This document shows, piece by piece, positions 1 through 64,000 of a stretch of DNA of 64,000 nucleotides. Where the stretch lies: contig DF237112.1 of assembly GCA_000708835.1 (NCBI GenBank), positions 99,342-163,341 of the forward strand. The letters run 5' to 3'. The notes beneath the pieces are model-generated. The model had not been told where the DNA came from. It saw only the letters and a list, made by a program, of their open reading frames with translations, and did no database searches. Numbering within the stretch: position 1 is the first letter of the stretch; each line of letters starts with the position of its first letter. Source of the DNA: Klebsormidium nitens (Eukaryota > Plantae > Klebsormidiophyceae). Position numbers and translations under genes: made by a program.

Positions 1-333
1 TGCTCAGCATGGGTGTCGGTTTGCTTGCTGGGAAGCGCAGGCAAGGGAGGGGCTTGCAGTGCAACCCCCGCATTGGGACCTTGTAGGAAACCAGCATCAT
101 GAATCAGATGTAAGACTTCTGCAACGCCACCCTCTTCATGGTGGTGATGGTAAACAGCTCAAAAAGCAGTCATAGCAGATTGCACTCTACTCTTCAAGAG
201 CATTATAGTGGAAGCCTCAACGTGTCACGTTGATGTCTGTCCTTCCATTCTGCTGCTCTGGTGTTAGGCTTACGAAACTCATTCTGGGCCTGAAATCAGT
301 CAACGCACACAGTCTTTCTCCAGGTTTGACAGG

Positions 334-3300
334 ATGTCGAAGTCCATCAACTTCCGACCTCCATTTCAGAGCGAGACAGCCACCCTGCTGGTACGTTGAA
401 AAGCTTCCCTAATCATACCACGCTCTGTTTGCTTCGTTCTTACATCTCTGGTGCTTATACGAACTCTTCGTTTATGCTTGGTAGAGTGACCACGTTGCAG
501 GGGACTCGTCGCATGTTGCTTCATGAACGTGTGGCATTCAGCTCAGAACTCGGGCCTCTATCTTCAAGAGCTGCAAAACAAATTTCATACATTCTACCCT
601 CAGATGCGCTGTCCTCAATTGCTTCCCTTCTATTCTGCAATCCGACAACATAAAGAGCTGCGCAAGCAAAGTCAGATAGTCGTTCGCTGATTTGCAGGAC
701 CTTTTTTCGGATGCTGACAACACCTTCAGGTTACTCACTGCTTGAGCTCACAAAAATCGGCCTTTTGCTTTCGCAGGTTGCTGTCCGCTGCAGACCCTTA
801 AATGCAAAGGAGAAGCTGAGATTCCGGGACATCCTACGGGTTGTAGATGACAAGGTATGCGTGCAAGTCTTGGCTACTATTTCAAGTCATGGAATGCGTC
901 CCTAGTGTCTGTCTTGAGTCCAGCACGATCAACATCCCGGAATAACCTTGTAAGAATTGTTTGAAGCGTTGGGCAGAAAGACCAATTTAGATATTCACCT
1001 TCTAGATGACCCGTCAGCGTATGCAAAGCCCGGATACAATCTGTATGCTTGGCAACTGCAACATACAACGGACTCCAGAGTCATGCTTTAGTCTGATCGT
1101 TCATTTGTCCCTTTCGCACCTGCAGATTGTGGTGGTTCTTGACCCGGACATCGCAAAGGAGTATCTTGACAAGGTGCAGGGACGAAGCAAGGAGAAGCAG
1201 TATGCGTTTGACTTGGCCTTCGATTACACAAACAGCAATGAGGTAAACATTTGCAAGGCAACTTCATCATTGTGTCAGCCTTGGGGAAGTCAAAAGGCAT
1301 TCTCGCTTGACTTTCGGGGCTTCCATCATGTGTTTGATCATGTCCGACTTGGCCGGACGAAAGAGCTCAGTATTTATGAAGGAGAGCGCTGCTCGCGAGT
1401 TGTCCCTTCATCATCGAACTAGCGAAGCCACGAAAAGATCTTAGGAAGTGAGAAAGTGCAAAGTAGATGAGAGGAGGGTGCAAGGATCTTAGGGCTTCTA
1501 CAGACTTACCTTCTGTACACATCTTCTCGAATCTTCGACCTTCTGGCTGGATTATCGAAGGCGTGCTTCTCATGGTTCTCTGCGATGCAGGTCGTATACC
1601 AACGAACCGTTGGCACGCTGGTACCCAACGTCGTCAAAGGCTTCACTTCGACGATCTTCGCTTACGGAGCAACAGGAAGGTGAGGGAGAGCCGCAAGCCA
1701 AGTTCTTTTCATCTTATGCAGAGCCCTAGTACCATTTCGCGGAAGCTTAGTTCCTTATGCGGTTTGAGCAGACACTAGAGCACCTAACCTCTTCAATTTC
1801 ACCGGCTGTAAGTGGCAGGTGGTCAAGAAAAGAGAACACTCTTTGTGGATGGCAAGACCTTCAGCGACTCATCCGCAGCGATACTGTTTGAAAGACGCAT
1901 ACACTTTCATGGGGGATGGAGCCCTCTCTTCGTGAGCACAGAATGGTAAAATCTGAATCTTATTATACGAACCTGGTTCCTTGTTGAAGGACCTACTTAT
2001 GAACAACCGTTCTTCCGTTGACTTCGTGCAGTGGAAAGACTCACACCATGGTTGGGACTCAAGACGACCCCGGGCTTATGGTTCTCAGCCTGCGAGACAT
2101 CTTCAACAGGATTCAGATGGAGACCGAGATAGATTTTGAAGTCACTTGCTCGTACCTTGAGGTGTATAACGAAGTTATCTACGATCTGCTGGAGCGATCT
2201 TCGGGCCATCTGGAGTTGAGGGAAGACCCGGAACAGGGCATCACGATTGCGGGGCTGAAGAAGATTCAGGTCAGTCAAGGGAGCTGTCTGTGACACTCAT
2301 CGCAGGGCTATTTTGGGCGGGAGAAATGGGCCTAAGTCGGGTTCCCCCTCCGACGCTGCCGACATGAGGATTCTTGCTGGCTTGTTTTGCAAGCTCTACA
2401 GTTTGCCCGACGACCTTAAGGAACCTCACGGAGTCCTACTCTGTCCGCCCTCTCAATGCTTCTTCCGAAGGAGCACGTAAGCAGAGGTTCTGGCGCGGCC
2501 CCACGAGAATTAACGCTTTCATATCTTGAATGAGAGTCAAACCTCTCCATTATAGCCAGATGTAAGAGACAGTGAATCCACGAGAGCCTGTCTTAAGTCG
2601 TCATCCTTCCTCTAGGTCAACTCGGCTGACCGCATCTTGGAGTTGCTCGAGGAGGGAAACAGCCGGCGGAAAACTGAGTCCACGGATGCCAACGCAACCT
2701 CCTCAAGGTGAGCCGCAGAGTCAGACGCTCGATCGTAAGCTTCCAGTTTAGAATCGACCAATGGCTTTGAAAGCAGGGCCAGAGTTCACTATTAGGGCAG
2801 GACGGACTGGACAACGTCTGGAGCGTTGCCTCTACCAGAATTGTCGCAAACAAGTTGACGTCGGCAATGATAGGAGTCGACCTCACTTTGTCCTAAGACC
2901 CGGGCATCACATTAAGGGCTTTAGCAATGGACACCGCATAGGGTATGAGATTCGCTGACTGCTAACTGTATTGCTAACTGTATGAGATTCGCTAACAAGA
3001 GTACGCGGCGACGAGCTGTCTCAATCACCGCTGCAGGTCACACGCTGTTTTGGAAATCGTCGTCAAGCGGAAGGAGAAGAACAACTACAACGCCCCGGTC
3101 TTGAAAGGGAAGCTGTCCCTTGTAGACCTGGCTGGCAGGTGGGTACAATCTGGAACTATGAAACTTCCTTCGTGAAACTTATACTGCGATAACGGATGAG
3201 CCACTTGCAACACGTGACGTCTCGAACAGACATTGCACTACTCTCCTTACTTTGATCGAAGGGAAAGGGCCACAAATCCCTTTGACTCTCTATCAGCGCA

Positions 3301-6300
3301 GCTTCCCTTTCTTGCAACAGACAGGGGAGAATGATCGCTAAACTTTGCTTTCAATGGATCAATCTATTTCACGTGCCTGCAGTGAGCGCGCGAGCGAGAC
3401 GAATAACGCGGGGCAGAAGCTGCGAGACGGGGCCAACATCAACCGGAGCCTTCTTGCGCTGGCGAACTGCATCAACGCGCTTGGAAAGCAGGGAAAGAAG
3501 GGGCTCTCGTATGTGCCCTATAGGAACAGGTGAGAATCTTTACGTCGCCTTGTTTATCTGGACACGTTGGACTCTTGAACTTTATAGGTTTTCCTCAACT
3601 GAGAGATCTGCTGACGAGCACGCGGATCAGTCTGATATTTGTAGATTTGGGGGATAGAAACTTGTCGACAAGACCTCACCCACTCCGTGATTCCGAAGGT
3701 GCGCCAGCCCTTTTTGCCGAGGGTCTGCCTAGCACCGCGACCCAAGCTTTCAAACTTAGCCTGTCATCTTCTGTCTATCAGACTTCTTCACTTCCTGATC
3801 AGCGCCCTTCAATTTTCAATATTTATTGGACCAAGCAACACTTCACTGTTCTCTCGTCTGCAGTAAGCTGACGCGGCTTCTCAAAGACGGCCTTAGCGGC
3901 AACTCGCGGACGGCTATGATTGCCACAGTCTCCTCCAGCAGCGACCAGTATCAGCACACGACCAACACGCTCAAGTATGCGGACAGAGCCAAAGAGATCA
4001 AGACGCACATACGGGTAAGCCCACATGCCTAAGCTTGGTGCTGAAAAGCATTCTTGGAAATTATATGATGTACCGCCTGCGAGCTACCTCCGCTTCCTTC
4101 ACAAGCAGTGCTACAAGGCTTTCAGAAAGCTCTCGGTTATGCCAAGGTTAAGTTCCGCACAGCTCTGATGAATTGATTTCTGCCGCTGCAGACGAACGTA
4201 GGCACGGTGGAGAGTCATATCTCAGACTACCAGAAGATGATTGACGGACTACAGGTAAGCTGCTCACATTCCTTTGAGGTTGGCAGTGGTTTCAAGTGGA
4301 AAAATTTGCACTCCTCTTCACTGGTTCCGCCTCCGACGATGCCTGCTGGCACGGCGTCGTGGGATTTACGACACGAAGTCGAGTGATGCCTCGGAACATC
4401 TTGCAAGCGCCAACCTTTGCTTTCTGCTTCAGCAACGCCTGTGTACCGACGTCAGTCAAATTCTGTAAAGGAACTGCCGCTTGAATGGTTACCTTTACTG
4501 CAGATTGAGGTACAGACCCTTCGGAAGCAGTTGACCGAGAAGGACACGCAATTGACGGCGCGGGACTCAAAGTCGGAAGATGCTGAGTTGGCTTGGCTCG
4601 ACGTTCTCAGGTGAATTTCAAAAACGTGTACAGCTGCTGTATCAGCTGCCACCCTACAGTTCCCGGCTTGGAAGAAGAAATTGAATCATTCACTTTTCCG
4701 TATTACCGACGTTAGAGAGAACGTGAAAACATGGATTTCACACAAGGCTTTTCATCTTGACCGATAGCGAGAGGGTAGTCTGTTACAAAATATTCTTCTC
4801 TCCAACTCCGCAGTCAAATTTGCAGGCACGATCCGGCCAGAATACAGAGCTTCCTTCTTCGGCCGAACGACAAGGCTCGAACTGGTCTTCCTCTCCATAT
4901 CTTCATTCTTAGAATCAGCAGAGATGGCCCGCATATAGAGCTGTCAGAATGCCGGAGCTTTAGCCTTAGGAAAAACGAATGTATGGCCAGCATTTAAAGG
5001 CTTAAAGCCAGAGCTTTTGATTTCTGACGGCTTTACCTCCGGTTTGCAGTACCGAGATCAGCGAGAATGTGGATGAGCGGATCAACCTGCAAAAGGCTCT
5101 GTTCGAACTGGAGGACATCACGCTGGAGAACAGAAACGAGGTGGAGCAGATCGAGGCGGCGATAGCGCGCGTGGAGGGAGGGGAGATGGCTCCAGACGAC
5201 GACCTAGAAACCCTTAGGGTATGAAAGTTTTCTCAAGCTACAATTTCAATCCTGACTCTTTATAGGCTCGTGAAGAGCCGTGAAAAGATTCTGTGTATTA
5301 TTGATCGTGAGAAAGTAGATAATTCAGGCCTGCTTTGTTCGTTTCCTTGGTCCGAGCATCAAGGATTGCGTTCGTGACTAAAGTGCATCCAACCTTATCA
5401 CTGCCGACAAAATTCAGTCTGCAGACCAAGTTTCTTTGTCTGAGATAGATGGTGTTGCTTGCTCTTGTTGCGGCTCCTGATCCTACTTGATCCAATAATT
5501 TCAGACTTCTCTGATCCCTTGGATCAATCGGGAAAATTGATTGAATCGTTGGCCGGTGCAGCTTTATTGTGTAAAAGACCTTCATACTACTGCAGGAACG
5601 ACATCAGATGGCTCTCGAAAACCTGCGCGAGAACGAGGATGCCAGCGCGCGGTACAAGGCAGACATTTCCAACAACGAGGCCCTGCGAAAAGAATTGCAG
5701 GTAAATCAGAAAACTGCGCTGCTAACAAAATGTGGATCGCACTTGTCGAACTTCTATAGGTCCACTGCCCGTGTAAGTTGTTTCTTTAGTGTCAACGGCT
5801 CACTAGCTCAACCATGCAAAGTCATTTTTAAAGAGGGAGCATTGCTAAAAAGTACTGTGGAGGAAGGATTCACTTTACGAGCTTTGTTGGCTGTGCAATT
5901 TTCTGAGCAAGTTAATCACATGTCACACCAGAATTTTAGCGCTTCCAAAAGCAAGGTGACAGACCCACCTTTCCGTCCCGGAAAGGCGACACCCCAATCT
6001 GCAGATTTTCAATGCTTTGGTTCAGTGACTCGACCACACGAGGACCTGTATGCATTATTCCCGATTCTCAGCACTACGCGTTCTGTTGTCATGCAGAAAA
6101 AGATTGACTCGGCCATCCAGAGTGACCACAACACCACCTTCCTACGGATACTCAGCCAGTACCGGCTGTTGGGAATGACCAACATGGAGCTCCAGATTCA
6201 GATGGCTATCAGAGATCAGGTGAGAACTATGGTAGCTGCTCGTATTCAGGGACATCCGGACGCTTTGACTGACAAAAAGAAAGGAAAGTTGTTAATGAAT

Positions 6301-8465
6301 GTGCGTCCGAAAACCCAAAGGCACGTTCCCCGTCCAATATCTCTTGCCTGCGTGTCACTGTAAGCTAAAAGTTTGAATCACGAGGACCTGCACTACTCAA
6401 ACGAGAACGGAGCAGAGACTCGATGTAGCCTCTCAAATTGGTAAGACAGACACGGAGGAGGGTTCAAGCAAAAGTTTTCTTTCAACCCGTTGTTTTCGTC
6501 TTGCTTTGCAGATCATCCAGGACCAGAGCGACGTCGTCAACAGCCTTTGGCAGGTGCTCGAGGCGACCGGCCTAGACCACGCGCAGATCATCCAAGTCGC
6601 CGCCGAAAACGGGATAACCATAGACGACAACGGGTGCCCAGGCCAAGTCCCCAACATCCGGCCGGGGGCGAACCGGTTCCAAAAAGACGGCGCAGGGGGG
6701 CAAAACCGCCCGAAAATGCGTCTCGACATGTTGCAAATCATTCCCCCCGAGCAATACCGGGCCAGCGTTTTGGGCGACAACGCGGCGCGCGACGCGGCCG
6801 CGCCGGTCGCCGCCCAGAGCGCGGCCGCGCACGCGGAGGGGGGCTATCTCGCGGCCTTCCAGAACGGGGTTAACGCAAACGCGAGGGGCAGTTACGCCCA
6901 GTCGCACGCTCAGAGCAGCAGTGCGATGGGCTTTGGCGGAGGGGGCGACCATCACGCGTCTCCCCCGCGCAGCAAGTCGCCCCTCCCGAGCCCCCGCCCA
7001 GCGTCCTCCCCCTCCGTGACGGCGCAACCGCCGAGCGTTGTCGCCAACGGACTGAGCACGTATCCCGGAAGTCTAGGTAAGCACGACGACCAATTACAGG
7101 AACTACAGGGTGTTTATTCTGATTGCTGCTAGTCTCTGAAGTGGTAGTGCTCAATGAGCATTTGCAATCCTCAAATGGAATCCTCAAAATCCTCAAAATC
7201 CGTTCACCTTCCATGTATCCAGGATGCTGCGATTCTGCTCTAGATTGCCGGCCTCCCGAAACGATATACTTTCGCAACTCTCCAGAAAGACTCTTCCACT
7301 CGCGGAAGATACTTGTGATAGTGTCTGAAAAGCTCTACCGTCCGTAAACGCGATGCCACTTTCTGCTGCAGGTTCGCCCCCCGTGAGTCCCCGGGGCAAC
7401 CCGACGGGCGGTTACAAGGCCTCCCCGTTCTCTTTGGTACATACCCGCAGCGCCGGAAACAGTCCCCGGCCAAGTATTCCGAGCCGGGAAGGCCTGTCAC
7501 AGCGACCCGCCTCTTCCGCGAGCATTAGCTCCGACCAAAGTTTCGCCTTCAGAAGGGGCGAAATTGCGCCCGGTGAAAGGAGCTCCGGTGACGAGGAAAC
7601 CTACGAAGCGGGCCAAGAAGGGCGGAGTTGGAGCCCGGTTAGGATAACCCGCCCGACCAGCCTGCGGAGAGAAGGATGGGTTAGCGAGCAGACCTCCGCA
7701 GCTAACCGGACGGTTAGCAGCCCCTCGCGAAATGACGACGGGAACGCGTTGTCGTCTGAGAGCTGGGCGAGCGCTGCGGACGATCTGTCGGACAGCGACG
7801 CGGAGGTTAGGACGCCGGTTAAGGGCTTGGTAAGGGCAAACATGGAGGAGGCGTGGGGATCCAGGGCGATGGAGGGCGACGAAACGGCGGCGGGTTCCAA
7901 GATGGTTAAGGATAATGAGAACTTGCGGAAGCAGATAACGAGGCTCGGGACCGAGCTTGCGAGCTTGCAAAAGGACTTGCACAGCGGACGGGGGGGCGTT
8001 AAGGGGAGCTTCCGGCGGAAGAGCAGCGTTAACTACAAGGCGGGTTACGGGTCGGTGAGCGACGGCGAGGATCGGTACGGGCGGTCGAACACGGCTGCGT
8101 CTGATAGGCGGAATAGGAACGTCCACGTGGCGCAAGAATACTCGACGGACTCGGAGCAGGAAGAGGAGCAGAGCACGTTGACGAGCCACCGGATAAGCTA
8201 CAGCGTTGGCCATAGCGGATCCGCTGAGCCGCCTTCTTATGAGCGCTCGCGGGCGCGGGGTCTAGGAGCGGTGCCCGAGAGCAGCGCCCGGAAGTCACCT
8301 ACCGGGGGCTTTGTACATGAGAAACGGCAGAGTATGGTTGGTTCGCATGCCAGTCGGAGTACGGACGCGGGGAGGCGGCGATCGAGCAAAACGGAAGGGG
8401 GCTTGCCGGGAATGTCAGCCGCGGCCAAGATGAGGAACGTAAAGACCATTCCGGACTGGCGGTAA
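334..8465 (+). CDS. KIN8B: Kinesin-8 family motor protein (plant KIN8B-like), 16 exons, about 1098 aa
   Basis: Exons 334-390, 777-854, 1126-1242, 1591-1679, 2032-2269, 2616-2707, 3037-3138, 3383-3529, 3864-4014, 4192-4254, 4504-4610, 5050-5218, 5596-5700, 6097-6219, 6512-7076 and 7372-8465 all have GT-AG boundaries and sum to 3297 nt in frame. Motifs: VAVRCRP, P-loop [38 protein letters not shown]-like YVPYRNSKLTR, and a kinesin-8B-type stalk ([19 protein letters not shown]). The tail is long and low-complexity. Confidence 0.95.
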
Positions 8466-9520
8466 CAAGGATGAGCGTTGTGAGACTGGTCACCTGTGCA
8501 CAGCAAAAACCTGGCACAAATGAGAGACACTTTCATGGCGCGAATCGGACCAAAGTCGCTCTTACCGCGGTCGTTTCGGCTGTAATTTTGTACTTCATAT
8601 GTATACACTAATTGGCATCATGCACCTCCATTTCAAAAGGCTCTTTACGAGTTGAACGAGCTGATCAACACGATTCACCAAATGAAACCGTCGGGTCATC
8701 GGAATCTGTTCAAGTGGACCTAATCTTGCTCAGATGGATCCAAAGGAGGAGCCCATTGAACTTTGACCCATGCACCCCATACTGACAAACAAAATTGAGC
8801 GCGTTCAACGTCAGATTGATCCTCAGATCAGTCGACTGCATCTTCAATCCACTATGCATATATTTAGTTGCATCGTCTGGAATGTTTCTCCTAGACGTAG
8901 ATCATGTGCATTGGTTGCGTGAGCAAACCGGCATACTCAGCCACAACTTCACTCATTTTTCATACACCACAAGACTTGAAAACCTTACTTCAGCTACTGT
9001 CAATCACTTCTGAATGCGTCTCAAAAAGAATGCCAACATTCCAATAGGTTGCAACAATGGTTATTACGGACACACGCACAAGGAAACGCGATGTAACATG
9101 CTCTCACGAAACATTGACAAGCGCAACTTGTGTGTACCTAAAGTCCGATGCTGAAAAGTGCAGGACGGCATGATCAGCCGTAAAACTTCATTACGTTTTG
9201 CATATGCAATTCGTCGAGTGACTTAACTCTGTCATTCACTTGACATCCGTCCCACCATAAATGTGCCATGTACGGCCAATAGCCGCAATGCTAGATGCAC
9301 GGACACATGCGATCGAAAGGGAACGCGATGTGGAAATTCTCTCACAAACCATTAATGACCCCGCAGTTTGTGCAATGTCTGCCCATCTGTCTCCTGAAAA
9401 CAGCAGTCTTAACTGATCTGGAATCTTATCTAATCACCGATTGCAATATCCGTTTATCAAAAACTGCGTATGATTGCTCTCTCATACCACGCTGCTACCT
9501 CTCGTGACTGTGGTCGAGTT

Positions 9521-9769
9521 CTAAGTGTTGGATGAGAACGCGAAGTCTGCGCGCGTCATCGGCTGGAAAAGCAGCGCGCGCATAACCAGGCAAGATAGCA
9601 CCGCCATCCAGTAGCTCATATGCGGGAGCTGAAACATCCCTGTGGCCACCTTGTTGTAGCACCAGTAGAAGATTGCCGGGTAGAAGAAGATGTCCCCGCA
9701 GACAACGGCGACACCAATCAAGAGGTAGAGACCGTGAAAGGATGTAATCTCGGGCGCACTATTCGCCAT
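9521..9769 (-). CDS. Small 82-aa two-TM membrane protein, unknown function
   Basis: ATG at 9769 (MANSAPEITSFHGLYLLIGVAVVCGDIFFYPAIFYWCYNKVATGMFQLPHMSYWMAVLSCLVMRALLFQP...). It has two hydrophobic helices and an upstream ctgcgcag acceptor-like site suggesting a 5'UTR intron. Confidence 0.55.
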   Translation of the reverse strand: MANSAPEITSFHGLYLLIGVAVVCGDIFFYPAIFYWCYNKVATGMFQLPHMSYWMAVLSCLVMRALLFQPMTRADFAFSSNT

Positions 9770-11271
9770 GGATTCAAGCCTGCGCAGTTGAAAAAGTGGA
9801 TCCTGAAATTCTGCTTCTGGCTGGTGACGTTCTGGAATGCTAACTCTTTTGCGGGTTTTGATTACGTAATTGCTCTGAAAGCAGACACACAGAAGGTCGG
9901 TCACTTGATGTGTCTAACAACAAATCTGCGGAAACCTGTAAGCGCTAAAGAGACTCCAAAAGGTTGGGGCCGATCCACCAAAGTTCTGGCTATGAGAACG
10001 ATACTTTAACAAATGTCAGTCGGGGTTGAGTTTTGGATGTGGAAGCTTAGCCGCTTTGTTTGTGCATCATACGGAATGAAGCTGTACAGTAGGAGGATAT
10101 GGAGAATTTACTTTTCTGAGTGGAACTCAAGACATCAATCTCCCCAAAACTTGAAACGACGCTGGTAAATATCGATCAAGCCTCCTCCCAACAAGACACC
10201 GAATTTGGACCCGTCTACGCGAACCTGGAGCACGTCGCCATCTAAGTAATCAATCAAAGGGCAGAACGACATGGACAGGGAGGTATTGTTCCGTGATAAA
10301 GTTTGGTATCGGAAAGCATGAGTAAGGCAGAAGTCTGAAGAGCGTGAACAAAACGCAATGAGAGATACCAAAAGAGTCAATGTGTCCTGAACGTTTGCAG
10401 CAGACTGACCGCAGATACAAAGGAAGGGCTGGTCTTCCTACTTCAAAAAATCTTCTATGGTGTATACGAAGACTTTCTAGTGGTCGAAGACGCTGATTTT
10501 TTATTTGAACCTTTTTATGAGATCCCGCCTTTATCACCATTCCAGGTCCTAGTTGACGTCCTGTCGTAGTTGGCGGTAACACTTGCTTGTCATCGAATTC
10601 GGTAGAATCTCAATTATATGCGTAGTAAACAATGACCAAAAGGCTCCATCGCTCCTTCGAGAAGAGGCTCATAAACAAAAACCTTGGACATCAGCATCCT
10701 CCTTCAAAAGCCCTGGAACAATACCCTCGAGACTGCATGACTATGGATTGATAGGGATGTATATTACGTATATTGTGATCAAAACAAGAGTAGAAACTTT
10801 CTTCTCAAGGAGAGACCATTTTGACATTCGCTTTCACTTCCACCTTGAGACATCCACAGAACTCTCGTGCAACGCAATTTGTGAATCCTCTGTATATCAC
10901 GCAAAAGACGGACGCGTACGAGAAGAGACTTACCACAGAGAATGTGACGTTCGAAGAGTGCTGAAGTACGTGTCCACTCTTTGTCTAGCCGAAACGCACG
11001 GTCCCTAGTTGAGGAGAACACTACCTGAGTTTCAAAGATTTGTGAAGGTCCCTTAAAGCTCTTTGCTGGAAGGACACACCAAGTTTGCAAGGAGCGTGTG
11101 GTCCTTGAGGCTTGAGCTTATAAGCTTTTGTTATGAGATGCCGGTGGTTCCAAGATGCGGCTCTTAGATCTCGCTACCCTAGACTCGGAGAAAGACCGAG
11201 AGCTGTTCTGACGGGCACTCCTCGGATGCGTTGCTTCGTCATCCAAACCTGGCAGAAGTCTGATGGCGGCT

Positions 11272-11312
11272 AGCGTCGCGGCCGCCTCCGCGGCGACGCG
11301 GCCGCGGTAGTC
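11272..11312 (+). promoter_or_regulatory. GC-rich GCGGCCGC-containing block upstream of BTB copy 1
   Basis: gtcgcggccgcctccgcggcgacgcggccgcgg aligns with the blocks upstream of BTB copies 2a (19596-19785) and 3 (48168-48265, minus strand). A regulatory role is inferred. Confidence 0.45.
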
Positions 11313-11504
11313 CCGGCGCGGCGCCACGCGGCGCCTCTAAGTTTCTGACTTTCTACAGAGCCGAGGGTTTCGAGTGTTTGAGCGCATGCGCGCGGCCGCG
11401 CCACCCGCTTCTCAAAGCGCAAGAAGACGACTTTAGTGAGGTGGTTTGTTCAAAATGATTTCGCCATTTGTATTGCACGCAGCTAGCAGGTCCGGCTCAA
11501 GGTT

Positions 11505-12690
11505 ATGGAGCCAACTGAAGCAGAGAGTAACATGAGGCAGGAGATCAGTTTCAAGTTCGACACGCCGGACAACAGTCACCCGCTTGTCTTCTTGAAATTG
11601 GTCAAAGAAGCGCCGCAGATAGAAGCCGATCTTCCAAGTAGCTCCACTTCGTACTCAAGGACGCTCGCTATTCACCCCGGAAAGCTGACCGTGAGCCCTT
11701 TCTTTGCGGCGCTTCTGCAACGCTGGGCTTCCAACGGCCTCCATGCAAACGGTCCAACGACAGTGAAGGTGTTTGAGCTGGGGTGCGAGGATCCGGATGC
11801 TGCTTCTCTCGCTATCCAGATCCTCGCTGAATCGCTGTCACTGGTGTGGAAACAGCAAGCCGTCCGGTTCTCCTGCACGGAGTAGCGCAAGCCCTCTCAG
11901 TCCTGAGGGCTTGCAGATACTTCCTGTTGGATTCTGGGGTCACATATTGCAAGCAGTACTTGGAAGCCTCAGAATGGACCTCAGATGAGAGGGAAGAGAT
12001 CCTGGTCACCTTCGAGAATTTGGGGTTTGGAACTGTCAGGGGAGCTCGAGGAAAGGCTGGCAGATCTGAAGAGCGACAGCGGGTCTGCCTTTGGCGAGGA
12101 GCTCTTGCGGAAATTGATGGAGGGTGCAATGTCCCTAGAAAGTGGCCCGTTCTTCTGCAAGTTCTTTCCAAGCAAGAGCCAGATGGACGGCTCTGAGAGG
12201 CTGCGCGTGGTTGTTGAAGAGATAGGAGATTCGGAGTGGCTTGGACTCAATCGGGAGTCTGTTCAGACAATCCTAGGAACAGGGCTAGTGCTCGAGCTAG
12301 GATTTGGGACGGCGAACGCTCTACTGCAGGCAACGACTCAGGCCATGATGGTGATGAGGGAGCTTCCAGAGCGTAGGCCTGCTTGAAACTTCGGTTAAGC
12401 GCTCAAGACAATCCTTCGTCCGCCACGTGTCCTGCTTGGGTTGGCTGTCCGCGCTGTGCGTCAAACACGGGGTAGCGCTCGAGAAGATCAAAGCACAGTG
12501 CGAGCACCGGACACTCAAGAAGACAGCGGCGGACACATTTCGGACCGTCTTTTGTTCGTTAGCCGTAGGAAAGCAGGAGAAGGTTGTGCTAAGGTGGGCA
12601 GGCGCGCTCGCGCGGACCAGGCCTGTGGGAAAGTATAGGTTCTTGCTCGACGGTGTGTTTGGAGACTGGTGTAAACAGTGGGGGGCATAA
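11505..12690 (+). pseudogene. BTB/POZ-domain family paralogue, copy 1 (At3g50780/At1g63850-like fold), frameshifted and internally deleted
   Basis: LTVSPFFAALLQRW...CEDPDAASLAIQIL...VAQALSVLRACRYFLLDSGVTYCKQYLEASEWT is a plant BTB pattern. Homology to copy 3 is split over several frames by an 8-nt insertion (tcgctg-aa-tcgctg, about 11830), a +1 T (about 12027), a stop at 12384 and a deletion of about 0.7 kb. Confidence 0.8.
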
Positions 12691-13029
12691 TGCAAAAGTC
12701 AAGTGCGGAGGTCAAAACGGCGTACAAACCTATCATGAAGTGCTGCTGATGCCGAGCTTCTCGCGTCTTGTCGGCGCGTTCTCGGCAAAGGTATCTTTGA
12801 ACGACAGTTGGATGTGCACCCAAGTTCCAGGTTGACTGAGCTGATGGGGCGGTCAGATGCCGGCAGCATGCACATGCTTCCGAAGCCTTGGAAGTTCCTT
12901 GGAGTATTTCTTATGAATCACAGTTGTGCACGTCCCAACCTTGACGTACTGTGACTATGATCCTTCATAACCGACCTCTGCTAAGTACAGGTTAAATGGA
13001 TTCTGGATATGCATCGAACTCGTTCCTCT

Positions 13030-13132
13030 CTTTTTTTTCCTTTTTTTTTTTTACCTCGGTCCAGGGGGTCGGGGCCTCTAGGCCCGCAAAAACTGCCAGG
13101 GTGTGACCCTGCGATCCTGCGACCCCCCTTTT
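13030..13132. other. Poly(T) tract plus GC-rich multi-hairpin element
   Basis: T-run at 13031-13052, then outer stem agggggtcg/cgaccccct enclosing hairpins gggcc-tcta-ggccc and cagggt-gtg-accctg. Confidence 0.4.
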
Positions 13133-13796
13133 AGTGGAACCGGTAGATTCGGTTCTTGTCATAAGCTCGGATATATTTCACGGTCTTGCTTGATAGCATA
13201 TTGACAACGGGCCGCTGTTCAGAATTGGTAACCGAAGACCTAAGTTTCTATATTTGAAAGCACCAATTCTGTTTAGAATCGTCAGCCATCCGCATGGACA
13301 GAATGCAGCGAAAAACTGCGCATTAGAATCAGCATCGAACTCCTTTGAGTCAGTTACTTTTGCATAGGCAAGGAATTTCATTCGACCGGGTGGCGCGTTG
13401 CGTCACATTATGCATGTGCACTGACGGACATGCCTGGCTTTATTGCTCAGGGTACCGAGCTGGCTGGTTCTTGCAAGTAGAGATATCAAGACCATTGTAT
13501 GCAGTGCGCAGTGGGCCCGGGAGCGATACATTGTCACAAACAATTCCATGAAATTATTGCACATGACACACACACAATCTGGTGCTAGGCTGCTCCCGGC
13601 ATAAGACATTGCGCATGTTATTGCCACGTGATCATGGATGATGAACAAGCCTGGCAAACCAACAAGCAACGTCTTGAATATGCATTGTGCGGACACCCGC
13701 ACCCTAAATCATGTTTTAGCGAGATCCTCGTCTTAACTATTGTGCTTTTCACCAGTATGTATCTCTTGCACCACGGCTTACAGATTGAGTCATTGT

Positions 13797-14213
13797 TCAG
13801 ACTGCGAGGCCTTGGCCACACTTGCAGCTGACCCAGTTCTCCTGTAGTAACGATGAGGCTGACCTTTGCTTGCCCCTGAGCTCCTTCAGAAGGGCTCGTG
13901 CATCTTCGGACAGCTCCACCGCCCCTGATCTGGCCGTGATCTGAACCATCTTTGCCAGCTGATACAAGTCCGACTCTGCGACATACCTGCCGCCGACCAA
14001 TGTCTCGTCTTCCCAGGCATCGTAGTGTACAGCAGGGAGAGAGGCACCGGCGGGGGCGGCCGACTCGAGATCGATCAAGATATACCTGGCTAACGAGTTG
14101 GACGCATCCAGACACGAGATGACGTTGGGCTGTTGGATGTCCCGATGGCATATGTTCGCCGTATGCAGCTTGTCCAGCCCGTGCAACAGGTCGTGAACGA
14201 GCCGCCGCACATC
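13797..14213 (-). CDS. Protein-kinase-like C-terminal exon of a Crinkler-like locus
   Basis: Acceptor tttctttcgatctcgtgcag|GAT. Sequence reads DVRRLVHDLLHGLDKLHTANICHRDIQQPNV...ILIDLESA...SDLYQLAKM, with an HRD catalytic loop and a DLE variant of DFG. Confidence 0.75.
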   Translation of the reverse strand, partial: DVRRLVHDLLHGLDKLHTANICHRDIQQPNVISCLDASNSLARYILIDLESAAPAGASLPAVHYDAWEDETLVGGRYVAESDLYQLAKMVQITARSGAVELSEDARALLKELRGKQRSASSLLQENWVSCKCGQGLAV

Positions 14214-15227
14214 CTGCACGAGATCGAAAGAAACTCCGTTTGAAAGTGCTCCTTGCGCGCTCTGGAAAGTAGGAGCTTTGCAATGAGCTCCAGATCCACA
14301 CGCGGCCAAAGCACATGGGACTTGCGTTGGGTACGAGTTTCGATAGGTACTGTGTCAAGAATGATGTTCCACGTCGGCAGTGTGCTCATGGATAGCACTG
14401 GACGGATCCGGTGATCAAACGGAATCGCCAACGGTTGCCGATGAGCCTCTGATAGTCGAAGCTGCCAACAACTGAGCGACTCGAGGAGGACCCACGTCAA
14501 GTGCGCACCCTGATCCAGCGAGGCCTTCCTTGTCAACATGTCGAAGGGTGTGACTTTTGCAGTCGGCAAGGCCAAACATCCCTCTTACTGAGTTCCTGCG
14601 CTCGCCAAGAAGCTAAAAAAAGGAGAACAGAGGCACGGCCGATACTCAAGTGATCTCCGGGCTAAGCCTACTTTACCAGCACCAATTCTGCAGAGTTTCA
14701 ACAAGGAAAAAGTAGTGACCGTTGATAAGTAGCTCCCTCGCTGTAGGACCAATGAAAAGTCACCAGCAGGTGTTTACCGCTTTCCATGTGCTAGCGTCAT
14801 CAAGGTTCACCATAAGCTACCAATCAACACCAGATAAGACTGATGAGAAATTGAAAAAAGACGAAGAGACGGCAAAAAGCATTGCAGACTCTCACCTCTT
14901 CACTCTTGACCACCGCCGGGCAACCAAGTGGCTTCCCTTCTACCAGGTACACGTCCCTGTGCACTACTGGCCCCTGCGCGGCCTGTACGAGGAACCGGGT
15001 CGTTTTCGCCACCTGGTACGCCGCTTTCACGTGCTCCGCACTGGTCCCCGCCGTCTCAAAGAAGCTAGCCGCCCCGCGGATCGTTTTCTTTACGCTGCAG
15101 AACAGTGGCGGAAATACTTGTATTGATTTGCCGAATGACGCACTGCTTAAGGACTTCGAACGCCTTGTACTTAACCCCTGAGGCGAGCCCTGATCGGAAC
15201 CTTTTGAGTCACTGAAAGTTTGACGAA

Positions 15228-15686
15228 AACGGCGGAGCCCACAACGTCCGCAAGCTCGAGTTTCTCATAGACGATCCTAGAGGAAGCGAACAGATTGGTC
15301 AGCAAAGTGAGACTTTCTCGGTGATTTCCCCGACGACTCCCACCATGCCGTACAGCTTGGGCGCCTCCGGCTGAGCGTTCACGGACGCGCCCACGATACC
15401 CGCCTGCTCTAGTTTTCTCGTGAACAATCCTGGGGGCGAAACGGACAGACGGATGGATTAAGTAAACGTTACTTCGTGGTCTCCTCGGGACTGCGACCAT
15501 GCCGTACAGCTTGGGCGCCTCCGGCTGAACGTTCACGGACGCGCCCACAGTTCCCGCCTGCTCCAGTTCCTTGCAAGCTCGCAATCCTGGGACGAAACGA
15601 AAGGACTGGTCAGCAAAGGGAGCGTTACTTGGAAATCTCCCCGACGACTCCCACCATGCAGTACAGCTTGAGCGCCTCCAAAATCT
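15228..15686. repeat. Degenerate tandem array, about 154-bp unit, about 3-4 copies
   Basis: ccatgccgtacagcttgggcgcctcc recurs at about 15343, 15497 and 15653. A more diverged partial unit lies at 15228-15280. Confidence 0.85.
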
Positions 15687-15943
15687 GAAAGGAACTCTAG
15701 ACTTTCAGCAATAAACTCTCACTCAGTTCCTCTGCCAGGGATTGCCTTTGCTTCGATCGTCGAGCCTGTCGCATTTTACAGGTGCAGCTGTCGCGTTTTT
15801 ACTGGTGCGATTGTCAAAAAGGGTGTCGCAAACAGACACAATACTCGGCAGACGGGTGCAACCGAGACTTCCACCAGAGGAAAGCATGTAAGAAGCCACC
15901 GGCGACAGTCAGTGCAAGAATCGTAACAAAGCCACGATCTCAC

Positions 15944-18900
15944 TTTAGGACGAACGGGCATGACAAAGTTCAATGCAGCTTCTATCGCAGGCACTGAGGT
16001 CCTACTCAGAAACTCAGGAGCTTGTCCGCATGGCGCAATCCCCAAAAGCGCTTCGTACATTAACCTTAAGCTGAGGCAAATGCGAAAGCCAGTCCGTGCA
16101 GATCCTGCTTTTTTGCCGTTAAGAGAGTACGGCAGCCGTGGCATTCCTCAAAGAGTCTCACGTGAAAGCATATCGACAGACTGCTTGATCAAGCCCTGAC
16201 GAGGCTGACCATACCCGTCATCTGCAATCTTGTGCCGAGAAGTCCTAAGGTCGTTCGACTTAGGATTGGACGCAGAACTTCTCTGACCCTGCGTCAATCA
16301 AGCCTCCACCAGAAAAGCATAGCAGGACGACCAACCTATAGAAGCCAGCTTCCACGACCGCTCCGCTCGGCCGCTTCACCTTCTCGAATAGTGCCAACCC
16401 CCCTGGTTCAGGGAGCGTCTCCTTCATTTTCAAGAGGAGCCTGTAGAGATTGGTCACCACGTGCAGAACCTTGGCCCGGCCCTCAGGCGTGTTGTAGTGG
16501 ATGACACCGGTGATCGCATCCAACTGCAAAAGCAGCAGCACCAACACGATCAGGGACGATGAAATCAAGTTTTAGATTGTCTCCACAGGGCAGGCCCCTC
16601 CTCTTCAGATACCAGGTCAAAGCCCTGGAGAAGCCTTGTTGCAGATAGCAACCTGCATCTGGAGTCCGACACCCTCTTCTGAATGCATGCAGGGCTCACT
16701 TCTAATACCTTTGCTGCGAAGGTGGACTAGTGAAACAGGCAACACTTACACGACAGTAAAGACACTCTGAAAAAGCAACGACAAACAATAGCACCCGACA
16801 TCCCCAGCCAGCAGAATCGAAAATAGAAGCTTGAATGATGCTCATCTGAAACAGCTGTTATACGTGACAACGTCTGCCTGACTCGACTTCTTGATTTGTT
16901 TTTTGTTCAAGCACTCTCTTATTCACTCTGAAATGTCGGCTTGTGATTGCTCAGGCTTATGTTGAAAGTACCATCCGCCAGTGTCTTCCCTTCAAATGTT
17001 TGAACATTGAAGCTTAGACCAAACTTCAGACCAACCCGTCCTATCCCTGCGCATTGCTGGTATACCAGAGATGGATGCTACCAGAAATGCACAGCGAAAT
17101 GAGAGGTAGAAAGGACCCTGCTTTCCCCATCCCCCTCAAAATGATTTCTGCTTGTTCAGCATGTCCAGAACCCTCGAGTTCAACCTTCTTTGAGCTCCGT
17201 GACAGAAGCATTCATTCTTTACGAGAGGTCACCAGCCAGGAACAGAAAAACCAATGCTGTGGGTGTTGGTCTACGTAGCTCACCTGTAGAGAGTAGAATT
17301 GAACTTGCTTCCCAGACGCAGTGTAACAGATTATGTACGGCAGGACGCCGTAGTGTAGCTTGCTAAAGGGCTCTCGAAACTTCGCCTTGAGATCTGCTAG
17401 CGCTTCCTGCAGTGTGCCATCCTCCGGTTTCTCTTCTCCAGCTAGGAGAAGAGCGTATTTCGCCACGGCAGTCCCATCAGGGCGCGTATTGGCGATGTGA
17501 GGGATACTGAACGTCTCTTTTGTCTGTACGTTTTTGTTGTACTCTAGGCCAAGCTTCAGCGCATCTTCGATCTTCTCGCTGATTTGAGCCAGCGGATCGA
17601 AGAGCATCTTGGTGATTCCATATGCTGTGAGCTCCTCCTCCTCCTCCGCCCTGTGATTCCATATGATGTGGATGCTCTCAACGATTCGGCTGACGTAGGT
17701 TGTCACGATATTGGCTTGCAACACAAGAGACCGAAGACTCAGCAACGGTGTACATCATGTACAACAAATCTGTGCAGCACCTCAGCTTTTTGAAGGACTT
17801 ACTTATGAAGCGTTCCAATGCTTGTTCAATCAGGAGCCTGAGAGTCCTCTCAACATGGCCTCTGATGATGCTACACGGAGGGGACTTGCATCCAAATGAC
17901 AGAGAACTTATGCCAGCAGGGGCTCATGCAACCCACTGGAATGGCCTTCAGAATACGGCCATCAGAGAACAGGCTTCAAATGCTTGAAATCAGAACCTAA
18001 AAGTAGGAGTTGTCTTTCTAAGTAAAGCGGGTGCTGCAAATACTGAAGATTCCGATGATTTTGACCGCCTATTTTTTGTTTCCAAGCACAGAAAACACGT
18101 GAAAGACAATAATTGCACTGATCCTGATGCCAGGAACACAAAACTCGCGATTCGCCCCTTGTTCAGTCGGATGCAGCTGGCCACTTCTAAATTCTAGTCC
18201 AAGACATTGACTGACGTGTTGAGTCAATGGCGACATCCAGGACAGGCGCACACTTCCCTCCCACCAACCTTTTGAAAATTAACGCCAAACTGTAGCAACC
18301 TTCCAGACTACACAGCAACCCATTGGATTCGCACTACTCACGTCTTCTTGCTCCAAGCAAACTCGAACCACCTCGTTTGCATTTTCCACCAGGCTCAGCT
18401 TGTCATAAACCCGCTGAGTCACCGGAATCCGCTGGCTGACATTGCTCAGGAAGTCGCGAAGTCCCTCGACAGGTGGCAGAGACAACGGTATCTCCACAAT
18501 CAGCTCCTTCAGAATGCTTGCAGACTTGTCCGGCTCCACTGAAGGCAGCAAAAGAAGATATGTTAGGCAACTGCCAGTTCCTGACTCTACAAGCCTAGAC
18601 TGAGACACAAGTTGACGAGCTGACAAGCGCGCCACCAACATCGGACTAGAACGAAGTATGTGAGCCTGCTGGCATCGGAGCAACAGCAGCACAGCCTTGC
18701 CAAGACAAGCATGGCGCATCTCAAAAGTCTCAAAGCACAGGAACAGCATATGATATGAGATGGACAAGCCCTTCTGGCACTTTCAAGCAGAACTCACCCT
18801 TCCGCTTCTTTGCCTCCTTATAGCCCTCTGCCAGCATCTTTTTGTAGCCCTCAATAAGCTGCAAGATATTCGCTGGCACTGGGTAGGGATCATCTCTGAG

Positions 18901-19050
18901 TGTCTCCAGATGGAGATCCTCGCAAGCCTTGGGGGTTACACAGAGGTTTTTCACCAAAATCTCCACATCCTCCTCTTCCATTACCTGAGCTGTCAACCCT
19001 AAAACCTCCTCAAGCGAATCTCTCACAGCCTGAAGCTTCTCTGGCGTCAT
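15944..19050 (-). CDS. Crinkler (CR)-like protein: helical N-terminal header plus PD-(D/E)xK restriction-endonuclease-like domain; probably spliced to the kinase exon at 13797-14213 (gene or recent pseudogene)
   Basis: ATG at 19050 (MTPEKLQAVRDSLEEVLG...). Exons 19050-18798 and 18538-18342 are frame-consistent. The exon ending at 17284 has TRPDGTAVAKYALLLAGEEK...ALADLKAKF...LHYGVLPYIICYTASGKQVQFYSL. Exon 16523-16336 has HYNTPEGRAKVLHVVTNLYRLL. I could not resolve some internal junctions. Confidence 0.7.
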
Positions 19051-19867
19051 TTTGCGTGCTGACGGAGAGACTGACCCAGGATTGCTATGGCGCCAACAGC
19101 GCACCTTTCAACTTCAAAATCGCCTCCGAGTTCTTCCGTTGATGTACAACACTTCGAGTCAAATGCGCGCGGCGGGCTGGTGTTCGAGCTCCGTCTTCTT
19201 TTGACGGACGGCCTTTACAAAACTTGCAAAGGCGGCGTTTGACGGGACCTAAACGCCTTGATGTGATGTGCTTCATTGCTTGTACTTTCGTACAATCCAT
19301 TGAAGAGACTCGGCGAATCCTTGCTTTGTGAAGTTGTGATGGCTTCTACGTGCGTGCCGAATGATGATATCTACCGGTATTGCAAGTGTCCTTGTTATCA
19401 CGAAACCCTATGCCAATGGGCACTGGGCAGTCCATGCAAAGCCTGAGCCGAATCTTGCAATGCGTCGATCATGCTTTGACAACTTAATACCAAAAACGGC
19501 AGCACATAATAATGTACACATTTTGGGCAGGGAGTACCGGCCTCGGTGCACACTGCACGGTCACCGTGCACCGTGCTGCGCTAGCTTCGCGATAGCCCGG
19601 CCGCCTTCGGACGCGGCCGCAAAAACATGATTAACGCGATGACGCCGAAGGTGGCGGCCGCCTTGAGGGCCCACACGGCCGCAGGGTTCCGGCGTTTTGT
19701 AACCCCAAGCGAACGCGGGCGCTAAGAAAACCTAACCCCTGCGGCCGCGGCAGCCGCCCCCGGCAAATTCCTGGCAGCGCCGAGCATATATGCAATTAAC
19801 TGCTTTGTTCAATAATCATTACCGGCGTCGCTGGCGCGCTGCAATCCAGAAATTCTCTTACGCGGTC

Positions 19868-20362
19868 ATAGGGCCAGAGGAGGCAAATCCTGTTAAAGAG
19901 GGCGTCTGCGGATGCATCCGAATGACGTCATATGGCGACTGCACGGGTTGGCCCTCGGCGCTTCTGTCGCCAAAAACTCAAAGTGGCGGTAGCATTCCCC
20001 GTGCCTGATTTTCTGCTTGGGCGTGACCGGTGCTGACGTTTTGGGCCGCCCCGGTACGACGCCCACTTTAAGGCGCAAGAGATCAGCTTTAATTTTAACA
20101 CAACGGACAAGAGCTTAGCCCGCTTATATTTCTGAATCTGGTCAAAGGAACGCCACAGATGGAGCAATGGAGGCTCCTCAGACAGCCCTGACTCGGGAGG
20201 CTCAAGGACGCTTGCTATTCATCCGGATTCATCCCAAGAAGCTGACCGTGAGCCCTTTCTTTGCGGCACTTCTGCATTGCGCTGGGCTTCCAACGGCCTC
20301 CTTGCAAACGGTCCAAATGCAATGAAGGTGTTTGATCGAGCTGGGGTGCGAGGATCCGGAGG
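19868..20362 (+). pseudogene. BTB/POZ family copy 2a, truncated 5' fragment interrupted by a MITE
   Basis: The start codon is mutated (ATA GGG CCA GAG GAG versus ATG GGG CCA GAG GAG in copy 3). The agctgaccgtgagccctttctttgcggc segment is near-identical to copies 1 and 3. There are frameshifts including a tandem duplication (attcatccgg/attcatccca), and homology ends after GCEDP. Confidence 0.8.
19897..20067. mobile_element. Non-autonomous TIR element (MITE) with TTAA target-site duplication, Kolobok-like termini
   Basis: TTAA|AGAGGGCGTC ... GACGCCCACT|TTAA. Removing the element plus one TTAA restores the BTB reading frame (...ANPVKAQEISF...), colinear with copy 3. Confidence 0.85.
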
Positions 20363-20411
20363 TTTTCTTACATATACACAAGTTGAAGCTCGTGTTCAGA
20401 ATGCAGCAAAA

Positions 20412-22378
20412 ATGCTCGGGCTGCTGACGACGTCAAGGTGGGAGTGTTTCAAGGGTCGCCTGGCAAGGTGTACAAAAGTACTTTGGTCGAGCCGAAGCTC
20501 CCAATCTGGATGTCAAAGCTCAAATCTCAAAGAAGCACAAACCAGATCTGTGCCAGAAAGCAGCACAATCATCGCAAGTGTAGCTGACGGTGCTGGCCCG
20601 CTCCTGCTGCTGCACTTGGCAAGCCTTCCGACGTCCTCTTCTAACGCCAGACTCCTTGCTTTGCCAGACAATGATCTGATAACAGCAAGTCCATTCTTTG
20701 CGGCAATGCTTCTCCGGTGGAGATCAGACATTCTAGGTGATCCACAGTCTCCTGTTGCAGAGCCATACTCTCTCCTGTGTGAGGACCCGCAGGCTGCCTC
20801 TCTGGCTATCCTGTTCATCATAGCTTGCGGCGTTTCCAAAGAAGAGCTGCTAAGCCTTCCTTTCAATCTGCGCAGCGTAGGCGAAGCCCTCTCCGTGCTG
20901 ACGGTATGCAGATACTTCCTGTGCGATAGGCGGGTAATCAATTTCCTCGAGACCTTTTTGGACGCTTCTGAATGGAACTCGGAAGATCAAAAGAAGATTC
21001 TCGCAACCTACCAAGACTTGGGGCTGTACTTACCGCACGAAACGAGAGAGAGACTAGGAATTCTAGACCTTGAATGGCCTTGGTGCGAGAGGTACCGTCA
21101 GTGGCCTGACAGGGCGGAGTGCTTGATAAAGAGCGTTTTGGCGGCTGCTCTTCACCTGAAAAGCGGACCGATCTTCCGCAAAATCGTTCTTCCCGAGAGC
21201 GAGATGGACAGCTCTGAGAGGCCACGTCTGATTGTAGAAGAACTGGCAAGCTCAGGCTGGCTAGGCTTGAAAGTTGAGATCCTCCATAGCATTGTGGAAG
21301 CTCAGATGCATAGGCTTGTCGGGTTCGAAAAGTCAAGGAGCCTTTTAGCTGATTTGAGCGTGAAATGTCTCCGAAAGCAAGCGAATGCTGCAAGAGTAGA
21401 AAGCAGTCTCCATCTCTTCATCCGTCACCTCTCTTGCGTAGGCTGGCTGTCGTTTTTGTGCTTAAGGAGCGGAATAGCGCTTGAGGAGGTTAAAGCCGAA
21501 TGGTTATCTTCAGAAGCAGACAGCTTTGTGAGGAAGCAACGGAGAAGATACTGAAGCACACACCGGCAAACAGTCCGTTGAGCGCAATGCTTTATCATGC
21601 ACTCTTCCAGCCTCTTCGAAAGCTGTTCGACGTTGCTACCAGGAAAAAATCACAGCCCGCTCTCTTCGATGAGCTGAGCAGAAAGGAGCTGATTAGAATT
21701 TGGCTGCCAGTCCTGCTGAGGCTCGAAGAAGGGGAGCTTCTGTCCCCGTCTAGGAGACAATGGAGGTCTGTCCCTGATATTCATTTCACGCCACCAGACG
21801 ACAACAAAGGTACTGACTATTGGAGAATCTTGCACTGGACCTCCAATTGGAGGTGGCACCCGTGGCAATCCGCAACAAGAAGTCGCCTTTTGGAAATTAG
21901 AGCGGCCAAAGAGGCTAGGGAAAGAGAGGCGTTGGCGCAGATGCTCTACCAGGAAGCGTCTGAGAACATTCAGACGTACGGCGCCGCAAAAGTCACGAAG
22001 TTCTGGTCGGAAGTCCCTAATTTTGAGGCCCCGTCTCTAGATCAGCCGCTCCTCCCCCTGTTTTTGGAGACGTCGGCATTGATTCTAGGAGCTGTAGCGG
22101 ATCCGAACAATCTGATCCTGTGGGACGTCCGCTGCCCGTTCCTGACAAATGTCCTTCCAGTTCTGGTGGATGCGGACGTCAACCGGACGCTCACAACGGA
22201 GACGGTGGAAGATTTCCGGACGTCGTTTAGCGCGCTAACAATGGACCGGCAAGAGCAGGTGGCGCGGAAATGGGCGAAGACGCTCCCCCTCACGAGGCCC
22301 GTGGGTAGACGCGGGCTACTCCTGGACAGAGTGCTCATTGACTGGTGTGTTAGGAACGGAAACGCCGTCAGTCAGTAA
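20412..22378 (+). pseudogene. BTB/POZ family copy 2b, divergent intronless paralogue with a single frameshift (start uncertain)
   Basis: LITASPFFAAMLLRW...CEDPQAASLAIL...VGEALSVLTVCRYFLCD...LDASEW. The frame shifts at about 21530 (tttgtg-agg; one added G gives SFVEEATEKILKH). The C-terminus LPLTRPVGRRGLLLDRVLIDW matches copies 1 and 3. Confidence 0.75.
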
Positions 22379-23618
22379 GCATGAGGTACTGATTGGCCCC
22401 TCAGAAAAGACTAAGAGGAAGTGACTTTCTGAGGACTCGGAGTGCATGACTGTCTACCCAAGCCTAATGCATCCAATCACGTACTAGAAGCTTAATTTGT
22501 CTAAGGGCAAGTTGAATTGCAATATACGTTCGTGTTCTCTTGCTTAAGCCGCGCGGGCCTTTGATTGCTTTGCGCAAGCTTTATTTTGTGCGCATGATAC
22601 ATATTAGATTGGCATCATAAGCTAAGCCGCATGCACTAGGTTAGCTGCATGCTGATATCTCGATTCTGCAGTACGCCGCCGGTATGCCATGATGTCACTG
22701 CTAATTGACTTAGGTTGCGCGTCGACCGAAAACCTCCGAGGTCATCCCAGGTTTCTGAGCCAATCAGAGGCCTGCTTTTCATAAATATGGGTTTGTAAGA
22801 GGTTTGCAACACTGAGGTGATTGTGTCGCCTATAAGTATCAAATGAGCATCTTTTCTGCTCAGAGAAGCCTTGCCGGCAATTGCCACCACTCATGGCCAT
22901 TGCCCATGTGCTTTGGATAGAGCATTTTGGTGCAGAATTGGATTATATAGGGCGCACAGATGTGGAGGGTTTGCTGCAAACCACTACCGAAACCAGGGTT
23001 TCCTGAACCACGTGGTCTGACAAGATCAAAGTGGGGGGTGTAGATTTTCGGTCGACGCGCAACCTTAAGTATACCAGGCTCATATAGCCTCCGCGACGGG
23101 CCGGCCCGGAGTAGGTAAGTTACAAATAGTAACCGGAATCGAGTGCCGGGCCCGGCCAATGCATGATTACTTGCAATCCCACATGTGCATTCAGCGCAAA
23201 TGGCCATCATTCGATGATTCCTTGAGATAGTCACTGTTCGCTGATATAGGGCATGCCGCAGTGCGGCATCTATTCCACTATACACTAGAATGATCAATTG
23301 GCCGGGCGAGAAGTGATTGCGCAATCATGCATCCGCATATTGCAAAACTCATACTGCTGGCAGCCAGCCTGAAATGATGCTGCATCTCAGCATGACCGTT
23401 ATTGACTCCAAACTACAGTACCCCGCTTCCGAAATTCGAATGCAGCGGATTTACCGACTATGAAGACCGGCCTAGTCGTGACTCAATGCTCCGAATTTCT
23501 ACTGCAAATTGTAGACTTCCAACCAATCTAAACCTGCGTCCAGATTATATCTATCCAATGATCTCGAAACGAGGAGAAAGGACCACGTATATGTAGCTAA
23601 ACAGCGTGCGCGTAACTC

Positions 23619-26600
23619 TTATCTCAATCTTCTTTGACCAGCTTCCGCTTGCGCTTGCGACAACAAGTCCTTGGCCTCGAGGACCAGCCTATGCTTCTCT
23701 CCGTGAGTAATGGTCAAGATCTCGCACGCTCTTCGTACTGCTTCGAAGCAGCTCTGTGCATCTTCTAAGAACCACTTCAGCTTCGCGAGTGTGAACAGCT
23801 GCAGTCCGTACAGTGCGGACGGCTGCGGCAAGCATGCTTCGTACGCCGGAAGAGTGCGTTCACACCAACTCGCGGCAGCCGGCCAGTCTTGTAGAGCCAT
23901 GCACACGCGTAGAAGCGCATCGGACGTCCGAACCAGCTCCCAGTTGAGCCGATGCAGAACGGACGTCTGAAGCCCATGCGCTTTTTCCAGGAGCCGGCTG
24001 CAGGCAAAACCGAAGATACTTTAACGGCAGAGTTGTGGAAAGCTTCGTTCGGGTCGATCAGCCCGAGCAACTGTTTTGGCACAAGTCCAACCACTCGCTT
24101 AGACATAGGCTTGATTCATCTGGAATGACTACCGGTTGAAATTGGAACCGTTACGGACGATACTCTTGAAAATCCAGCCCTGTGAGATGACTGCTGATCA
24201 TCTACGAGGACTCTGAAGACGCCCGCGACATCGAGGAAGGCCGGCTGCTTTCTTCGTAGGGCGAATGGCGCTTCAGCTTAGCTTGATTTCCGGATCATAG
24301 GAAAGCCTTGTTCTGTCGCCAATGCGAGACGAGAGGCCCCTATGACGCCGCCCCTCAAGAGACTCGCTGCCCAAGTTAAACGTGGTTTGCTTGCTTTGTC
24401 ACCTTCAGCCTCGCAAGTTGTGAAAACAAACGCGACGCTGCTTCACCAAATATTCGGCCACTTCGTGTGGCCGACACGTCCTCAAGAAGAGTATTCAAAC
24501 AGCGGTGCCGAGGTCGACGCTCACCGCGCCTCCTGAAATTCGCCTTTCCCCTCGCTTGCTTCCTCCTCCCGCAGAATCCGGTTAGCTTCCTCCTTCCGGG
24601 CGTCAGCCTCGTTTGCTGGCACAGCCCGCCCGCACTTGCATACGTACCGCCCGGTTTTGTCTCCTGTGAACGAGACGACGGCAGATAAGCGCATGTTTCG
24701 TGCAATAGAAATGCTTGAGTGAGTGTATCCGTAAGATGCTCCAGCAGGAAGAGAATCCCTCGATCAACTTCTCCATTGGACAGCGCCTTTCGGAGCTAAC
24801 TTGGTGGCAGGAACACGAGTACCTGCTCATTTGAGCGACACTTATTTGGACATGTACTGAACTACTCCGCTGTTGGAAGGTGAAACAATGACGGTGGGAT
24901 AAATATGCACTTTCAATCTGAATACCAGAGCCCTCACGGTTTTTACTGTCAACTCGGATTTATAGCAGACTGCTGTTCTGGAGCAACGTGAAGCTGACGT
25001 AGCAATCCCGCTAGAACAACGTTCCGGTCTTGACCAGAAACTGTCTACAGCGTTCCACACCCAGTTCTTTGAAAATTTTCAGGGCTTCGTCATAACTTTC
25101 CTGGGCTTCGTTCTTTCCCCGCGCCCAAAAGACCTCTCTTGCTCAGAATCAGAATGCAATCTCGGCAAACAGAACGCTCGTCTTGCAAACATCAGATCCA
25201 AATTGAGCAGAGAGTAAGCTCTAAGGTCCAGGGATCGGGAAGCGTGTCCGGAGCCGTCCTCATAAGAGTAACGACGACTCTCGACCCAACTCAGTCGCAG
25301 CTTTCCGCAGCTCTCAGTCCTATCCGGGGAATCCCCTTCAGCTCTTTCTGTGCAAAGTTTATAAAATAGCTTCAAGTAGACCAAATACTGAATAGAAGTC
25401 GTCCGGAGATCTGAAAAGGTGGCACCAAAAACTAGACCCGACTTACTCGCTGCTTTTCCCAGTTCCCAGTCCCATCCGGGGGATCCCCCACAGCTCTCGT
25501 CAGCGCACTTTAGCCCTGCAACCTTCGAGTCAACAGGATCTTCTCTGTGATGGACGCACCGATCGCATTGGCACTCAAAGTAGTACTTTCGTAGCCGCTC
25601 TCTTCGCTGATTTCGGCTGCCTGCTAGATCGATGTAAGCGTGTGTTATCTGCAAGGCAACAAACAGCATAAGAGTCCTGCCTGAAAGTTGTCTGTGCGCT
25701 CAAAAACCTTGTAAAACTGCAGTGGTTAAATTCAGCCTGTGCACTAGCGAGGTGGTGATTCTGTCTGCTTTCGTGCTGCAAAGGCGTGCTTCTTTGACGG
25801 CGGTAATTTGAATTTCAAGTCTCAAAAGGCGCTCCGACCGAATGTCAGAATCGTTTGTGGGGCAGCGTATTAGCGGACTCCTGTGTAGATTGATGTTTAC
25901 ACTGGAGTGTTACAAAAGATACACGTGCGGCGAAAGTCCAGTTCACTGTGGACCTAATTCTATAACCTGCCATCAAGCAGTGACCAGCGTTACGTGCGAA
26001 AATGCCAAACCCACCTCATCCCCCGCTGTAATCGGACGTAACGCTCTCATCATCGCCCTTGGCCCGTCGTACAGTATGATCGCGTTCGGGTTACAGTCGT
26101 GGTTAGCCAAAGAGTTTACCACAAACAGGCCCATTCCCACCGGCTTGAGCTCCTCGTCACAGATGGTGTGGGCGTTGCAGGCGAACCTGAAGTGAGAATA
26201 GTCTCCGCTTAGGTCTGTGATTGACATTTGATCTGGGGAGGCGAACAACTGTAGACTTTTTCTGCGGTTGTTTCCATTCCTCCTGCGTTGGCCGATTTCG
26301 ATACGTGGCTTTCCACGGGTGAGCGATTGACAACTTTGCAGAGAGAAAGGCTTTGTGAGATATTGCTTGAGACGACCGAAGCGCCCACTTTCAGATCGAC
26401 ATCTCCGACGTAGACGAGCTCAAAAAAGCGTTATTCACAGACTAACCAGGGGGAAACTCTGGACTCGAGATGCCACTTGTCACATCAGCACGGGATAGAC
26501 TGCAGATCTGAGCGAAAGCAACGGGTTAGCTGAGGGCAAGGACCAGAAACAAAGCCAAGATCTCAAAAGCAACGCAAACATCCGATTAATGAAAGGGGAA

Positions 26601-28921
26601 AACGACAGGGAAATGATCAACGGCCCACCTGCCCAGAAGCTCCGTCACCTCCCGCGGATCGACGGCGACCTTGCTCCCTTCGACGTCACCCATTGCTTTC
26701 ACGAGAGTCGCCATTTGCGCGTACAGCAGGAGAGTGTCTCGCGGGGTGTCTTCCAAGTGGGAGACGAGAGCCTCGACACGAGCGTAATCGTCGACTGCGT
26801 TTCTGGGACGAACGCCAGTCGCCTGCAACAAGAAGACTATACTTCTCAGGAAAGTATAACGTTGTTTCGTTCCTCAGTTTTCGTTTTCTTAAAGAGGGCG
26901 TCGTGGGACATGTCCCACATGACGTAAGCCGCGTACGGTACTTTTCGATCGCACGGAAATTTTGCCCGCGTGACGTTGAATGTGAAAACCGGTGTGAGCC
27001 CCAACTGCGCGGCGTGCGGAAAAAGGGAAAATGTTGCTCCGACCGAGTTTCGATCGCTCGTTTTCATGATGAAAGTCAAGCGCACTTGCCAGTTGCGCTG
27101 GAAATTTCAGTGCGCCCAAGTTGGTTTTGAATTTCCCCGGTCGAGACGGTATATCTAGTCTGACGCCCTCTTTAAGCGAAGCACCATCTTGAAAATATCC
27201 ACAGGACAAGCGCAGTCAAGGCAACAAGCCTCACAAGCAGCACCGGTGAGAATGCTACTGTAAGCACTGAGCTCACCACTAAGTGTGGCCGAACTCTAAA
27301 ACGAAAAGGCAATCTCTTCTTACCTACACCACCAAATCGCCCCTGCTTGAGACGGAGGAGAGGCATCCTCCAGTGGTAGAAACGCCGAACTTCAAACCAG
27401 TGCGTTACTGATGAAGGATTGTTCAAAAGGCGTGAAAAGCAGGTCGTCTCTCACCTGCAATGTTCGCATAGCCATGACACGAAAAGCCAGCCGCAGCGTT
27501 GGGGTGGGGACGGTGCCGTGCAGCCGCCGGAGGGCGCTGATCGCTCTGCACTCGTGCTGGTGGAGGGGCCACGTGGATCGCTGCCAAGGGGACACGTGTC
27601 AAACTAGATTGCTTGAAGTTGCGAGGTTCCGCTTCAGAAAGGGCCTATTTTCGTGCACGTGAATCGCAGCCAAGATGAGACGCTACAGGCCTGTTTGAGC
27701 TTATGAGCGGGCGGATAGCGGCATTGCCAGCTTCAGGAGATTTGTTGAACGCTGGTAACCCGGAAGTGCTTTGTTTTCCAAAATTACGAAGGAAGTTTTG
27801 TGAAAGTCCATTCCAATAGTCACAACAGCCGACACTCGCAATTGAATTAGAGTCGTCCTTACAAAAAGGGGCCCTGCGGTGCGACTCCGCTAGCCTTGAT
27901 CGAAATAGAGACGTTGTTTAGCATACAAAAGTGGGGCACCCTGCGTTTTGGTTCCACCAGCATGTTGAATTGCCAGCGGTAGAGGTCTAAAGATTAGTAA
28001 CAAAAACGGGAACAGACACACGAATGTGTCTACTATTGACCAATGCAAGGTTGCTGACCTGGCACTTCTGGTCGCAGTACATGACGAGCTTGCAGCCCCC
28101 GCAGCGTCTGAGCCCCTCGCCCCCGACCACGAAGCAGGCGTCGCACCTGTTGCCCTGGTTCGCCTCATCCAGGACATGCGCGTATGGAGCCTGCAGATTC
28201 TCAAGCTTGGATCAGCTAAGAAAGCTAAGGTAAAGGCACAATATCGGAGTAAAAAGTCCAGCGCGGTTTTCAGGTCCTCAAGCTAAGGTTTTAAGGCTAA
28301 GGCAAAGAAAAGGTTAAGCTTTCCAAGGACTCCGGTCCAGGTAAGGCTGAAAATCTGGACGTTGTGTTGGTTCCGAAACCGTGGCAGGCAAGATCTACCT
28401 TCCAAACGTTTCTTTCTCTTCCAGCGTCGGACACTGCCTTTTGATGAGTACAGACGTGAACAACGGGCATACCACGATGTATATTCGAAAGAAGGATCAA
28501 GAGAACCTGGAAAGGGCAGTGTCTTCAAAACCTGCTGGTGGTAGCTTCTGGTACTGTCAGAACGAGCAGGAACCTAGGGGAAGCTCTTTCTCGCTGAACT
28601 ATGCATCACGGTTTTCTAAGCAGATGCTGGAAGAAGGCTCATAAAGAAAACGGAAAGCCAAACTACTATCATACAATCTTTGCGTTCAGGGGAACTCAAC
28701 AAGAAAGTGCAGGAACTCGATGCACCATCAGAAAGAGCCGTAGCATCAAGTGGTAGCTTCAAAAATCGAGAGACGGCAGGAGCAACCTGTGTCAGAATAA
28801 GCTCGCCAGGGAGGAACGTGCGCCCTGCTACTAGACACCTGCCTCGCCCCGTCCGCTCTTCAATAATCAAACCCTCCTTTGATAAGAACACCGCGAGGTC
28901 AGCGTCGCCTGCGGTCGCCAT
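23619..28921 (-). CDS. ASHR1: SET and MYND domain lysine methyltransferase (SMYD; ASHR1/SDG37-like), 8 exons, about 492 aa
   Basis: Exons 28921-28787, 28190-28059, 27580-27455, 26822-26629, 26186-26015, 25648-25447, 24663-24525 and 23997-23619 sum to 1479 nt in frame. Motifs: GRGRCLVA, MYND (CDAC...CGGCKLVMYCDQKCQ...HQHEC), NHDCNPNA, YID...YYFECQCDRC, and a TPR-like C-terminus. Confidence 0.95.
25289..25345 (-). repeat. Intronic echo of the 3' end and donor of ASHR1 exon 6
   Basis: agagctgaaggggattccccggataggactgagagctgcggaaagctgcga-ctgagt versus exon agagctgtgggggatcccccggatgggactgggaactgggaaaagcagcga|gtaagt. The donor GT is lost in the copy. Confidence 0.65.
26893..27171. mobile_element. 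MITE with TTAA TSD in ASHR1 intron 3, same TIR as 19897-20067
   Basis: TTAA|AGAGGGCGTC ... GACGCCCTCT|TTAA is a perfect 10-bp TIR. The element is 279 bp. Confidence 0.85.
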
Positions 28922-29323
28922 ACTAACATTGGCAGGGGGTCAAGCTAACACTGTGTCCTGAACAACCACCGGAGTTCCTGTCTTCTCAACCGGCATCCCC
29001 CTCAACTGGCAGAAAGCTGCTGAATGCTAGCTAACAGAATCCAGAACACCAAGCGCCACACTGGGTCTCGCTTGAGTGACTTCGCTGGACGGAGTTGAAT
29101 TTCCTCGCTTCTTACTTCAGGTTGCTTTGAGGTGACTCTGAGAGACTACTTTCAAGGTTGCACCACAGTGCTGCGGACAGAATGCTGGAAAGCGGAGCTG
29201 TGCTGCTGAAGAATGGAAGTTCTGAACAATTTGCATTGATACAAACTAGCCTTTGGCGCTAATGCTGTACATGTCTCTTGTACGTTCATGCACACAGACA
29301 AGCAACACTTCGCCTTACCAGCT

Positions 29324-29623
29324 CTACATCCTGATTTCTCCCAAGATGGCCTGGATTCTTGGAACATTCGTCAGCTTCCAACCCTTGTTCTGCTTTAAGC
29401 AAAATCTGGCGCACTTCCTGAAACCTTTCCTTCTTTCCTCATCCGTCGTTGCCTCAGCCGCCCAAGGGTGATCCTTCTTGGTTCCCGGCCACCAAAGTTC
29501 ATACGCCCGGTTGATGTCCGACGTTGCCAACGCCAGTACCTCCTGACAAAACTCAGTCTGCTTCTTGAACCTTTTCTCGTAGTCCCTTGCCGCCTTCGTC
29601 TTCTGTCTCGTAAGACGCGCCAT
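29324..29623 (-). CDS. Possible orphan basic protein (99 aa)
   Basis: MARLTRQKTKAARDYEKRFKKQTEFCQEVLALATSDINRAYELWWPG... has protein-like helical composition. I recognise no family. Confidence 0.3.
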   Translation of the reverse strand: MARLTRQKTKAARDYEKRFKKQTEFCQEVLALATSDINRAYELWWPGTKKDHPWAAEATTDEERRKGFRKCARFCLKQNKGWKLTNVPRIQAILGEIRM

Positions 29624-30071
29624 CTCCAAGCGAACTTTGAACAAATCACCAGGGACTTTGAGTTTCAGAATCACATGTGGCGTAAAGCCATGATCTAGCA
29701 AGCTACCTGGCTCGGCGCTCGCGCGCGCGTTTTAAAGATATTAGATCAATCTGGGGGGGGGTGCTCTTCGCCGGCCAATCATGGTGGTTTTCAGAGAAAC
29801 GGCGAGCAGGGCTTGGTAAAAATCAGACGGTCGAAAAGAACGGTTGACGTTCGCCCGAGGGGCTGCACCCCCAGAAAGAACGAGCTCCAGAAAGAAATAT
29901 GCTAGCGCTATACCAAGGATACTCGGAGTGAGCTAGGGCTTGAGCAGGAGCTGGACATTGGAAAGGCATTGGAATTGGTTGCATTCTGCAAACTGCATCA
30001 TCCCTTTCTTTGTTCTGCCACTGGCTAGGTTGTCACTCCTGTGCAGTACATGACTCACGAGTCCAGGGAAC

Positions 30072-32335
30072 ATGGCGCAGACCGGGGGATCCCTTGCTGA
30101 GACTGTCCCCCAGCTAGCCACAAAGCTGACCTCCACCAACGTGCTCGATATCAGCACCGCGATCGACTCTCTGGAGGCCATACGGCTGCGCATTCAGTCG
30201 GACCGCACAGCGTCCGTGCAGCTCTCTTGGACGCTCCAAGAGCTTTCCGCTTTCGGACGAGGGGCCGTCCTGAAAACGCTGTTAGATAGGGTGCTGATGT
30301 CATCTGGGGGGCTGCAAATGGAGATGATATCGTCCCGCGCGCTTGTGAAGCTGGCCCAGTGCAAAGGGGTGGTGGAGTTTTGCTTGAAGGAGGAGCACTA
30401 TACCAAGGTCTTGGCGTCGTACCTCACAGCCCAGGTAGGGACTGTACTGAGGAGATCACAGGAGACAATGGAGGGAAAAACCCGTGGGTTCAGCCTTTAT
30501 TCAATATTGCGCCGCAATTTGTGACAGAATCTGGTTGTGAATTCATTTTCTACTGGCCCTCAGCAGTGGCTAACATCATTTCGTCTCTGAGGTTCATTTA
30601 TGGAAACTTGGAATTGCGTCGCTATTTACAAAACGTAGGACTTACAAGCTGCTGAATTCTCCGGAAAACCATAAAAGATGTCAACTAGGCCCGTTCTTCA
30701 GAGTCCAGACTCTTCGACCTCTAGTGGGCTTGATGGCGCTTAATGGGAGCTTAATCTAGCGGAGATTGATGTCAGGTCTGATGTTTTGTTTAAGTCTGAC
30801 ACGGCATGAGGTCTAAATGTCTTCATAGAATCCAACACAAAGCACATCAACTATTCACAATACATCATTAATCAGCTAAGAAATATTGTACGTGTTTAAA
30901 GAGTATTAAACACGGCGTATAATTATCTCCAACATCTATTTACGATCAGTGGCCAAGATTGCAATCAGCTCAATCCCCAAACCCGAATTTGACATCATGC
31001 ATAGGACACCCACTCCTCTTGTATCACTATGCAGGCTGTTCAAAACAACGCTGAGCCAACTCAGGATAAAGTCAAGTGTCTGAAACGTACAGACCTTCAG
31101 AGGCAGCAAGCAAGAGGCAGGTTGGAAAATCCATAGAACAGAAAGAAAAGCAGATTCAGTGGCATAATGGAACGCAAATAACCATTCTTTCTCCGACTCT
31201 GCAGTTGCAAGCGTCCGAAAGCGACGTTGGAGCGAAAGCGCCCGCAATGGCGCGCCTCATCTGGATGAACGGCCTCGAGGGGCTCGCAAACTTCGCGCGT
31301 TCCTCCGAATCGTTCCGTCGTCAATTACAACTCCCGGAACAGCAAGCCGTGGGCCTCATGCCGAGCCTCGAGCGCTTACTCTCGGAAAACCATCTGCGCG
31401 CGCTTAACGCCACGGCGGTCCAGCAGTGCCGCGAGTATGCAGCTCGATTCGTGGTGTCAATGGCACTCAGCCACGATAGCCGGCAGTGGGTACTAGAAAA
31501 CGGATACTTTAGAATCGTCGCCGCGATTCTCCGGTCGCAGAACCCGGGTTTCATCCCCCCGGGCGTGCGCGACGGCGCTGTCGTGATCTGCAACATGGTC
31601 TTCTTCCGCCTGATGGAGCTGCGCGAGTGCCTCGAAATGATGAAACGCGATGACGTCATCTCGTTGCTGAGGCCGCACCGCGCCAAGATGAACGCGGCCA
31701 ACGACGAGCTGTTCGAGAATCTAGAGGCGGTCGTTTTGCGCGGCGAGCCGCCCCCGCCCGAGGCGCGGGCGACGCAACTAGAGTGGGAGGTTTTGGCGGC
31801 GGGCGCGACGGGACGGGAGCTCGTGCCGGTGGTGTGCTCGTGGGAGGCGTGTAAAGAGGGGCCGGAGACACCGAGGGGGCGGAGGTTTGGGCGGTGCGCG
31901 AGTTGCCAGCTGGCATACTACTGCAGGTGAGTATAACTCCAATCTCCTGTTTGACTGAGGTCTATCAACAGAGTTCTGACAATATAAGAAAATGAAGATA
32001 GTTGAGGCATTTTTGTGTCTTGTCGAAATTATTTACAAAGACGGTTTGTGCAATTCCATTTTGCGTCAGGTGAGACGAGCAGGTAAGCTCCTAAGCTTTG
32101 GAAGTATGCGAAGCCCAACAGGGATCTCGTCAGGCCGACACTGCTCTGACTGCTCTAGTTCGTTGCAATCGCTACTGTGCATAATAACTAAGCAGCTCAG
32201 TGTGAAGCTTTATGATCAGGGCCGCCTGTACTTAATACTTTCGTGTATCTCTTCAGCAAGGACCATCAACGACTACATTGGCGGACCCACAAGAAGCAGT
32301 GCAAAACTGGATCTGTAGATAGTGGTTCGAAGTAG
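30072..32335 (+). CDS. Helical-repeat (ARM-like) protein with C-terminal zf-MYND, 3 exons, about 387 aa
   Basis: Exons 30072-30434, 31205-31926 and 32257-32335 are in frame. The MYND finger is CSWEAC...CASCQLAYYC|SKDHQRLHWRTHKKQC. Confidence 0.9.
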
Positions 32336-33431
32336 AACCCAACATTATAAGTAGGACCGAGTAGTGGCTCAACCGAATCTCATGTTTTTGCTGCGAGATT
32401 CGAACAACGGCTGGCGGGTATCGTACTCTCAATATGGCTTGATCGATTGGACACCGGCTTTCAATGAAGCGCTAAGTAACTGGCCGTTGATCTGAGCGAA
32501 GCTCAAAAGGGGCAACCGGTGCATGCTGTTTTCAAAGCAGGCACGCAGACATACGTTAACACGTGAAATTACAACGAGATCTTCCAACCGCGTGCACGCA
32601 GGCACTGCCGCCGTACCTCTGTGCTCTTCTAGCTATCTATTCAAGTGCCGGCACTCGATCTGGCGGCGCCTTATTAGTTGGATTAGATCGGATGCAGCTA
32701 TATCATGCAAGCTCAGGCGCGCCGGGCAACGGTTACATAAGTGCGCTGGCGTCCGCCGAACCCCTCTTTTGGGCGGACATCATGGCCGATCAGTTAAGTT
32801 GATCATTGCAATGCAACACATATACAGTGTGTACGGCGCATGAACAGGTCACATTGGCTGACATTTGATTGGCCCGACATGCATATGAATGATTGCATGT
32901 GACGGAGTCAATCCGGCCCTTGCAATGTGGTTTGGTTAATTCTTTGGTCGACCTCGAATCAAACACATGATGTATGGTACGGTGCCCTAGGTCGGTTGAA
33001 TGCATGATGATGAGTGACCGTCTAGCTGTCGGACCGAACCGTCCAGGCCGGGTCTTGCATGTCCACTTGTTTGCCGTTAGCGTAAGTAAAAGCTAAAGTT
33101 GAAAAGCTACATGATTCTGCGATATAGATCACAGTGGCTCGTGATCATGTAGTGCGCGGAGCTATCACGACTAGCATCGATCACGTCGATGCACATGGCC
33201 ATCGTACATTCACCGCCTCACTGCAACTCCATCACCCCAAGCTTATTTCGCCAATAACGCAATGATGGACCCGATCGCTTGGATACTTCTAGGTATGCAG
33301 TCAGCCCGCTTTACCGTTTCATGCTATCTCCAAACCTTAGGCAACCTAGCCTCTTCATCGAACGCTACAATTGAAAGTTAAGACATATCCTACACATGCC
33401 GGAAGACACCTCAACGAATTGCTTTTGTGTC

Positions 33432-36400
33432 TCAGTCTACACCTTGGTCAACGACTCTACTCAGCAACTCTAGCTGCTTAACCTGCATCCGTCTCCGCCG
33501 CTTCTCCGCCTGTTTCGCCTCCCAAAACAGCCGCGTCGCCTCGCGCTCCTTCTTTGCGTCTAAGAACACCTGGCTAACAACTCGTTGCGTCTGGCTGTTC
33601 GGGCTATACCCCCCCTTGAGCATTTCCCTGAACACCAGTTTCACCTGCTCTAGATCCTTGGCGCGGGCGTATGCCCCTATCAGCGTGTTGTATGATACGA
33701 TATTGGGCTTGCACGGGCTCTTTTGCATGATCCGTAGGAGGCCCTCTGCAGTGGTAAACCTGCCCGCTCGGCAATATGCGTCTAAGAGGATGTTGTACGC
33801 GTATATGGTGGGCACGACCTTGGCAGCCTGCATATCCCTGCAAATGGGACTACAGGGTTTGCTGAATAGCGCCTCTTGAAAGCGACTGTGAAGTCGGTGA
33901 CATATGGGTGGTCCTGAGGGGTCCCGAGGAAGCCCTCATCAGATCGATCAAGCGCACTCGCAGGACGGGGCACAACCTTTACTGGCAGCAAAATCATTGG
34001 ACTCCTAGAAAACGGACTTCCAGTCACATCTTTCGAAGCAGCAAACTGAACACGCAAGCCGCGGCATCTACAAAAGAGATCCATCCAGTGAACCCTTACG
34101 AACTCGTTACTCAACCAAGGCTCGTACCGAGCTGTAAGACAGCTTGACAGAACACTAGAAAAGGACCGAATCAGTCAGCTCTCACCAGTTTAAGGGTAGT
34201 TACAAACGATGGCTAGGCCTGTTTTCGGATTGGCAAACGCTTAAATGAGCACTAATGAACAAACAATGAGCTTCAATCTCGCCTGCGATCATGAAAGTCT
34301 CCGACCTTGTAGCGCAAAGTCTTGTCGCTTTGAAACTGAAAGATGCTGACCTAAGGACGGGGGCAGCTTTGTCTTGCCTCTCGGCTTCGGCGAAGGCGCC
34401 ACAAGCTAGAGTCAAAGACCGACTTCGATGGAAAGTGAGAGTCGAGAACCCTTAGACCCTACGCTCCTCTCCTCAACTTTTTCACCTGAAAGACAGACGC
34501 AGCTTCGATGCACATCCCCGAACCCGTTCGTAACCGAGCTTTAGAATAATAACTGGTAGGTCTAGCTCACAATCCAACTCACGGAAAGACTCAAAGCACA
34601 CAGTTGCTATTCTCACCTGAAGACAGACGCCACGTCGTCGCACCTCCCGGCTTTGGCGTACGCGTTCATAAGCGAGCACCAATGGCAGATCGTGGGCTTC
34701 ATCGCCAGCTCCAAAGTAGAAAGTAAAGCACAAACCAGATCACGTCTCCCAGATTAGACAAACCTTACCTGAAGACAGACGCAGCGTCGTCACACCTTCC
34801 GGCTTTCGCGAACGCGTTCATGAGCGAGCACCAGTGGAAGATCGTGGGCTTCATCGCCAGCCGCAGCATGCTCCGCAGGAGGCCCCGCGCACGGTCGCCC
34901 TCCCCAGCCTCCGCGCACGAGTGCAGCAGCGAGTTGTACGTCCGGAGGTCCGGCCTGGAGGGCGACCGAGACGGACACGTCAGCATGACGACACTCAAAA
35001 GCAGGAAACTTAGAAGGAAGTGAAAACCCAAACAGATTGTCTGTGGGAGTCTGCATGGCTTCCAAGCGTACGGTGCAGCAGCGTTTTGTATGTCCGGAGG
35101 TCCACCTGGGACTAGCGTCCGAACAGGACGCTTTTTTAGAAGTTAACAGATGTGAAGAAACGTAGCTGAAAAAATCCGATGTTCTTGCAGGACTTCGGTC
35201 GTGAAAGCACTGGTACTGTGACAAAGGCTTCCGAGTCGAGCCTTCTTCCGGGCGCGAAGTGTAGCGGGACATGTGCGTCCAAAGGTTTGGCCTGCGGAAG
35301 CGTTTGAAAGACGCAAAAGCTCCTGGCGCTTGAAGCAGCACAGACTACGTAAGACGATTCCGGCTACAAGATTCACAAAGTCGTCCAGGCTTGTGAATCA
35401 AGAAAACCGTCCGAATTTGACGCGCAGATTCATCTGACGGACCTGCATCCCGCCTCCCGCATCTGATCTAGCATGGAGAGCGCCTCGTCGAACCGCTGCT
35501 GCTGCGTGTAGGCCAGGATGATGCAGTCGTACGTCGTCGCGTCTGGCACGCACTCGGCCGCCGGCATCGCTTTGAAGTACTCAAACACGCCCTGCACAGA
35601 TGGGCGGAAAATATGATCAGAGCAATCGTGAGTCTTCTTGTCTGTCGAAGGAATTGGTGGAATCGTGCAATTAGTTGACTGGAAGGAAGCGCTGTACGTG
35701 AAGGACCGCTGAGGTCGCCCGCTGGTTGACTTAGGGTACTCAAACACGCTCTGCACCGCTATGGCAGGACACACAACTGCTTTGTTAGGAAAAAGTTTTT
35801 GTGTGTGTTGTGTGTTTGGAGGAGTGCGATGGACTGCTGCTTGAAGGCCATGATGATGCAATCATACGTGGTCGTGTCCGGCACGCACTCGGCCGCCTGG
35901 ATTGCTTTGCAGAAATGAAACCGTCCTGCAGATATGCGGGGCTTGTAATCACCTTCTCAGCAAAGACTGGTATCTAATGACAGAGTGGGGGTGAGATCCG
36001 AAGTGAGGCGACTCGAGAGTTTGGGCTGTTTGGAGTGAGAGGCTGTGCGCAGCTGGGGACCTTGCTGAAAAACGGACATGCAAATTTGGAGACTAGACGC
36101 AAGGGTCAGAATAGATGCTCGAGAAGTGGGGCCTTCCGATCCGGCAAGACAGCATACGAAGACTGTGGTGTTGGGTAAAAAGGCAGCAGTTGGCGTCGCT
36201 AGGACGCTTGCGACCTTGCCGAGCACCGGGGTAGAACAACTTCCTTAGCGGTTTCCTTCAATCCACTTCTCAAAGATGCATCAACCAGCCTGAAACTTCG
36301 CTCAGCCACAAGCACCACGGCTGCGTTCCCCTTCCTGAGCCCATAAAGTGCTCGTGGAAGATGTCAATCATTTGTAGCTGCGGGGAATCGTCCTACTTGC

Positions 36401-39400
36401 CACAGACAAGTTCCCAGAAAAACCCGGAACAAGCAACGTTGCAAACTTCGAAGCAGGAAACGCAAGCCTCCCTCGACCACTAAACGCCGAACTTCCATAA
36501 GTGCACTAAAAATGCTTCACTGACCCAGATTCTGACACCGCCTCACCTCCCAGTCCCGTTTGTCCAGGCACGCCTTGACGACGGTGTTAAACGTCACCAG
36601 GTCCGGCCGGCAGTCCCGTTCCCGCAGCTCCTCAAACAGCCGCTTCACTTCGGCCAAGTCCCTCGCTTTCACCCCCGTTTGCATCAGTGCGTTGTACGTA
36701 AAAACGTTCGGCCGGAGACCCTGCTTTTGCATCTCAGCCAGCAGGAAAAGGCCCTGTTTCAGCGCCTCTCGCCCGGGGAGGCACCACGCTGCGGCTGTAA
36801 TCAGGTTGTTGTAGGTCCACACTTCGGGAACAGGGCCCCGGTTTCGCATCTGCTGGAAGAGGTGCCAGCACTCGTCGAACTTGCCACGCCTGCAGAAACA
36901 AGGTGAAGTCGACTAAGCTTTGTGACGTGGTTTTGAAGAATGCTCTCAGAGTTGAGTGCTGATCGTTTGAAGAGGTCTGGCCGCAGGTTTCAAAAGCCAA
37001 GAAACAAATGCGGATAAACCTCAATTCTTGTCACAGGAGAGCAAGGGAGCGTTAATATTGTGTCAGAATACTTCCGAATGTGACACTTCACCGTCTGCAG
37101 CATACAAGAGGCCAAGACAGGAATCAAACCACACAAAACATGGGCTGGCTTCCTTGTAGACTGGGATGACAATCTCATCTGTACCACTTGTAGCTCTCCA
37201 AACCCTTTCAAAGTGATCTTTTGTACCCAGAGAGGCGTATTTTGACGTAGTCTTGTTTTCTGCCGTCTTACCAGGATCCGGCTTTTGGTTCCTTTTTTTG
37301 ACTACTACAAGACACCCCTTTAGCAGAAGTTAGCACACGAAAGAGTGCAACACAAAGGGGTAGACGATCAACTACATGGAGTGCCCCGCTTACCGAGAGG
37401 GCAATTGACCGGAGAAGGGAGACATAGCACAGTCATTTCGCAAGCCGGCTCCGGCCCATTCACAAGAGCACAGAAGAGCACTCACTTGGCAAGCCCGCTC
37501 AGCAACGCGTTATACGTCTGCACGTTTCGCTCCAACCCGCTGGCTTCCATCTCCCGAATGAGCCCAACTGCCGCGTCCGCTGCGTTCAGCTTCCCAAGCA
37601 ACCGGACCATGACGCTGTAACTCGCCTCCGTAGGCCTTAGCGTTACGTCCTCCTGTCTCTGCATCCACCGGAAGACTGCCAGGGGCTTTTTCACACTGGC
37701 CCCTGCCTCTCCCAACCTCTTTATCAGCTCGAGCAACTCCGGTCGTGTTAACAGCCCCTCGTCTCGCCGGAGGTCTAATAAGCTATCGACTCCGGCAGGG
37801 TCGAACAACGCGACCACATCCTTGTAGAGCGCGGAGAGCGACGTGAGCGGGTGCGGTTTGGGGGGGTTCTGCGCGGAGCGAACGACCCCCCGTCGGTCTG
37901 CGAAGCCCCCCCGGAATGGAATGAGACTGACGGGGAGCGGGTCCCAGTCACTGACTACGATTTTGTCCCAGTTTGCGATGACGGCAGGGTCTAGCAGAGC
38001 AGCACGAGCGCGCTCTACAGCGTCCGCACTCAAGGGGGTTTTCACACTAGGGGAGCTTTGCACAACCTGAGACGGCGTTGCATTGGAGAGGGTTTCTGAG
38101 CTGGGAGTGAGTGGCGCAGCAGGGAGGGTACTCGAACCTTCCCCCTTCGCAGCGATCTCTCGCAGGATGCTGGGGGGCTGTGTCAGGGCGTCAAGAAGGA
38201 GGGAAGGGTCTATCGAAGGCTCGGGGTTAACGTTAACTACGCCGTTAACTAAGTTTTGTAAGGGGAGTAGGTGTCCGTCGGCAGAACTTGTGATGTCAGC
38301 TAGTGGAAATGCCTCGTCAACTGCTCTCCGAAGAGCCTCATCCTACAAGCAGACAGTCAATAAGCTGATTGAGTCGCTCACTTCTGATAATGCTGGTGCA
38401 CCAGTAGTTGGATGCTGTGAAGGAAACAATTGGTTTCAAAGTAAAGCGGTTTAGGTCTGCACTCAAACGCGGCTTTCGAAACTGCTTACACACCCTGGTG
38501 ATTAAGCAGAATTGCTGAAAAGATGTGGACCCCATCTGCCAACTTTTTTGCTCCGTGCCTGTTTCAAGCTGTCCGTGACTCTCATCATCGAGTCTGCTTG
38601 GAGAAGTCACCGTGAGATAAAGCTGACCGTCAGAGCACGTCCTTGGATTACCATCCCTTACGAAAAATCAGCTTCACAACAATCCAGGATTTAATGAAGT
38701 TGAAGCTTAGGGTTTCCACACCACTCCTCACCTGCAACGGTTCAACCTCTGCAAAAGCTCGCCGCCGAAGTACGCTTTTCCTGGCCCCAATCACGTCACC
38801 ACCCCTGGCCCCATTCATACTGCTACCCTTCAGCCCCAGCTCATCCGCCACATTGCTGCTGTTAGGAGGGACCTCCTTTCCGCTTCTATGATACCCTTCC
38901 CTTAGAGCGCGCCCATTGTTTGATCCTCTTCGCCTGCTCGAAGGCACTCCATTGCTCCCAGACGTGCTGGCCAGACCCGAGCTTTCGTGGCGAGCAGAGG
39001 GGACTTTAAATTCAAGCCCTCCAGGGCCCAAAAAGGGGTCACTTGACACTACATTCTGCAGATCAGCGCTGCCGCTGTTCCTTCCCTCGGGACCGTCAAC
39101 CAAACGTCCCGTCCTGTTTCTTTGCCGCTTATCGCGTACCACCGCTCGCGGCTTTTCTGTGAGTCTGCTCTCTGCTCTTTCCGAGTTGGCGACGACGTCT
39201 GTGACCTGTTCTCTGTCCAATGCTAATGTGGCCACCGTAAGGCGACCCCGCTTCTGTGACCGAGTCTCTTTCCGGAAGCAAGAACGCCTGACGCTGGATG
39301 AAGGAGGAGGGTTACATAGCCCGCGACAGGTGCGATGCGTTGCATTGTGGAAGTTGGGGTGACCTGCTTGACTTGCTTTCATGCCTAGGAAGCATTTGGG

Positions 39401-39448
39401 ATCCGTCAGGGTCTGTAGCCCCACTGCGCAGGCGCTGCACCTATCCAT
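33432..39448 (-). CDS. P-class pentatricopeptide repeat protein, 6 exons, about 885 aa, probable organelle transit peptide
   Basis: Exons 39448-38732, 38342-37486, 36889-36547, 35591-35443, 34954-34769 and 33837-33432 sum to 2658 nt. There are multiple PPR motifs (TYNALLSGLAK, TYNNLITA, PNVFTYNALM, PDLVTFNTVVKAC, TYNSLLHSCA, PNIVSYNTLIGAYA). Confidence 0.95.
34482..34712 (-). repeat. Two intronic echoes of the 3' end and donor of PPR exon 5
   Basis: 34712-34617 reads LAMKPTICHWCSLMNAYAKAGRCDDVASVFR|gtgaga versus exon LAMKPTIFHWCSLMNAFAKAGRCDDAASVFR|gtaagg. A more decayed copy lies at about 34482-34535. Confidence 0.85.
35075..35925 (-). repeat. Intronic echoes of the 5' ends of PPR exons 4 and 5
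   Basis: 35113-35075 copies the exon 5 acceptor (cag|g-ggacctccggacatacaa). About 35755-35725 copies the exon 4 acceptor (gtgcag|agcgtgtttgagtac). About 35915-35843 copies KAMPAAECVPDATTYDCIILAY as KAIQAAECVPDTTTYDCIIMAF. Confidence 0.8.
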
Positions 39449-40503
39449 GATCTGCAGATTGTTAGAGTTGACTGTCTGAATCTTGCGGACCTTCTGGAAA
39501 CGGTGGACCGACAATGCCAGGGCAAATCCGTCCGGATCTCCTTCGAGCTGGTTTGAAGAAAGAGAGAAAGGCTGGCTCTTACCGAAGTGACAGAAAGGAG
39601 CCTGGGGACTCCATTGCTGGGAGAGGCGCCATGTCGAATAGGTACCTCAAGAAAGCGGAGGCTACCTACCAGCGCTTTGCAAAGGAACTCTGAAGTCAGG
39701 GGAAGCAATGCAACATTGCAAGGATTGAGAAGAAGATGCTGCTGCTTGAAGCAGATTCAGAATCTTGAAGACGCGGTACGTACCCTCCACGAAACGCTGG
39801 GGTGTGTTAGATTGGAAAGTGGTTACCGACGCCGATCGGGCCTCAGTCTGACAGGGAACAGTGCGGGCTGCCTCGGCCGACGTGCGTTCGACGATTGGAC
39901 ACTTGAACAGCCCGGTCGCCCGTAACCATGCTGTACCAAAGATTTGAAAGATGGAAGGCAGGTAGGTACCGGGCATACCATGCTTGGAGCACTTTTTCAA
40001 TCGAAGATTTTGGCATGCACCTTTCGCTTCGTTGGTTTCACTTTCGAGTTTCAGATTCTTTTTGCCCTGGACGCAGCTTCCAAAAGTATGCATTTGGTGT
40101 ATATGTAGCAAATTTCAAAGACGCTGCAAAGAGCCTTGAATTGAAAAAGTTCTTTGGAATTGAGGGGGCTGCGTGCTTTTCTGAGCCCATCCTGAATGTC
40201 AATCTGCGCATGTTGCTGGACAGAACTAGCACATTGGGTTCAATCCGCTGAAGCAAAGGATGCAGGAGTTTTGAAGAAGAAGTGGGGAGGCCATGCTCAT
40301 GGACGCTTCGCTGCAAGGGTCATCCCTACCACCCCCAATGCAGCCTTTATGAACACTTTGGAGGAGCTGACAGTTCACTGGTTGTAAGTTTTGTGTCACA
40401 CATGCAATGCTGCCTCCAGTCAAAAAGGCGCTAGGTACTTGCATTGGAGGTTGGCAGCTTTGAGCAGGGGGGTGAATGTGGATTCTACTTGCCTATAAAC
40501 ACA

Positions 40504-43500
40504 ATGGCAGACTTACCTCATGTCTACCGGCGGTCTCAAACCGCCCCAGCTCTAAGAGAAACTCTGCGGCCCCTCCTGGAGTCTGACCACCTCAACAGTA
40601 TCTCCGAGGATGGAGATGGCGTGGAGTCTCGCAGCGGGTCCATGAAGAAGCGCTCGTTGGCCGTGATTGATTCACAGCGGTACCCTGCGCTGCGCTTGTT
40701 CCCCAAGTCTTTTGCCCTGGATTTTGATGGCCATGGGAGTTGTTCGCCCCGCGAGTGGAACATCAAGCGCATTGCTGACTGGGACCAGGGCTTCTCATGG
40801 CACCATGTGGAGATCCCCAGGTAGAGAACGGAACTTCCCATTGTGTGTACAGTTGCTGCTGATGAGGTTGTTGTTCTTGATTGATGTCTTGCACAGGCTA
40901 CTTACCAAGAGGAAGCTCGGCATTTGTTTTGCCCTGAAGGACAACAAGAAAGATGTTCAATGAATGATCAACCGCACTCTTGGGTACTTGACTGATAGGA
41001 AGACTTATCAAGAACTAGATAATGTTGAGATGTTTCTGTTTCCCAGAATGTGCCTTTGTAGAGCAACGCTCCACAGAGCCTTGCAGGAAATCCGAGTTTT
41101 GATTTAGACTTTGAACATACCCGGTGATCTGTTAGCATAAGTGCAACACCAGCTTGCCTGCCTCTTATTCACCCTGTGTTTGAGCGGTACTTAAGTACAC
41201 GCAATTTTATCTGGTGCGAGTTTTCGGTTTTGGCTACTTCTTACCACTGATTCGTAGGCATCTTTCGTGCAAAATCGTCACCTTCTGACCACTTATACTG
41301 ACTGAACGGCATGACTAAACAGTTGAACAACATTATACCTGGGAACGTATCTGTAGCTGACTCTACTGGAACTCGTCTAAAATCTTGATTGACCGCTAGT
41401 GCGCATCTCCACTTTCCCAAGCTGCAAGTGAATCACTCCGCCAATATGTTACGTTAGATTTCTTCATTGCAGGTTGCTTATATCTAACATTGTGCTTGTA
41501 TTTGACAGTTCATTTGATGGAGTTGTAACATGAAGTCCTGTTTTGCAGAAATCTGGCCTCCCTAGGGGGGCCCCTACTGGAGGTCCTCAACCCCCTGAAA
41601 CTGCACGACGTGCTTCCGCTGCTGTCCAGCGGCCCTTTCTGCGGCATCCGCAACGGCACGCTCGTGTTCCGCATCAACTCTGTGGGGCCCCTGAGCAGCA
41701 ACTTCACTTCGAAGCTGGCCGCGCTCGTGACTCCAAGGTATGCAACCGTCTGGCAGTCCAATTTCAAGCGTCCAAGATACACGTGCCGCTCTGATCCGTT
41801 TGTGTCTATCTTAATGATTCTAGAAATTTGTTGCGTTCTTCTTCATATGACAGGCATCTGCGGCAGTCAGCTTTATAAGGTAGGCATCTGCAGCAGTCAG
41901 ATGCCAAGAGAGAGAGAGATCTCGTCTCCTAGAGTTTGATTCCTCTCCTGTTCCATTCGAAATTTGAGCAGTATCTTCGTCACAGGTCGCATGTCGGCGT
42001 GAGTTTGCGATGCCACCTTTCACTATGTGAGCAATTTGTTGAAGTCAGATTCTTTTTTACTCCCTGTCGTTGCCAGGTCTTTGGTCAGTCTGTCGATGGG
42101 AGACCTGGCGCGTCTTCAGTTGGACCCCGCAGACGAGAAGTCGATCCTGGCGATGGCGAGTGCGGAGGAGCACCAACAAATCGGGGCGCAGGGCAAGATC
42201 CTGGACTTCCTGTTGCAGCTAAGCCATCCGGAGGATGTTGAAGACCAGCAGGTACGTGCCAGACTTCTTTTGGATCGCAAGACGGTTCTTTTTTTGATTT
42301 GGAGCATTTAGAGTGTGCACGTAATGAAAGTCTCCACCGCAGCAGCGTCATCCAGAAACAGTCGAAGACCAGCAGGTATGTGCCTGACTTCGATTTTGGC
42401 TTGGAAATTGTCGATGCTCTTGAAGCCGAAGCAGGTTGTCTTTGAGTGTGCTTGCACTGGACGTTGTCGCCTCGACTAAGCCATTCAGAGGACGTCGAAG
42501 ACCGGCAGGTGCGTGCCTCTTCATCATTCGATCGCAACCTTGCAGGGAGGGGGTTGCCTTCAATCTTGAGAGCCTTTCCTTTGAGGGGGGGGAGAAAGGT
42601 CTGATGTGTGAACGTGCTGGACATCTCCCGCCGCTGCTGAGCCACTCAAGGAGGACAAAAAGTTAGCAGCTAAATCTTTCGTTTGTTCCCTTTGAGAGAG
42701 GGCGCGAGCGGAACATGAGATCGTTGCCCCGATTTGGAACAGGTAAGGATGTAAAGCATGGTGAAAAACCGGTACGGCTAAACTCGGTGAAAGACCAGAG
42801 GTAGGTCCGGCCGTCTTCGAGCGGGCTTTCATCAGCGTTCTGCAGAACCCGTCGTTTGACTGTCAGCCATTGGCTGTTCCGGGCGACTTCCATCTTTTTG
42901 AGGGGCTAGTCGCGGTCAATCCACAGCTGTCACACTTTTCCGCCCGCAGATGTCTGGGGTATGTCTACGTTCACCCGCTAATACTGCGCATCCAGGCGGC
43001 GGAAATTTGCGACGTAAATCTGGTTGCTCAGACGCTTTCATACAAAACCAGGTCAAAAGCTCCAGTCGATTCCGTGTCGCTTTCGTCTTCTGCCTCTTAC
43101 TAAGACAACAAAACCAAGCCCATATTAACTCTCCCTCCTGGCGACCAGAGAATGAATCCACAAGTGGAGCTGGTCGCCCGCAATCTACAGGCGCCACCTT
43201 CCGTTCCGGTGTTGTGATCCTCACTACTGTCTCTTCGCTTTCACAAATATCATCCACCATATCCTCTGCTTTTTGGTTGAATAACCAGTCCGAGCGTGCA
43301 GCTAACACTTCCTCTTTCTCGGCGACCAGATCCCGTCTTCGGTACCGGAGTTGGTCGCCCACATCCTGCAGGCCTACCAGGACCACTTGCGCGACCTGGT
43401 AACCAACTTCGAGGTGGAGCTCGACTACCTGGACCAGGAGATTGACTCAGACGACCGGGTCAAAGCGCAACTGCTGGAGAACCGGCGCTTTTCAAAGATG

Positions 43501-45116
43501 GCGCTGGACTTGCAGCGAGTACTGCAGGTATGGCTGTCTTGTCACGTATTTTGTAATCGAAAGACTTTCGCCTTTCTTGCCGTCTTTTCGGCCTTTGCTT
43601 GTGCGCCACCTTGAGAGGGGATCCGCTTGGACAGACGGGTCAAAGCGCGACTCCTGGGGGAACCGGCGCTTTTCGAAGATGGCGCTCGACTTGGAACGAG
43701 TGTTGCAGGGAAGGCTGTTCTTGCTTTCCTTTCCGGAAAAAAGTCTTGGAATTTTCTTGTTCAGTTCGAATTCGGACTTCACTCATCAGTGTCGACCCCG
43801 CCTTTGACATCGCCTTGCAGACATAATGCTTTGAGGGAGGTTTTTAGGCTCTTTGCGGGACGTCGATCCTGCTCTCTGTTCCAGCTTGGAACTCGGTGTC
43901 CGCTTCTGATGCAGGTAACCACGTACGCTGACGAGATCTTGCCTTCCATCCAAGAAAAGCTGACGCTAGCTCACTCCGTCAGCGACAAGTGCGCAAGGCT
44001 CTTCGAGGGATTGGCCAAGGTGAATCAGAATCAACCTCTCTCGAAATATGCATCCTCTTCTACTCTCTTTACCTTCTCTGAACGTGTTGAGCATTTTCTT
44101 GTCCAGGTTGGTCTCCATGCTCTATTTTCGTTCGTTGTTGTCGGGTTTTCAACCCGTCCCTTCAAGTCCTTCCCGAGATCTGGTTAAAATAGATGACGTG
44201 CGTTCGCTAGGGACGCATGTTTTCAAGGCACTCCGGCTTGTAAAGTAGGCGACCTCGTTGTTCTTCCTTTGCTGGATCAAACCCACATTTATTTTTGGAT
44301 AGTCGCCTTCCCCTTTCTCATCTTGATGACCCTCCTCGCTGAGAAAGCACCCGTCTCGATGAGCCAAGTCGAGTCGCTAAATGCTTGCGGGGATTTTTGT
44401 GTCCATTCGATTGGTCGCGGACAAGAAAGCGGCTTTTCCAAGAGAGGGCGGTCCTCTGCCTCTGTTTATTCGAGCCAAGTCGTTAATTGGCTGCGTACTA
44501 TCTGAAGCATAGTCGTTGAGTTGAAAAATCGATCATCGCTCGGCCATTCGCTGTCATGACCTGTATCCAAGATCGTTGAAAAGCACGTGGATAAACGGGC
44601 TCCTATTCCGTTGTGAGTGCAAAACTTGGTCTTTGTCCTGATTGTTGGTTGACGCCATGCTTTTTTCGTGTGGTACCTCTAGCTGACGCAGTTGTGACGT
44701 CGTCCCTGCAGCGGGTCAAGAACAAGAAGACGCGCATACAGATCAGCAGCGCACGCATCGACGCGCTGCAGAACTCGCTCAAGACGTGGCAAGCGGACCA
44801 GCTGAATGAGAAGGTGTACTACCTGACCGTTGTGACCATCATCTTTTCGCCCCTCGCCGTGATCACGGGCGCTTTCGGGATGAACGTGTCCGGCGTGCTT
44901 TGGACGCCAATCGAGGACGGTCCGGGCTTCCGGAACGTTATGATCATGTGCGCATGCATCACGGTGTTTGTTTTGAGCGTCTTCTTCGTGCCGCCTATAT
45001 GTTACTGGTTCCAGAAACGGCGGAAGCACAAGCGGGTGGTCGGCCGGTGGCAGAGTGCGTTTTCTCGGGTGGACGCGCATAAGCGGCGGCCAAGCTCAAT
45101 ACTGAAAGGAGCGTAA
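40504..45116 (+). CDS. CorA/ZntB-like divalent-cation transporter (plant uncharacterised ZntB-like family), 6 exons, about 462 aa
   Basis: Exons 40504-40820, 41549-41737, 42077-42251, 43330-43527, 43915-44019 and 44712-45116 sum to 1389 nt. Motifs: FALDFDGHG, WHHVEIPR, GPFCG...LVFRINS, RRFSKMALDLQRVLQ, and the GMN signature in IFSPLAVITGAFGMNV followed by two TMs. The start ATG is uncertain. Confidence 0.92.
42340..42520 (+). repeat. Two intronic echoes of the ZntB-like exon 3 3' end and donor
   Basis: gaagaccagcag|gtacgtgcc (exon), gaagaccagcag|gtatgtgcc (about 42365-42385) and gaagaccggcag|gtgcgtgcc (about 42497-42517), with about 125-bp spacing. Confidence 0.85.
43630..43712 (+). repeat. 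Intronic echo of the ZntB-like exon 4 3' end
   Basis: gggtcaaagcgcgactcctgggggaaccggcgcttttcgaagatggcgctcgacttggaacgagtgttgcag-gga copies RVKAQLLENRRFSKMALDLQRVLQ|gta. It has a 1-nt insertion and the donor is lost. Confidence 0.9.
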
Positions 45117-46198
45117 AGTGGTCATCGTGTATGTTGATTAACTCTGCAGGTACATATGCACGCGTAGGACGTAGTTGATGAACGTGAGAAGGTTGTACTT
45201 GTGCCAAAGTGGCTGCCGACGAGAGCTTAGGTCCCCGATTGCGCACACAAATCGAATCTCAAACGCGATTCAATCCCTGTAGATGTTGGACCAACAAGCT
45301 GTTTGTACAATAAAGACGGCCCGGCCACGTTGCATGGTGGCAGATCTGTGTTTGTCAGTGTGAGCGCAATGATTCCCAATGATCTCAGCCAATCAATTAT
45401 TGCACTGCAACTATCATTGACCACTTCTGTAATGCCGGCTGCATGGCCGCGCGTAATCAGCATGCATGATATGGCACTTAAGAACGGACCAAAGGACTAA
45501 TTGTATAAACAAGTTTCTATGCACAGTAATCAAGATGTCCCAGTACGTGACTCCTTTCGATCGACAGATCCTATTCCCATGCATCATGGCATGTCATTCC
45601 TACAATTGAACACGCATGTAATATATCATCGGACAACAATGTACTTGAACTCGATCTGGCCTGGCGTGCGAGCGCAAGTTGCGCCAGCCTATAGTTTAGT
45701 AGGCTTTGAGGACGTTGTTTAACAGTGTAAGCAAAGTCCCCATGTGGAACCGGTACCGTCAGCGCCAGTCACCAGTCACGTCTTGACCAGACGGTCCGGC
45801 CGGTGCAACTGCCGCTGACCGTCGCGCTGATCAAGCCCCGCCGCAACCGCAATGCATCATTCATGCGCTCAGTGCCGACTCGCGGGGCTAGTCTGGGATG
45901 TACGTCTTCTCCGCTCAATGCCCTGTGCTTGATTAACTAGTGAAGCATAATTGGATATGTAAAAGGGGCCATGCAAGAGCTAGTTTATGCGAATCTGAAT
46001 TGTGCATTCAAGTCTGTCCATAGATTCAGCGGGAATGACCACAATGACCACGATCTTCGATCGTTCACCGCCCGGCCACATAAAATGCAGGAGCTTGCAC
46101 AAGATTGAATGAGCGTGTCATTGAAAACCGCTACCTATGCAGAACCTGTATGCCATATACCCCCTCCTTGTCCCAACTTAGGCCCCCCTTGATTTACA

Positions 46199-48020
46199 TC
46201 AGTCCTGAAACACACCGTCCAGCAAGAACCTGTACTTTCCTACTGGTCTCGTATGCGCGAGCGCGCCCGCCCACTTCAGCACGACCTTCTCCTGCTTGCC
46301 CACGACTAAGGAACGAAAGACGGTCCAAAATATCTGAGCTGCTCGCTTGCTGAGCGTCCGTTTCGCGTCCGCATCCAGGAAAATCGGCAGGACGTTTTCT
46401 AGGAGCAGACACCGGACGTGTGCAGGAAACGCCGTTGTTTGCGTTCCCGACCGATGCCAAGATCAGAGCCGAAGCTTCCAGAGAGGTTGGCAGGTGACTT
46501 CGAAGGGAAGGACAGGCGAAGGGAACCTCGGCCCAAAAGCTTGCGAGCTTTGCGCCAGGTTTGCCACGTAGGATTTGTAACAAGTGTTCGCAAAGCGCCA
46601 TCTCGAGTACTGCCTCTTTCGTGCCCTGGGCCGGAGCGTTTTGGATGGCGACTAACCGGGCAGCTACGTCAGCAAAGGCTGATCTTGACCGGGTTATGTT
46701 GGTGACCCAGGTGCCGAAATGCACGTTGCCAATGATCACCGCACGAATAGTTATTGTGATAGAAGTTGCAGTCTTGAAGTAGTAGTCGGGGGACTTGGAC
46801 CATTTTCGAGGGGTGGGAAGGAGCTCCCCTTTCCTAAACTGCAGCAGCAGAGGGGAGCCAGATCTCAACCAGCTTCCTTTTGCTGACGCCATCGAACTCC
46901 GCAGAGGACCACGGTCCGGTGGCAGTGAAGCCGAACAGCTGATTGAGGGGCTTGGAGAGTGCGTGGTACAGCATCGCATTCACGGGGCTTTTCACCCTGG
47001 TCTATCGACCACAGCGAAGTTTCAAGACAGCAAGCGTCACGAAGTCTTCAGCCTCTCGAGAGACCCACTGCGCTTCTGACGATCCTGAGCGCTACCCCGT
47101 GTTTGACGCAGAGATTGGACAGCCAACCCAAGCAGGACACGTGGCGGACGAGGGGGTGTAACCACTGCTGGACTGAGGTCTTGAGCCAGTGATTCGGATT
47201 TTCCCTCACGACCATTTTTTGCAGAAGCTTGTTTCCCTTGTCGAAACCAAGGTTGATGAATTCTTTCCCTAGGATCATCTGAACAGTTTTTGATTCCAGT
47301 CCAAGCCACCCTGAGTTTGCTATCTCGTCTACAACCAGGCGTGGCCGCTCAGAGTCGTCCATCTTGCTCTTGCTGGGAAAGAACTTGCAGAAGATTGGTC
47401 CACTCTCTAGAGAAAGGGCACCCTCCAACAGTTTTCCCAAGATCCCCTCGCTTAACCGAGACCCTCTATTGCCTTTCTCTTCTGCTAGCCTTTCCCCCAG
47501 CTCTCCTGTCAACTCCAACCCCACTGGCAGATCCTGGAAGGTGGCGAGAATATCTTCCCTGAGGTCCACTCTGAGGCTTCCAAGTACTGCTGACCCCAGA
47601 ATCCAGCAAAACGTATCTGCAAGCCCTCAGGACTGAAAGGGCTTGCGCAACTCCGTGCCGGAGAACCGGACGGCTTGCTGTGTCCACACCAATAACAGCG
47701 AGAATCTGGATAGCGAGAGAAGCAGCCTCCAGATCCTCCCACCCTAGCTCAAACACCTTTACTGCCGTTGGACCGATTGCATGGAGGCCGTTGGAAGCCC
47801 AGCGTTGCAGAAGCGCCGCAAAAAAAGGGCTCACGGTCAGCCTTTCGGGATGTTTAGCGAGCGTCCTCGAGTCAGATGCAGGGCTGTCTGAAGAATATGC
47901 CTCTGGGTGTGGCGTTTCTTTGACCAGTTTCAGAAATATGAGCGGGTAGCTCTTGTCCGGCGTGTTAAAGCTGAAGCTGATCTCCTGCATTTTGGAAGAT
48001 TCTGGCTCCTCTGGCCCCAT
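46199..48020 (-). pseudogene. BTB/POZ family copy 3, full-length but frameshifted
   Basis: MGPEEPESSKMQEISF...LTVSPFFAALLQRW. Relative to copy 1 there is a 10-nt deletion after DSGV and a further short deletion, with more frameshifts near 47070 and 46420. TGG>TGA at 46199-46201 replaces the conserved DW. Confidence 0.8.
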
Positions 48021-49556
48021 AACGGCGGAAAATAGCGCTCCGGCTTACCAGCTCAAAGCTTTCGTATGCACACTTCTGGCGCGACGGTCTCTGATTCAGC
48101 CGTGCCATAACTATAAAGCTAGAAAAACATGGCTATGTAAGTCTTATATATCGCGCTGCAGCGGCGGAAATTGCGACAGGCGGATGCCGCGGCCACGTGG
48201 ACCTCCAAACCCTCAGAGCTCCTGCGGCCGCGTCCGCCGTTGAAGCCGGCCGCGACAGCGGGGCGACGTTTCGAGCGCGCGCGCCCGCGTCTTACAATCA
48301 GCCTTTGTAGCTTTGGCGAATCCTTATTCCTGCGGATGTGTTCATTATTGCTATCCTTGGCATGTCCAAGGAACAGGGGCGCCAAGGAAACCGATTAGCT
48401 CAGAGGATTTTGGAAAAAGGGATACATTGGTCCTTTTTTCCTTGCGAAGACGCAGGCTCGCAGGCTGTCATGAGTACCTGGATAGGTCAGGTGAGACGGT
48501 CGCCTCAGACGTTTCAGAACGGTTCTCAGAGTTTGTTCAAGAGTCCTGTGGTCTCATTTCACATCTGTAGGCATCACAATATTGCTGGCTCTTATGAATG
48601 AGCCGCAGCAAGCTTAGTCACCCAATGTTATCATGAAACTTGCAAGGCGAGAAATATTGAGGGTGAAGGTCATCCTCAGGACCAATAGTCCCTGTAATCA
48701 GTCTGCGTGTTGAGGCACGCGTTTAAGTTCATTGCAGGCGTACTGAGGCAAGTCTTTTGTTCAAAATCTCTTGAAGTCGATGTTGCATACCCTTTGTTGT
48801 GGTATCCGGCGCCTAGGTAGTATTTGGAAGGTGGATTAGCAGGGGACATAAATTGATTCCCCAGTAGAGATTATACAGAACGCGTGTGAATGGTTGCCGT
48901 GTCGTCATTTCTCGTCCGCCGCATGCTTAGATTGCAATCTGGCCGGTCCAAGGGGAAACCATCGCTTGGACACACGTCTGACTTCAACTAGACACCGTTG
49001 CACCATCAAGCAGATGAGATATGAACAAAAGTTCTACATCTGATATACATTTAGGGTTCTCTAATTGCACTTGTGAGGTTTTGCTGATTGCGCTTGAGTC
49101 CTAAAAAAACGCAGAGTCGTTCTACTTATTGACTTGTCGTGCAACAAAGCGTCACAGATTTGACGAGCTGTGTACGGTTCAGACACTCAAGATATTTCAA
49201 AGGCTTTGAAGACAGTCGCATCAAGTACCTGATGTCGAACATCCAAAAGCTTGCGAAAGTTCATCCACGGGGACAGATGGCTTATCACAACGTCGTGTGA
49301 TTGACTGAACATCGAGACTCCTTGACTACTTGGCAGATGCAGATGCTCAATCGTGAGTCTGGCTGCTGGTAAATCCCTTAAGGGAACCGAGAGGTTCCTG
49401 AAGCTGCTCCCCGCTCTAGTTTTGTTTTAAACCCCATCGAGACAACAGACAGCACCTTGCGATATAGATGCAACTTTGAAAGAACGATGTGTACTCGAGA
49501 GGTTTGTTTGGGTTTTCTCTGCGATTCTTGCAACACGGGCCTCTAATGTTTTGCAG

Positions 49557-50825
49557 ATGGTTTCCTCCGCAAAGCTCAGCTGGTTCGGACAGAGGAAGGT
49601 GGAATGCTCGCGCGCTCTTCCTCCCGCTTCTAGTTCCTCTGATCCTCCAAGCTTCCCCCCCTTAGTCCAACCTACAATCACGCAAAACAAGATCAAAGAA
49701 TGCGCATGCGTATCCGAGAAAGTTGAGTGGGAAGCGATTGACCAAGCGCGTACGAAGCTGATCACGAAATTGGAATGTGAGCGCGAGAAGCTGGCAGCCG
49801 ACTTGGGGAGCGCGCGCGCGCAGCAGAGCGCGGCGCAGGCAGCCGCGGAGGAGAGCCGCGCGAGGAGCGTCGACCTCGAAGCGCACGTCGCGCAGCTCTG
49901 CGCTGCGCTCGAGGTAGAAATGCGCGGTTGTCGCGCAAAGGCCGCGCAGATTCGGAGGCTCGAGACTTCTTTGGACGACGCTAGGGACGCGGGCGCACGG
50001 CGCGAAGAGGAGCGCGCGCGCTTCCACTACGTGCTCGCGCCCAACGGACAGACGGGTTCTATTTCGCGGACGGTCCTGGCGTCCGCTCCTGACTCTCTTC
50101 TGTACAAGATGTACTGCGGAGACTGGGAATACCCGCGCGATGAGAACGGGCGCGCGATCATTACGTGTCATCCGGACAGGTGGGCTTCCGTTCTGGAACA
50201 CCTGACGACCGGAACGGTCCCGACGGAACCGGACTCTCGGCTTCTGGATCAGGCACGGTATTGGTACTTGGGGAGGCTTGTAAGGGGTCTAGAGGCCTTG
50301 TATCCGGGAGTGGTCGTTCTAAATGACCCTGATGCGGGTGGGTTTAGGGTCAAGTGCGTGCTTACGTCTGTCATGGAAAAGTTGACAACGGTCCAGCCAA
50401 GCGTTGAGTACGTAGCGGCTCGGGGCAGTTTCTGGTCGGTTCAGATCGAGCGGGAGGGCATCCGTCATCTGTTCAAGCCCCTTAGTAAATCCGAGTACAA
50501 CTCTCCACGTGGCGTGCCCGTCGTCAAGGCTACGTTGCCCCGGTTCTCAACCAGATTCAGAGTGATCCTTGACGATGGAGATGTCGTGACGGATTGGGAG
50601 GAATCCGGTTTTGACCCAGCATACTTTAACCCTAGCCGAGCGAGGGGCTACGCAACATGGAACGAATATGACACCCACTGCAGAACCCATCTAAAAGGAT
50701 TCCTTAGTTGGCGGCGTTTCGGATACAGCTTGCAGCAACTGGTTACTCAGCCACTTGCTAGAGCACACGACAGCCTAGTCGTCGAGGTTGAGGTTCAATA
50801 TCTGGATTCAAGAGTGACCACGTGA
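49557..50825 (+). CDS. Coiled-coil plus KCTD/T1-type BTB/POZ protein with unknown C-terminal domain
   Basis: An uninterrupted ORF with a heptad-rich segment (KLECEREKLAADLG...RRLETSLDDARD), then SISRTVLASAPDSLLYKMYCGDW...RDENGRAIITCHPDRWASVLEHLTTG...LLDQARYW. The ATG follows ttttgcag, so an upstream exon is possible. Confidence 0.8.
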   Translation: MVSSAKLSWFGQRKVECSRALPPASSSSDPPSFPPLVQPTITQNKIKECACVSEKVEWEAIDQARTKLITKLECEREKLAADLGSARAQQSAAQAAAEESRARSVDLEAHVAQLCAALEVEMRGCRAKAAQIRRLETSLDDARDAGARREEERARFHYVLAPNGQTGSISRTVLASAPDSLLYKMYCGDWEYPRDENGRAIITCHPDRWASVLEHLTTGTVPTEPDSRLLDQARYWYLGRLVRGLEALYPGVVVLNDPDAGGFRVKCVLTSVMEKLTTVQPSVEYVAARGSFWSVQIEREGIRHLFKPLSKSEYNSPRGVPVVKATLPRFSTRFRVILDDGDVVTDWEESGFDPAYFNPSRARGYATWNEYDTHCRTHLKGFLSWRRFGYSLQQLVTQPLARAHDSLVVEVEVQYLDSRVTT

Positions 50826-51943
50826 CTGAAAATGTTCAATCAGGACGGTTACGAAGACCTCCAGAAGGTTCAAGCTCTCTTCCATGTTGCAATTCATGCT
50901 TCTTCCAAAGCGCGGCCTTTGTTTTCTCACTCTTAGGGGCCGGTTTGTCATATTCATGAAAAGGCAACTTAGCCTTCAATCGTGTCGCTCAATTCGCGAG
51001 GAGCTAAGATATGCTACTGATGGGCCGGAAGTCTTGAGACTGTACGTTTTGTTTGAATCACAGCTGCTGAAATTATCGGTCGAGCATTCGGTGGTTGTTG
51101 GGCATCTCGAGCGTAGTTGGCCCAATGATTGTGAACGGTGTCCGACTTTTGGTGGTAGGAATGCTGTGTGTCTACAGAATTTTCTAACCTCATATGGTGT
51201 TCATACGAGGTGCTTGGCACCGTCGTTTCCGGGTTGAGAGGTAGACTTTGTGAAGGCCAGGCTTCTAGATTGCATGGCTCGTAGGGTTTTGCAAAACCAC
51301 AGTTGACCAACGTTGTTACGCGCAGTATGGAGGCGGTCGAACAAATAAACGACCGAGAAATTTGAAGATGACCAGCTGACGGTTGCAGAAGCAACGGAAT
51401 CAAAGTTGAAAGCTTCAACTCAGAGCACACGTGTATACATATGTGTGTGAAGCCAAAGAGAGTATGTACATGCACTATGGTCGCGACGGTTCGACAAAGA
51501 GATTCCCAGATCATGCCGCAAAAGATGAATATGTTAAAATTACATGTGTGCTGGGAGATGTCGCATGCCGCATTTGGTAGCCGCATTCCATAGCCTTTAT
51601 AGTTCGACAAACAATCCCCGTTGTTGAGGATAGCGCCTCCCAATATTGGTACTAGAAACTGGCGTGAAACCACTCCGCGTCGGGTTTGCTCCCTTCTTAC
51701 GAAACTCGCTCAATTCCAAACTCGTTTATGACTCAACCAAGTCTATCAATTTATAAAATTACTCGAACCGGGCAAATTTAAGAACTCTAGAAGGACCTCA
51801 GGGACGTGTCACCTATCAAGGTCCCGGGATCATGTCTTGGCTTCGAAACAAAATCAACTCTGAAACTCCGGCTGACTGACCCGTGTTACAGAATTTTGCT
51901 TGTCTGACACGTGTTGTAACGAATATAAGTTAGACTCGTTCGC

Positions 51944-54900
51944 CTACAACAACTTGCGGCTGGAGACAATGCGGCGGACGGTGCCCGCGCTGTAATCTGC
52001 AACGGTCGGAGAAGAAGAGGGGTCAGCATCAGCAAGACTGGTCCTCCGCAGAACTCACGGAGCAGTTCCGACTTCTCTCCAAGGTTTCAGAAGTAATGAA
52101 CCTGTCAAAACCCGGCGCTGTATGCACCGCGCTGTCTACGTTGTGCGCGATTGCGCGTTTGAGCCGGGACTGGCTTAGCAGCCGAACGAGGTGGCTGCCT
52201 TGCCGACTGGAAGTTGCGAACTCACTGCGTCAGGCTAGCTGATCACTGCGTTTTCTTTCATGCTCTGCGTTGAGGGGGAGTTTTGCGGTCTATAGAGACG
52301 GCCAGTGTGCTGACTAAGCATTCCGCATTTCGCGTACAGTAAAATCCTAAGGTCGGAGTGCCCTAGAAGCTTGGGAGGGATTCTCTAGAGGAACATGCCT
52401 GCCAAATAGGTCGAGAACATAGCGGATCCGAGAAACTTGGCAGCACGTTAAGTCGAGCCGCAGATAAAAACCCGTCGGTAACCAGACCCGGTCAGAGAAC
52501 ACGGTAAATCGAGACCCGGTTTTGAGTACGCTTTTCAGTATGGGCAGAGAAGATTGAGTCCAGTGTTGATTCGAAATGAGGAGACGTTTCGGACGATATT
52601 GACAGCTTTAGGAATTTTCAGGGCCCATATGTTCTTAAGAAGGGGACTATTCAGTCGGAAGCGTGCTTAAAGTCGTTTCAAGACCGTACTGAATGGGGTT
52701 CTGATCTATTGGGAAAGACGTTTGCTGGCAAGTGTGATGATGCTCGTTATGACTGTGCAAAACCCCACTCTCAACATATTAAATTGCTTGCCGGAGATGA
52801 CAATCTGCGGGCACTTGCCGACTCTGTTGTCAAGAGCGCCTCCAATCCTAGTGGGCTACTGTGCACAACCAGTCACATGTGCTGACAGCAGCCATGCACA
52901 TTCGGACTTCAACTTATTTCTTAAACTTCCAAGACTTGAAAATTGTATCTCTTGGAAACGCCTAACGAAACTGGACACGTGACCTGAGGACACGTGGCTT
53001 ACCAGGAATCAAGATCTGCGGGCAAGACTTGCAGTTGTTGGAGCCCAGGGTGCCGATGGGGCACGTGATGAGCTCGGTCGGGAAGCCGGCCGCGTCGCGC
53101 CCGTAGCAGTACCAGACCTGAGAAATAGCCACGTGACGTCATATTTACGGAAGCACTCGTTCGCTCGTAGCAGTACCAGACCTGAGAATTAACCACGTGA
53201 CGTCATATTTACGGAAGGACTCGTTTGTTACTTTAGCATGACATGATAGGACGCGTTCTGTCGCTTTAGCGACAGATAAGTTCAGACAGAATTGATCAAG
53301 TCCTCTCTGGGTCTAGTAGCCGACCTGTGGCGGTCGCCTCGTCCGCACTACCAAACGTGGGGGAGGAGCACTTTAATGGCTTGGCGAAAAGTTTTGGGAT
53401 TTCACGAAATCTTCTTTAGAAAGTGGAGAGCGAAATCATATCAAGAACAAAATGTTTGGACAGAGCATCGAGGCAGACAGCTGGCACTTCTTGCAGGGAA
53501 TTGGCCGCGCCGAACATTGAAGGGGGTTCGTCGTACTTCCTTGTGGCGACTCTTAATCAAATAGGTCTCATGGATCAACACCAAAATGAAAGCAGAAACA
53601 GAGAGTACGATGCAAGATACACGATACAAGAACGGGAGGAAAGCGTACAGGAAACAGCGGAGTTAGACGACGGAACGCCGAAATGCAGCCCGAACAGCTG
53701 GCATCTTCTTATCATAAAGAAGTCCATCTTGTTTCCGGCTCTTCTCTATCATTATTTTACAAAACAGCTTTCAGATACTTCGCCGGAAAGAGACAACCAC
53801 GGCAGAACGCAGACGAAGTCGGAGAACGGAACGGTTTAAGAACGGAACGCCGGAACGCAACTCGGACAGCTGGCAGTTCATGTCGCCCTGAGGTCTGGCC
53901 GTGTTGTACGTTGAATCAAACACCCCACGCTTAGTTCATATCATCAAATCAAATGAGGGAACGACAAAGCGGAACCGGAACGCACCGCGGACAGCTGGCA
54001 ATACCTGTCACACTTGGGAATGGCCCTGTTGCTCATCACAGGAAAAATCTCTTCATTTTATTCACGTTACGTTTTCAGATAAGGAAACGGAACTAAAAAC
54101 GGAACAGCAAAGCGGAAGCCGGAACGCACCTCGAACAGCTGGCAGACCCTGGATGGCCGTGTTGTTCATTCAAATCAGCAGAGTCAGAAACCGCATTCTT
54201 TGAACGAAAGCAAAGCAGAAGCTGGAGCGCACCTTGGACAGCTGGCAGTTCTCGTCGCACTGGGACGTTAGAAAACTGCAACTTTACTCACTTTACGTAC
54301 CTACTTTCTGTAACCGAAACGGCAAACGGAACGAACGAGAGCGAAGCGAATAACAGAACGCACCTCGGACAGCTGGCAGTTCCTGCCGCACTGGGGATGG
54401 CCGTGTTGTTCATCACATGAGAATCCTCTCCATCTTGGTTCGCCTTACGCCGTATCCCAGGAAACAAATGGAACGGAAAGCGGAACAGCAAAGCGGAAGC
54501 CGGAACGCACCTCGGACAGCTGGCAGTTCCTGTCGCACTGGGGGATGGCCGTGTTGTTCATCGAGTTGACGAAGGCGGTGGTATCGACGGCGGTGCCGCG
54601 CTTCTGGTGCACGTTCACATCGGCCCAGGAACCGTTGGCGGTCAGCTGCTTGGTGATGCCAATGGCGGTCTCGAAGAAGGCGGTTTTGTTGTCGGTTAAG
54701 TAACCGCCCACACCTGCAGAAGGGATTTGTGCTGCTTGAGAGACCATACAGGGTTACTGCAAATGTGGTTTCGTTGGTGTCAAAGCAGTGTCAGAAAAGG
54801 CGGTCTTGTTGTCGGTTAGGTAACCGCCCACACCTGCAGAGGAAATTGTGCTCCTTGAAAGACCATACAGGGTTACTGGAAAGTAGTGAAACAAAACTGC

Positions 54901-57900
54901 GGTTTCGTCAGTGTCAAAGAAGTGTCAAAGAAAGCGGTCTTATTGTCGGTCAGGTAACCGCCCACACCTGCAGAAGCAATTTGTGCTACTTGAGAGACCA
55001 TACAGGGTTACTGGAAAGTAGTGAAACAAAACTGCAGTTCCATTAGGTCAAAGAGGTGTCAAAGAAGGCGGTCTTGTTACCGGTTAGGAATTCGCCCACA
55101 CATGCGCAGGTAAAGGATCCGCAGCTAAGGATACAGGCTTGAATCTGCGAAATAAAGAGTGCACCTTCCAAAAAAGGCGGCTTTGTCAGGTAACCGCCCA
55201 TATGGATCTTTACAAAAATACTGCACGGTCCAAAGAGGAGGGTCCCGTCAGGTAACCGCCCACATAATCAGTGCACTGTCCAAAGAAGACGGTTTTGTCA
55301 GGTTACCCCCCCGACCTGCAGGTAAGAAGATCGTTGCTAAAACAGGGCGTCAAAATGAGGAACGGTTCCCCGAAGCGACCAATTGGCCGAGGCACCGACC
55401 AATCGCCCGAAAAAGCACGTGGTCAGTCATTTGTCGGGGACTGTGTCTCGCCGGAGAGCCTCGTTCATAGGGGCGCCACGAGCGGAAAAGCTCACTGTTT
55501 TTGCCACTTTGTAGAGTAGCGACTATTGAAACGAGCACCCCAAACGTGGCGGCGTCAAGCGTGCCCGGTCACAGAGGTTGCTCATACCCAAACCTTCTCG
55601 ACTGGTAGAAACGACACGGTTGATTGATCGTTGCGAGTTACGAGCAACGACCGCAGGAAATTTTTACCACATGCGACGCACTGATATCTGGTCAAAACTG
55701 CAGCATTCAAGCGCGAAAGATGTTTCGTTTCACGAGAAAATTCTGAGGATTGAAATACCAGGTTCGGAACAATAATAACTGGTCAGAAAGGCAACATTCA
55801 CGCGCGAGGGGACCTGACAGGAACCGTAATTAGGAGATTTGCTCAAGACGAGAGAAAGGCACTCACAGGAGGCGTGCTTGAAGAACTCGTGGTCGAGGAA
55901 GGTGCGGTCCGCACCCAGGAAACCCGGTGCGTACCGGGCCATGTCCGCCTGCAGGGCCTGTAATTCACACCAGAGCGCCAACGTCAGAACTAAGCGCCAT
56001 CGTCAGCTGTAAAAAGTCTCTCTGTAGGAGAAAAGCAGAGTATTTTGAAACTTCCTAGGTCGCACTGTCAGCATGTATACGGCAAAAGAAGAGACTACGG
56101 ATCGGTGTCACATCAACCCTACACTCGATGCGCTTTTCGAAAGGCCTTGCAAGCCACGCCTACTCTAGTTTCCTCGACAACGAGCTTTCTTCTCACGGGT
56201 GCCCCTATCCCTGAAACTTACAAAGCAAGTCGAAAGCAACTTTATAGTGGGCGTAGGCGTCATGCCGACGGCATCGCCGGATTGACAGCGGGTTATGGCC
56301 CCTACCCACGGATGGTTATGGGCGGTTACGGGCTGGTTAAAATTGGTTAAGTGTCCAATGACCACACTTGGGCGGTTACCAGCCCTGGAACAACTCAGAC
56401 TAAAGCCCGGTTGTCTGTCGCTGATACGAGACTCAACTCTGCTAATCAGCCTGGTTAGCAACCAGAATTTCCTGTGAAAACTCTGGCGGCGGCACGAGTC
56501 GGACGGATTCGGTTCGTCTAACAAATCCATTTGTGCCGTCCGATCTGAGATGCACTCGCGAGTGCAGAAATCCACTTTAAGCCACAGAGCCGCAGCGCGG
56601 GTGTTCCTAACCTGGGCACGTGCCTTAGCGGTTTTCGCAATGTAGGTGCCGAACCTATTTCGAAAAGAAGCACGAGCAACGACAGCGGAGCGACCTCCAC
56701 ATAATGAAACCAAAGGGCAGCTGCAAGTACTACGGCCGAATTGCGGAACCCCTCGAGAATGGAGACACCACCGAGATCGAAACGTGACGAATACGACAGC
56801 GCCCCAACGAAGTCCTTCGTCAGCCACGCCCTTTGAGCTAGAGCCTACCGAAAGGATGCTTCATTCGCGTTCTTCCTCGATCGATTGTGGTGTTCTTGGA
56901 GCTCAAAATCCTCTTTCGACTGCCACTCACAATCCCAAAATATCATCTGACTTCCAATTCGAAGAGCCACTGGCAGATTTCAGTAACCACAGTCGGGCTC
57001 TTCTGGAACCTGCCCTGAACCTGGAAGCTTTGACGGCGGCGATTGCATGGGGCAAACTCCCGCTGGGATGACGTCAACCAGAGTATGAAGAAAATGCCTA
57101 CCCTCACCATCAGGTCCTCAATGCTCCCTCCTGGTCTCTTATATTCGCAAGCAAGGAACGCTTCCAACACCATATCAAATCGACAGGGTAGCGGCACCCA
57201 TTCTGTAACCTTCGCGAACGACGATTTCGAGGAGCTTTTGAGTCAAGGTTGAGCATCCCCACAGCTCACCGTCAACACAAACCCTTAAACCCTAAACCCT
57301 AAAATCCAGCGAGAAAACTCACTGTCACAGTCGCCTCTTCCACCTGGCAGTGCGTGACGCCGTTCGCACGTATGCACTGCTCGTAGTTGACCTGCGCGAG
57401 ATTTCTCTCATACGTCCGAACTCACAATCAACACCCAGCAATGAGACAACGTGGACCTACCGAAACGGTCGCCTCTTCCACCTGGCACTGCGTTACACCG
57501 TTGGCGCGCATGCACTGCTCGTAGTTAGATTGCGTAAAGTTGGCGGCCGTCGCATTGGCCCACGGGCAGAGCCCGCCGTTGACGTGGCACCTGGAGTAGT
57601 CAATCCTGCCGGGCCCTGTCGCGGAGCAGTACTGGTTCCAGCCCTGCGGAAAGGAGTGGGCTCTTGTCAGCAGGGAGCAGCAACGGGGCCTCTAACCATG
57701 CAACTCGAGGAAGAAAATGAGCCAAGACAATGATATAGACTCCAACAAACACGATCATCCTAATCCAAAGACGTACCTGCTCCGCACCTTCACGCACCCA
57801 TGCAAATCCTCGAACAAAATCTGCCCTTCCCAGTGCGGTTACCCTACTGTTAATTAAATACCCCGCGAGAATGGTACCGGAGAGGGTATCGTATGGACTT

Positions 57901-60900
57901 ATTTGGGCAGAACGTCTAGTCGTTTCTGGTTCAAAACAAAAGGAGAGAAACAAGCCCATGTTATGACTCCATCTTTCATTCTTTCAACTTCGTAGACTAA
58001 TAATGATAAAAAGACTGTGTAACGGAAACAATCTATGATGGATCCGACTCCTAGACGAACCCCTGAATCGGATCCGAAAGGACCTGGTGCCCTTTCGAAG
58101 TGGTGCATGCAAGCTCGCGAGGCTGTTTGCAAAGCGGGTCAGCAGCTTAACCTGGGGGGCAGAAAGGACCCAAAGGGTACGAGCGAGTGACGGGTAGTCA
58201 AGAACGAAAGAGTGTGTTTTACATGGACACGTGTATTGACCAAGATCCACAGAGGGCGCATCCTGCTCTTTGAAACGCCTTCAATCCCCGCCCTAGCAGT
58301 CTGATACGAAGTGACGTCTTTCTGACGTCCTTGCACTTATCATCCAAAGGAGCACACTGAATTCGGGAATGGACTTGACTTAAGGACGACTAAGCAAATC
58401 TCTCGTCTGAATCTTCGGACAATCAGACGACTTCCTAGAACGACACTGGAAAATCAAATGAAGCCAAAGCCAAACCACGTGTCCGTCCATGCCACCAGAA
58501 CTTTCTGACCGACCCCTCTAGCGGAGCTGTAGCGAACTCTCTTGCAGGCTTCCAAAAGGCCTTCCGTTTCGGGATATCTGTCTTGAGATACGAACGCATT
58601 CCTGGGACAGACAGCAGCACACAAACAGCAGCACACATTCTAACTGTGTCCATCCGTTCTGGTGACTGGCAGTGAAAGCAAACTGGTAGAATCTAGCGTG
58701 CAGAAGCGGAAACGGTCACGGAAGGTGGTACGTCCTGTGGAACTAAGTCAAGCCGCTTTAGTCTCCAATCAGAGTCCTAGAGACATCAACGGGACTTTAT
58801 GTGAATAACTCTAAGGGGCTCTCAGAGAGCTTATGCCATCCACTTTAGATGAGAGCAGCCAGTCAGGTGTTTGGGAACAAACCGTCCGATGAGAAACTCT
58901 TTGAGTGAGGTTGCTTAAAGGTAAGAGCGACTGCCAACTCACACCTTTCCCTTCCCAAATGCATTCAACACTACAAGAACCATCGACGTAGGCAGAGGCA
59001 TAGAACGCAGCAACTCAGAGCTCCAGCAAAGAAGACAATCTCAAACGTGCCACACTCCAGTGCAAAGTCGACACTTTGGATAAAAAGATAGCAATGCAAT
59101 ATGTACCTGGTAGGAACCGTTGTAAGCGGGCGCAGCAGGCTCGGTGGTGTAGAGAGAACCGTAGTCGGTCCACAGGCCGTGTAGAACCAGGTTCTGAGAG
59201 CCCTGGGTGCCAGCCTGAGACAGCCCACGAGAGGAAAGTGAGCAAAGGCCCAATTTTGAAAGGTGGACGGACTGGGAGCCTTTTGCTGACAGTTTCCTCG
59301 TTGTGAAGAGAAATGAAACGGAGCTCCACAGCGTCAGACTGCTAGACATAACCTATCCATGCTTTATGGAAGAATGCTGCCGGCGTGATGAGCTGTATGA
59401 ATGCAGCCACTTGTCAAATAGCAAGGACGGTAATCGACTGGTATTCACCCCGCTGTTGTATTCAGCCCTCTGTTCGCAATGAAAGGGTCTCAACGAAGGC
59501 CTAGGTGGGCTGGAGAATAGTCCTCTACTTGAGAAACCCTACCGTGAGGGGTTAAAGGCCGACTACGCCTGAAAGTTCACTGGGTGGAAACCATGTCAAG
59601 AAGCACTCGGCAGGCTAGTTACTTTGTCCATCACTTTATGCGCAGCTGAAGATTGTGTGCGCAACCGAGTCTGTCAAACTTGAGCTCGATGGAAGGAAAT
59701 TGGGTAGTTCGCAGTTTGAGCCCAAACGATTAAAAATCAGCAGCAGTTTCGTCAATTGTAAGAAGGCGCCACAGTGACAGGCAAAATGGGGACCCCAGAG
59801 TATCGCTTGGAAACGCCAAGATTCTGGTCTGCGAGAAGTCACTCCAAATTGGATGCACAAAACCCCCAACAAACAGCACTCCATTGCGTGCAGAGGTCTA
59901 ATGCAGAAAGAGGCGCGAGTCTTCAGGTCCTTGAACTTGTCCGTACTTGAATTCCACAAAAGGCCTTGGAGCATTTCTGGAACCTTTACCAGCACAAAGC
60001 AGACGGAGGATAAAAGCAGCCTGTCTTCAAGAAGGAGAGAGCATGAAGAAGAGGTGACGATACAGTTGAAACTCATTAGGGGGGGGTGGGTGTAAAACTC
60101 ACCAGAGTGTAGCTGGAGCAGAAGCCCCCCCCGGCGGTCGAGTTTGCGCTGCAGGAAGTGGGTGCCCAGTAGAGGGCAAGGGCATAGTAGCCGAACTTGC
60201 CGGGGGGCGCGTTGGTGAGACCGCCATTGAAGCGGAGTGCGGTGGGGTTCTGGGCGCAAAAGTCCTGGACAGAGCTGCTGTTGCACTTGCCAGAGCTGCA
60301 AAGGAGGTTTTCATTGCTTCAAAACGTTGTTTTGTTTGAAGACTATTTGGCACAGACTTTTTGCAACTGTCATTGATCGGGGGAAGGCTGCCTGGGGGGT
60401 AATAATATGTTTGGGGCAAGACTGTCTGATGGCAAAAGGTGCTTCAACTAGGGTAAAATCATTTCCCTGGCAACACAGAGCAAAATTTTAGGGGGGCGAC
60501 TGGGGGGGGGGGAAGGGGGGGGGGATCGAAGATGGTGGAAGGAACATGCTCTTACCGCTAGCCAGTTGGCAAAGAGAAAGCTGCCAATTAATGCCCAGCC
60601 TGTCATCAAAATATGAAAGCGACCTAAAGGTAGTGGGCGTAACAAAGACAGATGTTCAACCCCCTTGGTGACACTTGCCCCCCCTTCCCGTAGCGGTAGA
60701 TGGCACACCCTGGCGCTCAAGATGCACTCAATCAAGCAGCTCGCTTGGAAGCCAAAATGGCTTTTATTCTGAACAAGACCAGCCCCCCAGCTCCGTCAAG
60801 CTCCCCAGCTCCGTCAACCGGAAGCAACAAGCTGGATTGTGACATTTTCTTATGTATTCGGTCCCCTAATCCCTTCTTCAGACAATTTGCCCCTACAGCC

Positions 60901-61358
60901 CACACACTTGCAAGTGCTCTGCATGTCAGACTCAAGCTCAACAGAACATTGTTGGAAGTCCCTCCCCAATCCCACTATAATCAAGAATCCCGCACCCCCG
61001 ATCTCATGTTCCTCCCAGCTCAGCCTAAGCTGCCAGACCACTCTCACCAAGCATATATACCCCATAGATTACCCTCAACTTTCTTCTCCATGCATGATGA
61101 CCTCAGGGTGACGCCTCACCTGTACCCGCACACTCCGACAGTGACGTTATACACCTGGCACCGTCTCATGTTGGCGTCGCTCAGGCACCAGTAAGATGGC
61201 CCGATGGTGCACGGGTCCGGTGTGATCGGCCCCGTGAAGAGCGCGTTGTTTGGGGTGGTCGCAGAGTAAGTGCCATTGTAGACACTGACCGTCTGCGCGC
61301 TGACGGCTGTCAGCGCAGAGAGAGCTAGGACGGCGATAAAGGCCTTGGTAGCTGCCAT
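51944..61358 (-). CDS. Secreted ribonuclease T2 with N-terminal saposin-A-type (SapA) module, 8 exons, about 394 aa
   Basis: Exons 61358-61120, 60295-60103, 59214-59107, 57643-57461, 55957-55867, 54713-54511, 53117-53003 and 51996-51944 sum to 1185 nt in frame. Features: signal peptide MAATKAFIAVLALSALTAVSA, CTIGPSYWCLSDANMRRC, FGYYALALYWAPTSC, CAS-I LVLHGLWTD, CAS-II FLDHEFFKHASC, and C-terminal CDRNCQLSEVWYCY...LITCP. The last exon is the least certain. Confidence 0.88.
53102..53224 (-). repeat. 64-bp tandem duplication of the acceptor and start of RNase T2 exon 7
   Basis: cgtagcagtaccagacctgagaa...ccacgtgacgtcatatttacggaag occurs twice. The copy at 53166-53224 lies in the intron. Confidence 0.9.
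53460..54500 (-). repeat. About 7 decaying echoes of the 3' end and donor of RNase T2 exon 6
   Basis: The core ggaacgcacctcggacagctggcagttcctg..gcactggggatggccgtgttgttcatc is found at about 54355, 54225, 54121, 53978, 53852, 53675 and 53460. The outermost copies are the most diverged. Confidence 0.92.
54770..55325 (-). repeat. About 6 decaying echoes of the acceptor and 5' end of RNase T2 exon 6
   Basis: The core ggcggtcttgttgtcggttaggtaaccgcccacacctgcag is found at about 54800, 54935, 55065, 55175, 55247 and 55290, with fidelity broadly falling with distance. Confidence 0.92.
57279..57304 (+). repeat. Short interstitial telomere-like (CCCTAAA) tract
   Basis: aaacccttaaaccctaaaccctaaaa. Confidence 0.6.
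57323..57391 (-). other. Candidate 69-nt in-frame cassette exon duplicating the end of RNase T2 exon 4
   Basis: cgcgcag|GTC AAC TAC GAG CAG TGC ATA CGT GCG AAC GGC GTC ACG CAC TGC CAG GTG GAA GAG GCG ACT GTG ACA|gtgagt, phase 0/0. Confidence 0.5.
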
Positions 61359-63359
61359 GATCGCTGTGCACCTGTGTGATCGTTGGTAGTTCAAATTGTT
61401 CGCTTCCCTACGAAGAGATTTGGAAAGAAAAATTGCAGATGGGCACTTTTTGGCCTCAAAGGTTCAGGTGAAGTTGGAGGCCACATGATATCTGCGTTGA
61501 GCTTTGAAGGGGAGGATCCCAGAGGAAGACAGTGAACGGTACCTATTGTTGATCATTTCTACGGTAGAGGGTAGGTACCAGCTGGGCAGCGCAATCTGAA
61601 ATCCCTGTTGCCAATGTTGGAGTGGGGTAGCGACGGTAGGTACCTGATTTTTCGTGATCGGATCATGCTCGCCCTTGCAGTGCATGGCAGGCTGGCGGGC
61701 TGAGAATCTGCTGGCCAAGCAGAAACTGTCCGACAGGATTCTCAGGGCAAAGCAAGGGCGAAGCAAGCCACTACCGGTACTCCTACCGGTACTACCGGTA
61801 GGTACAGCAGTATGATACTTATGATCAAGGAGTTCAGGCTTCGAAAGTGCTTCCATCATGCATGCGAAATCAAAGATCCCATAGCCGGTGCACCACTGCG
61901 TCACCAGACTGCCAGCATAAAGAATCTCATAAGGATTGCACGAGCGGAGTGAAGAACGTCTCTTCTCTCATTGGTCGGCGATGAATCTTTGACGCATGCT
62001 GAAGGTTTTATGCAGTTTCGTGTGCGTCAGCACAGCGAAACAGACGGAATATTCCATAATTGACCATTACCAACCTGATAACAGTGAATAGTTCGGAGTT
62101 CTCGAAGGAGTTCAGCTACTGGCGGTGTTATTGGCGCCCCACTAGTTGTGCAACATAGACACGTGTCGGCTTCCAACATAACGCATATGCAACAGCTAGC
62201 CGGCATTAGCTTTTCCATGATCGGCCGAATTAGGTATTAAACTGTGTTTGAATTCTGATCACCGAGCCCGATTTGCAGTCTTGGGGACCCCCCGGTCGCC
62301 CGCTTACAGTATACTTGTACCTCCGACTTTCTGCCACTCAGAAGTCCGGTCACTAGCTAGCAACTTTACTGGGATGGCTCGCCGACTGTCCGAACTACAT
62401 TCACGGTACACTTGTGAAAAAGCGCGGCTTAACTTGGTCGAATTCCAGGTCCCGCAGATATCGCGGCACCGTCCGATGACCATACCACGTGCTTTGCAGC
62501 TCCCGAGTGTTCGGAATTTCTGACAGGTACCGTGCAGGACCGGGCCTACGGCCAGCGTACACTGAGTCTGAAGCTCCAAAATTGCTCAAATCAGACCACA
62601 AGTACTTGCTGTCGGCATTTCACTTCTTCACTTTTAACGCACAGCTTCAACATAGGCCGAGGACTACCCTAGCTGTATTGGAAGTGTTAAGTTTTTAGGT
62701 ACTCAATCCGCACTTCTCCAGCTACGCCCCGGGACCTAATCTAGCAGGGAAATGGGGTTGATCGACCGCCCGGTGAATTTGACTTCAAAATTTCGAGGCT
62801 ACCGTCGAGCCGTACCACCAAAATACACTGAACACTGACAGTGGACAGTAGGCTAGGCTAGGTAGCCTAGGCTCTCCGACCCGGGCTACTGGTATCCCGG
62901 TATCCGGCACCTTCTGCAGGCCCCAGAAGCTGCCCGGACTGTGCTACTCCGGGCCCCTAGCCTAGGTAGCTAATACCTACCTACGGTATTATAGGTGTAG
63001 CCTGCTCATGTAGGCTCTACCTGGTCCGTGGCTTGAAGCTGCCAAGGGTGCGTACCGCACACTGATCCCCGGTCGGCTTCTGGCCAACTTTGGCGCACTC
63101 AAGTTCCCCGGTGGTACCGAATCGGGGTACCGCAGGCTGCAAACAAGTACCGCAGGCTGCAGGTACCGCAGAAGTCAAATTTGTAAACCGGCGGTACCGT
63201 AGATCTGCTGCCCACGTGGTGGTACCAAGTCCCGTTTCTGATTGGCTCTCAGCTTCTGACAGAAATACGTGGCACCGGTAGATGATCAGCTAGGAATCCG
63301 TAGTCCCCCGGGCAAACTGTACCGCGCTTTTTGCCAACCGGGCCGTGAATGTAGCGCGG

Positions 63360-63412
63360 CCGACAGTGTCAGCCGTCAGTGTCGTCGTCAGTGTCGCCGT
63401 CAGTGTCGGCCG
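63360..63412. repeat. 12-bp tandem repeat (cgtcagtgtcgc-like) x4
   Basis: ccgacagtgtcagccgtcagtgtcgtcgtcagtgtcgccgtcagtgtcggccg. Confidence 0.8.
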
Positions 63413-64000
63413 ACCGTCAAGAACCTGAGTACCTGCATGCAGGCTGCAATTACTGTAGCTTGCAAGCTTGGCTCTTCGTTCTGTCACAGTGTATTTCGTC
63501 TAGCTGCAGTACATTAGTAATTGTGCTCTCTGTCTTGACTCAAGCCATTATTATCTAGTGTTCGGATCGACAATCTGATCTGGCAAATGATCGTTAGACA
63601 GCCTTACTGCAGTTGGGGTAGTATGTAATGATCAGGACGAACTCGAGCTCTCATGTTCAATCGTGCGGGCCCGGCCGCCTCTCCACACCGGAGCCGCGTT
63701 AGTAAACCCTTTTTCGGACCTGGCATGAGAAGCAAAGTTTTATTGTTCACAAACTAAGCTTCTCTTTCGATGTAACGGCACGACTGCGCACCGACTTCTG
63801 GCTGCGCGCCAAACTCGCGGCCGCGCATCGTCCGTTATTATACGCTATCGACTTATTTGATATATCGAATCACTACACGACACGTGTCTGGGTTACTGCT
63901 TCACCGCGTGACCGTCCGATAAGACCCACGTGCACCGCGTGCGAGGGAACCGTCCGATGAGCTTTCGAGACTAAGCTTATGGCCGGCCGAGCACCGAAGC

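Follow-up and report, generated by a model that had tools for sequence, protein, structure and literature searches.

A putative secretory-pathway RNase T2 of Klebsormidium nitens with a SapA-like N-terminal module, belonging to a small, mostly green-algal subfamily

Introduction

Does a single gene of Klebsormidium nitens join a saposin A-type (SapA) module to an RNase T2 enzyme and, if it does, is that module a lasting part of the enzyme or a segment that is removed from it? In vacuoles, lysosomes and secretions the universal acid RNases are enzymes of the T2 family, and the SapA domain is a module of about 34 residues with four cysteines and two disulfides. The question arose from a preliminary description of a stretch of 64,000 nucleotides of K. 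nitens DNA (contig DF237112.1, positions 99,342 to 163,341 of the forward strand; hereafter the window), a eukaryotic sequence with a G+C content of about 52%, in which a signal peptide, a SapA-like motif and an RNase T2 core had been spliced together by hand, with a cysteine-rich insertion between the two catalytic motifs. The reading that we favour is that the gene, KFL_001630220, encodes a secretory-pathway RNase T2 endoribonuclease of a small, mostly green-algal subfamily, whose N-terminal module is integral to the mature enzyme, and we give this reading a probability of roughly 0.8.

Results

Structure of the gene

The deposited K. nitens protein (P0033, 394 aa; record title "hypothetical protein KFL_001630220") was placed on the window by tblastn, and the joined exons were checked for identity with it. 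P0033 is the exact translation of eight minus-strand exons extending from 61358 to 51944, all separated by introns with GT-AG splice sites, as read in the DNA. The hand-spliced model equals the deposited protein exactly in its start, end and splicing, and the signal peptide, the SapA-type match, the RNase T2 core and the insert are therefore carried by one gene model. All of the whole-protein analyses of KFL_001630220 were run on the deposited P0033.

Exon 1 (61120..61358; residues 1-79 of P0033) contains the start codon, the signal peptide (approximately residues 1-22; 61293-61358), a linker and the SapA-like module C-x2-GP-x2-WC...C...C-G-Y (residues 48-79; 61122-61217), with the peptide PDPCTIGPSYWC at 61185-61220. 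Exon 2 (60103..60295), which is a 100% match to residues 80-144, carries two further conserved cysteines, C84 and C93, the linker FC..P.AL.FNGG and the beginning of the RNase T2 core, FGYYALALYWAPTSC. CAS I is encoded by exon 3 (59107..59214), with His156 and the peptide LVLHGLWTD (59164-59190), and the family-specific cysteine-rich insert (C186, C199, C206, C224 and C233), with its sequons NAT and NFT, by exon 4 (57461..57643), where the peptides GWNQYCSATG and YEQCMRANGVTQC are found at 57614-57643 and 57485-57523, respectively. Exon 5 (55867..55957) encodes a helix followed by CAS II (FLDHEFFKHAS and the first base of the Cys codon; H264, E265, K268 and H269), with the peptide FLDHEFFKHASC at 55865-55900. 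Exon 6 (54511..54713) completes Cys272 and encodes the central part of the core up to CQLSE, which aligns with RNase LE. Exon 7 (53003..53117), identified by tblastn with homologs and with P0033, encodes a C-terminal part of the core with four cysteines, VWYCYGRDAAGFPTELITCPIGTLGSNNCKSCPQILIP, and exon 8 (51944..51996) encodes a short tail, DYSAGTVRRIVSSRKLL, with the stop codon at 51944-51946. The peptides quoted in the preliminary description were all found on the minus strand at the places where it had put them.

The exon junctions 2/3, 3/4 and 4/5 are phase 0. The junction between exons 7 and 8 (IP|DY) agrees with the family consensus IP-x-Y, and the exon 8 tail is kept in the product of a 971-nt transcript contig (P0040) that has 80% identity to K. 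nitens, confirms the splicing of exons 3-8 and contains no mini-exon 4b (57391-57323). An end of the coding region at the stop that follows the open frame of exon 7 (about position 52962) was ruled out by P0033, by the IP-x-Y consensus and by the P0040 tail. A candidate exon at 52060-52125 was also ruled out, being out of phase.

The RNase T2 core

On the whole P0033 protein, the Pfam Ribonuclease_T2 profile (PF00445) scored 57.5 bits (E 2.5e-15), against a curated cut-off of 26 bits, and the same profile matched 19 of the 19 family members. Neither Pfam nor a PDB sequence search identified RNase T2 in any single exon, and only exon 1 matched anything (SapA); the RNase T2 exons are too short and too divergent to be recognised singly. 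P0033 aligned with tomato RNase LE across CAS II and the C-terminal half.

The catalytic set is complete in the K. nitens protein, with H156 in CAS I and H264, E265, K268 and H269 in CAS II. In CAS I, the family conserves H156, W159 and D161, and the H/E/K/H residues of CAS II are invariant in all 19 members. The core had been said to keep both catalytic motifs in variant form, and this was borne out by the Pfam match and by the presence of every catalytic residue. The variants (HGLWTD versus HGLWPD, and KHASC versus KHGSC) are departures of K. nitens from its own family, the green-algal homologs having P where it has T in CAS I, and G where it has A in CAS II, and we count them against the favoured reading.

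A profile search of the spliced protein and a structure prediction had been proposed as checks, and both agreed with the preliminary description: P0033 passes the Pfam cut-offs for Ribonuclease_T2 and for SapA, and its AlphaFold model (pTM 0.80), for which the 19-sequence family alignment was the input, matches solved RNase T2 enzymes. Foldseek matched the model to RNase T2 crystal structures with a probability of 1.0. VIA-align superposed model residues 109-380 on RNase T2 crystals with Z scores of about 15-16 and an rmsd of 2.4-2.6 Å over about 180 residues, and the values obtained for 1jy5, 1vd1, 1iyb and 1dix were Z 15.8-16.0 and rmsd 2.4-3.1 Å over 179-187 residues. P0033 is thus predicted by modelling to have the alpha+beta RNase T2 fold. 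Its sequence identity to the solved enzymes is only 15-23%. On this evidence as a whole, including its catalytic residues, the enzyme is very probably active. Members of the RNase T2 family cut single-stranded RNA via a 2',3'-cyclic phosphate by an acid-base mechanism, and by analogy with them the K. nitens enzyme should do the same.

The cysteine-rich insert

The spacing between the catalytic residues His156 and His264 is 108 residues in K. nitens and 90-130 in the family. In the Pfam alignments of the relatives, the Ribonuclease_T2 profile was exceeded by 43-61 residues, and in P0033 the excess over the profile between the two catalytic motifs is about 50 residues, most of it encoded by exon 4. 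The five cysteines that had been noticed between the catalytic motifs (C186, C199, C206, C224 and C233) are indeed present, and nearly all of the 19 members keep them, but only four of them are probably extra, since C224 aligns with a cysteine of RNase LE. The sequons NAT and NFT are kept in most family members, and in the AlphaFold model the insert forms short helices with a pLDDT of 84-94. This insert of about 50 residues would be stapled by the predicted disulfides and would carry N-glycosylation sites.

The K. nitens protein as a whole has 20 cysteines (potentially ten disulfides) and ten NxS/T sequons, numbers in keeping with an RNA-recycling enzyme that is extracellular or vacuolar/lysosome-like. 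The gene product is most likely an RNase of the secretory pathway or of the vacuole that is active, glycosylated and rich in disulfides, and we infer from the sequence that it is an acid RNase, extracellular or vacuolar, which turns over RNA or recycles phosphate.

The N-terminal module and its likeness to SapA

The N-terminal module contains six cysteines in about 50 residues, in the order C50-x2-GP-x2-W-C58-x8-C67-x9-C77-G-Y followed by C84, C93 and the linker, and its first half matches the SapA profile. The Pfam SapA profile (PF02199; curated cut-off 22 bits) scored 25.3 bits (E 1.5e-5) on the whole of P0033 and 27.8 bits on exon 1 alone. The motif that had been called SapA-like from the letters is consequently a real profile match, above the cut-off, which covers profile positions 2-22 of 33, and this partial coverage is counted against the favoured reading. 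The SapA matches in the family always end at about profile position 22 of 33. C50, C58 and C67 fit the SapA pattern, whereas the fourth cysteine, C77, is located 9-10 residues after the third and not about five. C77 and C84 are lost jointly in P0035, P0039, P0041 and two Sanguina proteins (P0006/P0028), so that they probably form a pair outside the SapA core and the canonical fourth SapA cysteine is not simply C77. We prefer the name SapA-like for this module, because the database cut-off is passed while the match stops at about position 22 of 33 and C77 likely pairs elsewhere. A search of the ESM Atlas with the N-module gave no usable match.

The same features could be explained by convergence, the module then being a family-specific cysteine-rich extension that shares C-x2-GP-x2-WC-x8-C with SapA domains and is not a true one. 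The alignment of profile positions 2-22 only, the distance of 9-10 residues from the third to the fourth cysteine and the probable pairing of C77 with C84 point in this direction, as do the scores of most members, which fall below the Pfam cut-off, and the lack of an accompanying SapB domain, no SapB family having been matched in any of the 19 family members. However, three proteins (that of K. nitens, P0035 and P0016) pass the curated cut-off, the same profile is matched at the same site in 13 of the 19 members (E<=0.1), and the automatic UniRef name of P0033, "Saposin A-type domain-containing protein", agrees with SapA. We regard convergence as possible but unlikely.

Fate of the module in the mature enzyme

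A module that lies at the N-terminus and adjoins the signal peptide could also be a pro-peptide or a sorting determinant, which would be removed or used for vacuolar or lysosomal targeting and would leave the RNase core alone as the mature enzyme. The location of the enzyme family would suit this explanation, RNase T2 enzymes being typically vacuolar, lysosomal or secreted. In prosaposin and proSP-B, SapA modules do belong to the pro-peptide parts of the precursor (PMC4933373). They are not the lipid-binding SapB fold of the saposins (PMC4933373), which leaves the earlier suggestion that the enzyme might be aimed at lipid-associated RNA without a basis.

Against removal of the module, few stretches of the protein are as well conserved as the linker that joins it to the core (F92, C93, G104 and G105 are invariant in a 13-member alignment), and this linker contains no conserved basic processing site. 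C93, located just before the core, is conserved together with the cysteines of the module and probably ties the module covalently to the core-proximal segment. The module is also confidently modelled in the full-length AlphaFold model, with a pLDDT of about 80-90, a value which for so small a module is no proof of its retention on the mature enzyme. These observations lead us to favour an integral domain. The vacuolar-sorting and pro-peptide roles put forward in the preliminary description found no support here, and we consider a pro-peptide or sorting determinant to be improbable.

In the integral-domain reading, the signal peptide would be cleaved and the six-cysteine module, followed by the conserved linker, would remain joined to the RNase T2 core as a folded part of the mature enzyme and not as a removable pro-peptide. 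The core would cut single-stranded RNA by means of His156, His264, Glu265, Lys268 and His269.

Distribution of the architecture

An exhaustive HMMER scan with exon 2 as the query (60103-60294, minus strand; 64 residues) returned 27 proteins, of which the full-length ones have 346-418 aa and were matched from about residue 80-120 onward. A word-index search with the best HMMER match, Mesotaenium ME000329S05583, returned P0033. The signal peptide, the C-x2-GP-x2-WC module and the insert recur in at least 19 cluster representatives, which have up to 20 conserved cysteines in common. The architecture occurs in the streptophyte algae Klebsormidium, Mesotaenium and Chlorokybus, in the chlorophytes Chromochloris, Hariotina, Sanguina, Apatococcus and Myrmecia, in several JGI and Logan contigs and in the rotifer Didymodactylos carnosus. 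Among the named matches of these limited protein searches, there was no land-plant protein.

The preliminary description had presented the architecture as unusual, and unusual it is, but it is not unique, being common to about 19 cluster representatives, those of green algae and of a rotifer. It was, moreover, already in the databases, where P0033 is deposited and labelled automatically as SapA-containing, so that in the database sense the architecture is not new.

A broader history can be proposed for this distribution, in which the SapA-like head, together with the glycosylated insert, marks an ancient green-lineage clade of RNase T2, present in chlorophytes and streptophyte algae, lost before the land plants arose and transferred on one occasion to a bdelloid rotifer, with the head acting as a prosaposin-style lysosome- or vacuole-targeting domain or as a pro-domain released by pH. 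If true, it would represent an enzyme-attached use of the SapA module, but we hold this composite account to be quite improbable. The family tree is star-like and unresolved, with the rotifer on a long branch, and no direction of transfer or order of events was drawn from it.

The contigs L001 (1661 nt) and L004/L005 (about 1.9 kb) contain the whole ORF and no introns, which indicates that they are transcripts and that the module and the RNase are on one mRNA in these relatives. That the fusion is an artefact of the gene model, with exon 1 coming from another transcript, an idea for which intron 1 (about 820 nt) leaves some room, is extremely improbable, since the consensus donor of exon 1 (AG|GTGAGG, phase 2) and the acceptor of exon 2 (ttgcag|C) keep the frame when joined and restore a split Ser codon, the resulting junction CGY-S-SGKC equals the CGYSSGKC of the homologs, and the intron-free transcript contigs encode both parts in one ORF.

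Discussion

Comparison with the eukaryotic RNase T2 enzymes considered here (the plant S-like RNases LE, NW, NT and MC1, human RNASET2, and the fungal RNase Rh and Actibind) showed that the K. nitens protein has in common with them the modelled fold (Z 14-16), the Pfam match and the CAS I and CAS II residues, as well as a signal peptide and, as predicted from the K. nitens sequence, disulfides and sites of glycosylation. It differs from them in its size (about 390 aa versus about 190-240 aa), in its extra N-terminal six-cysteine module of about 60-70 residues, in the longer spacing between CAS I and CAS II and in its 20 cysteines. With the SapA modules of prosaposin and proSP-B it shares the motif C-x2-GP-x2-WC-x8-C and an N-terminal position in a precursor of the secretory pathway, whereas its profile match is partial (positions 2-22 of 33) and the spacing and probable partner of its fourth cysteine are different. 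Unlike prosaposin and proSP-B, it has no SapB domains, and its module sits on an enzyme and not on a precursor of sphingolipid activators or of surfactant protein.

Our literature searches found no paper on RNase T2 together with saposin, on Klebsormidium together with RNase T2 or on saposin A-type together with ribonuclease. Surveys of plant RNase T2 describe classes I-III only (PMC9250077), and a 2022 survey of these enzymes mentions neither Klebsormidium nor saposin. KFL_001630220 and its relatives are best called a subfamily, an undescribed variant within a known family of enzymes, the protein being already in NCBI and UniProt and both of its domains being detectable. What the subfamily adds, and what was absent from the literature searched, is an enzyme of about twice the usual size, conserved across green algae, which carries a SapA-like module and a stapled insert besides its core. 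The role of a SapA module on an enzyme could be put to a simple test here. In practical terms the stakes are modest, as the catalytic apparatus is of the usual kind and public databases already contain the protein.

Among the homologs of the same architecture, Mesotaenium ME000329S05583, Chlorokybus Chrsp22S03440 and Chromochloris Cz10g26160 have the same insert and up to 20 cysteines, and Apatococcus WJX74_004599 and Sanguina WDW36_008250 can be added to them. The identity of the homologs to the K. nitens protein is 39-53%, and that of an environmental fragment is 80%. The tail RRIVSSRKLL occurs in Klebsormidium and in its close relative only.

Exon-derived copies in the RNase T2 gene

The gene KFL_001630220, whose product combines a signal peptide, a SapA-like module and an RNase T2 core with a Cys-rich insert, contains an unannotated, in-frame candidate mini-exon, 4b (window 57323-57391, minus strand; encoding VNYEQCIRANGVTHCQVEEATVT), which is a copy of the final 23 codons of exon 4, with 61 of 69 nucleotides identical. 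Mini-exon 4b is preceded by an AG acceptor and followed by the donor GTGAGT; both of its ends are in phase 0, and its differences from exon 4 comprise about seven synonymous and three non-synonymous changes. The surrounding intron is not alignable, unlike 4b itself. Mini-exon 4b was missing from the deposited K. nitens model, from the transcript product 80% identical to the K. nitens protein and from all homologs compared. It is either a cassette exon, in which case a second C-x8-C loop would be gained, or a young pseudo-exon.

Exon junctions of this gene were also duplicated locally three separate times (window 53098-55113). Three to four copies of the acceptor and 5' end of exon 6 lie upstream of that exon (54779-55113), at least five decaying copies of its 3' end and donor lie downstream (53670-54417), and a 64-nt tandem duplication spans the acceptor and 5' end of exon 7 (53098-53225).

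The exon 8 tail, RRIVSSRKLL (window 51947-51994, minus strand), was kept in the closest relative as RRIVSGRKL- and was not found in the rest of the SapA-like RNase T2 family. This tail may serve as a signal for sorting or retention that is specific to the lineage.

Related proteins outside K. nitens

The architecture of SapA-like module, RNase T2 core and insert was also found in the bdelloid rotifer Didymodactylos carnosus (proteins P0017/P0029; L002:2006-3501, contig CAJNOQ010015688.1), with an extra hydrophobic tail at the C-terminus. The G+C content of this contig is uniform (31.5%), and three short introns interrupt the gene. The gene thus appears to be part of the rotifer genome and not algal contamination, which makes it a candidate for horizontal transfer; its protein lies on a long, unplaced branch of the family tree.

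The 508-aa call P0027, on an 18.9 kb JGI contig, starts with the C-terminal part of one family member; its end holds the N-terminal module of a second, together with the start of that member's core, and a Cys-rich stretch lies between the two RNase portions. P0027 probably represents two genes that lie in tandem in an uncultured alga and were merged into one call.
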